64,000 nt of DNA from Eukaryota sp. TZLM1-RC (taxonomy: Eukaryota > Protista > Metamonada: BaSk clade). A program made the translations under genes and the position numbers. Shown piece after piece: positions 1-64,000 of the stretch. The stretch spans positions 62,001 to 126,000 of the forward strand of contig JAUPSS010000010.1 of assembly GCA_040285825.1 (NCBI GenBank), in the 5' to 3' direction. Under the pieces are notes generated by a model that was given only the letters and a program-made list of their open reading frames with translations, had not been told where the DNA came from and searched no databases. Positions within the stretch are counted from its first letter, which is position 1; every line of letters begins with the position of its first letter.

Positions 1-1597
1 GCTATCCATCCTTTAATGTGTGAATTAAAACAAGAATTTCCAGATGTTCATATAACTGCTTATATGGATGACATATCAATAATTGGTCCAATTGATTCAT
101 TGAGAACAATTGCTGAAATTGTTCAACAGCGCTATTATCAAATTGGTCTTTCTCTAAATATTTCCAAATGTTTATTGATTGGTAGAGAGCCTGCTGATCT
201 CATTATTGATGATCAAAGTGTTCCTTTTATCAAATATTTTGAATCAGGATTTCGTTTTTTAGGTTGTTATTTAGGCAATTTTGATGAAATTCGAAATCAA
301 CTTTCCTCTCTTTTGGATAACTTTGAAGAAGAATTGATGGTTCTTTCAGATTTAAATATTGAAAAACATCTTAAATTTTTCTTCCTCAGAATTTGTTATT
401 CTAAAATTGTCAAAGATTTTTGAAAGCTTGGATTTTGATGTTAGACTTGGCTTGGCCAAGAAAAAGAATCCCGCTTTTGCAAATCTTTTACAAGATATGT
501 GTGACAGTACTTCTTCTGCCTTAGTAACAACAATTCCCCAAGTTTATGGTACTCTCTTAACTGATTCTGCTTGGACTCTGAATATGAGATTTCGTTCCTT
601 TATTTGGCCTGATAATTTACCTCATAATTTAATTTGTAAATGTTCTCGAGAATGTACAATTACTCATTTGTTAAATTTCAAACATTTTATTACTTTTAGA
701 AGCAAGGTTCATGATGCTGTAAGAGACCAGTTATATTGTATGTGTAAATCTCATAGAATTGAATCCTTCTTGGAACCTCTGTTGTCAAATCTGTTTGATG
801 CTGAAGATGATTTTCATAAGAATAATAGAGGTGATGTTGTATTACCTGGATTAGATGGAAGTTTCATTTTATTGGATGTAATGTCTGTTGATCCTTGTAA
901 TGCCTCAAATGAAAGGCTTGTTAATTCTGAAATTCATAATCCTCTTTCAAATGCTGAAAATTTCAAATTCAAAAAATACAATGAACCTTTGTCCAAATTG
1001 GCCAGTCTACAGCATGCAAAATACAATTTGTATCCATTTGTATTTTCCCTTTTTGGTTCACTTGCACCAACTGCTTTACGTTTTTTGGAAGATTTTGAAA
1101 TGATTGTAAAGAGAAGAACTGGCTGAAATTTCAACAGATTGTTTTGGCAAAATAGAATTGTGTTTTCTATTTTTAAAAGGATGTTGAAGATGGTTTCTGA
1201 TGCTTTGCTTTCTCTTGGATCTCACTATGAGAGAGTTGCATCTAGTGTTTTTGTTTTGGGAGAGATGGATTTTTTAGATGTTGATTTATAGGTTTTGAAT
1301 AAAATTAAAATTTTGGTTAAAAAAAGAATTTGTTATTCAGGGAAATTTACTCATATTTTACGATCAACATCACCATCTATTTCTCTCGAATTTTGCAGAA
1401 TTTTTAATGACTTAAGAACAAAATTTTTGGCTATTTTGCTCGATATTGATTCTTCTTTTTTACGTAGTCATATTTTTTGTAGCACAGAATTGGGAGGCCT
1501 GGATTTTCACAAATCAAAATATTTGTGTAAAGCCGCATTCATCGGTGGAGGCAAAAATTTCGTTTTTGAATTTTTGAAACGTTTTCCTGAAAACCAA
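1..1597 (+). mobile_element. Family B non-LTR retrotransposon, RT/thumb fragment (1-401 and 1325-1597), split by a family C insertion
   Basis: ITAYMDD RT motif; 14-bp TSD agaatttgttattc at 388-401 and 1325-1338. Confidence 0.9.
402..1324 (+). mobile_element. Family C 5'-truncated copy (zinc motif + RLE + 3' end)
   Basis: CKC..HLLN..HDAVRD, RGD..LDV..KKY; premature TGA at 1124; ends MDFLDVDL*, AATAAA, A-tail; bounded by TSD. Confidence 0.92.
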
Positions 1598-2207
1598 CAA
1601 TTCATCAAAATATTTGACCAAAGTTGCATTTATTGGTGGTGGAAAAAATTTTGTATTTGAATTCTCTAGAAGATATCCTTTTGCCGAAAATCTTCTTGAA
1701 ACTACAAATAGCCTATTCCTCGATAACTTAAGAGAAGAAATATCCAGTTTATCTCCCGACTTATGGCAATCATGTTTCCCCATATCCATTCAAGAAATTC
1801 CAGACAGAAGTTTGTATTCATTAAAATTTGCGTTGAAAAAGCTCCAACGACATCTCTTGAAAAAATTTGAAAGCAAGGATTTTATTGTTCGACTTAGCAC
1901 GGCTAAGAAAGAAAATCCTGCTTTTGCAAATTTTTTGATTGATTTGAAGGACAGTTCATCTGCAGTTTTGATAAATCAAATTCCCCAGATTTATGGCCTA
2001 CTTTTGAATGACGACCAATGGACCACTGCTATGAGAATGCGTTGTTATTTATGGCCTTGTAATTTGCCCAATGATTTGTTTTGAAAATGTGGAGCTGGTT
2101 TGACATTATCACATTTATTTAATTGTAATAGATTTATTTCCTATCGTTCTACGTTTCATGATGCAGTAAGAGATCAAATCCATGCAATGTGTAATTCCTA
2201 TCATATT
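1598..2207 (+). mobile_element. Family A fragment (thumb/zinc region)
   Basis: Near-identical to other A copies, e.g. ORF 6333..7688. Confidence 0.9.
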
Positions 2208-2871
2208 TTTTTTTATTAATTTTAATTTATTTTCCAAACCACAGTCCGGGAGAGATGGATTTTTTAGATGTTGATTTATAGGTTTTGAATAAAATTAAAA
2301 TTTTGGTAAAAAAAACCACAGTCTAAAAGTCAATATCTTCAAAACAAGCTTCCACACCATCAAACCTCACAGCAGCAATGTGTTCGTAATGTGCACTGAC
2401 AGACATCAAAGCTTTCGAGATCATTTTAGGAATTGATTTGAAAATAGTAAAAACAATACGATTTAGCCACAAGCGACGATCAAAACGCTTATTCATTCTT
2501 CTTTTTACAAGATTTTCAAAATCATCAATAAAATTCATAGCAGTATTTCCAAGACGACCATATAACGATATAGCAAATGGGCAAATTTGGTAATCTACAT
2601 GGCGAACATGTTTCAATTCTTTTAAAGGATTTGCATATTTTTTTCGTTTGTACAATTCGGAGTCATCAAGGGGAGATACTTCGGATTGTGCATTTCTCAA
2701 GGCATTTTTCTTGCAAACATCCACTGTTACAACATCAACAACATTCATGACATCATCAAACGAGGGCACAACAACATCAGCACGTCGTTTTCCATATTCT
2801 GAATCTCTTACGCTTTCATTTATATCAAGAGACCTCAGCAAAGGTTCTACAAAAGATTCAATATGATAGGA
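2208..2871 (-). mobile_element. Family A 3' part (RLE to poly(A)), inverted; contains a 66-bp family C tail at 2247-2312 (+)
   Basis: ORF ends ACFEDIDF*; C micro-insert flanked by TSD aaaccacagtc (2236-2246, 2313-2323). Confidence 0.9.
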
Positions 2872-2886
2872 TCCAGCTATATGATA

Positions 2887-5312
2887 TCCAGCTGAATTTC
2901 TTAATTTGGATAAACCACCTGCTTCACAATTTTGGAAACAAAATCCACTTTCTGAAAAAGAAGTTGAAACGGCCATTTTTCGTCTTCCATCTGGAAAAGC
3001 TCCAGGTCCATCTGGAATAACTTTTGATATGTTGAAATCCGTGTGCCGCCAAAATTCCTTTATTATTAAAGATTTATGTTTCTTTTTTCAAGATGTTTTG
3101 ACAATGAAAATTGTTCCACCCAAAGAATTAAGTGCATCACGGTCAGTGGCTTTAACTAAACCTAATGGAAAAGTTCGCCCAATTGCTATTGGTGAAGCCA
3201 TTTATCGCCTGATGTCTTCAGTAATTTTTAACCGAGTTTCAACAAAAGCTAAAGAATACTTTTCTCCATTCCAGTATGGAATCAAAACCATAGATGGAAC
3301 TTCAGTTGCGGCTTTGACATCTGATCTATTTTTCAATTGTCACGAAAATAGTTGCATTTTTAATCTTGATTTCAAAAATGCTTTCAATTCAGTGAAAAGA
3401 GATTCAATTTGGAAAGAAATCAAATCAAATTTTCCTGAACTCGAAACCTTTTTTATAGGTTTTATGGTAATTCATCTGATTTAATTTTTAATTCCTTTAA
3501 TCTTGATTCTTTATCAGGAGTTAAACAAGGAGACCCTTTAGGTCCTTTCTTTTTTTGTCTTGCAATTCACCCAATCTTGAAAAAATTAAAAGAAGAAAAT
3601 TCTGACCTTCAAGTGGTAGCCTACATGGATGACATTTCTTGTATTGGTCCTGAAAGTACAATTAATAGGGTTGCTAATGAAGCTGCTACATTATACCAAT
3701 CCATAGGTCTTGAGTTGAATGTTCAAAAATGTTTTTGTATTTCTAGGAAAAATGTTAAGTTAATAATTAATTCCCTCGAAGTTCCATATATTGATTATAC
3801 TTCAACTAGTTTCTGCTTTCTTGGTTGCTATTTAGGTTCCGCCGAAAAGACACTTGATAGCCTTGAAAACTATTTAAATTCAATTAAAAAAGAGCTAGAA
3901 GTCATAAAGACCCTTGAATTGGAAAAACATCTTAAGTTTTTTCTTTTGAAAATTTGTTATGCTGGAAAAATTACTCATTTACTGAGATCATTACCTCCAT
4001 CCCTAACTTACAATTTTTGTAGACAATTTAACAAAATACGTACTGAATTTTTGGCTTATTTAATGTCTGTTGATCCATCAATTTTGAAAAATCATATTTT
4101 TTCTGATGCTCAACTTGGCGGTGTTGGATTCAATTCATCAAAATATTTGACCAAAGCTGCATTTATTGGTGGTGGAAAAATTTTGTATTTGAATTCTCTA
4201 GAAGATATTCTTTGCAGAAAATCTTCTTGAAACTACAAATAGCCTATTCCTCGATAACTTAAGAGAAGAAATATCCAGTTTATCTCCCGACTTATGGCAA
4301 TCATGTTTCCCCATATCCATTCAAGAAATTCCAGACAGAAGTTTATATTCATTAAAATTTGCGCTGAAAAAGCTCCAACGACATCTTTTGAAAAATTTGA
4401 AAGCAAGGATTTTATTGTTCGACTTAGCACGGCTAAGAAAGAAAAATCCTGCTTTTGCAAATTTTTTGATTGATTTGAAGGACAGTTCATCTGCAGTTTT
4501 GATAGATCAAATTCCCCAGATTTATGGCCTATTTTTGAATGACGACCAATGGACTACTGCTATGAGAATGCGTTGTTATTTATGGCCTTGTACATTGCCC
4601 AATGATTTGTTTTGCAAATGTGGAGCTGGTTTGACATTATCACATTTATTCAATTATAATAGATTTATTTCCTATCGTTCTACGTTGCATGATGCAGTCA
4701 GAGATCAAATCCATGCAATGTGTAATTCCTATCATATTGAATCTTTTGTAGAACCTTTGTTGAGGTCTCTTGATATAAATGAAAGCGTAAGAGATTCAGA
4801 ATATGGAAAACGACGTGCTGATGTTGTTGTGCCCTCGTTTGATGATGTCATGAATGTTGTTGATGTCGTAACAGTGGATGTTTGCAAGAAAAATGCCTTG
4901 AGAAATGCACAATCCGAAGTATCTCCCCTTGATGACTCCGAATTGTACAAACGAAAAAAATATGCAAATCCTTTAAAAGAATTGAAACATGTTCGCCATG
5001 TAGATTACCAAATTTGCCCATTTGCTATATCGTTATATGGTCGTCTTGGAAATACTGCAATGAATTTTATTGATGATTTTGAAAATCTTGTGAAAAGAAG
5101 AATGAATAAGCGTTTTGATCGTCGCCTGTGGCTAAATCGTATTGTTTTTACTATTTTCAAATCAATTCCTAAAATGATTTCGAAAGCTTTGATGTCTGTC
5201 AGTGCACATTACGAAGAAATTGCTGTTGTGAGGTTTGATGGTGTGTAAGCTTGTTTTGAAGATATTGACTTTTAGACTGTGGTTTAACAATAAATTAAAA
5301 ATTAAAAAAAAC
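2887..5312 (+). mobile_element. Family A, 2.4-kb 5'-truncated copy (RT, zinc motif, RLE, 3' end), frameshifted
   Basis: ORFs 2906..3484, 3577..4230 and 4388..5248 are consecutive parts of one RT-RLE protein; AATAAA + A-tail. Confidence 0.93.
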
Positions 5313-5425
5313 GGGATTCTTTTCTTTAGCCAAGCTAAGACGAACAGTGAAATCCAAGTTTTCAAAAACTTTTAATATCTTTTTCTGCAATTTAGCATAT
5401 GCAAATTTCAAGGAAATCAAACTCA

Positions 5426-7553
5426 AATAACTTTTGATATGCTGAAATCTGTGTGCCGCCAAAATTCCTTTATTATTAAAGATTTATGTTCCTTTTTTTC
5501 AAGATGTTTTGACAATGAAAATTGTTCCACCTAAAGAATTAAGTGCATCACGGTTAGTGGCTTTAACTAAACCTAATGGAAAAAGTTCGCCCAATTGCTA
5601 TTGGTGAAGCCATTTATCGCCTGATGTCTTCAGTAATTTTTAACCGAGTTTCAACAAAAGCTAATGAATACTTTTTATCCATTCCAATATGGAATCAAAA
5701 CCATAGATGGAGCTTCAGTTGCGGCTTTGACATCTGATCTATTTTTCAATTGTCACGAAAATAGTTGCATTTTTAATCTTGATTTCAAAAATGCTTTCAA
5801 TTCAGTGAAAAGAGATTCAATTTGGAAAGAAATCAAATCAAATTTTCCTGAACTCGAAACCTTTTTTTATAGGTTTTATGGTAATTCATCTGATTTAATT
5901 TTTAATTCTTTTAATCTTGATTCTTTATCAGGAGTTAAACAAGGAGACCCTTTAGGTCCTTTCTTTTTTTGTCTTGCAATTCACCCAATTTTGAAAAAAA
6001 TTAAAAGAAGAAAATTCTGACCTTCAAGTGGTAGCATACATGGATGACATTTCTTGTATTGGTCCAGAAAATACAATTAATAGGGTTGCTAATGAAGCTG
6101 CTACATTATACCAATCCATAGGTCTTGAGTTGAATGTTCAAAATGTTTTTGTATTTCTAGGAAAAATGTTAAGTTAATAATTAATTCCCTCGAAGTTCCA
6201 TATATTGATTATACTTCAACTAGTTTCTGCTTTCTTGGTTGCTATTTAGGTTCCGCCGAAAAGACACTTGATAGCCTTGAAAACTATTTAAATTCAATTA
6301 AAAAAGAGCTAGAAGTCATAAAGACCCTTGAATTGGAAAAACATCTTAAGTTTTTTCTTTTGAAAATTTGTTATGCTGGAAAAATTACTCATTTACTGAG
6401 ATCATTACCTCCATCCCTAACTTACAATTTTTGTAGACAATTTAACAAAATACGTACTGAATTTTTGGCTTATTTAATGTCTGTTGATCCATCAATTTTG
6501 AAAAATCATATTTTTTCTGATGTTCAACTTGGCGGTGTTGGATTCAATTCATCAAAATATTTGACCAAAGCTGCATTTATTGGTGGTGGAAAAAATTTTG
6601 TATTTGAATTCTCTAGAAGATATTCTTTTGCAGAAAATCTTCTTGAAACTTCAAATAGCCTATTCCTCGATAACTTAAGAGAAGAAATATCCAGTTTATC
6701 TCCCGACTTATGGCAATCATGTTTCCCCATATCCATTCAAGAAATTCCAGACAGAAGTTTGTATTCTTTAAAATTTGCGTTGAAAAAGCTCCAACGACAT
6801 CTCTTGAAAAAATTTGAAAGCAAGGATTTTATTGTTCGACTTAGCACGGCTAAGAAAGAAAATCCTGCTTTTGCAAATTTTTTGATTGATTTGAAGGACA
6901 GTTCATCTGCAGTTTTGATAAATCAAGTTCCCCAGATTTATGGCCTACTTTTGAATGACGACCAATGGACCACTGCTATGAGAATGCGTTGTTATTTATG
7001 GCCTTGTAATTTGCCCAATGATTTGTTTTGCAAATGTGGAGCTGGTTTGACATTATCACATTTATTTAATTGTAATAGATTTATTTCCTATCGTTCTACG
7101 TTGCATGATGCAGTCAGAGATCAAATCCATGCAATGTGTAATTCCTATCATATTGAATCTTTTGTAGAACCTTTGCTGAGGTCTCTTGATATAAATGAAA
7201 GCGTAAGAGATTCAGAATATGGAAAACGACGTGCTGATGTTGTTGTGCCCTCGTTTGATGATGTCATGAATGTTGTTGATGTTGTAACAGTGGATGTTTG
7301 CAAGAAAAATGCCTTGAGAAATGCACAATCCGAAGTATCCCCCCTTGATGACTCCGAATTGTACAAACGGAAAAAGTATGCAAATCCTTTAAAAGAATTG
7401 AAACATGTTCGCCATGTAGATTACCAAATTTGCCCATTTGCTATATCGTTGTATGGTCGTCTTGGAAAAACTGCTTTGAATTTTATTGATGATTTTGAAA
7501 ATCTTGTAAAAAAAAGAATGAATAAGCGTTTTGATCGTCGCTTGTGGCTAAAT
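5426..7553 (+). mobile_element. Family A copy (RT to RLE), ended by an antisense family B 3' end; preceded by a B(-) stub at ~5313-5424
   Basis: ORFs 5664..6020 and 6333..7688; same junction as at 11935. Confidence 0.92.
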
Positions 7554-9183
7554 TTTTTTTTCAATAAATTGAAATTTATTTTCAACGCTAACAAAACATT
7601 AAACAAAAAACTAGAACTCAATATCCTCAATACACGCATCAACATCATCAAATCTTTTCAGCACGCGATTTTCATACTCTATTCCTAATTGTAACAGTGC
7701 TTTGGTCAACATTTCTGGAATTGCTTTAAGAATACTAAAAACAATTCTATTATGCCAGAAATTGAAGTTCAATTCTTTTCCTGCTCTTTCTTTTATTAAA
7801 CTTCTGAAAAATATGACTACGTAAAAAAGAAGAATCAATATCGAGCAAATTAGCCAAAAATTTTTGTTCTTAATTCATTAAAAATTCTGCAAAATTCGAG
7901 AGAAATAGATGGTGATGTTGATCGTAAAATATGAGTAAATTTCCCTGAATAACAAATTCTGAGGAAGAAAAATTTAAGATGTTTTTCAATATTTAAATCT
8001 GAAAGAACCATCAATTCTTCTTCAAAATTATCCAAAAGAGAGGAAAGTTGATTTCGAATTTCATCAAAATTGCCTAAATAACAACCTAAAAAACGAAATC
8101 CTGATTCAAAATAATTGATAAAAGGAACACTTTGATCATCAATAAAGAGATCAGCAGGCTCTCTACCAATCAATAAACATTTGGAAATATTTAGAGAAAG
8201 ACCAATTTGCTAATAGCGCTGTTGAACAATTTCAGCAATTGTTCTCAATGAATCAATTGGACCAATTATTGATATGTCATCCATATAAGCAGTTATATGA
8301 ACATCTGGAAATTCTTTTCCTGCTCTTTCTTTTATTAAACTTCTGAAATCTTTAAGAAATTTAATGCCAGATATTCCAATGTTACCAAAAAGAGAAACAG
8401 CAAATGGAACCAACTGATACTTGACATGCTCAACACGTCCTAGCTGAGATAAGGGTTCATTGTACTTTTTGATTTTGCTCTTTTCAGCAAAGCAAAGTGG
8501 AGTTTCATCTCTTTTAGCAAAATCAATTGCTGAGTCTTTACAAACATCAACAGTAACAACATCAACAACTTTAATAACACCATCAGACGCAGGGGTAATT
8601 AAATCAGCACGGCGTTTCCCAAAAGTATTTTCATCTTCATTTTCAGATGACAACCTTCGCACAAGTGGTTCAACAAAAGCTTCAATGTGATGACTTTTGC
8701 ACATAGCGTATAGTTGGTCTCTAACAGCATCGTGAACAACTGAGCGATATGTAATATTAAATTTGCAATTAAATAAATGATTCAGATTAATGAACTGACC
8801 ACAACGACAAATCAAATCATTTGGCACACTACATGGCCACAGAAAACACCTCATCCTGAAGGCAGTTTTCCATTGATGATCATTTAATAATAGACCATAT
8901 ACATTTGGAATCTGGGAAATAAGACAACTTGAGCTACTTTCCTTAAGGTCAATTAAAAAGTTTGCAAAAACGGGATTCTTTTCTTTAGCCAAGCTAAGAC
9001 GAACAGTGAAATCCAAGTTTTCAAAAACTTTTAATATCTTTTTCTGCAATTTAGTATATGCAAATTTCAAGGAAATCAAACTCCTGGGTGGAATTTCTTG
9101 AATATCAGCAGGAAAGCATTTGGACCATATGTGAGGAGAGATGCATTCAATTTCACTCTGCAAGGACACTAAATAGTCACTAA
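7554..9183 (-). mobile_element. Rearranged family B composite (zinc/RLE part fused to RT part, fused to 3' end)
   Basis: ORFs 8210..9169, 7850..8173, 7611..7838; microhomology junctions at ~8312 and ~7810. Confidence 0.85.
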
Positions 9184-9202
9184 CACAACATTAGTGACTA
9201 TT

Positions 9203-9632
9203 TCAGTAAATGAGTAATTTTTCCAGCATAACAAATTTTCAAAAGAAAAAACTTAAGATGTTTTTCCAATTCAAGGGTCTTTATGACTTCTAGCTCTTTT
9301 TTAATTGAATTTAAATAGTTTTCAAGGCTATCAAGTGTCTTTTCGGCGGAACCTAAATAGCAACCAAGAAAGCAGAAACTAGTTGAAGTATAATCAATAT
9401 ATGGAACTTCGAGGGAATTAATTATTAACTTAACATTTTTCCTAGAAATACAAAAACATTTTTGAACATTCAACTCAAGACCTATGGATTGGTATAATGT
9501 AGCAGCTTCATTAGCAACCCTATTAATTGTACTTTCAGGACCAATACAAGAAATGTCATCCATGTAGGCTACCACTTGAAGGTCAGAATTTTCTTCTTTT
9601 AATTTTTTCAAGATTGGGTGAATTGCAAGACA
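9203..9632 (-). mobile_element. Family A RT fragment, head-to-head with the next A copy
   Basis: ORF 9198..9611 with VVAYMDD. Confidence 0.9.
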
Positions 9633-11935
9633 CCCACTTGCTCCTGTGACTGATGAAACTGTAAATCAATTAGTTGATCTACATCCAGCTGAATTTCTTA
9701 ATTTGGATAAACCACCTGCTTCACAATTTTGGAAACAAAATCCACTTTCTGAAAAAGAAGTTGAAACGGCCATTTTTCGTCTTCCATCTGGAAAAGCTCC
9801 AGGTCCATCTGGAATAACTTTTGATATGTTGAAATCCGTGTGCCGCCAAAATTCCTTTATTATTAAAGATTTATGTTTCTTTTTTCAAGATGTTTTGACA
9901 ATGAAAATTGTTCCACCCAAAGAATTAAGTGCATCACGGTCAGTGGCTTTAACTAAACCTAATGGAAAAGTTCGCCCAATTGCTATTGGTGAAGCCATTT
10001 ATCGCCTGATGTCTTCAGTAATTTTTAACCGAGTTTCAACAAAAGCTAAAGAATACTTTTCTCCATTCCAGTATGGAATCAAAACCATAGATGGAACTTC
10101 AGTTGCGGCTTTGACATCTGATCTATTTTTCAATTGTTACGAAAATAGTTGTATTTTTAATCTTGATTTCAAAAATGCTTTCAATTCAGTGAAAAGAGAT
10201 TCAATTTGGAAAGAAATCAAATCAAATTTTCCTGAACTCGAAACCTTTTTTTATAGGTTTTATGGTAATTCATCTGATTTAATTTTTAATTCCTTTAATC
10301 TTGATTCTTTATCAGGAGTTAAACAAGGAGACCCTTTAGGTCCTTTCTTTTTTTGTCTTGCAATTCACCCAATCTTGAAAAAATTAAAAGAAGAAAATTC
10401 TGACCTTCAAGTGGTAGCCTACATGGATGACATTTCTTGTATTGGTCCAGAAAGTACAATTAATAGGGTTGCTAATGAAGTTGCTACATTATACCAATCC
10501 ATAGGTCTTGAGTTGAATGTTCAAAAATGTTTTTGTATTTCTAGGAAAAATGTTAAGTTAATAATTAATTCCCTCGAAGTTCCATATATTGATTATACTT
10601 CAACTAGTTTCTACTTTCTTAGTTGCTATTTAGGTTCCGCCGACAAGACACTTGATAGCCTTGAAAACTATTTAAATTCAATTAAAAAAGAGCTAGAAGT
10701 CATAAAGACCCTTGAATTGGAAAAACATCTTAAGTTTTTTCTTTTGAAAATTTGTTATGCTGGAAAAATTACTCATTTACTGAGATCATTACCTCCATCC
10801 CTAACTTACAATTTTTGTAGACAATTTAACAAAATACGTACTGAATTTTTGGCTTATTTAATGTCTGTTGATCCATCAATTTTGAAAAATCATATTTTTT
10901 CTGATGTTCAACTTGGCGGTGTTGGATTCAATTCATCAAAATATTTGACCAAAGCTGCATTTATTGGTGGTGGAAAAATTTTGTATTTGAATTCTCTAGA
11001 AGATATTCTTTGCAGAAAATCTTCTTGAAACTTCAAATAGCCTATTCCTCGATAACTTAAGAGAAGAAATATCCAGTTTATCTCCCGACTTATGGCAATC
11101 ATGTTTCCCCATATCCATTCAAGAAATTCCAGACAGAAGTTTGTATTCTTTAAAATTTGCGTTGAAAAAGCTCCAACGACATCTCTTGAAAAAATTTGAA
11201 AGCAAGGATTTTATTGTTCGACTTAGCACGGCTAAGAAAGAAAATCCTGCTTTTGCAAATTTTTTGATTGATTTGAAGGACAGTTCATCTGCAGTTTTGA
11301 TAAATCAAGTTCCCCAGATTTATGGCCTACTTTTGAATGACGACCAATGGACCACTGCTATGAGAATGCGTTGTTATTTATGGCCTTGTAATTTGCCCAA
11401 TGATTTGTTTTGCAAATGTGGAGCTGGTTTGACATTATCACATTTATTTAATTGTAATAGATTTATTTCCTATCGTTCTACGTTGCATGATGCAGTCAGA
11501 GATCAAATCCATGCAATGTGTAATTCCTATCATATTGAATCTTTTGTAGAACCTTTGCTGAGGTCTCTTGATATAAATGAAAGCGTAAGAGATTCAGAAT
11601 ATGGAAAACGACGTGCTGATGTTGTTGTGCCCTCGTTTGATGATGTCATGAATGTTGTTGATGTTGTAACAGTGGATGTTTGCAAGAAAAATGCCTTGAG
11701 AAATGCACAATCCGAAGTATCTCCCCTTGATGACTCCGAATTGTACAAACGAAAAAAATATGCAAATCCTTTAAAAGAATTGAAACATGTTCGCCATGTA
11801 GATTACCAAATTTGCCCATTTGCTATATCGTTATATGGTCGTCTTGGAAAAACTGCTATGAATTTTATTGATGATTTTGAAAATCTTGTAAAAAGAAGAA
11901 TGAATAAGCGTTTTGATCGTCGCTTGTGGCTAAAT

Positions 11936-14457
11936 TTTTTTTTCAATAAATTGAAATTTATTTTCAACGCTAACAAAACATTAAACAAAAAACTAGAACT
12001 CAATATCCTCAATACACGCATCAACATCATCAAATCTTTTCAGCACGCGATTTTCATACTCTATTCCTAATTGTAACAGTGCTTTGGTCAACATTTCTGG
12101 AATTGCTTTAAGAATACTAAAAACAATTCTATTATGCCAGAAATTGAAGTTCAATTCTTTTCCTGCTCATTCTTTTATTAAACTTCTGAAAAATATGACT
12201 ACGTAAAAAAGAAGAATCAATATCGAGCAAATTAGCCAAAAATTTTGTTCTTAATTCATTAAAAATTCTGCAAAATTCGAGAGAAATAGATGGTGATGTT
12301 GATCGTAAAATATGAGTAAATTTCCCTGAATAACAAATTCTGAGGAAGAAAAATTTAAGATGTTTTTCAATATTTAAATCTGAAAGAACCATCAATTCTT
12401 CTTCAAAATTATCCAAAAGAGAGGAAAGTTGATTTCGAATTTCATCAAAATTGCCTAAATAACAACCTAAAAAACGAAATCCTGATTCAAAATAATTGAT
12501 AAAAGGAACACTTTGATCATCAATAATGAGATCAGCAGGCTCTCTACCAATCAATAAACATTTGGAAATATTTAGAGAAAGACCAATTTGATAATAGCGC
12601 TGTTGAACAATTTCAGCAATTGTTCTCAATGAATCAATTGGACCAATTACTGATATGTCATCCATATAAGCAGTTATATGAACATCTGGAAATTCTTGTT
12701 TTAATTCACACATCAAAGGATGGATAGCAAGGCAGAAAAAGAAAGGACCTAATGGATCACCTTGTTTGACACCAGATGATGATATTAGATTGAATTCCTC
12801 ATAAACAAGAGTCGACTGTGAGCCATAAAAATTGTAAAAGAACGACTCAGCTTCTGGAAAATGAGTTTGAAGCAAGGGCAAGATGGACGACCTCTTCACT
12901 GCATTGAAAGCGTTTTTAAAATCTAAATTAAAAATATAATTCGAAGTATTTGAATTAAAAAAGACATCAGAAGAGAGTGCTGCAGCAGATGCACCATCAA
13001 CTGTTTTAATTCCAAATTGGAAATGACTAAAAAAATCTTTAGCTTTTTTACCAATCCTGCCAAACACAGCTGAAGCAAGAATACGAGACAAAGATTTACC
13101 AATTGCAATAGGCCTTATTTTTGATTCATTCTTTTTTAAAGCAATTAAGCGTGAACTTGTCATTTCAGATGGAAGCTTGATTTTTAATGTTAAAATTTTG
13201 TTGAAAAAGAAAACCAAATCATCAATGCATTCAGGACATTGGTTTATCGTGGATTTTAACATGTCAAAAGTGATCATTGATGGACCAGGCGCTTTTCCAG
13301 ATGGTAAGTGGTTAATCAATTTAATTAGTTCATCATTAGTTACGGGATTTTGCTCCCAATAACTTACATTATTAGGTTTAGGGCACTTAAAATTTTCAAC
13401 AGGATGGAGACTCTTTAGTTGAGCAATAGTATTTTCATTACATTCTGCAAGTTCAGATGAAAACAGGCATTGCTTAGCGGAACCATAGCGTCCCTTTAAA
13501 GCTAATTTTCGAACAATTTTTTCTTTCTTCATTACTGAAGGACGAAATTTTGATTTCGATGACAATAATTTTTTATCTTTAAGCAAAAAAAATTTCCATA
13601 GCGGTGTTACATCCCATATGCCTTTTTTTAAATTGGTAGTAAATTTTCGAAAACTAATCGAAAAGGGGATGCAAGAAAGAGGACTTACCTGTGATGGAAC
13701 ACGTATTGGAGGCCTCAAGGAATCAACAGCTTTACATGATTCGCAAAAACGTAATGGTCGGCCAGAAGAATTAATGCCCAAATTTTTGGTACAAAATATA
13801 CACTTATTATTCGGAGAATCAATGGATGAATTAACAGGTACTATTGCTGGTATTTCTTGATCAGCATTATCATCATTTATGGGTAACGAAGAGAGTGATT
13901 GTTTCAAATCAGCAGATGTAGCACGAGCTTTGAATTGTTCTTGTTTTACTTGGGGACATGTTTTAACGTTATGTCCCGGTTGACGACATTTACCACAACT
14001 CTGAGAATGAACTTTTCCAGTTTTTAATGGTAATGGTTTCATTTTTTCAGTTATTTCTATTTTGTCAATTGGTGAGTTAAAAGTAGAAATAGATTTTTGA
14101 CTTTTTCCAATTTCAGCTGGAGAAAACAAATTTCGAGAAACGGAGTTGTTAATAGAACGTGCAACAGAACGTAAGGAACGTAATTGTGGTTTTTGTGTGT
14201 TTTTTCTGGTACAATGATCAGTTTTTGAATTGAAATTTTTTTGAGATAAATTTCGAGCATAGCTTGTATTGTGGGGAGAGTGGAGAAGTGAAGAAGATGA
14301 GCTTGGTCTGACTGGTAGAATCTTTACTCGGGCGTTCCAATCAGTATCAGAGTCACTATCAGCCAATGGCATCGTTTTGACAGAGAAACAGTACGACTTT
14401 GACGCCGTGACATAAAGTGAAATATGAGAGGGTTGACTAAGGGAGGGAGAAAAAAAA
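11936..14457 (-). mobile_element. Family B element with both termini and a ~1-kb internal deletion of the zinc/RLE region
   Basis: 5' T8-CTCCCTCCC terminus at 14457, poly(A) at 11936, TSD at 11925-11935 and 14458-14468. Confidence 0.92.
12132..14372 (-). CDS. Family B ORF, 746 aa: N-terminal module, CCHC knuckle, C4 motif, complete RT; no endonuclease
   Basis: CGKCRQPGHNVKTC; CIFC..FCESC; KAPGPS, RPIAIG, LDFKNAFN, GVKQGDPLGP, YMDD. Confidence 0.85.
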   Translation of the reverse strand: MPLADSDSDTDWNARVKILPVRPSSSSSLLHSPHNTSYARNLSQKNFNSKTDHCTRKNTQKPQLRSLRSVARSINNSVSRNLFSPAEIGKSQKSISTFNSPIDKIEITEKMKPLPLKTGKVHSQSCGKCRQPGHNVKTCPQVKQEQFKARATSADLKQSLSSLPINDDNADQEIPAIVPVNSSIDSPNNKCIFCTKNLGINSSGRPLRFCESCKAVDSLRPPIRVPSQVSPLSCIPFSISFRKFTTNLKKGIWDVTPLWKFFLLKDKKLLSSKSKFRPSVMKKEKIVRKLALKGRYGSAKQCLFSSELAECNENTIAQLKSLHPVENFKCPKPNNVSYWEQNPVTNDELIKLINHLPSGKAPGPSMITFDMLKSTINQCPECIDDLVFFFNKILTLKIKLPSEMTSSRLIALKKNESKIRPIAIGKSLSRILASAVFGRIGKKAKDFFSHFQFGIKTVDGASAAALSSDVFFNSNTSNYIFNLDFKNAFNAVKRSSILPLLQTHFPEAESFFYNFYGSQSTLVYEEFNLISSSGVKQGDPLGPFFFCLAIHPLMCELKQEFPDVHITAYMDDISVIGPIDSLRTIAEIVQQRYYQIGLSLNISKCLLIGREPADLIIDDQSVPFINYFESGFRFLGCYLGNFDEIRNQLSSLLDNFEEELMVLSDLNIEKHLKFFFLRICYSGKFTHILRSTSPSISLEFCRIFNELRTKFLANLLDIDSSFLRSHIFQKFNKRMSRKRIELQFLA

Positions 14458-14644
14458 TGTGGCTAAATCGTATTGTTTTTACTATTTTCAAATCAATTCC
14501 TAAAATGATTTCGAAAGCTTTGATGTCTGTCAGTGCACATTACGAAGAAATTGCTGTTGTGAGCTTTGATTGTGTGGAAGCTTGTTTTGAAGATATTGAC
14601 TTTTAGACTGTAGTTTAACAATAAATTAAAAAAAAACAAAACAA

Positions 14645-15967
14645 CCGAAAAGACACTTGATAGCCTTGAAAACTATTTAAATTCAATTAAAAAAGAGCTA
14701 GAAGTCATAAAGACCCTTGAATTGGAAAAACATCTTAAGTTTTTTCTTTTGAAAATTTGTTATGCTGGAAAAATTACTCATTTACTGAGATCATTACCTC
14801 CATCCCTAACTTACAATTTTTGTAGACAATTTAACAAAATACGTACTGAATTTTTGGCTTATTTAATGTCTGTTGATCCATCAATTTTGAAAAATCATAT
14901 TTTTTCTGATGTTCAACTTGGCGGTGTTGGATTCAATTCATCAAAAATATTTGACCAAAGCTGCATTTATTGGTGGTGGAAAAATTTTGTATTTGAATTC
15001 TCTAGAAGATATCCTTTTGCCGAAAATCTTCTTGAAAATACAAATAGCATATTCCTGGATAACTTAAGACAAGAAATATCCAGTTTATCTCCCGACTTAT
15101 GGCAATCATGTTTCCCCATATCCATTCAAGAAATTCCAGACAGAAGTTTATATTCATTAAAATTTGCGTTGAAAAAGCTCCAACGACATCTTTTGAAAAA
15201 TTTTGAAAACAAGGATTTTATTGTTCGACTTAGCACGGCTAAGAAAGAAAATCCTGCTTTTGCCAATTTTTTGATTGATTTGAAGGACAGTTCATCTGCA
15301 GTTTTGATAAATCAAATTCCCCAGATTTATGGCCTACTTTTGAATGACGACCAATGGACCACTGCTATGAGAATGCGTTGTTATTTATGGCCTTGTAATT
15401 TGCCCAATGATTTGTTTTGAAAATGTGGAGCTGGTTTGACATTATCACATTTATTTAATTGTAATAGATTTACTTCCTATCGTTCTACGTTGCATGATGC
15501 AGTCAGAGATCAAATCCATGCAATGTGTAATTCCTATCATATTGAATCTTTTGTAGAACCTTTGCTGAGGTCTCTTGATATAAATGAAAGCGTAAGAGAT
15601 TCAGAATATGGAAAACGACGTGCTGATGTTGTTGTGCCCTCGTTTGATGATGTCATGAATGTTGTTGATGTTGTAACAGTGGATGTTTGCAAGAAAAATG
15701 CCTTGAGAAATGCACAATCCGAAGTATCTCCCCTTGATGACTCCGAATTGTACAAACGAAAAAAATATGCAAATCCTTTAAAAGAATTGAAACATGTTCG
15801 CCATGTAGATTACCAAATTTGCCCATTTGCTATATCGTTATATGGTCGTCTTGGAAATACTGCAATGAATTTTATTGATGATTTTGAAAATCTTGTAAAA
15901 AGAAGAATGAATAAGCGTTTTGATCGTTGCTTGTGGCTAAATCGTATTGTTTTTACTATTTTCAAAT
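14645..15967 (+). mobile_element. Family A fragment (thumb to RLE)
   Basis: ORFs 14722..15420 and 15436..15999. Confidence 0.9.
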
Positions 15968-16626
15968 ACATATCGCTCAGTTGTTCAGGATGCTGTTAGA
16001 GACCAACTATACGCTATGTGCAAAAGTCTTCACATTGAAGCTTTTGTTGAACCACTTGTGCGAAGGTTGTCATCTGAAAATGAAGATGAAAATACTTTTG
16101 GGAAACGCCGTGCTGATTTAATTACCCCTGGGTCTGATGGTGTGATCAAAGTTGTTGATGTTGTCACTGTTGATGTTTGTAAAGATTCAGCAATTGATTT
16201 TGCTAAAAAAGATGAAAACTCCACTTTGCTTTGCTGAAAAGAGCAAAATCAAAAAGTACAATGAACCCTTATCTCAGCTAGGATGTGTTGAGCATGTCAA
16301 GTATCAGCTGGTTCCATTTGCTGTTTCCCTTTTTGGTAACATTGGAATATCTGGCATTAAATTTCTCGAAGGTTTCAGAAGTTTAATAAAAGAAAGAGCA
16401 GGAAAAGAATTGAACTTCAATTTCTGGCACAATAGAATTGTTTTTAGTATTCTTAAAGCAATTCCAGAAATGTTGACCAAAGCACTGTTACAATTAGGAA
16501 TAGAATATGAAAATCGCGCGCTTAAAAGATTTGATGATGTTGATGCGTGTATTGAGGATATTGAGTTCTAGTCTTTTTGTTAAATGTTTGATTAGCGTTG
16601 AAAATAAATTTCAAAAAACTAAAAAA
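15968..16626 (+). mobile_element. Family B 3' part (RLE + tail)
   Basis: RRADL..VDV..KKY; ends ACIEDIEF*, AATAAA, A-tail. Confidence 0.9.
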
Positions 16627-18010
16627 ATTGTTATTCTGGAAAATTTACTCATATTTTGAGATCAACATCACCATCAATTTCTTTGGAATTTTGTCGAATT
16701 TTTAATGAACAAAGAACCAATTTTTTAGCAAAATTATTGGAAATTGATGCATTTCAGTTACGAAGCCACATACTTTGTGGTACAAATTTTGGCGGTGTTG
16801 ATTTTCATAAATCAAGCTACCTTTGTAAAGCTGCCTTTATTGGAGGTGGCAAAAATTATATTTATGAATTTGTGAATCGTTTCCCTGAAGATATTCATTT
16901 GCTTAGTCCATCATTTTCAAAATATTTGTATGACCTTGATGTTGCTATTAATAAAATTGCACCAGAAATTTGGTGTCAATGCTTTCCCGACTCAGTTCAA
17001 GAGATTCCTCCACGAAATTTAGTTAATTTAAGGTATTGTGTGAAGAAGCGTCAACAAAAACTGACAGTAATGATTGAAGGCTTGGATTATGAAGTACGTC
17101 TTGGCATGGCCAAGAAAAAAATCCCGCTTTTGCAAATTTTTTAATGGATGTTTATGATAGTTCTGCCTCTTGTTTGATTAATCAAGTACCAAGAGTTTAT
17201 GGTTTGTTTCTCAATGACCCTTGCTTTTTGTTATCTATGCGTCTTCGATCTTTTTATTTGGCCTGATAATCTTCCTCATGGTTTAATTTGTAAATGTGGA
17301 AAGACTGTCACTCCAACCCATTTATTTAATTGTAATCGTTTTATTACTTTTTAGATCAAAAAGTGCATGATGCAAGTCGTGATCAGCTTTATTGTATGTT
17401 CAAGTCCTACAAGATTGAATTTTTTTCACAACCTTTGCTTTCAAATTTTGGCTGATGAATCTGACAGAAATTTTTTTGGTGACAGCCGTGGTCATGTGCT
17501 AGTTCCCGGATTTGATGAATCAATGATCATTATTGATGTCAGATCTACTGATGTATCAAACAGCTCAAATGAAAAACTGGCACAATCTTATAATTCAACT
17601 TTACGTAGAGCTGAAGAAGAAGAAAAAAGCTGAAGAAGCGAAAATTATCAAGTATGCTGAAAAAATCAATAATTTGAATTCCAACTCACATACTCAATAC
17701 CTTCTTTGCCCTTTTGCTTTTTCCCTATTTGGAACCTTGGGTAAAACTGCGTTATCTTTTATAGACGATTTTTCATCTATTGTCAAAAACAGAATTGGAA
17801 AAATATTTGACCGAACCTTTTGGCAAAATAGAATTGTATTTTCTATTTTGAAAAGGAATGTATAGCCTTGTTTCTAGCTCGTTGTTATCACTAGAAAAAT
17901 TTTTTGAAGAAAATGCTGTAGGTAAGTTTTCAATAGTAGATGTGCAGTTTGAGGAGATTGATTGTTTAGTTTTTTACAATTTTGTTTGAATAAAATAGGT
18001 ATCAAAAAAA
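16627..18010 (+). mobile_element. Family F degenerate 3' half
   Basis: Broken ORFs 16656..17144, 17367..17633, 17533..17865 homologous to the C/D C-terminal halves; AATAAA and A-tail near 17990-18010. Confidence 0.85.
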
Positions 18011-18049
18011 TAATTGAAGCTCAGTACCAAGTTGAAGCTTGTTAAAAAA

Positions 18050-18873
18050 ATGTACAGAATTAACAGCATTTTTAAAATCTAAATTGAAAATATAATTCTG
18101 ATCATTAGAATTAAAAAATCAATCAGAAGTCAAGGCAGCAACTGATGCACCATTAATTGTTTTAATTCCAAATTGAAAAGGTGCTAAAAATTTTGCAATT
18201 TTCGTAGCAACAGGATTAAAAACAATTGGAGCAAAAAGACGAGTAATTGATTCGCCAATGGCAATTGGACGAATTCCATCTGGCTTCTTACCATTTCCAA
18301 ATTTTACCAAGACAATCAATCGAGCGGCTAGTAATTCAGTCGGAGGAATGGTATTGAGACAAACCAGATTTTGAAATTATTCTGCAAGATCATCACAAAT
18401 TTCTGAAGAACCATTTGCACAATTAGGTAGAGTCGAACATGTGAAATATCTGTTTGTGCCGTTTGCAATTTCTCTATTTGGCAATATTGGACCTTCAGGG
18501 TTACACTTTTTTGAAAACTTCCAAAAAGTTTTACTGAATAGATCTCGTAAATAAATGAATTACACTTTCTGGTTAAGTAGAATTGTTTTTTGCATCTTCA
18601 AGTCTATTCCAACAATGATTTCTAAAGCCCTTTTAGCATTTGGTGTAGAATATGAACGAAATGCTGTGATTAGGTTTAGTAATAGTGATGCGTTTGGAGG
18701 ATATTGAATACTAGATAGAACTTTAGTTCAATAAAAATACAGTACATAAAAAAAATTTGCGGAGTTTTCCAACAAGCGGATTTCAAAACATCAAACGAAA
18801 TACCAGATGGACCTGCTGCTTGTTGATAGCAGTCTGTACTTCAGTTGAATTAATCGGAGCATCAGTCCAAAAC
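18050..18873 (-). mobile_element. Degenerate RT N-terminal half (family unassigned, possibly E/F), split by an E-like 3' tail at ~18405-18753 (+)
   Basis: KPDGIRPIAIGES..FQFGIKT..LDFKNA; AAGPSGISFD near 18790-18820; E-like tail resembles 30924-31240. Confidence 0.75.
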
Positions 18874-19692
18874 TTACAAATTTTTGGCTTCTAATTCAAT
18901 TTGAAGTTGATTTAAATAAAAATTTGATTCACCATGGATCAGATGAACATCATAAGGAAACCTTTGGTAAAATTCAAAAATAAAATTGTTTCTACCTATT
19001 GAAAATGCTGCTTTACATATAATCGAAGATTTAGTGAAACCAAATCTACTCAATTCAGCAGAACAAAATACATGACTTCGAATTAAAGATTCATTTACTT
19101 CCAATGAAGAAAAAAAATTGACCCGAAGTTTGTTGAACGATCTACAGAAATCAAGAGATACTGAAGCGGGAATTTTCCAGAATAACAAATTTTTAAAATA
19201 AAAAATTTGATGTTGCTAATTAATTGCTAATTGCTAATTAATTGTTTTTGATGTAGGGGATGCGAGTTTTGAGGATGTGGAGTTTTAGTTGTGTATTTTA
19301 TGTTTTCATATTCCTTATTAAATGAATAAATAAAAATCATCATTAATTGCTAAAGATTCAGAAAATTTCTCAAAAGAAGAGAGTGAATCAGAAATCAGTT
19401 ACCATTCCCTTAAAAATAGAAAATACAATCCTGTTTTGGCAGTAAACACGATTGAAAATTCTTCCTGTTCTTTACTTTACAACTACAACAAAATCCTCCA
19501 GGAAAGCCATAGCAGCCTTACCTAGAGATCCAAGCAAAGAAAAAACAAAGGGACATAAATTATATTAGGCATGAGAATTTTCATTAACTGAGGAAATGGG
19601 CATATTTAGCAATTTTATATTTTTCGCCAGCAAGAAGAGGATTATTTACATCTGAGTTAATGAAATTTTCGTTAGAAGTATTACAAGGGTCA
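18874..19692. mobile_element. Degenerate family D-like pieces: thumb (-), inverted tail (+, ~19238-19340), RLE body (-)
   Basis: Similarity to D copies; tail encodes FEDVEF*. Confidence 0.8.
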
Positions 19693-20069
19693 TTTTATGT
19701 ACTGTATTTTTATTGAAATAAAATTCTGAAAAGAGCAAAATCAAAAAGTACAATGAACCCTTATCTCAGCTAGGACGTGTTGAGCATGTCAAGTATCAGT
19801 TGGTTCCATTTGCTGTTTCTCTTTTCGGTAACATTGGAATATCTGGCATTAAATTTCTTGAAGGTTTCAGAAGTTTAATAAAAGAAAGAGCAGGAAAAGA
19901 ATTGAACTTCAATTTCTGGCACAATAGAATTGTTTTTAGTATTCTTAAAGCAATTCCAGAAATGTTGACCAAAGCACTGTTACAATTAGGAATAGAGTAT
20001 GAAAATCGCGCGCTGAAAAGATTTGATGATGTTGATGCGTGTATTGAGGATATTGAGTTCTAGTTTTTT

Positions 20070-21300
20070 TTATTTTTATTTTTTTTATTATTATTTTAAA
20101 GAACCAATTTTTATCAAATGAGCTAAATACTACGACAATTCAAACATTCCTTATCCAACTACCCCACTACTAGTGGTCAATACTCCAAAAAGACACTGAA
20201 CAACCAGCACAAAGCAAAACAGTACATGATTGACATTACTAAGCGGCCGCCTAAGATGCTCCAAGAGCGTTTTAAAGGCGACAGCAAGCTTTTCATCACA
20301 CATACGAATGTTTGAACCAGCAACAACATCCAATAAGAAGAGTGAGGATTCTATCTCAAAAACAACTGACGAAACCTTCAGTAAAGGAGTCACAAACTCT
20401 CTATTTCCATTACTAAGCGGACGTCTGAGAAGCTCCAAGAGCGGTTTAAAGGCGACAGCAAGCTTTTCATGAGAAGAGAAATGGGAACATCTGCTGATGG
20501 TCAAGTCAAATTGAACAAGAAACAAAATGCTTGTAAGACAGAGCTTCTATGGGTCTGACAAGAGGTGATCTAGTTGTTCCTGGTTTAAATGGTAGTTTTA
20601 CTATTTTGGACGCCATATCTATTGACCCTTGTAATTCCTCTAACGAACATCTCATTTACTCGGATGTAAATAATCCTCTTCTTGCAGGCGAAAAATATAA
20701 AATTGCTAAATATGCGAAACCCATTTCCTCGGTTAATGAAAATTCTCATGCCCAATATAATTTATGTCCCTTTGTTTTTTCTTTGCTTGGATCTCTAGAT
20801 AAGGCTGCTATGGCTTTCCTTGAGAATTTTGTTGTAGTTGTATAGGAAAGAACTGGAAGAATTTTCAATCGTGTTTACTGGCAAAACAGGATTGTATTTT
20901 CTATTTTTAAGGGAATGGTAAAACTAATTTCTGATTCACTATCTTCTTTTGGGAAATTTTCTGAATCTTTAGCAATTAATTGTTTTGATGTAGGGGAGGC
21001 AGGTTTTGAGGATGTGGAGTTTTAATTGTGTATTTCATATTTGTTGTTGAATAAAAATATAACCATACGCTAAATGCTTGTAAGAAGAGAACTAATTTGT
21101 CTCCAAATGGATGTTTCAAAGGATGATGTTATCAGTGGAAAAACATTCAGTAGAGTCAACAACAAAAGGAGACAACGTAGAGCAGTATGGTATAATGGGT
21201 AAGAAAGCAATAGGAGGGCCTGGACCGTGAAAAGGGAGGTTTTCAACAATCATGATGGAGAGGAAGGAAGTTCGATACTGGGGGGAAGAAAAAAAAATAT
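20070..21300 (-). mobile_element. Non-autonomous ORF-bearing passenger retroelement, divergent copy, split by a D insertion
   Basis: T-run/C-rich 5' end near 21297, A-rich tail at 20070, TSD, two 63-nt internal repeats; ORF 20151..20525 colinear with 50530..51087; 2-nt deletion near 21165. Confidence 0.88.
20539..21071 (+). mobile_element. Family D 3' fragment inserted in the passenger element
   Basis: 14-bp TSD aaatgcttgtaaga at 20525-20538 and 21072-21085; ends AGFEDVEF*. Confidence 0.92.
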
Positions 21301-21362
21301 TTCTAGTTTTTTGTTTAATGTTTTGTTAGCGTTGAAAATAAATTTCAATTTATAAAAAAAAA

Positions 21363-23986
21363 TTTTCAAATCAATTCCTAAAATGATTTCGAAAGCTTTG
21401 ATGTCTGTCAGTGCACATTACGAAGAAATTGCTGTTGTGAGGTTTGATGGTGTGGAAGCTTGTTTTGAAGATATTGACTTTTAGACTGTAGTTTAATAAT
21501 AAATTAAAATTAAGAAAAAAAAACATCTTGAAAAAAGGAACATAAATCTTTAATAATAAAGGAATTTTGGCGGCACACGGATTTCAACATATCAAAAGTT
21601 ATTCCAGATGGACCTGGAGCTTTTCCAGATGGAAGACGAAAAATGGCCGTTTCAACTTCTTTTTCAGAAAGTGGATTTTGTTTCCAAAATTGTGAAGCAG
21701 GTGGTTTATCCAAATTAAGAAATTCAGCTGGATGTAGATCAACTAATTGATTTACAGTTTCATCAGTCACAGGAGCAAGTGGGTGTCTTGCAATTCACCC
21801 AATCTTGAAAAAATTAAAAGAAGAAAATTCTGACCTTCAAGTGGTAGCCTACATGGATGACATTTCTTGTATTGGTCCTGAAAGTACAATTAATAGGGTT
21901 GCTAATGAAGCTGCTACATTATACCAATCCATAGGTCTTGAGTTGAATGTTCAAAAATGTTTTGTATTTCTAGGAAAAATGTTAAGTTAATAATTAATTC
22001 CCTCGAAGTTCCATATATTGATTATACTTCAACTAGTTTCTGCTTTCTTGGTTGCTATTTAGGTTCCGCCGAAAAGACACTTGATAGCCTTGAAAACTAT
22101 TTAAATTCAATTAAAAAAGAGCTAGAAGTCATAAAGACCCTTGAATTGGAAAAACATCTTAAGTTTTTTCTTTTGAAAATTTGTTATGCTGGAAAAATTA
22201 CTCATTTACTGAAATAGTCATTAATGTTGTGTTAGTGACTATTTAGTGTCCTTGCAGAGTGAAATTGAATGCATCTCTCCTCACATATGGTCCAAATGCT
22301 TTCCTGCTGATATTCAAGAAATTCCACCCAGGAGTTTGATTTCCTTGAAATTTGCATATGCTAAATTGCAGAAAAAGATATTAAAAGTTTTTGAAAACTT
22401 GGATTTCACTGTTCGTCTTAGCTTGGCTAAAGAAAAGAATCCCGTTTTTGCAAACTTTTTAATTGACCTTAAGGAAAGTAGCTCAAGTTGTCTTATTTCC
22501 CAGATTCCAAATGTATATGGTCTATTATTAAATGATCATCAATGGAAAACTGCCTTCAGGATGAGGTGTTTTCTGTGGCCATGTAGTGTGCCAAATGATT
22601 TGATTTGTCGTTGTGGTCAGTTCATTAATCTGAATCATTTATTTAATTGCAAATTTAATATTACATATCGCTCAGTTGTTCACGATGCTGTTAGAGACCA
22701 ACTATACGCTATGTGCAAAAGTCATCACATTGAAGCTTTTGTTGAACCACTTGTGCGAAGGTTGTCATCTGAAAATGAAGATGAAAATACTTTTGGGAAA
22801 CGCCGTGCTGATTTAATTACCCCTGCGTCTGATGGTGTTATTAAAGTTGTTGATGTTGTTACTGTTGATGTTTGTAAAGACTCAGCAATTGATTTTGCTA
22901 AAAGAGATGAAACTCCACTTTGCTTTTCTGAAAAGAGCAAAATCAAAAAGTACAATGAACCCTTATCTCAGCTAGGACGTGTTGAGCATGTCAAGTATCA
23001 GTTGGTTCCATTTGCTGTTTCTCTTTTTGGTAACATTGGAATATCTGGCATTAAATTTCTTAAAGATTTCAGAAGTTTAATAAAAGAAAGAGCAGGAAAA
23101 GAATTTCCAGATGTTCATATAACTGCCTATATGGATGACATATCAATAATTGGTCCAATTGATTCATTGAGAACAATTGCTGAAATTGTTCAACAGCGCT
23201 ATTATCAAATTGGTCTTTCTCTAAATATTTCCAAATGTTTATTGATTGGTAGAGAGCCTGCTGATCTCATTATTGATGATCAAAGTGTTCCTTTTATCAA
23301 TTATTTTGAATCAGGATTTCGTTTTTTAGGTTGTTATTTAGGCAATTTTGATGAAATTCGAAATCAACTTTCCTCTCTTTTGGATAATTTTGAAGAAGAA
23401 TTGATGGTTCTTTCAGATTTAAATATTGAAAAACATCTTAAATTTTTCTTCCTCAGAATTTGTTATTCAGGGAAATTTACTCATATTTTACGATCAACAT
23501 CACCATCTATTTCTCTCGAATTTTGCAGAATTTTTAATGAATTAAGAACAAAATTTTTGGCCAATTTGCTCGATATTGATTCTTCTTTTTTACGTAGTCA
23601 TATTTTTTGTAGCACAGAATTGGGAGGCCTGGATTTTCACAAATCAAAATATTTGTGTAAAGCCGCATCCATCGGTGGAGGAAAAAATTTCGTTTTTGAA
23701 TTTTTGAAACGTTTTCCTGAAAACCAACAATTCATCAAAATATTTGACCAAAGCTGCATTTATTGGTGGTGGAAAAAATTTTGTATTTGAATTCTCTAGA
23801 AGATATCCTTTTGCCGAAAATCTTCTTGAAACTACAAATAGCCTATTCCTCGATAACTTAAGAGAAGAAATATCCAGTTTATCTCCCGACTTATGGCAAT
23901 CATGTTTCCCCATATCCATTCAAGAAATTCCAGACAGAAGTTTGTATTCATTAAAATTTGCGTTGAAAAAGCTCCAACGACATCTC
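21363..23986. mobile_element. Mosaic: A tail(+), A(-) 21523-21783, A(+) 21783-22212, rearranged B(+) 22232-23727, A(+) 23728-23986
   Basis: ORFs 21510..21770, 21805..22217, 22246..23790, 23744..; mostly an inverted copy of ~7810-9893. Confidence 0.87.
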
Positions 23987-23989
23987 TAT

Positions 23990-26008
23990 ATAATATGGTT
24001 AAATTTTTATTCAACAACAAATATGAAATACACAATTAAAACTCCACATCCTCAAAACCTACCTCCCCTACATCAAAACAATTAATTGCTAAAGATTCAG
24101 AAAATTTCCCAAAAGAAGATAGTGAATCAGAAATTAGTTTTACCATTCCCTTAAAAATAGAAAATACAATCCTGTTTTGCCAGTAAACACGATTGAAAAT
24201 TCTTCCAGTTCTTTCCTTTACAACTACAACAAAATTCTCAAGGAAAGCCATAGCAGCCTTATCTAGAGATCCAAGCAAAGAAAATACAAAGGGACATAAA
24301 TTATATTGTGCATGAGAATTTTCATTAATCGAGGAAATGGGTTTCGCATATTTAGCAATTTTATATTTTTCGCCTGCAAGAAGAGGATTATTTACATCTG
24401 AGTTAATGAGATGTTCGTTAGAGGAATTACAAGGGTCAATAGACATGGCGTCTAAAATAGTAAAACTACCATTTAAACCGGGAACAACTAGATCACCTCT
24501 TGTCAGACCCATAGAAGCTCTGTTGTAGCGCGTACTATCAATATTGGGGTCATCAAGAATTAATTTTGATAACAACGGTTCTAAAAAGGAATCTACTCGA
24601 TATGATTTGCACATTACATAAATTTGGTCCCTGACGTTATTATGCACTTTGCTTCTAAATGTAATGAAATGTTTACAGTTCAAAAGATGAGTAAACAAAA
24701 GAGGCTTACCACATTTACAAGTTAAATGATTCGGCAAATTGTTTGGCCACAGAAAACAACGAAAACGCATGTTTAAAAGCCATTCATTGTTTTTTAACAA
24801 AAGTCCATAAACTGAGGGAATTTGAGTTACTAAAGCAGCAGCAGAGCTATCACTAATATCCTTTAAAAAATTACCGAAAGCGGGATTTTTAGTTTTGGCC
24901 AAGCCAAGTCTTACTTCATAATCCAAGCCTTCAAATAATTTAACCAGATGGTGCTGAAGCTTTTTCAAGCAAAAACGTAAATTTGGAAGAGATCGGGTGG
25001 GAATTTCTTGAATATTTTGAGGAAAACACTGAATCCAGATATCACTAGGCAAATTATCTAATTCAAGTTGAAGTTGATTCAAATAAAAATTAGATTCACC
25101 ATGGATCATATGAACATCATAAGGAAACCTTTGAAAAAATTCAAAAAAAAAATTTTCCGCCTCCTAAAAAAGCTGCTTTACATAAAATCGAAGATTTTGT
25201 GAAACCAATTCCACCTAAGTCAGCAGAACAAAAAACATGACTTCGAATTAAAGATTCATTTACCTCCAATAATGAGGAAAAAAATTTGACCCGAAGTTTG
25301 TTGAAAGATCTACAAAAATCAAGAGACACTGAAGGAGGAGTTGATCTTAAAATATGAGTGAATTTACCAGCATAACAAATTTTTAAAATAAAAAATTTGA
25401 TGTGTTTTTCAATATCAAATTGAGCAATAAAACTAAGATCCTTATCAAAATTTTCCAATAAATTGCTCAATTGGGAATAAATTTCATCCAAATTACCTAA
25501 CCAACATCCAAGAAACTTGAAAGCTTGTTGTTCATAATTAATGAAAAGAATTTGAACATCATCAATCAATAAAGATTGTTTTGTTCTTCCAATTAAGAGA
25601 CATTTTTCGGGATTCAAGGCTAATCCAATGTCTTTGTATTTCGCAGCAATGTCTTTAGAAACCCTACAAATGCTTTCATAAGAACCAATAATCGAAATGT
25701 CATCCATATAAGCAACAATACGTAACTCAGGGAATTCTTTCTGGGTCTTTTCAATAGTATTATGAATAGCCAAACAAAACAGCAATGGGCCAAGAGGATC
25801 ACCTTGTTTGACACAAGATGAAGATTCAAGGGTAAAGCTGTCAAAGATTAAGTCAGACTTTTTCCCATAAAATAAATAAAAATACGCTGATAGTTCTGGA
25901 AATGCTTGAATAAGAACATCGTAAATGCAATTACGCTTTACTGAATTGAAGGCATTTTTAAAGTCCAAATTGAAAATATACTGATGTTGTTGACTATTGA
26001 AAAAAACA
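23990..26008 (-). mobile_element. Family D variant, 2-kb 5'-truncated copy (RT to 3' end)
   Basis: ORFs 25141..26127 (YMDD) and 24036..25109 ending VGFEDVEF*. Confidence 0.92.
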
Positions 26009-26887
26009 CTTCTTGAAGATTTCAGAAGTTTAATAAAAGAAAGAGCAGGAAAAGAATTGAACTTCAATTTCTGGCACAATAGAATTGTTTTTAGTATTCT
26101 TAAAGCAATTCCAGAAATGTTGACCAAAGCACTGTTACAATTAGGAATAGAGTATGAAAATCGCGCGCTGAATAGATTTGATGATGTTGATGCGTGTATT
26201 GAGGATATTGAGTTCTAGTTTTTTGTTTAATGTTTTGTTAGCGTTGAAAATAAATTTCAATTTATAAAAAAAAGGAAAAGAATTGAACTTCAATTTCTGG
26301 CACAATAGAATTGTTTTCAGTATTCTTAAAGCAATTCCAGAAATGTTTTAATTTATTATTAAACTACAGTCTAAAAGTCAATATCTAAAAATTCCAGAAA
26401 TGTTGACCAAAGCACTGTTACAATTAGGAATAGAGTATGAAAATCGCGCGCTTAAAACATTTGATGATGTTGATGCGTGTATTGAGGATATTGAGTTCTA
26501 GTTTTTTGTTTAATGTTTTGTTAGCGTTGAAAATCAATTTCAATTTATAAAAAAAATACGTTAAAAAAATGATGTTGTAAGAGACCAGTTATATTGTATG
26601 TGTAAATCTCATAGAATTGAATCCTTCTTGGAACCTCTGTTGTCAAATCTGTTTGATGCTGAAGATGATTTTCATAAGAATAATAGAGGTGATGTTATAT
26701 TACCTGGATTAGATGGAAGTTTCATTTTATTGGATGTAATGTCTGTTGATCCTTGTAATGCCTCAAATGAAAGGCTAGTTAATTCTGAAATTCATAATCC
26801 CCTTTCAAATGCTGAAAATTTTAAATTCAAAAAATACAATGAACCTTTGTCCAAATTGGCCAGTCTACAGCATGCAAAATACAATTT
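26009..26887 (+). mobile_element. Two stacked family B tails (second carries a ~40-bp A(-) stub), then a family C RLE fragment at 26569-26887
   Basis: ACIEDIEF* twice; TSD aattccagaaatgtt around the A stub; ORF 26598.. with RGD..LDV. Confidence 0.85.
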
Positions 26888-27323
26888 AAAAAAAAATGTT
26901 CCCCGTTGCTCATCCTGTCATAAAGTTGGTCATAAAAAAAATTCTAAAAAGTGTGAAAATTATCAAAATCTTTTTTTCAAAACAATTAATTTTATTCAAC
27001 AACAAATATGAAAACATAAATTACACAATTAAAACTCCACATTCTCAAAACCTGCCTCCCCTACATCAAAACAATTAATTTCCAAAGATTCGGAAAATTT
27101 CCCAAAAGAAGAAAGTGAATCAGAAATCAGTTTCACCATTCCCTTAAAAATAGAAAAGACAATCATCAAAATCCATCTACTTCTTATTCTGTAACTGCCG
27201 CTGCTGCTGAATTAAATAATTTAAAATTTAATTTACCTCCCAAACATGAGTGCACTGCAGAAGACAATGATGCAGTGATGTTAGATATTTGTCGTGAAGC
27301 AAGTCAAATTGATAATTGTGCTA
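26888..27323 (+). mobile_element. Orphan N-terminal zinc-knuckle fragment of a further family, split by a D(-) tail at ~26971-27162
   Basis: Rejoined across TSD atcaaaatc it reads CSSCHKVGHKKNSKKCENYQNPSTSYSVTAAAAELNNLKFNLPP.. Confidence 0.7.
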
Positions 27324-27938
27324 TTTTTTTATCTTAATTTTAATTTATTATTAAACTACAGTCTAAAAGTCAATATCTTCAAAACAAGCTTCCACACCAT
27401 CAAACCTCACAACAGCAATTTCTTCGTAATGTGCACTGACAGACATCAAAGCTTTCGAAATCATTTTAGGAATTGATTTGAAAATAGTAAAAACAATACG
27501 ATTTAGCCACAAGCGACGATCAAAACGCTTATTCATTCTTTTTTTTTACAAGATTTTCAAAATCATCAATAAAATTCATAGCAGTTTTTCCAAGACGACC
27601 ATATAACGATATAGCAAATGGGCAAATTTGGTAATCTACATGGCGAACATGTTTCAATTCTTTTAAAGGATTTGCATATTTTTTTCGTTTGTACAATTCG
27701 GAGTCATCAAGGGGAGATACTTCGGATTGTGCATTTCTCAAGGCATTTTTCTTGCATACATCCACTGTTACGACATCAACAACATTCATGACATCATCAA
27801 ACGAGGGCACAACAACATCAGCACGTCGTTTTCCATATTCTGAATCTCTTACGCTTTCATTTATATCAAGAGACCTCAACAAAGGTTCTACAAAAGATTC
27901 AATATGATAGGAATTACACATTGCATGGATTTGATCTC
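27324..27938 (-). mobile_element. Family A 3' part
   Basis: ORF 27529..27921; tail and poly(A) at 27324. Confidence 0.9.
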
Positions 27939-27979
27939 ATCAGTGACTATTTAGTGTCCTTGCAGAGTGAAATTGGTGA

Positions 27980-28666
27980 AATTGGATTACTGTAGGTAAT
28001 CTTAACAATACCTCCACGGGGGATGTCTCCAACCAATTTGATATTTCCTTTGTACCAGCAGGTGTAACTTTCTCGATTTGGGGGGTTATCTATGCCATTA
28101 CCTTGGGGTTTGTCATTGTTCAATGTTTGTCTGATGTTCCTGATCAGTTCATTTTTCGTATGTTCTGCATTGTCTCTATTCTAAACGTGTTGTGGCTCAT
28201 TGTTTGGCAGTTCGAGCTATTTTTACCTTCACTAATCATCATTATTGCTTACCTCACCTGTCTTCTGCTCGTTTACATCCATCTACAACAGACACCCTGT
28301 GAAACTAAGGCCGATCTTATAACCTACACAGCTTTTGCAGCACATGCAGCATGGTTGTTTGTGGCCACCATTGCAAATGCACTAACCGTTTTAGCTTGGA
28401 TGGGAGTTGACCTCGCCAGCCAGATCATTGCACAAATTCTCCTCATTGTCGTTCCTTGTGCTTTCGTGTTTGTTTTCAAGAAACTTGCCTCAGGACATGA
28501 TTATTCTCCCTACTTAGTTCTGGCATGGGCAATTCTTGGTATTGGAATTAAGAACAGTGAATTTGTTTTGACTTTTGTGCTTGCTATTGTAATGACTGTT
28601 TCCTCAGTGCTAGTTACAATACCACAAGTTGGTGAGGTTTTACGAAAGTTGATTAGAAATGTTTAG
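27980..28666 (+). pseudogene. 5'-truncated TspO/MBR-related (tryptophan-rich sensory-like) multi-pass membrane protein gene
   Basis: 228 open codons beginning NWITVGNLNNTSTGDVSNQFDISFVPAGVTFSIWGVIY, then LNVLWLIVWQ, AAWLFVATIAN, LVLAWAILGI; higher GC than flanks; no start codon, abuts a B fragment. Confidence 0.7.
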
Positions 28667-28899
28667 TTGTTTTTTTGTGTTCATCTATATATATATATTG
28701 TTATTTTTCATCCACTTTTCGGGAAGTCATTTTTCCAAAGTCGTTCTTTTGCAACATCATTTATACACATAGTGGAAGCTAACATTTGAACCCGTATAAT
28801 TTGACGCCATGGCTGCAGTGTGTATGGGGTATTCAATCCTTACAAAGTCTTGCTTCTTCATTTGATATAGTTTTCAGTGACTAAAACTATAATTTAATG

Positions 28900-30630
28900 T
28901 AAGATCGATCTATTTGAACAATAATCACATATGATTTGATCACTCAATATGTCAAACAGTATTTTTCTGAGAGAACTCAATTTTTGGGTTCAGTACTGAA
29001 CATCAATAATATTGATGATATTCCCTTTCATACTTTTAGATCGCATAAACATGGTGGTAGTGGCCTAACTTGTTCATCCATTTTTCAAATGCTTCGTTTT
29101 TAGATGGAATCAAGAACTTCTTATTTGAACTTGCTCTACGGTTTCCTCATCAATAATTGTATTTAGCACAAAATTCTACTTCAGTTACAACGAAGTTTTT
29201 GCGTTCCTTTCTAGAAAGTTGTTCGAATGACTTCTGGAAATCATCATTTCCTGCAAAAGTTGACTTTAACTCAATAGAAACTAAAGATTTACCAAACTTT
29301 TTGAGAACAGTTCCCAAACTACAGAAGAAAATTATTAATTATCTAGAGGCAGAATCACTGAACAACCAAATTAGCATGGTCAACAACTCCGGTGATTTTT
29401 CTTTACAGTTGTTTTTGACTTCTTTGTGTAGTGTGAATTCTTTTCAAAATAGTTCATCTTGTTTGATAACCACAAGTTCAGTTTATAGTAAGTAGTTGTA
29501 TTCATAACCAATACATATTTCAATACATATATGAAAGAATTGGAAAAATTTTCAATCGTGTTTATTGGCAAAACAGGATTGTATTTTCTATTTTGAACAG
29601 AATGGTGAAATTAATTTCTGATTCACTCCATTTATGTTTTAAATTTTCTGAATCTTTGGTAGTTTACTGTTTCTATGTAGGGGAAGCAGATTTTGAGGAT
29701 GTGGAACTTTGGTTTATTTGATGATTTTTTTTCTTTATTCGATAAATAAATAATAGTGGATTAATTGTAAACTGAATGATTCTAGGAGGTAGATCAATCA
29801 ACATGGACAACCAGTGATGATCAGCATTCATACTTTCTGAGTTTAATATGGCATTGTTCATTGAGAATTGTACTTTACACTCCATGAATAAGTCGACTGT
29901 TTTTGAATTTGACCATTTTTAAATTTAGAGACAAATTTCTTGCGAATTTGGGTATTTTTCAATCTATTTCTTTCTTCAACCAAATACAAAACATTTCTCC
30001 AATTGTTCTGTTGGATTAAATTTTGGTTTCCAAAAAGATCTTCTTTGTTTCATTATTTGAAATATATTTGTCAAATGAAGATCAAAAGAATTTTGCAATA
30101 TGTGGAATTTTTCAGTTTCACACTTTTTATACAATAAGGTAAGATCGGGAAAACCAGGACCACCCTTATATTGGAGTAAATATAGATAAATCACATTGGC
30201 AATTCTAAAGACACCTAGTCGTGATTTCAACATTCTAATCAGTGGTGACCTGTTTGTTAATACAAGTTTCTCACAAATTTGGACTATTGCTCTCAGATAT
30301 TCAATTTTTGACGGTCATGCGAATCAGACTTAATATTTCTCCTCCTCAAAGCTTATCAGATATGAACTGTAAAGGTGGTGCTTTTGGTTTTATTAATCAC
30401 CATCTTTCCTGCTGTGAATTCACTCAAAAAAGATCAATTATCCACAATGCTGTTGATGATTGTATTTATGATCTCTTAAAATGTGTTCATTATCCAGTTC
30501 GTTTAGAACCTCTGTTTGATGAATTAAATTTCAGTTTGAGCTAAAAACGAGGTGATATTCAATGTGATTGATATGATAGAACTGAAATAATTATCGATTA
30601 TACTACCGTTTCTCCATGGAAAAGAAGCTT
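28900..30630 (+). mobile_element. Old, divergent RLE-element relic (family G; ~28900-29490 and ~30242-30630) with a decayed D-like tail at ~29530-29750
   Basis: KHGGSGL, KNFLFELALRFP, FGLLLSD..MRIRL..CK..HLSC..RSIIHNAV..LEP..KRGD..IIDYT; many stops. Confidence 0.65.
29760..30240 (-). mobile_element. Possible relic of a different non-LTR lineage (post-RT region)
   Basis: LYLLQYKGGPGFPDL resembles the LYLPxxxGGLGxPxL thumb motif; downstream HWL..LPP..IQFTIN. Confidence 0.4.
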
Positions 30631-30899
30631 TAGTTAAAATTGTTGTTTAGTTTTCAAATGTGTCTGTTTCCGGAATAAAATAATCACATATGTCATAGAA
30701 GTCTAAGATGTTGCGTTGTGGGATAAAGTCCATCAAATATATAAATATCTTTTTCACCCAATAATTAAAAAGTGCTCAAACCTACCAAACAAGAATTCAT
30801 CAGACATAAGGAGTTATTTCGGAAAAAACAATTGCAAGAAATTAATTTTTCAAAAAATAGGCACAATTTTTTCACTGATATTTTTTTTAAAACTGGAAT

Positions 30900-32147
30900 A
30901 TTTATTGAGATAAAAATAACCATCTAGAATTCAATATCCTCCAAACAAGCGTCACTATTACTGAACCTACTCACAGCACTACGTTCATATTCTACACCGA
31001 TAGCTAAAAGTGCCTTTGAAATCATTGTAGGAATAGACTTGAAAATGCAAAAAACAATTCTATTTAACCAGAAAGTGGAGTTCATTGTTTTACCAGACCT
31101 ATTCAGTAACACTTTTTTAAAATTTTCCAAAAAGTGCAACCCTGAAGGTCCAATATTGCCAAAAAGAGAAATTGCAAACGGCACAAACTGATATTTCACA
31201 TGTTCCACTCTACCTAACTGTGCCAAAGGTTCTTCATATTTTTTTATCTTCTTTTTTTCGGTGTTAGATAACGGCGAATCAGCGGAATACACTAAACGAG
31301 CAGCAGAATTTTTGCAAACATCAACTGAGACAACATCTACAACATTGAGAACACCATCGATCCCTGGAGCTACTAAATCTGTCCTTCTTTTACCAAAGGA
31401 ATCATCAGTTTGATCTGAAGACAGCTTACGTACTAATGGCTCAATAAATGCCTCTATATTGAAACTTTTGCACATAGCATATAATTGATCACGAACTGAG
31501 TCATGAACAATTGAGCGATAAGTTATGAAATACTTACAGTTTAAAATATGGGAAAGCGTAACAACACTCTTGCAGCGACAAATTAAATCATTTGGTAAAG
31601 AACAAGGCCATAGAAAACATCTCAATCTCATTGCAGTGGTCCATTGGTGATCATTGAGTAGAAGGCCATAAATGTTGGGAATTTGGGAGATTAGGCAACT
31701 TGAGCAACTGTCTTCAAGATCAATCAAAAAGTTTGCAAAAACGGGATTTTTTTCTTTAGCCAAGCTAAGACGTACAATATAATCCAAGTTTTCTAAAACT
31801 TTTAAAAATTTTTTTCTGCAATTTTGCAAAAGTCAGTGGTAGGGAGGGCAAGCTTCTTGGAGGAAGTTCCACAATATCATAGGGGAAACATTTAGACCAA
31901 ATATTGGGTGAAAGAGTTTCAATTTCTTGTTGCAAAGAAATAAGATAAGAGCTGCCACAATTTTCAATGAGATCAATTTTTTCTGGAAAACGATTCACAA
32001 ATTCATAAATAAAATTTTTACAACCTCCAATAAAGGCAGCTTTACAAAGGTAGCTTGATTTATGAAAATCAACACCACCAAAATTTGTACCACAAAAAGT
32101 GTGGTTTCGTAACTGAGATGCATCAATTTCCAATAATTTTGCTAAAA
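30900..32147 (-). mobile_element. Family E 3' half
   Basis: ORFs 31765..32175 and 30924..31829 (RRTD..VDV..KKY, ends ACLEDIEF*). Confidence 0.9.
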
Positions 32148-32340
32148 AATTGAAATTTATTTTCAACGCTAACAAAACATTATAAAAAACTAGAACTCAA
32201 TATCCTCAATAAACGCATCAACATCATCAAATCTTTTAAGCGCGCGATTTTCATACACTATTCCTAATTGTAACAGTGCTTTGGTCAACATTTCTGGAAT
32301 TGCTTTAAGAATACTAAAAACAATTCTATTGTGCCAGAAA

Positions 32341-32516
32341 TTTTTTTTTCTTCCCCCCAGCATCGAACTTCCATCCTCTCCATCATGATTGTTGAAAACC
32401 TCCCTTTTCATGGTCCAGGCCCTCCTATTGTTTTCTTAACCATTATTGAATACTGCTCTACGTTGTATCCCTCTTCTTTTTTGACTCTACTGAATGTTTT
32501 TCCACTGATAACATCA
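32341..32516 (+). mobile_element. Passenger element, 5' part only (third variant), inserted in a B(-) tail at 32148-32342
   Basis: T-run+cttccccc start; MIVENLPFHGPGPP.. in frame for 44 codons. Confidence 0.85.
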
Positions 32517-32530
32517 TTGAAAATTCTTCC

Positions 32531-35123
32531 AACGAACATCTCATTAACTCGGATGTAAATAATCCTCTTCTTGCAGGCGAAAAATATAAAATTGCTAAAT
32601 ATGCGAAACCCATTTCCTCGGTTAATGAAAATTCTCATGCCCAATATAATTTATGTCCATTTGTTTTTTCTTTGCTTGGATCTCTAGGTAAGGCTGCTAT
32701 GGCTTTCCTTGAGGATTTTGTTGTTGTTGTAAAGGAAAGAACTGGAAGAATTTTCAATCGTGTTTACTTTTTTAATTTAATTTTAATTTATTTTCAAAAC
32801 CACAGTCTAAAAGTCAATATCTTCAAAACAAGCTTCCACACAATCAAACCTTACAGCAGCAATGTTTTCATAATGTACACTGACAGACATTAAAGCTTTC
32901 GAAATCATTTTAGGAATTGATTTGAAAATAGTAAAAACAATACGATTTAGCCACAAGCGACGATCAAAACGCTTATTCATTCTTTTTTTTTAATAATTTT
33001 AATTTTATTCTAAACCTATAAATCAACATCTAAAAAATCCATCTCTCCCAAAACAAAAACACTAGATGCAACTCTCTCATAGTGAGATCCAAGAGAAAGC
33101 AAAGCATCGGAAACCATCTTCAACATCCCCTTAAAAATAGAAAACACAATTCTATTTTGCCAAAACAATCTGTTGAAATTTCTGCTAGTTCTTCTCTTTA
33201 CAATCATTTCAAAATCATCCAAAAAACGTAAAGCAGTTGGTGCAAGTGAACCAAAAAGGGAAAATACAAATGGATACAAATTGTATTTTGCATGCTGTAA
33301 AAGTAGGCCATAAATCTGGGGAATTTGATTTATCAAAACTGCAGATGAACTGTCCTTCAAATCAATCAAAAAATTTGCAAAAGCAGGATTTTCTTTCTTA
33401 GCCGTGCTAAGTCGAACAATGAAATCCTTGCTTTCAAATTTTTTCAAGAGATGTCGTTGGAGCTTTTTCAACGTAAATTTTAAAGAATACAAACTTCTGT
33501 CTGGAATTTCTTGAATGGATATGGGGAAACATGATTGCCATAAGTCGGGAGATAAACTGGATATTTCTTCTCTTAAGTTATCGAGGAATAGGCTATTTGT
33601 AGTTTCAAGAAGATTTTCGGCAAAAGAATATCTTCTAGAGAATTCAAATACAAAATTTTTTCCACCACCAATAAATGCAGCTTTGGTCAAATATTTTGAT
33701 GAATTGAATCCAACACCGCCAAGTTGAACATCAGAAAAAATATGATTTTTCAAAATTGATGGATCAACAGACATTAAATAAGCCAAAAATTCAGTACGTA
33801 TTTTGTTAAATTGTCTACAAAAATTGTAAGTTAGGGATGGAGGTAATGATCTCAGTAAATGAGTAATTTTTCCAGCATAACAAATTTTCAAAAGAAAAAA
33901 CTTAAGATGTTTTTCCAATTCAAGGGTCTTTATGACTTCTAGCTCTTTTTTAATTGAATTTAAATAGTTTTCAAGGCTATCAAGTGTCTTTTCGGCGGAA
34001 CCTAAATAGCAACCAAGAAAGCAGAAACTAGTTCAAGTATAATCAATATATGGAACTTCGAGGGAATTAATTATTAACTTAACATTTTTCCTTTTTTTTA
34101 TTTAATTTTAATTTATTATTAAACTACAGTCTAAAAGTCAATATCTTCAAAACAAGCTTCCACACCATCAAACCTCACAACAGCAATTTCTTCGTAATGT
34201 GCACTGACAGACATCAAAGCTTTCGAAATCATTTTAGGAATTGATTTGAAAATAAACATTTTTCCTAAACATTTTTCCTAGAAATACAAAAACATTTTTG
34301 AACATTCAACTCAAGACCTATGTATTGGTATAATGTAGCAGCTTCATTAGCAACCCTATCAATTGTACTTTCTGGACCAATACAAGAAATGTCATCCATG
34401 TAGGCTACCACTTGAAGGTCAGAATTTTCTTCTTTTAATTTTTTCAAGATTGGGTGAATTGCAAGACAAAAAAAGAAAGGACCTAAAGGGTCTCCTTGTT
34501 TAACTCCTGATAAAGAATCAAGATTAAAGGAATTAAAAATTAAATCAGATGAATTACCATAAAACCTATAAAAAAAGGTTTCGAGTTCAGGAAAATTTGA
34601 TTTGATTTCTTTCCAAATTGAATCTCTTTTCACTGAATTGAAAGCACTTTTGAAATCAAGATTAAAAATGCAACTATTTTCGTGACAATTGAAAAATAGA
34701 TCAGATGTCAAAGCCGCAACTGAAGCTCCATCTATGGTTTTGATTCCATACTGGAATGGAGAAAAGTATTCTTTAGCTTTTGTTGAAACTCGGTTAAAAA
34801 TTACTGAAGACATCAGGCGATAAATGGCTTCACCAATAGCAATTGGGCGAACTTTTCCATTAGGTTTAGTTAAAGCCACTAACCGTGATGCACTTAATTC
34901 TTTGGGTGGAACAATTTTCATTGTCAAAACATTTTGAAAAAAGGAACATAAATCTTTAATAATAAAGGAATTTTGGCGGCACACGGATTTCAACATATCA
35001 AAAGTTATTCCAGATGGACCTGGAGCTTTTCCAGATGGAAGACGAAAAATGGCCGTTTCAACTTCTTTTTCAGAAAGTGGATTTTGTTTCCAAAATTGTG
35101 AAGCAGGTGGTTTATCCAAATTA
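32531..35123. mobile_element. Mosaic: D(+) 32531-32768, A(-) tail, C(-) tail 32984-33299, A(-) 33300-35123 with nested A(-) tail 34093-34254
   Basis: ORFs 33016..33918 (A/C fusion) and 34265..35119; TSD aacatttttcct. Confidence 0.88.
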
Positions 35124-38100
35124 TTTTTTTTAAGCTAATTTTAATTTATTATTAAACTACAGTCTAAAAGTCAATATCTTCAAAACAAGCTTCCACACCA
35201 TCAAACCTCACAACAGCAATTTCTTCGTAATGTGCACTGACAGACATCAAAGCTTTCGAAATCATTTTAGGAATTGATTTGAAAATAGTAAAAACAATAC
35301 GATTTAGCCACAAGCGACGATCAAAACGCTTATTCATTCTTCTTTTCACAATATTTTCAAAATCATCAATAAAATTCATAGCAGTTTTTCCAAGACGACC
35401 ATACAACGATATAGCAAATGGGCAAATTTGGTAATCTACATGGCGAACATGTTTCAATTCTTTTAAAGGATTTGCATATTTTTTCCGTTTGTACAATTCG
35501 GAGTCATCAAGGGGGGATACTTCGGATTGAGCATTTTTCAAGGCATTTTTCTTGCAAACATCCACTGTTACGACATCAACAACATTCATGACATCATCAA
35601 ACGAGGGCACAACAACATCAGCACGTCGTTTTCCATATTCTGAATCTCTTACGCTTTCATTTATATCAAGAGACCTCAACAAAGGTTCTACAAAAGATTC
35701 AATATGATAGGAATTACACATTGCATGGATTTGATCTCTAACTGCATCATGCAACGTAGAACGATAGGAAATAAATCTATTGCAATTAAATAAATGTGAT
35801 AATGTCAAACTTTTTTTTTTACAAAATTTTAATTTTATTCTAAACCTATAAATCAACATCTAAAAAATCCATCTCTCCCAAAACAAAAACACTAGATGCA
35901 ACTCTCTCATAGTGAGATCCAAGAGAAAGCAAAGCATCAGAAACCATCTTCAACATCCCCTTAAAAATAGAAAACACAATTCTATTTTGCCAAAACAATC
36001 TGTTGAAATTTCTGCCAGTTCTTCTCTTTACAATCATTTCAAAATCATCAAAAAAACGTAAAGCAGTTGGTGCAAGTGAACCAAAAAGAAAAAATACAAA
36101 TGAATACAAAATGTATTTTGCATGCTGTAGACTGGCCAATTTGGACAAAGGTTCATTGTATTTTTTGAATTTAAAATTTTCAGCATTTGAAAGGGGATTA
36201 TGAATTTCAGAATTAACAAGCCTTTCATTTGAGGCATTACAAGGATCAACAGACATTACATCCAATAAAATGAAGCTTCCATCTAATCCAGGTAATATGA
36301 CATCACCTCTATTATTCTTATGAAAATCATTTTCAGCATCAAACAAATTTGACAACAGAGGTTCCAAGAAGGATTCAATTCTATGAGATTTACACATACA
36401 ATATAACTGGTCTCTTACAGCATCATGAACCTTGCTTCTAAAAGTAATAAAATGTTTACAATTTAACAAATGAGTAGTTGTAATTTCTCGAGAACATTTA
36501 CAAATTAAATTATGAGGTAAATTATCAGGCCAGATAAAGGAACGAAATCTCATATTCAGAGTCCAAGCAGAATCGGATAAGAGAGTACCATAAACTTGTG
36601 GAATTGTTGTTACTAAGGCAGAAGAAGTACTGTCACACATATCTTGTAAAAGATTTGCAAAAGCGGGATTCTTTTTCTTGGCCAAGCCAAGTCTAACATC
36701 AAAATCCAAGCTTTCAAAAATCTTTGACAATTTTTGTTGAAGCTTTTTACAGCAAAACTGTAAATTAAATAGAGATCGGTTTGGAATTTCTTGAATTGAT
36801 TGAGGAAAACATTTGGTCCAAATTTATTTTTTGATTGATTTGAAGGACAGTTCATCTGCAGTTTTGATAAATCAAATTCCCCAGATTTATGGTCTATTTT
36901 TGAATGACGACCAATGGACCACTGCTATGAGAATGCGTTGTTATTTATGGCCTTGTAATTTGCCCAATGATTTGTTTTGTAAATGTGGAGCTGGTTTGAC
37001 ATTATCACATTTATTTAATTGTAATAGATATATTTCCTATCGTTCAACGTTGCATGATGCAGTCAGAGATCAAATCCATGCAATGTGTAATTCCTATCAT
37101 ATTGAATCTTTTGTAGAACCTTTGTTAAGGTCTCTTGATATAAATGAAAGCGTAAGAGATTCAGAATATGGAAAACGACGTGCTGATGTTGTTGTGCCCT
37201 CGTTTGATGATGTCATGAATGTTGTTGATGTCGTAACAGTGGATGTTTGCAAGAAAAATGCCATGAAAAATGCTCAATCCGAAGTATCCCCCCTTGATGA
37301 CTCCGAATTGTACAAACGGAAAAAGTATGCAAATCCTTTAAAAGAATTGAAACATGTTCGCCATGTAGATTACCAAATTTGCCCATTTGCTATATCGTTG
37401 TATGGTCGTCTTGGAAAGACTGCTTTGAATTTTATTGATGATTTTGAAAATCTTGTGAAAAAAAGAATGAATAAGCGTTTTGATCGTCGCTTGTGGCTAA
37501 ATCGTATTGTTTTTACTATTTTCAAATCAATTCCTAAAATGATTTCGAAAGCTTTAATGTCTGTCAGTGCACATTATGAATACATTGCTGCTGTAAGGTT
37601 TGATGGTGTGGAGGCTTGTTTTGAAGATATTGACTTTTAGACTGTGGTTTTGAAAATAAATTAAAATTAAATTAAAAAAAAATTTGTGGCGGCAATTTTT
37701 CAAGTTCACAAGATAACTCATACAAATAAGGACTGCAATTGGCAACTAACAGATGAGAATCATCAGGAAATCTACGAGAAAATTCATAAATAAAATTTTT
37801 GCCACCACCCAAGAATGCTGATTGACACAAAATTGAAGATTTAGTAAATCCAATACCACCCAAATTTGCTGAAGAAAATAAATGGCTTTTCAACATTCCT
37901 GGTTCTACATCCAATAAATCAGCAAAAAATTCTGTTCTCAATGAATTAAAAGAACGACAAAAATCTAATGCTATGGAAGGAGCACAAGATCTCAAAATGT
38001 GGGTTATTCTCCCAGTGTAGCAAATTTTAAGCATGAAAAATTTAATATGTTTTTCTATATCTAATTTTTTTTTAGAACATTTAATTTTATTCAAAACCTA

Positions 38101-40460
38101 TAAATCAACATCTAAAAAATCCATCTCTCCCAAAACAAAAACACTAGATGCAACTCTCTCATAGTGAGAACCAAGAGACAGCAAAGCATCAGAAACCATC
38201 TTCAACATCCCCTTAAAAATAGAAAACACGATTCTATTTTGCCAAAACAATCTGTTGAAATTTCTGCCAGTTCTTCTCTTTACAATCATTTCAAAATCAT
38301 CCAAAAAACGTAAAGCAGTTGGTGCAAGTGAACCAAAAAGGGAAAATACAAATGGATACAAATTGTATTTTGCATGCTGTAGACTGGCCAATTTAGACAA
38401 AGGTTCATTGTATTTTTTGAATTTAAAATTTTCAGCATTTGAAAGGGGATCATGAATTTCAGAATTAACTAGCCTTTCATTTGAGGCATTACAAGGATCA
38501 ACAGACATTACATCCAATAAAATGAAGCTTCCATCTAATCCAGGTAATATGACATCACCTCTATTATTCTTATGAAAATCATCTTCAGAATCAAACAGAT
38601 TTGACAACAGAGGTTCCAAGAAGGATTCAATTCTATGAGATTTACACATACAATATAACTGGTCTCTTACAGCATCATGAACCTTGCTTCTAAAAGTAAT
38701 AAAATGTTTACAATTTAACAAATGAGTAGTTGTAATTTCTCGAGAACATTTACAAATTAAATTATGAGGTAAATTATCAGGCCAGATAAAGGAACGAAAT
38801 CTCATATTCAGAATCCAAGCAGAATCGGAAAAGAGAGTACCATAAACTTGTGGAATTGTTGTTACTAAGGCAGAAGAAGTACTGTCACACATATCTTGTA
38901 AAAGATTTGCAAAAGCGGGATTCTTTTTCTTGGCCAAGCCAAGTCTAATTCTATATCTAAAGAAGAAATTGAATCAAGTTCAATTTTCATTTTTTCCAAA
39001 ATAACTTGTAATTCATTCTGAATTTGAGGCACGTTTCCTAACCAACAACCAAGGAACTTAAAAGCATCACTACTATAATTAGTAAAAGGGACAATAGAAT
39101 CGTTTATCACGAGATCTTGAGCAGAAGATCCAATCAGAAGGCATTTGCTGGCATTAAGATGAAGCCCAATATTTTCATATGAATCGGCAATTTCTTGAGC
39201 AACCAATTCTAGTAAATCAAATGAACCAATCAAGGATATATCATCCATATAAGCAACTATTTTTATAGAAGGGTATTTTTGCTTAATGATATTTAAAGTT
39301 TTGTGAATAGCTAAACAAAACAATAACGGGCCTAAAGGATCACCTTGCTTCACACCAAAAGATGATTTAAGACCAAATGAATTAAAAATTAAATCCGATT
39401 CTTTCCCATAAAAATGGTAGAAAAAACTCGATAGCTCAGGAAAATCAGATTTAATAACTTCAAAAATTGCTTCTCGCTTTACAGAATTAAAAGCATTTTT
39501 AAAGTCGAGATTAAAAATAAAATTATTTTCCTCTGCATTAAAAAAGGTATCAGAGGCAATAGCAGCAACAGAAGCACCATCAATGGTTTTGATTCCAAAT
39601 TGATGAGGATTCAAAAATGTAGAAGCTTTGTCTTTGAGACGATCAAAGACAATTGATGCTAGCAAACGAGAAAGAGATTCACCAACAGCAATTGGGCGTA
39701 TTCCATCAGGTTTGATTCCGTTTCCAGGCTTTACTAAAGCAATCAGACGTGCAGCGAATAATTCAAATGGAGGATTAATTTTCAAAACAATTAATTGTTG
39801 AAAATAATGGGCTAGATCATCAGCAATTTCAGGAGCACTGGAACATGCTATTTTTAAGAGATCAAAAGAAATTCCAGATGGGCCTGCTGCTTTCCCCTTT
39901 GGTAATTTTTGAATAGCTTTAAGAACTTCAATTGCAGTAATAGGATTTTCAATCCAAAAAGGACACACATCAGGCTTGCTGCACTTGAAATTTTCTTGAG
40001 GATGCAACTTTTGAAGTTTTTCAAGGGTATCAGAGTTTGCATCAGCCAAAGAAGAGGAAAACAAAGACTGCTTTGCGGCACCATAACGACCACGTAAGCA
40101 CAATTTTCGGCAAATTTTTGATTTTACAATTCTTCTATTTCCAAATTTTTTCTTAAAACAATTTTTGTTTTTTCGAGCAAAATATTTCCAGAAGGATGAA
40201 ATATTCCACTTATTATTTTTCAATTCAGAAGTAAAATTTCTCATTTCCATTGAGAAGGGGATTGTGCTGGCTCAAACTAGCTCCACATTTGCAAAACAAA
40301 TCATTGGGCAAATTACAAGGCCATAAATAACAACGCATTCTCATAGCAGTGGTCCATTGGTCATCATTCAAAAGTAGGCCATAAATCTGGGGAATTTGAT
40401 TTATCAAAACTGCAGATGAACTGTCCTTCAAATCAAGCAAAAAATTTGAAAACGCAGGAT
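35124..40460 (-). mobile_element. Family A 3' part (35124-35810 and 40272-40460) split by family C
   Basis: ORF 35164.. ends ACFEDIDF*; resumes after a short duplicated tcaaac. Confidence 0.85.
35811..40271 (-). mobile_element. Family C long copy (RT to 3' end) containing A(+) 36827-37680 and C(-) 38065-38948
   Basis: ORFs 38865..40250, 37672..38094, 35846..36730 join colinearly; TSD ttctatatctaa at 38053-38064 and 38949-38960. Confidence 0.9.
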
Positions 40461-41302
40461 ACTTGATAGCCTTGAAAACTATTTAAATTCAATTAAAAAA
40501 GAGCTAGAAGTCATAAAGACCCTTGAATTGGAAAAACATCTTAAGTTTTTTCTTTTGAAAATTTGTTATGCTGGAAAAATTACTCATTTACTGAGATCAT
40601 TACCTCCATCCCTAACTTACAATTTTTGTAGACAATTTAACAAAATACGTACCCAATTTTTGGCTTATTTAATGTCTGTTGATCCATCAATTTTGAAAAA
40701 TCATATTTTTTCTGATGTTCAACTTGGCGGTGTTGGATTCAATTCATCAAAATATTTGACCAAAGCTGCATTTATTGGTGGTGGAAAAAATTTTGTATTT
40801 GAATTCTCTAGAAGATATCCTTTTGCCGAAAATCTTCTTGAAACTACAAATAGCTTATTCCTCGATAACTTTTTTTTATAAATTGAAATTTTTTTTCAAC
40901 GCTAACAAAACATTAAACAAAAAACTAGAACTCAATATCCTCAATACACGCATCAACATCATCAAATCTTTTCAGCGCGCGATTTTCATACTCTATTCCT
41001 TATTGTAACAGTGCTTTGGTCAACATTTCTGGAATTGCTTTAAGAATACTAAAAACAATTCTATTGTGCCAGAAATTGAAGTTCAATTCTTTTCCTGCTC
41101 TTTCTTTTATTAAACTTCTGAAATCTTCAAGAAATTTAATGCCAGATATTCCAATGTTACCAAAAAGAGAAACAGCAAATGGAACCAACTGATACTTGAC
41201 ATGCTCAACACGTCCTAGCTGAGATAAGGGTTCATTGTACTTTTTGATTTTGCTCTTTTCAGCAAAGCAAAGTGGAGTTTCATCTCTTTTAGCAAAATAT
41301 AT

Positions 41303-43813
41303 ATTTTTTTTAAATGTAATTTTATTCTAAACCTATAAATCAACATCTAAAAAATCCATCTCTCCCAAAACAAAAACACTAGATGCAACTCTCTCATAGT
41401 GAGATCCAAGAGAAAGCAAAGCATCAGAAACCATCTTCAACATCCCCTTAAAAATAGAAAACACAATTCTATTTTGCCAAAACAATCTGTTGAAATTTCT
41501 GCCAGTTCTTCTCTTTACAATCATTTCAAAATCATCCAAAAAACGTAAAGCAGTTGGTGCAAGTGAACCAAAAAGGGAAAATACAAATGGATACAAATTG
41601 TATTTTGCATGCTGTAGACTGGCCAATTTGGACAAAGGTTCATTGTATTTTTTGAATTTAAAATTTTCAGCATTTGAAAGGGGATTATGAATTTCAGAAT
41701 TAACAAGCCTTTCATTTGAGGCATTACAAGGATCAACAGACATTACATCCAATAAAATGAAGTTTCCATCTAATCCAGGTAATATAACATCACCTCTATT
41801 ATTCTTATGAAAATCATTTTCAGCATCAAACAGATTTGACAACAGAGGTTCCAAGAAGGATTCAATTCTATGAGATTTACACATACAATATAACTGGTCT
41901 CTTACAGCATCATGAATCTTGCTTCTAAAAGTAATAAAATGTTTACAATTTAACAAATGAGTAGTTGTAATTTCTCGAGAACATTTACAAATTAAATTAT
42001 GAGGTAAATTATCAGGCCAGATAAAGGAACGAAATCTCATATTCAGAGTCCAAGCAGAATCGGATAAGAGAGTACCATAAACTTGTGGAATTGTTGTTAC
42101 TAAGGCAGAAGAAGTACTGTAACACATATCTTGTAAAAAGATTTGCAAAAGCGGGATTCTTTTTCTTGGCCAAGCCAAGTCTAACATCAAAATCCAAGCT
42201 TTCAAAAATCTTTGACAATTTTTGTTGAAGCTTTTTACAGCAAAACTGTAAATTAAAAAGAGATCGGTTTGGAATTTCTTGAATTGATTGAGGAAAACAT
42301 TTGGTCCAAATTTGTGGCGGCAATTTTTCAAGTTCACAAGATAACTCACACAAATAAGGACTGCAATTGGGAACTAACAGATGAGAATCATCAGGAAATC
42401 TACGAGAAAATTCATAAATAAAATTTTTGCCACCACCCAAGAATGCTGATTGACACAAAATTGAAGATTTAGTAAATCCAATACCACCCAAATTTGCTGA
42501 AGAAAACAAATGGCTTTTCAACATTCCCGGTTCTACATCCAATAAATCAGCAAAAAATTCTGTTCTCAATGAATTAAAAGAACGACAAAAATCTAATGCT
42601 ATGGAAGGAGCACAAGATCTCAAAATGTGGGTTATTCTCCCAGTGTAGCAAATTTTAAACATGAAAAATTTAATATGTTTTTCTATATCTAAAGAAGAAA
42701 TTGAATCAAGTTCAATTTTCATTTTTTCCAAAATAACTTGTAATTCATTCTGAATTTGAGGCACATTTCCTAACCAACAACCAAGGAACTTAAAAGCATC
42801 ACTACTATAATTAGTAAAAGGGACAATAGAATCGTTTATCACGAGGTCTTGAGCAGAAGAGCCAATCAGAAGGCATTTGCTGGCATTAAGATGAAGCCCA
42901 ATATTTTCATATGAATCGGCAATTTCTTGAGCAACCAATTCTAGTAAATCAAATGAACCAATCAAGGATATATCATCCATATAAGCAACTATTTTTATAG
43001 AAGGGTATTTTTGCTTAATGATATTTAAAGTTTTGTGAATAGCTAAACAAAACAATAATGGGCCTAAAGGATCTCCCTGCTTCACTCCAGAAGATGATTT
43101 AAGTGCAAATGAATTAAAAATTAAATCTGATTCTTTACCATAAAAATGGTAGAAAAAACTCGATAGCTCAGGAAAATCAGATTTAATAACTTCAAAAATT
43201 GCTTCTCGCTTTACAGAATTAAAAGCATTTTTAAAGTCGAGATTAAAAATAAAATTATTTTCCTCTGCATTAAAAAAGGTATCAGAGGCAATAGCAGCAA
43301 CAGAAGCACCATCAATTGTTTTGATTCCAAATTGATGAGGATTCAAAAATGTAGAAGCTTTGTCTTTGACACGATCGAAGACAATTGATGCCAGCAAACG
43401 AGAAAGAGATTCACCAACAGCAATTGGGCGTATTCCATCAGGTTTGATTCCGTTTCCAGGCTTTACTAAAGCAATCAGACGTGCTGCGAGTAATTCAAAT
43501 GGAGGATTAATTTTCAAAACAATCAATTGTTGAAAATAGTGGGCTAGATCATCAGCAATTTCGGGAGCACTGGAACACGCTATTTTTAACAGATCAAAAG
43601 AAATTCCAGATGGGCCTGCTGCTTTCCCCTTTGGCAATTTTTGAATAGCTTTAAGAACCTCAATTGCAGTAATAGGATTTTCAATCCAAAAAGGACACAC
43701 TTCAGGCTTGCTGCACTTGAAATTTTCTTGAGGATGCAACTTTTGGAGTTTTTCAAGGGTATCAGAGTTTACATCAGCCAAAGAAGAGGAAAACAAAGAC
43801 TGCTTTGCGGCAC
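41303..43813 (-). mobile_element. Family C 2.5-kb 5'-truncated copy nested in B
   Basis: ORFs 42012..44000 and 41333..42349; TSD caaaatatat at 41293-41302 and 43814-43823. Confidence 0.92.
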
Positions 43814-44021
43814 CAAAATATATTGCTGAGTCTTTACAAACATCAACAGTAACAACATCAACAACTTTAATAACCCCATCAGACGCAGGGGTAATTAAAT
43901 CAGCACGGCGTTTCCCAAAAGTATTTTCATCTTCATTTTCAGATGACAACCTTCGCACAAGTGGTTCAACAAAAGCTTCAATGTGATGACTTTTGCACAT
44001 AGCGTATAGTTGGTCTCTAAC

Positions 44022-44119
44022 TTTTTGTTTTTTTTATCTTAATTTTAATTTATTATTAAACTACAGTCTTCAACAATAAAACATTCCGATTAAAAAACCA
44101 GAAAATTTCATAAATGAAT
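44022..44119 (-). mobile_element. 98-bp chimeric insert: ~50 nt unassigned sequence + family A 3' UTR/poly(A)
   Basis: TSD ttggtctctaac at 44010-44021 and 44120-44131. Confidence 0.8.
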
Positions 44120-45048
44120 TTGGTCTCTAACAGCATCGTGAACAACTGAGCGATATGTAATATTAAATTTGCAATTAAGTAAATGATTCAGATTAATGAG
44201 CTGACCACAACGACAAATCAAATCATTTGGCACACTACATGGCCACAGAAAACACCTCATCCTGAAGGCAGTTGTCCATTGATGATCATTTAATAATAGA
44301 CCATATACATTTGGAATCTGGGAAATAAGACAACTTGAGCTACTTTCCTTAAGGTCAATTAAAAAGTTTGCAAAAACGGGATTATTTTCTTTAGCCAAGC
44401 TAAGACGAACAGTGAAATCCAAGTTTTCAAAAACTTTTAATATCTTTTTCTGCAATTTAGCATATGCAAATTTCAAGGAAATCAAACTCCTGGGTGGAAT
44501 TTCTTGAATATCAGCAGGAAAGCATAACTTAAGAGAAGAAATATCCAGTTTATCTCCCGACTTATGGCAATCATGTTTCCCCATATACATTCAAGAAATT
44601 CCAGACAGAAGTTTGTATTCATTAAAATTTGCGTTGAAAAAGCTCCAACGACATCTTTTGAAAAAATTTGAAAGCAAGGATTTTATTGTTCGACTTAGCA
44701 CGGCTAAGAAAGAAAATCCTGCTTTTGCAAATTTTTTGATTGATTTGAAGGACAGTTCATCTGCAGTTTTGATAAATCAAATTCCCCAGATTTATGGCCT
44801 ATTTTTGAATGACGACCAATGGACCACTGCTATGAGAATGCGTTGTTATTTATGGCCTTGTAATTTGCCCAATGATTTGTTTTGCAAATGTGGAGCTGGT
44901 TTGACATTATCACATTTATTTAATTGTAATAGATTTATTTCCTATCGTTCTACGTTGCATGATGCAGTCAGAGATCAAATCCATGCAATGTGTAATTCCT
45001 ATCATATTGAATCTTTTGTAGAACCTTTGCTGAGGTCTTTTGCTGAGG

Positions 45049-46787
45049 TTTTTTTTTCTCCCTCCCTTAGTCAACCCTTTCATATTTCACTTTCTGTCAA
45101 GGCGTCAAAGTCGTACTGTTTCTCTGTCAAAACGATGCCATTGGCTGATAGTGACTCTGATACTGATTGGAACGCCCAAGCAAAGATTCTACCAGTCAGA
45201 TCAAGCTCATCCATTCCACTTCCCCACTCTCCCCACAATACAAGCTATGCTCGAAATTCATCTCAAAAAAATTTTCATTCAAAAACTGATCATTGTACCA
45301 GAAAAAACACAGAAAAAACACCATTACGTTCCTTGCGTTCTGTTGCGCGTTCTATTAACAACTCCGTTTCTCGAAATTTGTTTTCTCCAGCTGAAACTGC
45401 AAAAAGTCAAAAGTCTATTTCTACTTTTAACTCAAAAATTGACAAAATTGAAAAAACTGAAAAAATGAAACCACTGCCATTAAAAGGTTCTAAAAAATGT
45501 TCGATTTGTGGTATCAGTGGTCATAATTCGAGAACGTGCCCTGAGAAACAAAAAAGAGAATTTGAATTAAAATCTGCTCAACAAATTCTCAAATGTTCTG
45601 TTCCAGCTGTTGCCGTTGTGAAAGGTGCTGCAAATAATGTTTCTGACGATCAACAGTTAAATGCTTCTAGTGTTCCCTCTTCTTCCCCTTCTGAAAACAG
45701 TAATTTTTGTTGTCCATTTTGCAAAAAAGATGTTGCAGATTCACGAAATGGTCGAAAACTTCTGTTTTGTACGAATTGTAAAGCCGTTGATACCGTAAGA
45801 CCCCCGATCCGGATCCCAGTAGAAATAAGTCCCGCCAGCACAATCCCCTTCTCAATGGAAATGAGAAATTTTACTTCTGAATTGAAAAATAATAAGTGGA
45901 ATATTTCATCCTTCTGGAAATATTTTGCTAGAAAAAACAAAAATTGTTTTAAGAAAAAATTTGGAAATAGAAAAATTGTAAAATCAAAAATTTGCCGTAA
46001 ATTGTGCTTACGTGGTCGTTATGGTGCCGCAAAGCAGTCTTTGTTTTCCTCTTCTTTGGCTGATGCAAACTCTGATACCCTTGAAAAACTTCAAAAGTTG
46101 CATCCTCAAGAAAATTTCAAGTGCAGCAAGCCTGAAGTGTGTCCTTTTTGGATTGAAAATCCTATTACTGCAATTGAAGTTCTTAAAGCTATTCAAAAAT
46201 TGCCAAAGGGGAAAGCAGCAGGCCCATCTGGAATTTCTTTTGATCTGTTAAAAATAGCGTGTTCCAGTGCTCCCGAAATTGCTGATGATCTAGCCCACTA
46301 TTTTCAACAATTGATTATTTTGAAAATTAATCCTCCATTTGAATTACTCGCAGCACGACTGATTGCTTTAGTAAAGCCTGGAAACGGAATCAAACCTGAT
46401 GGAATACGCCCAATTGCTGTTGGTGAATCTCTTTCTCGTTTGCTAGCATCAATTGTCTTCGATCGTGTCAAAGACAAAGCTTCTACATTTTTGAATCCTC
46501 ATCAATTTGGAATCAAAACAATTGATGGTGCTTCTGTTGCTGCTATTGCCTCTGATACCTTTTTTAATGCAGAGGAAAATAATTTTATTTTTAATCTCGA
46601 CTTTAAAAATGCTTTTAATTCTGTAAAGCGAGAAGCAATTTTTGAAGTTATTAAATCTGATTTTCCTGAGCTATCGAGTTTTTTCTACCATTTTTATGGG
46701 AAAGAATCAGATTTAATTTTTAATTCATTTGGTCTTAAATCATCTTCTGGAGTGAAGCAAGGAGATCCTTTAGGCCCATTATTGTTT
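45049..46787 (+). mobile_element. Family C 5'-complete, 3'-truncated copy (ATG at 45135)
   Basis: T-run-CTCCCTCCC terminus; MPLADSDSD.., CSICGISGHNSRTC, RT up to GDPLGPLLF. Confidence 0.92.
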
Positions 46788-46905
46788 TCAAACGGAAAAA
46801 ATATGCAAATCCTTTAAAAGAATTGAAACATGTTCGCCATGTAGATTACCAAATTTGCCCATTTGCTATATCGTTGTATGGTCGTCTTGGAAAAACTGCT
46901 ATGAA

Positions 46906-49900
46906 TTTTTTTTTCTCCCTTCCCTGGTCAACCCTCTCATATTTCACTTTCTGTCACGGCGTCCAACTTGTACTGTGTCTTTGCCAAAACGATGCCATTG
47001 ACTGATAGTGACTCTGATACTGATTGGAACGCCCAAGCAAAGATTCTACCCATCAGATCAAGCTCATCCCCTTCACTTCTCCACTCTCCCCACCCTTCAA
47101 GCTATGCTCGAAATTCTTCTCAAAAAAATTTGAAAATTTTTAAAAAGATTTTTGCCTTTGTGTGATGCCCCTGATATTATGTCTGAAAAAGTGCAAAAAA
47201 GAAGACAAACCTGTTCCAAATGTGGCAAGGTTGGTCATAACATTAGAAAATGTCCTGATATTATTACCGAAAAAATGAGACTGAAAACCAATATTTCTAT
47301 TGTTAATAGTTTGCAAATGCCATCCGAACTGAATCTTCCTCCTGTTCCCAATGTTTCTGCTGATGATGTTAATTATGATTTAAATATTGATCAAACTCAT
47401 TTACCAAAAACTGTTGCTCCTGATCCTACGGATAATGTCTTGAAACATAATTGTCCTTTTTGCAAAAAGTTCCTCTCTAATTCTTCTAATGGTCGCCCTC
47501 TTTTGTTTTGTTTTGACTGTCAAACAAGTGATTCTCTTCGTGCACCTGTTAAAATTCCTGTAGAGGTGAGTCCTGCCAGTACTGTTCCTATGTCAATGGA
47601 AATGCGTTCTTTTTCTTCGCAATTGAAATTAAACAAATGGAACATAACTAGATTTTGGAAATTCTTTGCCAAAAAGAATAAGAAGAAAATTAATTACAAA
47701 CCAAAACAGAGAAATGCTAATTCATCTTTTCAAGCAAGAAAATTGTTTTTGAGAGGTAGATATGGAAGCGGATTAAAAAATATTTTTTCGGGAAAACTGG
47801 CTGATAACAATCTCGAAACTGTTGAAAAATTGAAATCTCTCCATCCAACTGAAAATTTTTGCCCCAGTAAGCCTTCTATTTGTCAATATTGGCTCGAAAA
47901 TCCATTTCAGGCTCAAGAAGTATTGAATGCCGTTGCTAAATTACCAAAAGGAAAAGCTGCTGGTCCTTCAGGCATTTCCTTTGATTTGTTGAAAACTGCC
48001 TGTAAAAATGTTCCTGAAATTGTTGAGGATCTTGCTTCCTATTTTCAAAATTTAATGTGTTTGAATTATGTTCCTCCGCCTGAATTGATTGCTGCCCGTT
48101 TAGTTGCTTTAGTTAAACCTGGTAAAGGTGACAAACCTGATGGAGTTAGACCAATTGCTATTGGAGAGTCATTAACCAGATTGCTTTCTTCCCTTATTTT
48201 TAACAGAATTTCTACTGAAGCAAGGGACTATTTGAAGCCTTTCCAATTTGGTATAAAAACTGTTGAAGGTGCTTCTGTTGCTTCAATGACTTCAGATGTT
48301 TTTTTCAATAGTTAACAACATCAATATATTTTCAATTTGGATTTCAAAAATGCTTTCAATTCTGTGAAACGTTATTGTATTTTTGATGTGCTTCTTCAAG
48401 ATTTTCCTAAACTTTCTGCGTATTTTTATTTATTTTATGGAAAAAAAATCAGACTTAATTTTTGACTCCTTTACCCTTGAATCTTCTTCTGGTGTGAAAC
48501 AAGGTGATCCTCTTGGCCCTTTGCTGTTTTGTTTGGCTATTCATAATATTATTAAAATGACACAACAAGATTTCCCTGATTTGCGTATTGTTGCCTATAT
48601 GGATGACATTTCTATTATTGGTTCTTTTGAAAGCATTTCTAGGGTCTCTGAAGACATTGCGGCGAAATACAAAGAAATTGGCTTAGCTTTGAACTCATCT
48701 AAATGTCTCTTGATTGGTAGAGAAAAACAATCTTTGATGGTTGGTGAAGCTCAGATTCCTTTTATCAATTATGACCAACAAGCTTTTGAGTTTCTTAGAT
48801 GTTGGCTTGGCAATTTGGATGAAATTTATTCCCAGTTTAACAATTTATTGGAGAAGTTTGACAAGGATCTTAGTTTTATAGCTGAATGTGACATTGAGAA
48901 ACACATCAAATTTTTTATTTTAAAAATTTGTTATTCTGGAAAATTCACTCATATTTTAAGGTCAACTCCCCCATCGGTATCTCTCAATTTTTGCAGATCT
49001 TTTAACAAACTTCGAGTCAAATTTTTTTCTTCTTTATTAGAAGTAAATGAATCTTTAATTCGAAGTCATGTATTTTGTTCAGCAGATTTGGGTGGAATTG
49101 GATTCACCAAATCTTCGATTCTGTGTAAAGCTGCATTTTTGGGAGGTGGTAAAAATTTTGTTTTTGAATTTTTCCAAAGGTTCCCTTTTGATGTTCATCT
49201 GATCAATGGTGAATCAAATTTTTACTTGAATCAACTGCAATTTGAATTAGAAAATTTGCCTAGTGATATCTGGATTCAGTGTTTCCCTCAAAATGTTCAA
49301 GAAATTCCCACCCGATCACTTCCAAATTGACGTTTTTGCTTGAAAAAGCTTCAGCACCATCTGGTTAAATTATATGAAGGCTTGGATTATGAAGTAAGAC
49401 TTGGCTTGGCCAAAACTAAAAATCCCGCTTTCGGTAATTTTTTAAAGGATATTCGTGATAGTTCAGCTGCTGCTTTAGTAACTCAAGTTCCCTCTGTTTA
49501 TGGACTTTTGTTAAAAAACAATGAATGGCTTCTAAACATGCGCTTTCGTTGTTTTCTGTGGCCAAACAATTTGCCCAATCATTTAACTTGTAAATGTGGT
49601 AAACCTCTTTTGTTTACTCATCTTTTGAACTGTAAACATTTCATTACGTTCAGAAGCAAAGTGCATGATAACGTCCGGGACCAAATTTATGTAATGTGCA
49701 AATCATATCGAGTAGATTCCTTTTTAGAACCGCTGTTATCAAAATTAATTCTTGATGATCCCAATATTGATAGTACGCGTTACAACAGAGCTTCTATGGG
49801 TCTGACTAGAGGTGATCTAGTTGTTCCTGGTTTAAATGGTAGTTTTACTATTTTGGACGCCATGTCTATTGACCCTTGTAATTCCTCTAACGAACATCTC

Positions 49901-50197
49901 ATTAACTCGGATGTAAATAATCCTCTTCTTGCAGGCGAAAAATATAAAATTGCTAAATATGCGAAACCCATTTCCTCGGTTAATGAAAATTCTCATGCCC
50001 AATATAATTTATGTCCATTTGTTTTTTCTTTGCTTGGATCTCTAGGTAAGGCTGCTATGGCTTTCCTTGAGGATTTTGTTGTTGTTGTAAAGGAAAGAAC
50101 TGGAAGAATTTTCAATCGTGTTTACTGGCAAAACAGGATTGTATTTTCTATTTTTAAGGGAATGGTAAAACTAATTTCTGATTCACTATCTTCTTTT
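46906..50197 (+). mobile_element. Family D near-full-length copy (ATG at 46992), with stops and frameshifts; unit length about 3.4 kb
   Basis: ORFs 46968..47165, 47152..48315, 48383..49330, 49340..50221 cover knuckle, RT, zinc motif and RLE. Confidence 0.93.
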
Positions 50198-50529
50198 TTT
50201 TTAAATTTAATTTTATTCTAAACCTATAAATCAACATCTAAAAAATCCATCTCTCCCAGAACAAAAACATTAGATGCAACTCTCTCATAGTGAGAACCAA
50301 GAGACAGCAAAGCATCGGAAACCATCTTCAACATCCCCTTAAAAATAGAAAACACAATTCTATTTTGCCAAAACAATCTGTTGAAATTTCTCCCAGTTCT
50401 TCTCTTTACAATCAATTCAAAATCATCCAAAAAACGTAAAGCAGTTGGTGCAAGTGAACCAAAAAGGGAAAATTTTTTTTTCTTCCCCCCTCCCCCCACC
50501 TTCCGCGTCGAACTTCCTTCCTCTCCATC

Positions 50530-51087
50530 ATGATTGTTGAAAACCTCCCTTATCACGGTCCAGGCCCTCCTATTGTTTTCTCAACAATTATTCCATATTG
50601 CTCTGCGTTGTCTCCCCCTTCTTTGTTGACTCTACTGAATGTTCTTCCACTGATAACATCATCCTTCGAAACATCAATTTGGAGACAAATTAGTTCCCTT
50701 CTCACAAGCATTTTGTTTCTTGTTCAATTTGACTTGACCATCAGCAGATGTTTGCATTTCTCTTCTCATGAAAAGCTTGCTGTCGCCTTTAAACCGCTCT
50801 TGGAGCTTCTTAGACGGCCGCTTAGTAATGGAAGTAGAAAGTTTGTGATCTGTTTACTGAAGGGTTGGTTAGTTGTTCTTGAGGTCAAATTCTCACTCTT
50901 CTTATTGGATGTTGTTGCTGGTTCTAACTATCGTATGTGTGATGAAAAGCTTGCTGTCGCCTTTAAAACGCTCTTGGAGCATCTCAGACGGCCGCTTAGT
51001 AATGTCAATCATGTACTTTTTGGTTGTGTGCTGGTTGTTCAGTGTCTTTTTGGAGTATTGACTACTAGTAGTGGAGTAGTTGGATGA
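50530..51087 (+). CDS. Hypothetical 185-aa hydrophobic protein of the passenger element with duplicated EKLAVAFKxLLExLRRPLSN motif
   Basis: ATG-to-stop ORF covers ~83% of the element; synonymous-biased differences and TGA/TAA stop swap versus the copy at 20151-21253. Confidence 0.6.
   Translation: MIVENLPYHGPGPPIVFSTIIPYCSALSPPSLLTLLNVLPLITSSFETSIWRQISSLLTSILFLVQFDLTISRCLHFSSHEKLAVAFKPLLELLRRPLSNGSRKFVICLLKGWLVVLEVKFSLFLLDVVAGSNYRMCDEKLAVAFKTLLEHLRRPLSNVNHVLFGCVLVVQCLFGVLTTSSGVVG
50768..51004 (+). repeat. Two 63-nt direct repeats (50768-50830, 50942-51004), 174-nt period
   Basis: atgaaaagcttgctgtcgcctttaaa(c/a)cgctcttggagc(t/a)tct(t/c)agacggccgcttagtaatg; also at 20234-20296/20408-20470 (-) and 56973-57035/57147-57209. 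Confidence 0.95.
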
Positions 51088-51603
51088 GGAATTTCTGAAT
51101 TGTCGTAGTATTTAGCTAATTTAATAAAGAAATTTACGAGAAAAAAAAGGGAAAATACAAATGGATACAAATTGTATTTTGCATGCTGTAGACTGGCCAA
51201 TATGGACAAAGGTTCATTGTATTTTTGAATTTAAAATTTTCAGCATTTGAAAGAGGATTATGAATTTCAGAATTAACAAGCCTTTCATTTGAGGCATTAC
51301 AAGGATCAACAGACATTACATCCAATAAAATGAAGCTTCCATCTAATCCAGGTAATATAACATCACCTCTATTATTCTTATGAAAATCATTTTCAGCATC
51401 AAACAGATTTGACAACAAAGGTTCCAAGAAGGATTCAATTCTATGAGATTTACACATACAATATAACTGGTCTCTTACAGCATCATGAACCTTGCTTCTA
51501 AAAGTAATAAAATGTTTACAATTTAACAAATGAGTAGTTGTAATTTCTCGAGAACATTTACAAATTAAATTATGAGGTAAATTATCAGGCCAGATAAAGG
51601 AAC

Positions 51604-52894
51604 TTTATTAGAAGTAAATGAATCTTTAATTCGAAGTCATGTATTTTGTTCAGCAGATTTGGGTGGAATTGGATTCACCAAATCTTCGATTCTGTGTAAA
51701 GCAGCATTTTTGGGAGGTGGTAAAAATTTTGTTTTTGAATTTTTCCAAAGGTTCCCTTTTGATGTTCATCTGATCAATGGTGAATCAAATTTTTACTTGA
51801 ATCAACTGCAATTTGAATTAGAAAATTTGCCTAGTGATATCTGGATTCAGTGTTTTCCTCAAAATGTTCAAGAAATTCCCACTCGATCACTTCCAAATTT
51901 ACGTTTTTGCTTGAAAAAGCTTCAGCACCATCTGGTTAAATTATATGAAGGCTTGGATTATGAAGTAAGACTTGGCTTGGCCAAAACTAAAAATCCCGCT
52001 TTCGGTAATTTTTTAAAGGATATTCGTGATAGTTCTGCTGCTGCTTTAGTAACTCAAGTTCCCTCTGTTTATGGACTTTTGTTAAAAGACAATGAATGGC
52101 TTCTAAACATGCGTTTTCGTTGTTTTCTGTGGCCAAACAATTTGCCCAATCATTTAACTTGTAAATGTGGTAAACCTCTTTTGTTTACTCATCTTTTGAA
52201 CTGTAAACATTTCATTACGTTTAGAAGCAAAGTGCATAATAACGTCAGGGACCAAATTTATGTAATGTGCAAATCATATCGTGTAGATTCCTTTTTAGAA
52301 CCGCTGTTATCAAAATTAATTCTTGATGATCCCAATATTGATAGTACGCGTTACAACAGAGCTTCTATGGGTCTGACTAGAGGTGATCTAGTTGTTCCTG
52401 GTTTAAATGGTAGTTTTACTATTTTGGACGCCATGTCTATTGACCCTTGTGATTCCTCTAACGAACATCTCATTAACTCGGATGTAAATAATCCTCTTCT
52501 TGCAGGCGAAAAATATAAAATTGCTAAATATGCGAAACCCATTTCCTCGGTTAATGAAAATTCTCATGCCCAATATAATTTATGTCCATTTGTTTTTTCT
52601 TTGCTTGGATCTCTAGGTAAGGCTGCTATGGCTTTCCTTGAGGATTTTGTTGTAGTTGTAAAGGAAAGAACTGGAAGAATTTTCAATCATGTTTACTGGC
52701 AAAACAGGATTGTATTTTCTATTTTTAAGGGAATGATAAAACTAATTTCTGATTCACTATCTTCTTTTGGGAAATTTTCTGAATCTTTAGCAATTAATTG
52801 TTTTGATGTAGGGGAGGCAGGTTTTGAGGATGTCGAGTTTTAATTGTGTATTTCATATTTGTTGTTGAATAAAAATAAATAAGGTAAAAAAAAA
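51604..52894 (+). mobile_element. Family D 3' half
   Basis: ORF 51659..52843 ending AGFEDVEF*. Confidence 0.92.
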
Positions 52895-52911
52895 GAACTT
52901 TTGCACGTAAC

Positions 52912-54218
52912 TTTTTTTTTAAATTTAATTTTATTCTAAACCTATAAATCAACATCTAAAAAATCCATCTCTCCCAAAACAAAAACACTAGATGCAACTC
53001 TCTCATAGTGAGATCCAAGAGAAAGCAAAGCATCAGAAACCATCTTCAACATCCCCTTAAAAATAGAAAACACAATTCTATTTTGCCAAAACAATCTGTT
53101 GAAATTTCTGCCAGTTCTTCTCTTTACAATCATTTCAAAATCATCCAAAAAACGTAAAGCAGTTGGTGCAAGTGAACCAAAAAGGGAAAATACAAATGGA
53201 TACAAATTGTATTTTGCATGCTGTAGACTGGCCAATTTGGACAAAGGTTCATTGTATTTTTTGAATTTAAAATTTTCAGCATTTGAAAGGGGATTATGAA
53301 TTTCAGAATTAACAAGCCTTTCATTTGAGGCATTACAAGGATCAACAGACATTACATCCAATAAAATGAAGCTTCCATCTAATCCAGGTAATATGACATC
53401 ACCTCTATTATTCTTATGAAAATCATTTTCAGCATCAAACAGATTTGACAACAAAGGTTCCAAGAAGGATTCAATTCTATGAGATTTACACATACAATAT
53501 AACTGGTCTCTTACAGCATCATGAACCTTGCTTCTAAAAGTAATAAAATGTTTACAATTTAACAAATGAGTAGTTGTAATTTCTCGAGAACATTTACAAA
53601 TTAAATTATGAGGTAAATTATCAGGCCAGATAAAGGAACGAAATCTCATATTCAGAGTCCAAGCAGAATCGGATAAGAGAGAACCATAAACTTGTGGAAT
53701 TGTTGTTACTAAGGCAGAAGAAGTACTGTCACACATATCTTGTAAAAGATTTGCAAAAGCGGGATTTCTTGGCCAAGCCAAGTCTAACATCAAAATCCAA
53801 GCTTTCAAAAATCTTTGACAATTTTTGTTGAAGCTTTTTACAGCAAAACTGTAAATTAAATAGAGATCGGTTTGGAATTTCTTGAATTGATTGAGGAAAA
53901 CATTTGGTCCAAATTTGTGGCGGTAATTTTTCAAGTTCACAAGATAACTCATACAAATAGGGACTACAATTGGGGACTAACAGATGTGAATCATCAGGAA
54001 ATCTACGAGAAAATTCATAAATAAAATTTTTGCCACCACCCAAGAATGCTGATTGACACAAAATTGAAGATTTAGTAAAACCAATACCACCCAAAATTGC
54101 TGAAGATAATAAATGGCTTTTCAACATTCCTGGTTCTACATCCAATAAATCAGCAAAAAATTCTGTTCTCAATGAATTAAAAGAACGACAAAAATCTAAT
54201 GCTATGGAAGGAGCACAA
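52912..54218 (-). mobile_element. Family C 3' half
   Basis: ORFs 53729..54172 and 52942..53952. Confidence 0.92.
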
Positions 54219-57200
54219 GCTTTAAAAATGCTTTTAATTCTGTAAAGCGAGAAGCAATTTTTGAAGTTATTAAATCTGATTTTCCTGAGCTATCGAGTTT
54301 TTTCTACCATTTTTATGGGAAAGAATCAGATTTAATTTTTAATTCATTTGGTCTTAAATCATCTTCTGGAGTGAAGCAAGGAGATCCTTTAGGCCCATTA
54401 TTGTTTTCAAACGGAAAAAATATGCAAATCCTTTAAAAGAATTGAAACATGTTCGCCATGTAGATTACCAAATTTGCCCATTTGCTATATCGTTGTATGG
54501 TCGTCTTGGAAAAACTGCTATGAATTTTTTTTTCTCCCTTCCCTGGTCAACCCTCTCATATTTCACTTTCTGTCACGGCGTCCAACTTGTACTGTGTCTT
54601 TGCCAAAACGATGCCATTGACTGATAGTGACTCTGATACTGATTGGAACGCCCAAGCAAAGATTCTACCCATCAGATCAAGCTCATCCCCTTCACTTCTC
54701 CACTCTCCCCACCCTTCAAGCTATGCTCGAAATTCTTCTCAAAAAAATTTGAAAATTTTTAAAAAAGATTTTTTGCCTTTGTGTGATGCCCCTGATATTA
54801 TGTCTGAAAAAGTGCAAAAAAGAAGACAAACCTGTTCCAAATGTGGCAAGGTTGGTCATAACATTAGAAAATGTCCTGATATTATTACCGAAAAAATGAG
54901 ACTGAAAACCAATATTTCTATTGTTAATAGTTTGCAAATGCCATCCGAACTGAATCTTCCTCCTGTTCCCAATGTTTCTGCTGATGATGTTAATTATGAT
55001 TTAAATATTGATCAAACTCATTTACCAAAAACTGTTGCTCCTGATCCTACGGATAATGTCTTGAAACATAATTGTCCTTTTTGCAAAAAGTTCCTCTCTA
55101 ATTCTTCTAATGGTCGCCCTCTTTTGTTTTGTTTTGACTGTCAAACAAGTGATTCTCTTCGTGCACCTGTTAAAATTCCTGTAGAGGTGAGTCCTGCCAG
55201 TTCTGTTCCTATGTCAATGGAAATGCGTTCTTTTTCTTCGCAATTGAAATTAAACAAATGGAACATAACTAGATTTTGGAAATTCTTTGCCAAAAAGAAT
55301 AAGAAGAAAAATTAATTACAAACCAAAACAGAGAAATGCTAATTCATCTTTTCAAGCAAGAAAATTGTTTTTGAGAGGTAGATATGGAAGCGGATTAAAA
55401 AATATTTTTTCGGGAAAACTGGCTGATAACAATCTCGAAACTGTTGAAAAATTGAAATCTCTCCATCCAACTGAAAATTTTTGCCCCAGTAAGCCTTCTA
55501 TTTGTCAATATTGGCTCGAAAATCCATTTCAGGCTCAAGAAGTATTGAATGCCGTTGCTAAATTACCAAAAGGAAAAGCTGCTGGTCCTTCAGGCATTTC
55601 CTTTGATTTGTTGAAAACTGCCTGTAAAAATGTTCCTGAAATTGTTGAGGATCTTGCTTCCTATTTTCAAAATTTAATGTGTTTGAATTATGTTCCTCCG
55701 CCTGAATTGATTGCTGCCCGTTTAGTTGCTTTAGTTAAACCTGGTAAAGGTGACAAACCTGATGGAGTTAGACCAATTGCTATTCGAGAGTCATTAACCA
55801 GATTGCTTTCTTCCCTTATTTTTAACAGAATTTCTACTGAAGCAAGGGACTATTTGAAGCCTTTCCAATTTGGTATAATAACGTCCGGGACCAAATTTAT
55901 GTAATGTGCAAATCATATCGAGTAGATTCCTTTTTAGAACCGCTGTTATCAAAATTAATTCTTGATGATCCCAATATTGATAGTACGCGTTACAACAGAG
56001 CTTCTATGGGTCTGACTAGAGGTGATCTAGTTGTTCCTGGTTTAAATGGTAGTTTTACTATTTTGGACGCCATGTCTACTGACCCTTGTAATTCCTCTAA
56101 CGAACATCTCATTAACTCGGATGTAAATAATCCTCTTCTTGCAGGCGAAAAATATAAAATTGCTAAATATGCGAAACCCATTTCCTCGGTTAATGAAAAT
56201 TCTCATGCCCAATATAATTTATGTCCATTTGTTTTTTCTTTGCTTGGATCTCTAGGTAAGGCTGCTATGGCTTTCCTTGAGGATTTTGTTGTTGTTGTAA
56301 AGGAAAGAACTGGAAGAATTTTCAATCGTGTTTACTGGCAAAACAGGATTGTATTTTCTATTTTTAAGGGAATGGTAAAACTAATTTCTGATTCACTATC
56401 TTCTTTTTTTTAAATTTAATTTTATTCTAAACCTATAAATCAACATCTAAAAAATCCATCTCTCCCAGAACAAAAACATTAGATGCAACTCTCTCATAGT
56501 GAGAACCAAGAGACAGCAAAGCATCAGAAACCATCTTCAACATCCCCTTAAAAATAGAAAACACAATTCTATTTTGCCAAAACAATCTGTTGAAATTTTT
56601 CCCAGTTCTTCTCTTTACAATCAATTCAAAATCATCCAAAAAACGTAAAGCAGTTGATGCAAGTGAACCAAAAAGGGAAAATTTTTTTTTCTTCCCCCCC
56701 CCACCTTCCGCGTCGAACTTCCTTCCTCTCCATCATGATTGTTGAAAACCTCCCTTATCACGGTCCAGGCCCTCCTATTGTTTTCTCAACAATTATTCCA
56801 TATTGCTCTGCGTTGTCTCCCCCTTCTTTGTTGACTCTACTGAATGTTCTTCCACTGATAACATCATCCTTCGAAACATCAATTTGGAGACAAATTAGTT
56901 CCCTTCTCACAAGCATTTTGTTTCTTGTTCAATTTGACTTGACCATCAGCAGATGTTTGCATTTCTCTTCTCATGAAAAGCTTGCTGTCGCCTTTAAACC
57001 GCTCTTGGAGCTTCTTAGACGGCCGCTTAGTAATGGAAGTAGAAAGTTTGTGATCTGTTTACTGAAGGGTTGGTTAGTTGTTCTTGAGGTCAAATTCTCA
57101 CTCTTCTTATTGGATGTTGTTGCTGGTTCTAACTATCGTATGTGTGATGAAAAGCTTGCTGTCGCCTTTAAAACGCTCTTGGAGCATCTCAGACGGCCGC

Positions 57201-58436
57201 TTAGTAATGTCAATCATGTACTTTTTGGTTGTGTGCTGGTTGTTCAGTGTCTTTTTGGAGTATTGACTACTAGTAGTGGAGTAGTTGGATGAGGAATTTC
57301 TGAATTGTCGTAGTATTTAGCTAATTTAATAAAGAAATTTACGAGAAAAAAAAAGGGAAAATACAAATGGATACAAATTGTATTTTGCATGCTGTAGACT
57401 GGCCAATTTGGACAAAGGTTCATTGTATTTTTTGAATTTAAAATTTTCAGCATTTGAAAGAGGATTATGAATTTCAGAATTAACAAGCCTTTCATTTGAG
57501 GCATTACAAGGATCAACAGACATTACATCCAATAAAATGAAGCTTCCATCTAATCCAGGTAATATAACATCACCTCTATTATTCTTATGAAAATCATTTT
57601 CAGCATCAAACAGATTTGACAACAAAGGTTCCAAGAAGGATTCAATTCTATGAGATTTACACATACAATATAACTGGTCTCTTACAGCATCATGAACCTT
57701 GCTTCTAAAAGTAATAAAATGTTTACAATTTAACAAATGAGTAGTTGTAATTTCTCGAGAACATTTACAAATTAAATTATGAGGTAAATTATCAGGCCAG
57801 ATAAAGGAACTTTATTAGAAGTAAATGAATCTTTAATTCGAAGTCATGTATTTTGTTCAGCAGATTTGGGTGGAATTGGATTCACCAAATCTTCGATTCT
57901 GTGTAAAGCAGCATTTTTGGGAGGTGGTAAAAATTTTGTTTTTGAATTTTTCCAAAGGTTCCCTTTTGATGTTCATCTGATCAATGGTGAATCAAATTTT
58001 ACTTGAATCAACTGCAATTTGAATTAGAAAATTTGCCTAGTGATATCTGGATTCAGTGTTTTCCTCAAAATGTTCAAGAAATTCCCACTCGATCACTTCC
58101 AAATTTACGTTTTTGCTTGAAAAAGCTTCAGCACCATCTGGTTAAATTATATGAAGGCTTGGATTATGAAGGAAGACTTGGCTTGGCCAAAACTAAAAAT
58201 CCCGCTTTCGGTAATTTTTTAAAGGATATTCGTGATAGTTCTGCTGCTGCTTTAGTAACTCAAGTTCCCTCTGTTTATGGACTTTTGTTAAAAGACAATG
58301 GATGGCTTCTAAACATGCGTTTTCGTTGTTTTCTGTGGCCAAACAATTTGCCCAATCATTTAACTTGTAAATGTGGTAAACCTCTTTTGTTTACTCATCT
58401 TTTGAACTGTAAACATTTCATTACGTTTAGAAGCAA
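54219..58436 (+). repeat. Segmental duplicate of ~46601-52230 with a ~1.4-kb deletion inside D
   Basis: Same C/A/D/C(-)/passenger/D junction series; deletion junction ggtataa|taacgtccggga near 55878. Confidence 0.9.
56683..57349 (+). mobile_element. Passenger element, duplicate of 50474-51143 (ORF 56735-57292)
   Basis: Same TSD and identical ORF translation. Confidence 0.92.
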
Positions 58437-61400
58437 GGTTTTTGGCTTATTTAATGTCTGTTGATCCATCAATTTTGAAAAATCATATTTTTTCTGATGT
58501 TCAACTTGGCGGTGTTGGATTCAATTCATCAAAATATTTGACCAAAGCTGCATTTATTGGTGGTGGAAAAAATTTTGTATTTGAATTCTCTAGAAGATAT
58601 CCTTTTGCCGAAAATCTTCTTGAAAATACAAATAGCCTATTCCTGGATAACTTAAGAGAAGAAATATCCAGTTTATCTCCCGACTTATGGCAATCATGTT
58701 TCCCCATATCCATTCAAGAAATTCCAGACAGAAGTTTATATTCATTAAAATTTGCGTTGAAAAAGCTCCAACGACATCTTTTGAAAAATTTTGAAAACAA
58801 GGATTTTATTGTTCGACTTAGCACGGCTAAGAAAGAAAATCCTGCTTTGCCAATTTTTTGATTGATTTGAAGGACAGTTCATCTGCAGTTTTGATAAATC
58901 AAATTCCCCAGATTTATGGTTTATTTTTGAATGACGACCAATGGACCACTGCTATGAGAATGCGTTGTTATTTATGGCCTTGTAATTTGCCCAATGATTT
59001 GTTTTGTAAATGTGGAGCTGGTTTGACATTATCACATTTATTTAATTGTAATAGATATATTTCCTATCGTTCTACGTTGCATGATGCAGTCAGAGATCAA
59101 ATCCATGCAATGTGTAATTCCTATCATATTGAATCTTTTGTAGAACCTTTGTTGAGGTCTCTTGATATAAATGAAAGCGTAAGAGATTCAGAATATGGAA
59201 AATATGGATTTTTTTTTCTCCCTCCCTTAGTCAACCCTTTCATATTTCACTTTCTGTCAAGGCGTCAAAGTCGTACTGTTTCTCTGTCAAAACGATGCCT
59301 TTGGCTGATAGTGACTCTGATACTGATTGGAACGCCCAAGCAAAGATTCTACCAGTCAGATCAAGCTCATCCATTCCACTTCCCCACTCTCCCCACAATA
59401 CAAGCTATGCTCGAAATTCATCTCAAAAAAATTTTCATTCAAAAACTGATCATTGTACCAGAAAAAACACAGAAAAACCACCATTACGTTCCTTGCGTTC
59501 TGTTGCGCGTTCTATTAACAACTCCGTTTCTCGAAATTTGTTTTCTCCAGCTGAAACTGCAAAAAGTCAAAAGTCTATTTCTACTTTTAACTCAAAAATT
59601 GACAAAATTGAAAGAACTGAAAAAATGAAACCACTGCCATTAAAAGGTTCTAAAAAATGTTCGATTTGTGGTATCAGTGGTCATAATTCGAGAACGTGCC
59701 CTGAGAAACAAAAAAGAGAATTTGAATTAAAATCTGCTCAACAAATTCTCAAATGTTCTGTTCCAGCTGTTGCCGTTGTGAAAGGTGCTGAAAATAATGT
59801 TTCTGACGATCAACAGTTAAATGCTTCTAGTGTTCCCTCTTCTTCCCCTTCTGAAAACAGTAATTTTTGTTGTCCATTTTGCAAAAAAGATGTTGCAGAT
59901 TCACGAAATGGTCGAAAACTTTTGTTTTGTACGAATTGTAAAGCCGTTGATACCGTAAGACCCCCGATCCGGATCCCAGTAGAAATAAGTCCCGCCAGCA
60001 CAATCCCCTTCTCAATGGAAATGAGAAATTTTACTTCTGAATTGAAAAATAATAAGTGGAATATTTCATCCTTCTGGAAATATTTTGCTAGAAAAAACAA
60101 AAATTGTTTTAAGAAAAAATTTGGAAATAGAAAAATTGCAAAATCAAAAATTTGCCGAAAATTGTGCTTACGTGGTCGTTATGGTGCCGCAAAGCAGTCT
60201 TTGTTTTCCTCTTCTTTGGCTGATGTAAACTCTGATACCCTTGAAAAACTCCAAAAGTTGCATCCTCATGAAAATTTCAAGTGCAGCAAGCCTGAAGTGT
60301 GTCCTTTTTGGATTGAAAATCCTATTACTGCAATTGAGGTTCTTAAAGCTATTCAAAAATTACCTAAGGGGAAAGCAGCAGGCCCATCTGGAATTTCTTT
60401 TGATCTCTTAAAAATAGCGTGTTCCAGTGCTCCCGAAATTGCTGATGATCTAGCCCACTATTTTCAACAATTAATTGTTTTGAAAATAAATCCTCCATTT
60501 GAATTGCTCGCAGCACGTCTGATTGCTTTAGTAAAGCCTGGAAACGGAATCAAACCTGATGGAATACGCCCAATTGCTGTTGGTGAATCTCTTTCTCGTT
60601 TGCTGGCATCAATTGTCTTCGATCGTGTCAAAGACAAAGCCTCTACATTTTTGAATCCTCATCAATTTGGAATCAAAACAATTGATGGTGCTTCTGTTGC
60701 TGCTATTGCCTCTGATACCTTTTTTTTAATGCAGAGGAAAATAATTTTATTTTTAATCTCGACTTTAAAAATGCTTTTAATTCTGTAAAGCGAGAAGCAA
60801 TTTTTGAAGTTATTAAATCTGATTTTCCTGAGCTATCGAGTTTTTTTCTACCATTTTTATGGTAAAGAATCAGATTTAATTTTAATTCATTTGCTCTTAA
60901 ATCATCTTCTGGTGTGAAGCAAGGTGACCCTTTAGGTCCATTATTGTTTTGTTTGGCTATTCACAAAACCTTAAATATCATTAAGCAAAAATACCCTTCT
61001 ATAAAAATAGTTGCTTATATGGATGATATATCCTTGATTGGTTCATTTGATTTACTAGAATTGGTTGCTCAAGAAATTGCCGATTCATATGAAAATATTG
61101 GGCTTCATCTTAATGCCAGCAAATGCCTTCTGATTGGCTCTTCTGCTCAAGACCTCGTGATAAACGATTCTATTGTCCCTTTTACTAATTATAGTAGTGA
61201 TGCTTTTAAGTTCCTTGGTTGTTGGTTAGGAAATGTGCCTCAAATTCAGAATGAATTGCAAGTTATTTTGGAAAAAATGAAAATTGAACTTGATTCAATT
61301 TCTTCTTTAGATATAGAAAAGCATATTAAATTTTTTATGCTTAAAATTTGCTACACTGGGAGAATAACCCACATTTTGAGATCTTGTGCTCCTTCCATAG

Positions 61401-62406
61401 CATTAGATTTTTGTCGTTCTTTTAATTCATTGAGAACAGAATTTTTTGCTGATTTATTGGATGTAGAACCAGGAATGTTGAAAAGCCATTTATTTTCTTC
61501 AGCAAATTTGGGGGGTATTGGATTTACTAAATCTTCAATTTTGTGTCAATCAGCATTCTTGGGTGGTAAATCGTATTGTTTTTACTATTTTCAAATCAAT
61601 TCCTAAAATGATTTCGAAAGCTTTAATGTCTGTCAGTGCACATTATGAAAACATTGCTGCTGTAAGGTTTGATGGTGTGGAAGCTTGTTTTGAAGATATT
61701 GACTTTTAGACTGTGGTTTTGAAAATAAATTAAAATTAAAAAAAAAATTTAGAAGCAAAGTGCATAATAACGTCAGGGACCAAATTTATGTAATGTGCAA
61801 ATCATATCGTGTAGATTCCTTTTTAGAACCGCTGTTATCAAAATTAATTCTTGATGATCCCAATATTGATAGTACGCGTTACAACAGAGCTTCTATGGGT
61901 CTGACTAGAGGTGATCTAGTTGTTCCTGGTTTAAATGGTAGTTTTACTATTTTGGACGCCATGTCTATTGACCCTTGTAATTCCTCTAACGAACATTTCA
62001 TTAACTCGGATGTAAATAATCCTCTTCTTGCAGGCGAAAAATATAAAATTGCTAAATATGCGAAACCCATTTCCTCGGTTAATGAAAATTCTCATGCCCA
62101 ATATAATTTATGTCCATTTGTTTTTTCTTTGCTTGGATCTCTAGGTAAGGCTGCTATGGCTTTCCTTGAGGATTTTGTTGTAGTTGTAAAGGAAAGAACT
62201 GGAAGAATTTTCAATCGTGTTTACTGGCAAAACAGGATTGTATTTTCTATTTTTAAAGGAATGGTAACACTAATTTCTGATTCACTATCTTCTGTTGGGA
62301 AATTTTCTGAATCTTTAGCGATTAATTGTTTTGATGTAGGGGAGGCAGGTTTTGAGGATGTGGAGTTTTAATTGTGTATTTCATATTTGTTGTTGAATAA
62401 AAATAA
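57811..62406 (+). mobile_element. Family D 3' half (57811-58436 and 61748-62406) containing A(+) 58437-61747
   Basis: TSD tttagaagcaa at 58426-58436 and 61748-61758. Confidence 0.9.
59209..61566 (+). mobile_element. Family C 5'-complete copy (ATG at 59295) through RT/thumb, 3' end deleted
   Basis: ORFs 59295..60788 and 60914..61606; joins the A tail at ggtggtaaatcg microhomology. Confidence 0.92.
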
Positions 62407-63619
62407 AGATAAAGGAACGAAATCTCATATTCAGAGTCCAAGCAGAATCGGATAAGAGAGTACCATAAACTTGTGGAATTGTTGTTACTAAGGCAGAAGA
62501 AGTACTGTCACACATATCTTGTAAAAGATTTGCAAAAGCGGGATTCTTTTTCTTGGCCAAGCCAAGTCTAACATCAAAATCCAAGCTTTCAAAAATCTTT
62601 GACAATTTTTGTTGAAGCTTTTTACAGCAAAACTGTAAATTAAATAGAGATCGGTTTGGAATTTCTTGAATTGATTGAGGAAAACATTTGGTCCAAATTT
62701 GTGGCGGTAATTTTTCAAGTTCACAAGATAACTCATACAAATAGGGACTACAATTGGGGACTAACAGATCAGAATCATCAGGAAATCTACGAGAAAATTC
62801 ATAAATAAAATTTTTGCCACCACCCAAGAATGCTGATTGACACAAAATTGAAGATTTAGCAAAACCAATACCACCCAAATTTGCTGAAGAAAATAAATGG
62901 CTTTTCAACATTCCTGGTTCTACATCCAATAAATCAGCAAAAAATTCCGTTCTCAATGAATTAAAAGAACGACAAAAATCTAATGCTATGGAAGGAGCAC
63001 AAGATCTCAAAATGTGGGTTATTCTCCCAGTGTAGCAAATTTTAAGCATGAAAAATTTAATATGCTTTTCTATATCTAAAGAAGAAATTGAATCAAGTTC
63101 AATTTTCATTTTTTCCAAAATAACTTGCAATTCATTCTGAATTTGAGGCACATTTCCTAACCAACAACCAAGGAACTTAAAAGCATCACTACTATAATTA
63201 GTAAAAGGGACAATAGAATCGTTTATCACGAGGTCTTGAGCAGAAGAGCCAATCAGAAGGCATTTGCTGGCATTAAGATGAAGCCCAATATTTTCATATG
63301 AATCGGCAATTTCTTGAGCAACCAATTCTAGTAAATCAAATGAACCAATCAAGGATATATCATCCATATAAGCAACTATTTTTATAGAAGGGTATTTTTG
63401 CTTAATGATATTTAAAGTTTTGTGAATAGCTAAACAAAACAATAATGGGCCTAAAGGATCTCCCTGCTTCACTCCAGAACTATCTTCTTTTGGGAAATTT
63501 TCTGAATCTTTAGCAATTAATTGTTTTGATGTAGGGGAGGCAGGTTTTGAGAATGTGGAGTTTTAATTGTGTATTTCATATTTGTTGTTGAATAAAAATA
63601 AGGATGACATCAAAAAAAA

Positions 63620-63990
63620 TTTTATTGATGATTTTGAAAATCTTGTGAAAAGAAGACTGAATAAGCGTTTTGATCGTCGCTTGTGGCTAAATTGTATTGT
63701 TTTTACTATTTTCAAATCAATTCCTAAAATGATTTCGAAAGCTTTGATGTCTGTCAGTGCACATTACGAAGAAATTGCTGTTGTGAGGTTTGATGGTGTG
63801 GAAGCTTGTTTTGAAGATATTGACTTTTAGACTGTAGTTTAATAATAAATTAAAACATCTACAACAAAAAAAATACAATTTGTATCCATTTGTATTTTCC
63901 CTTTTTGGTTCACTTGCACCAACTGCTTTACGTTTTTTGGATGATTTTGAAATGATTGTAAAGAGAAGAACTGGCAGAAATTTCAACAGA
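63620..63990 (+). mobile_element. Family A tail (63620-~63870) followed by a C fragment
   Basis: NFIDDFENL..ACFEDIDF*; then YNLYPFVFSLFG.. Confidence 0.87.
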
Positions 63991-64000
63991 ATTTTTTATT

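Follow-up and report, generated by a model that had tools for sequence, protein, structure and literature searches.

A discrete, low-copy non-autonomous retroposon, probably LINE-dependent, lies at positions 50474-51143 of the 64,000-nucleotide stretch of genomic DNA analysed here (hereafter the window), which comes from strain TZLM1-RC, that is Skoliomonas litria, a free-living soda-lake metamonad (PMC11603281). The family is real, and its hallmarks are target-site duplications (TSDs), empty sites, subfamilies with their own 3' tags and a 5' motif shared with the resident LINEs. An ORF makes up 83% of the 670-bp unit, and judged from its sequence the element is probably coding. That the ORF is kept open in the master copies of the family is the reading we prefer, with a probability of roughly 0.55, and the signs of purifying selection on it are suggestive.

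Anatomy of the insertion

The layout proposed in an earlier note on this DNA, namely a T-run and C-rich 5' end, a leader, an ATG, 185 codons, about 35 nt, AATAAA and an A-run, was recovered in the copy at 50.5 kb (Table 1), where the leader measures 56 nt before the ATG at 50530, the TGA stop occupies 51085-51087, and the distance from the stop to AATAAA is 35 nt. The A-tails described in that note exist as a short terminal A-run, which comprises only 3-8 A, however, and merges into TSDs that start with A. A Pfam search found neither a reverse transcriptase (RT) nor an endonuclease in the unit, as had been claimed, and the TSDs, the empty sites and the absence of LINE similarity agree with the earlier view that it is a separate unit rather than the end of a larger element.

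Table 1. Positions of the element, its parts, its other copies and the empty sites in the window
Feature	Position	Strand	Remarks
Complete non-autonomous retroposon copy	50474..51143	+	TSD-bounded, empty site known; one of 14 independent family copies
Left TSD AAAAAGGGAAAAT	50461..50473	+	Identical 13 nt again at 51144-51156 and once at 38335-38347
Right TSD	51144..51156	+	Repeats AAAAAGGGAAAAT of 50461-50473
5'-terminal motif, T10 followed by C-rich run	50474..50499	+	Strict T6+/C-rich pattern
ATG-started ORF, 185 codons, TGA stop	50530..51087	+	Hypothetical protein in the NCBI annotation
First 63-nt direct repeat, codons 80-100	50768..50830	+	95% identity to 50942-51004; lowest diversity in the element
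Central variable segment, codons 101-125	50830..50904	+	Highest diversity in the element
Second 63-nt direct repeat, codons 138-158	50942..51004	+	95% identity to 50768-50830
AATAAA polyadenylation signal	51123..51128	+	In middle and young copies; GATAAA in the oldest subfamily
Subfamily-specific 3' tag TTTACGAG and A-run	51133..51143	+	Common to the young copies
Empty site for the 50.5-kb insertion	38335..38347	+	Paralogous LINE copy, AAAAAGGGAAAAT once, uninterrupted
Empty site for the 20-kb insertion	40919..40930	+	Paralogous copy, AAAAAACTAGAA once
Duplicate copy	56683..57348	+	99.4% identical, flanks and TSD identical, within a 2.57-kb duplication
Older copy	20070..21300	-	12-bp TSD AAAAAACTAGAA, 2-nt deletion, nested LINE 3' fragment
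5' fragment, T-run to element position 189	32341..32517	+	Inside antisense LINE sequence

Copies and empty sites within the window

BLAST of the unit against the window returned four places, the same ones that had been named before. The copies at 20 kb, 32 kb and 50.5 kb are independent insertions and the one at 56.7 kb is a duplicate, which the BLAST matches and the duplication boundaries confirm: the segments 49665-52233 and 55875-58439 form a segmental duplication of 99.3% identity, and the 56.7-kb copy sits inside it and is therefore not an independent insertion. The TSDs of 13 and 12 bp reported earlier are real, since the two empty sites carry the respective sequence only once.

The 20-kb copy (BLAST match 20110-21275, minus strand) is about 92% identical to the 50.5-kb copy and is split by a 530-bp 5'-truncated LINE 3' fragment at 20538-21072 with its own 13-bp TSD, which is A-initial like the TSDs of the element. 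For the 32-kb copy, the BLAST match at 32360-32517 (plus strand) corresponds to element positions 32-189, with the T-run starting at 32341. All three insertions had been called 5'-complete; the 32-kb copy does retain its 5' end, yet it is only a 5' fragment, for which a later deletion is the simplest account because some 10 nt of host LINE sequence are absent at the right junction. Another nested or inverted junction lies within 32517-32620: 13 bases past this fragment, the antisense LINE sequence gives way to sense sequence from a different LINE family.

A small family with successive subfamilies

The ORF protein matched only hypothetical proteins of Eukaryota sp. TZLM1-RC, comprising 12 annotated paralogues (P0001-P0012), and the accessions of the two copies of the window are filed under one of them, P0008. 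DNA was fetched around 11 annotated paralogues and revealed one more, unannotated partial copy (L007:16373-16772, hereafter L007b), giving 14 independent copies in all, 11 of which were found via annotated ORFs, an ascertainment bias. The sequence examined for the motif and for LINE similarity totalled 477 kb. No copy of the element was present in nine extra LINE-rich loci (187 kb) fetched via a multi-copy LINE protein, and nhmmer added no copies beyond those found by BLAST, while fragments of diverged copies were found in the contigs of three runs from one sample, none registered as RNA, which carried no information on expression, ends or strand. With 12 paralogues and none in the nine further LINE-rich loci, the family is small, probably some 15-30 copies against hundreds of LINE copies, the LINE protein clusters having 97-216 annotated members each.

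Each sampled copy is TSD-bounded, 5'-truncated or otherwise disrupted. The TSDs, nearly all of them A-initial, measure 14 bp in L001, 12 bp in L004, about 10 bp in L006, 11 bp in L010 and about 10 bp in L011, so that they span about 10-14 bp across copies apart from one of about 100 bp in L007. There, a direct duplication of about 100 bp, about 4% diverged, flanks L007:9850-10730, with six extra bases at the 5' junction. Three copies (L005, L009 and L007b) are 5'-truncated and have no T-run, and the T-run is therefore part of the full-length RNA rather than added at integration.

The sense strand of the element is the ORF strand. The reverse orientation was considered in view of the 32-kb fragment, which retains the T-run end, a poly(A) if read on the opposite strand. 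It was rejected on the A8 tails behind AATAAA in L001, L004 and L006, on the truncation of the T-run end in L005, L009 and L007b, and on the motif that LINE 5' ends share.

The antisense position inside LINEs that had been taken as a general feature holds for the three copies of the window but not genome-wide, where copies stand in both orientations relative to nearby LINE fragments and three have no LINE within 1.5 kb. It is thus a local pattern of the window and not an insertion rule.

The copies form a ladder-like tree in which old, middle and young subfamilies, diverging from each other by about 10%, can be told apart. They carry a short subfamily-specific 3' tag, placed after the internal AATAAA(A)n and before the terminal A-run: TTTAC(GAG) in the young copies, L002, L005 and L007; G(T)CCA in L003, L011 and L007b; ATTGGTTCTTT in the 20-kb copy and L008; and CCGTATAGT in L010. 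Wherever the TSDs are clear, the tags lie inside them, as expected of daughters that turn into sources and whose transcripts run a few bases into the adjoining flank before being cleaved. The differing tags together with the ladder-like tree suggest successive master copies.

Several individual loci display rearrangements or neighbours of their own. In L010 (9960-10441), exactly 174 nt between the two 63-nt repeats were lost, in frame (58 codons), and the position of the loss exactly between the repeats points to recombination or slippage between them. The minus strand of L007:16373-17088 shows a LINE whose initial ~300 nt (T-run, leader and about 70 codons) run directly into the final ~400 nt of the element; the element part starts with a piece of an extra repeat unit, and NCBI calls a 143-aa fusion ORF. 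The structure may be a template-switch chimera; its formation in a single event was considered and set aside, the outer flanks deriving from two different repeats. A young intact copy, L004:9950-10713, is followed, in the same orientation, by a RING-kinase-LRR host gene whose ATG lies about 90 nt beyond the end of the copy, and read-through or promoter effects on this gene are conceivable.

Exclusion of known SINE classes and of a LINE derivative

The element is not a classical pol III SINE with a tRNA, 7SL or 5S head, as the earlier reading had maintained. ARAGORN detected no tRNA in it, Rfam gave merely a sub-threshold chance match (19.9 bits against a gathering score of 40), T5 runs on the sense strand inside the unit (e.g. 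around 51014 and 51050) constitute internal pol III terminators, and the unit carries AATAAA. A SINE/LINE pair of the stringent type was also considered and rejected, no homology between the 3' end of the element and LINE 3' ends being found in the 477 kb. A LINE-derived coding element of the HAL1/HeT-A type met the same fate, as tblastn against all loci found family members only, and no zinc knuckle or other Pfam domain was detected in the 185-aa protein. Judged by these sequence comparisons, the element is not a deletion derivative of a LINE.

Link to the resident LINEs

Among solved structures, R2 proteins are nearest to the RT of the resident LINEs, before L1 ORF2p. In the C-terminal region of the LINE protein, a nuclease-like stretch comes after a CCHC motif, and Pfam found no apurinic-endonuclease domain, so that the label RLE-type appears reasonable. 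At the 3' ends of these LINEs, the stop is succeeded by a very short UTR, then by AATAAA and an A-run; their 3' UTRs differ, and no sequence was found in common with the 3' end of the element. A nucleotide search in the 477 kb likewise revealed no similarity of the element to LINEs apart from the short 5' motif. The integration signature of the element, that is TSD length, A-run and AATAAA, matches that of the resident LINE.

The strict T6+/C-rich motif occurred at 23 sites in the 477 kb, comprising 14 LINE 5' ends, nine element 5' ends and nothing else. The LINE 5' ends start with T8-9 and CTCCCTCCC, and at 45049 and 14457 (minus strand) the T-run and C-rich motif are followed by a leader and an ATG. 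This strict form links the element specifically to the LINEs. In many host genes of L001, L002, L003, L006 and L011 (e.g. L006:3390-3550), the ATG is preceded at 5-60 nt by a CT-rich stretch and the stop is followed at 20-40 nt by an AATAAA-like signal, which points to very short UTRs and a putative pyrimidine-rich initiator in the host organism. In view of these looser CT-rich stretches, the T-run/C-rich motif probably represents a general initiator in a strong form. From the shared motif and integration signature, we infer that these LINEs mobilise the element in trans.

LINE fragments themselves abound in the public annotation (loci L005 and L012-L020): hundreds of them are listed as hypothetical proteins, one cluster at 90% identity comprises 216 members, and a 264-aa product recurs without any difference at nine or more loci.

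The 185-codon ORF and its predicted product

An ATG-started ORF of at least 185 codons appeared in one of 20,000 dinucleotide-preserving shuffles with both strands counted, and the ORF is accordingly far too long for chance. Against the host codon table, its frame scored -0.004 bits per codon and the other five frames -0.34 to -0.60; the score of the ORF is at the low end of real host genes, and the contrast with the other frames partly reflects the absence of stops. The ORF is most likely translated.

With a GRAVY of 0.72, the 185-aa protein is hydrophobic, and its C-terminus may contain a membrane segment. Both a word-indexed protein search and an exhaustive HMM search of 1.84 billion representatives found only the paralogues of the same genome, the ESM Atlas gave no usable match, and Pfam assigned no family. 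The proteome of Skoliomonas sp. GEM-RC1, which is inside the searched database, contained no homologue, an absence that says little because a conserved host protein is just 48% identical between both species. The recognition score of a language model was low, in the range of shuffled sequences, and AlphaFold2 with a shallow alignment predicted helices at a mean pLDDT of 45.7 and a pTM of 0.28. Given the lack of homologues and domains, the low recognition score and the low confidence of the fold, nothing was found to back the toxin/antidote, targeting or accessory role that had been envisaged for the protein.

Selection on the ORF

For codons 45-100 and 126-185, the 50.5-kb and 20-kb copies differ by 13.5 synonymous and 5.5 replacement differences, close to the ratio of about 12:4 estimated by hand in the earlier note; this ratio holds for that pair only, pairs with L009 giving a dN/dS of about 1 (about 1.1). 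Overall dN/dS between the two copies was 0.39, and that of codons 1-44 was 0.76. The 2-nt deletion and the TGA/TAA stop swap described before are both present, and the position of the stop is retained despite the swap.

Selection was further assessed on 13 copies by the patterns of variants and by a branch-model likelihood summing over unobserved states. Variants shared by at least two copies comprised 16 synonymous and 27 replacement changes (omega about 0.7, P 0.19), and private variants comprised 28 synonymous and 81 replacement changes plus two stops (omega about 1.2). Codon positions were used evenly among the 13 copies, conservation of the ORF was not above that of the 3' UTR, and the one-ratio omega of 0.88 was not different from 1. 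The codon branch model on the nucleotide tree, by comparison, gave an omega of 0.48 for internal and 1.15 for terminal branches (two ratios versus one, P 0.028). Across codon-frequency settings, the internal omega ranged over 0.48-0.56, the terminal omega over 1.15-1.36 and the two-ratio P over 0.026-0.028, and the P for the test of an internal omega of 1 varied with the codon-frequency model between 0.027 and 0.077 (0.036-0.077 in alternative settings). The codon bootstrap interval for the internal omega was 0.27-0.91. When all six frames were compared, the ORF frame had the lowest internal omega and was the sole one significantly below 1, the +1 frame reaching 2.45.

Post hoc removal of the central 25 codons lowered the internal omega to 0.27 (P 0.0008), and the central segment (codons 101-125) had an omega of about 2.2, which was not significant. 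Its shared changes over all copies amount to 11 replacement and two synonymous ones, and the flanking repeats are the most conserved part.

No stop or frameshift is shared between copies: each of them, like the TE insertion, is found in one copy only, and subfamily-level indels are confined to the UTRs. Terminal branches carry about six disruptive events per 111 substitutions, so that about two would be expected internally, and none was seen (P about 0.1). The purifying selection claimed earlier is consistent with the branch model (internal omega about 0.5, P about 0.03), although the simple counts are near neutral. The evidence for selection is not decisive, because informative changes are few, with only about 40 on internal branches, and because most copies were found through annotated ORFs.

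Alternative origins

The copies could be processed pseudogenes made repeatedly by the LINEs from an unsampled, highly expressed orphan host gene for a small hydrophobic protein. The unit has the look of a short host mRNA, with short UTRs, AATAAA and poly(A), host genes are themselves CT-rich before the ATG and have AATAAA-like signals soon after the stop, and the copy number is low; a functional parent with dead copies would also fit an internal omega below 1 with terminal values near 1, the low internal omega then reflecting constraint on the host gene. However, none of the 14 sampled copies is a parent free of retroposition hallmarks, and at least four different 3' tags that track the subfamilies lie inside TSD-bounded inserts, so that one fixed parent locus cannot have supplied all of them. 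Moreover, the strict 5' motif is absent from the inspected host genes; the missing GEM-RC1 homologue also speaks against a host gene, though weakly for the reason given above. The family is thus probably not the pseudogene set of one host gene, and we regard this origin as unlikely.

Equally doubtful in our view is a non-coding, SINE-like retroposon with a relic ORF, which would have begun as a retrocopied mRNA and now spread as RNA, the omega signal being due to chance. The overall omega indistinguishable from neutrality, the flat use of codon positions, the L009 pairs, and a protein unlike known proteins in recognition score, HMM search and AlphaFold2 model are all compatible with it; with some two internal disruptive events expected, finding none is unremarkable, and the closest protist analogue, EhSINE1, is polyadenylated without a plausible ORF (PMC2996970). 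Against a relic stand the reduced internal omega with the ORF frame as the only one significantly below 1, an ORF that has stayed open across the divergence of the subfamilies with subfamily-level indels only in the UTRs, and a stop position held through the TGA/TAA swap. An ORF kept open in the master copies remains the reading that we favour.

Proposed mechanism and implications

In the model that we propose, RNA polymerase II would begin transcription of the element at the initiator-like 5' motif, a motif that every full-length copy would take along, and the RNA would be cleaved and polyadenylated after AATAAA. The LINE protein would then act on this RNA in trans and, by target-primed reverse transcription, copy it into A-rich target sites. 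New masters could arise from full-length daughters, which would explain the subfamily-specific tag between the internal and the terminal A-runs. The ORF would be kept open under moderate constraint in masters and would decay neutrally after insertion. Our best guess is that the product benefits the element, either through translation as such (RNA stability, closeness to the nascent LINE protein) or through the small hydrophobic protein. The narrower proposal that the 185-aa orphan is a functional element-encoded factor, made only from masters, which would help the passenger RNA to exploit the machinery of the R2-like LINE or promote its own spread in some other way, seems to us rather improbable. 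Were it true, this would be a two-component retroelement system in which the protein of the non-autonomous partner is unrelated to any LINE protein, and the replacement-rich codons 101-125 between the conserved repeats might be a fast-evolving interface.

Almost without exception, the non-autonomous partner of a LINE is a non-coding RNA (SINE) or a dead retrocopy, and the few coding non-autonomous elements, HAL1 and HeT-A, carry LINE-derived Gag-like genes. R2-like LINEs are usually regarded as strict about their own RNA. If the ORF is indeed kept open in masters, the element would represent a different way of parasitising a LINE, with an unrelated orphan gene and only the 5' motif of the LINE. 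The shared motif is also a candidate initiator in this metamonad lineage, for which we know of no description of promoters. For the annotation of S. litria, copies of the element and hundreds of LINE fragments are presently counted as hypothetical proteins.

Comparison with known systems

EhLINE1 of Entamoeba histolytica carries a restriction-like endonuclease. Its partner EhSINE1 is 500-600 bp long, not tRNA-derived, transcribed, polyadenylated and TSD-flanked, relies on a LINE to be copied, and has internal direct repeats of varying number, hundreds of copies and no plausible ORF (PMC2996970). The present element resembles it as a protist element of 670 bp that is not tRNA-derived, is TSD-flanked and contains internal direct repeats, but differs in being largely ORF and in numbering tens of copies, and shares no sequence with its LINEs save the short 5' motif.

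Retrocopies made by L1 are intronless, mRNA-like and poly(A)-bearing, with TSDs that are often A-initial, and are copied in trans (PMC5753468). The mRNA-like structure, the A-run and the A-initial TSDs of the element are in line with them. Unlike such retrocopies, it forms a multi-copy family with subfamilies, changing 3' tags and a LINE-shared 5' motif, no parent gene was found, and its partner LINE is R2-like instead of L1-like.

HeT-A of Drosophila is a non-autonomous non-LTR element that is protein-coding and obtains its RT in trans. HAL1, or 'half-L1', is likewise a non-autonomous non-LTR element that still codes for protein and uses RT in trans (PMC5753468). The proteins of both are relatives of LINE ORF1/Gag, in contrast to the 185-aa protein here, which has no detectable similarity to LINE or known proteins.
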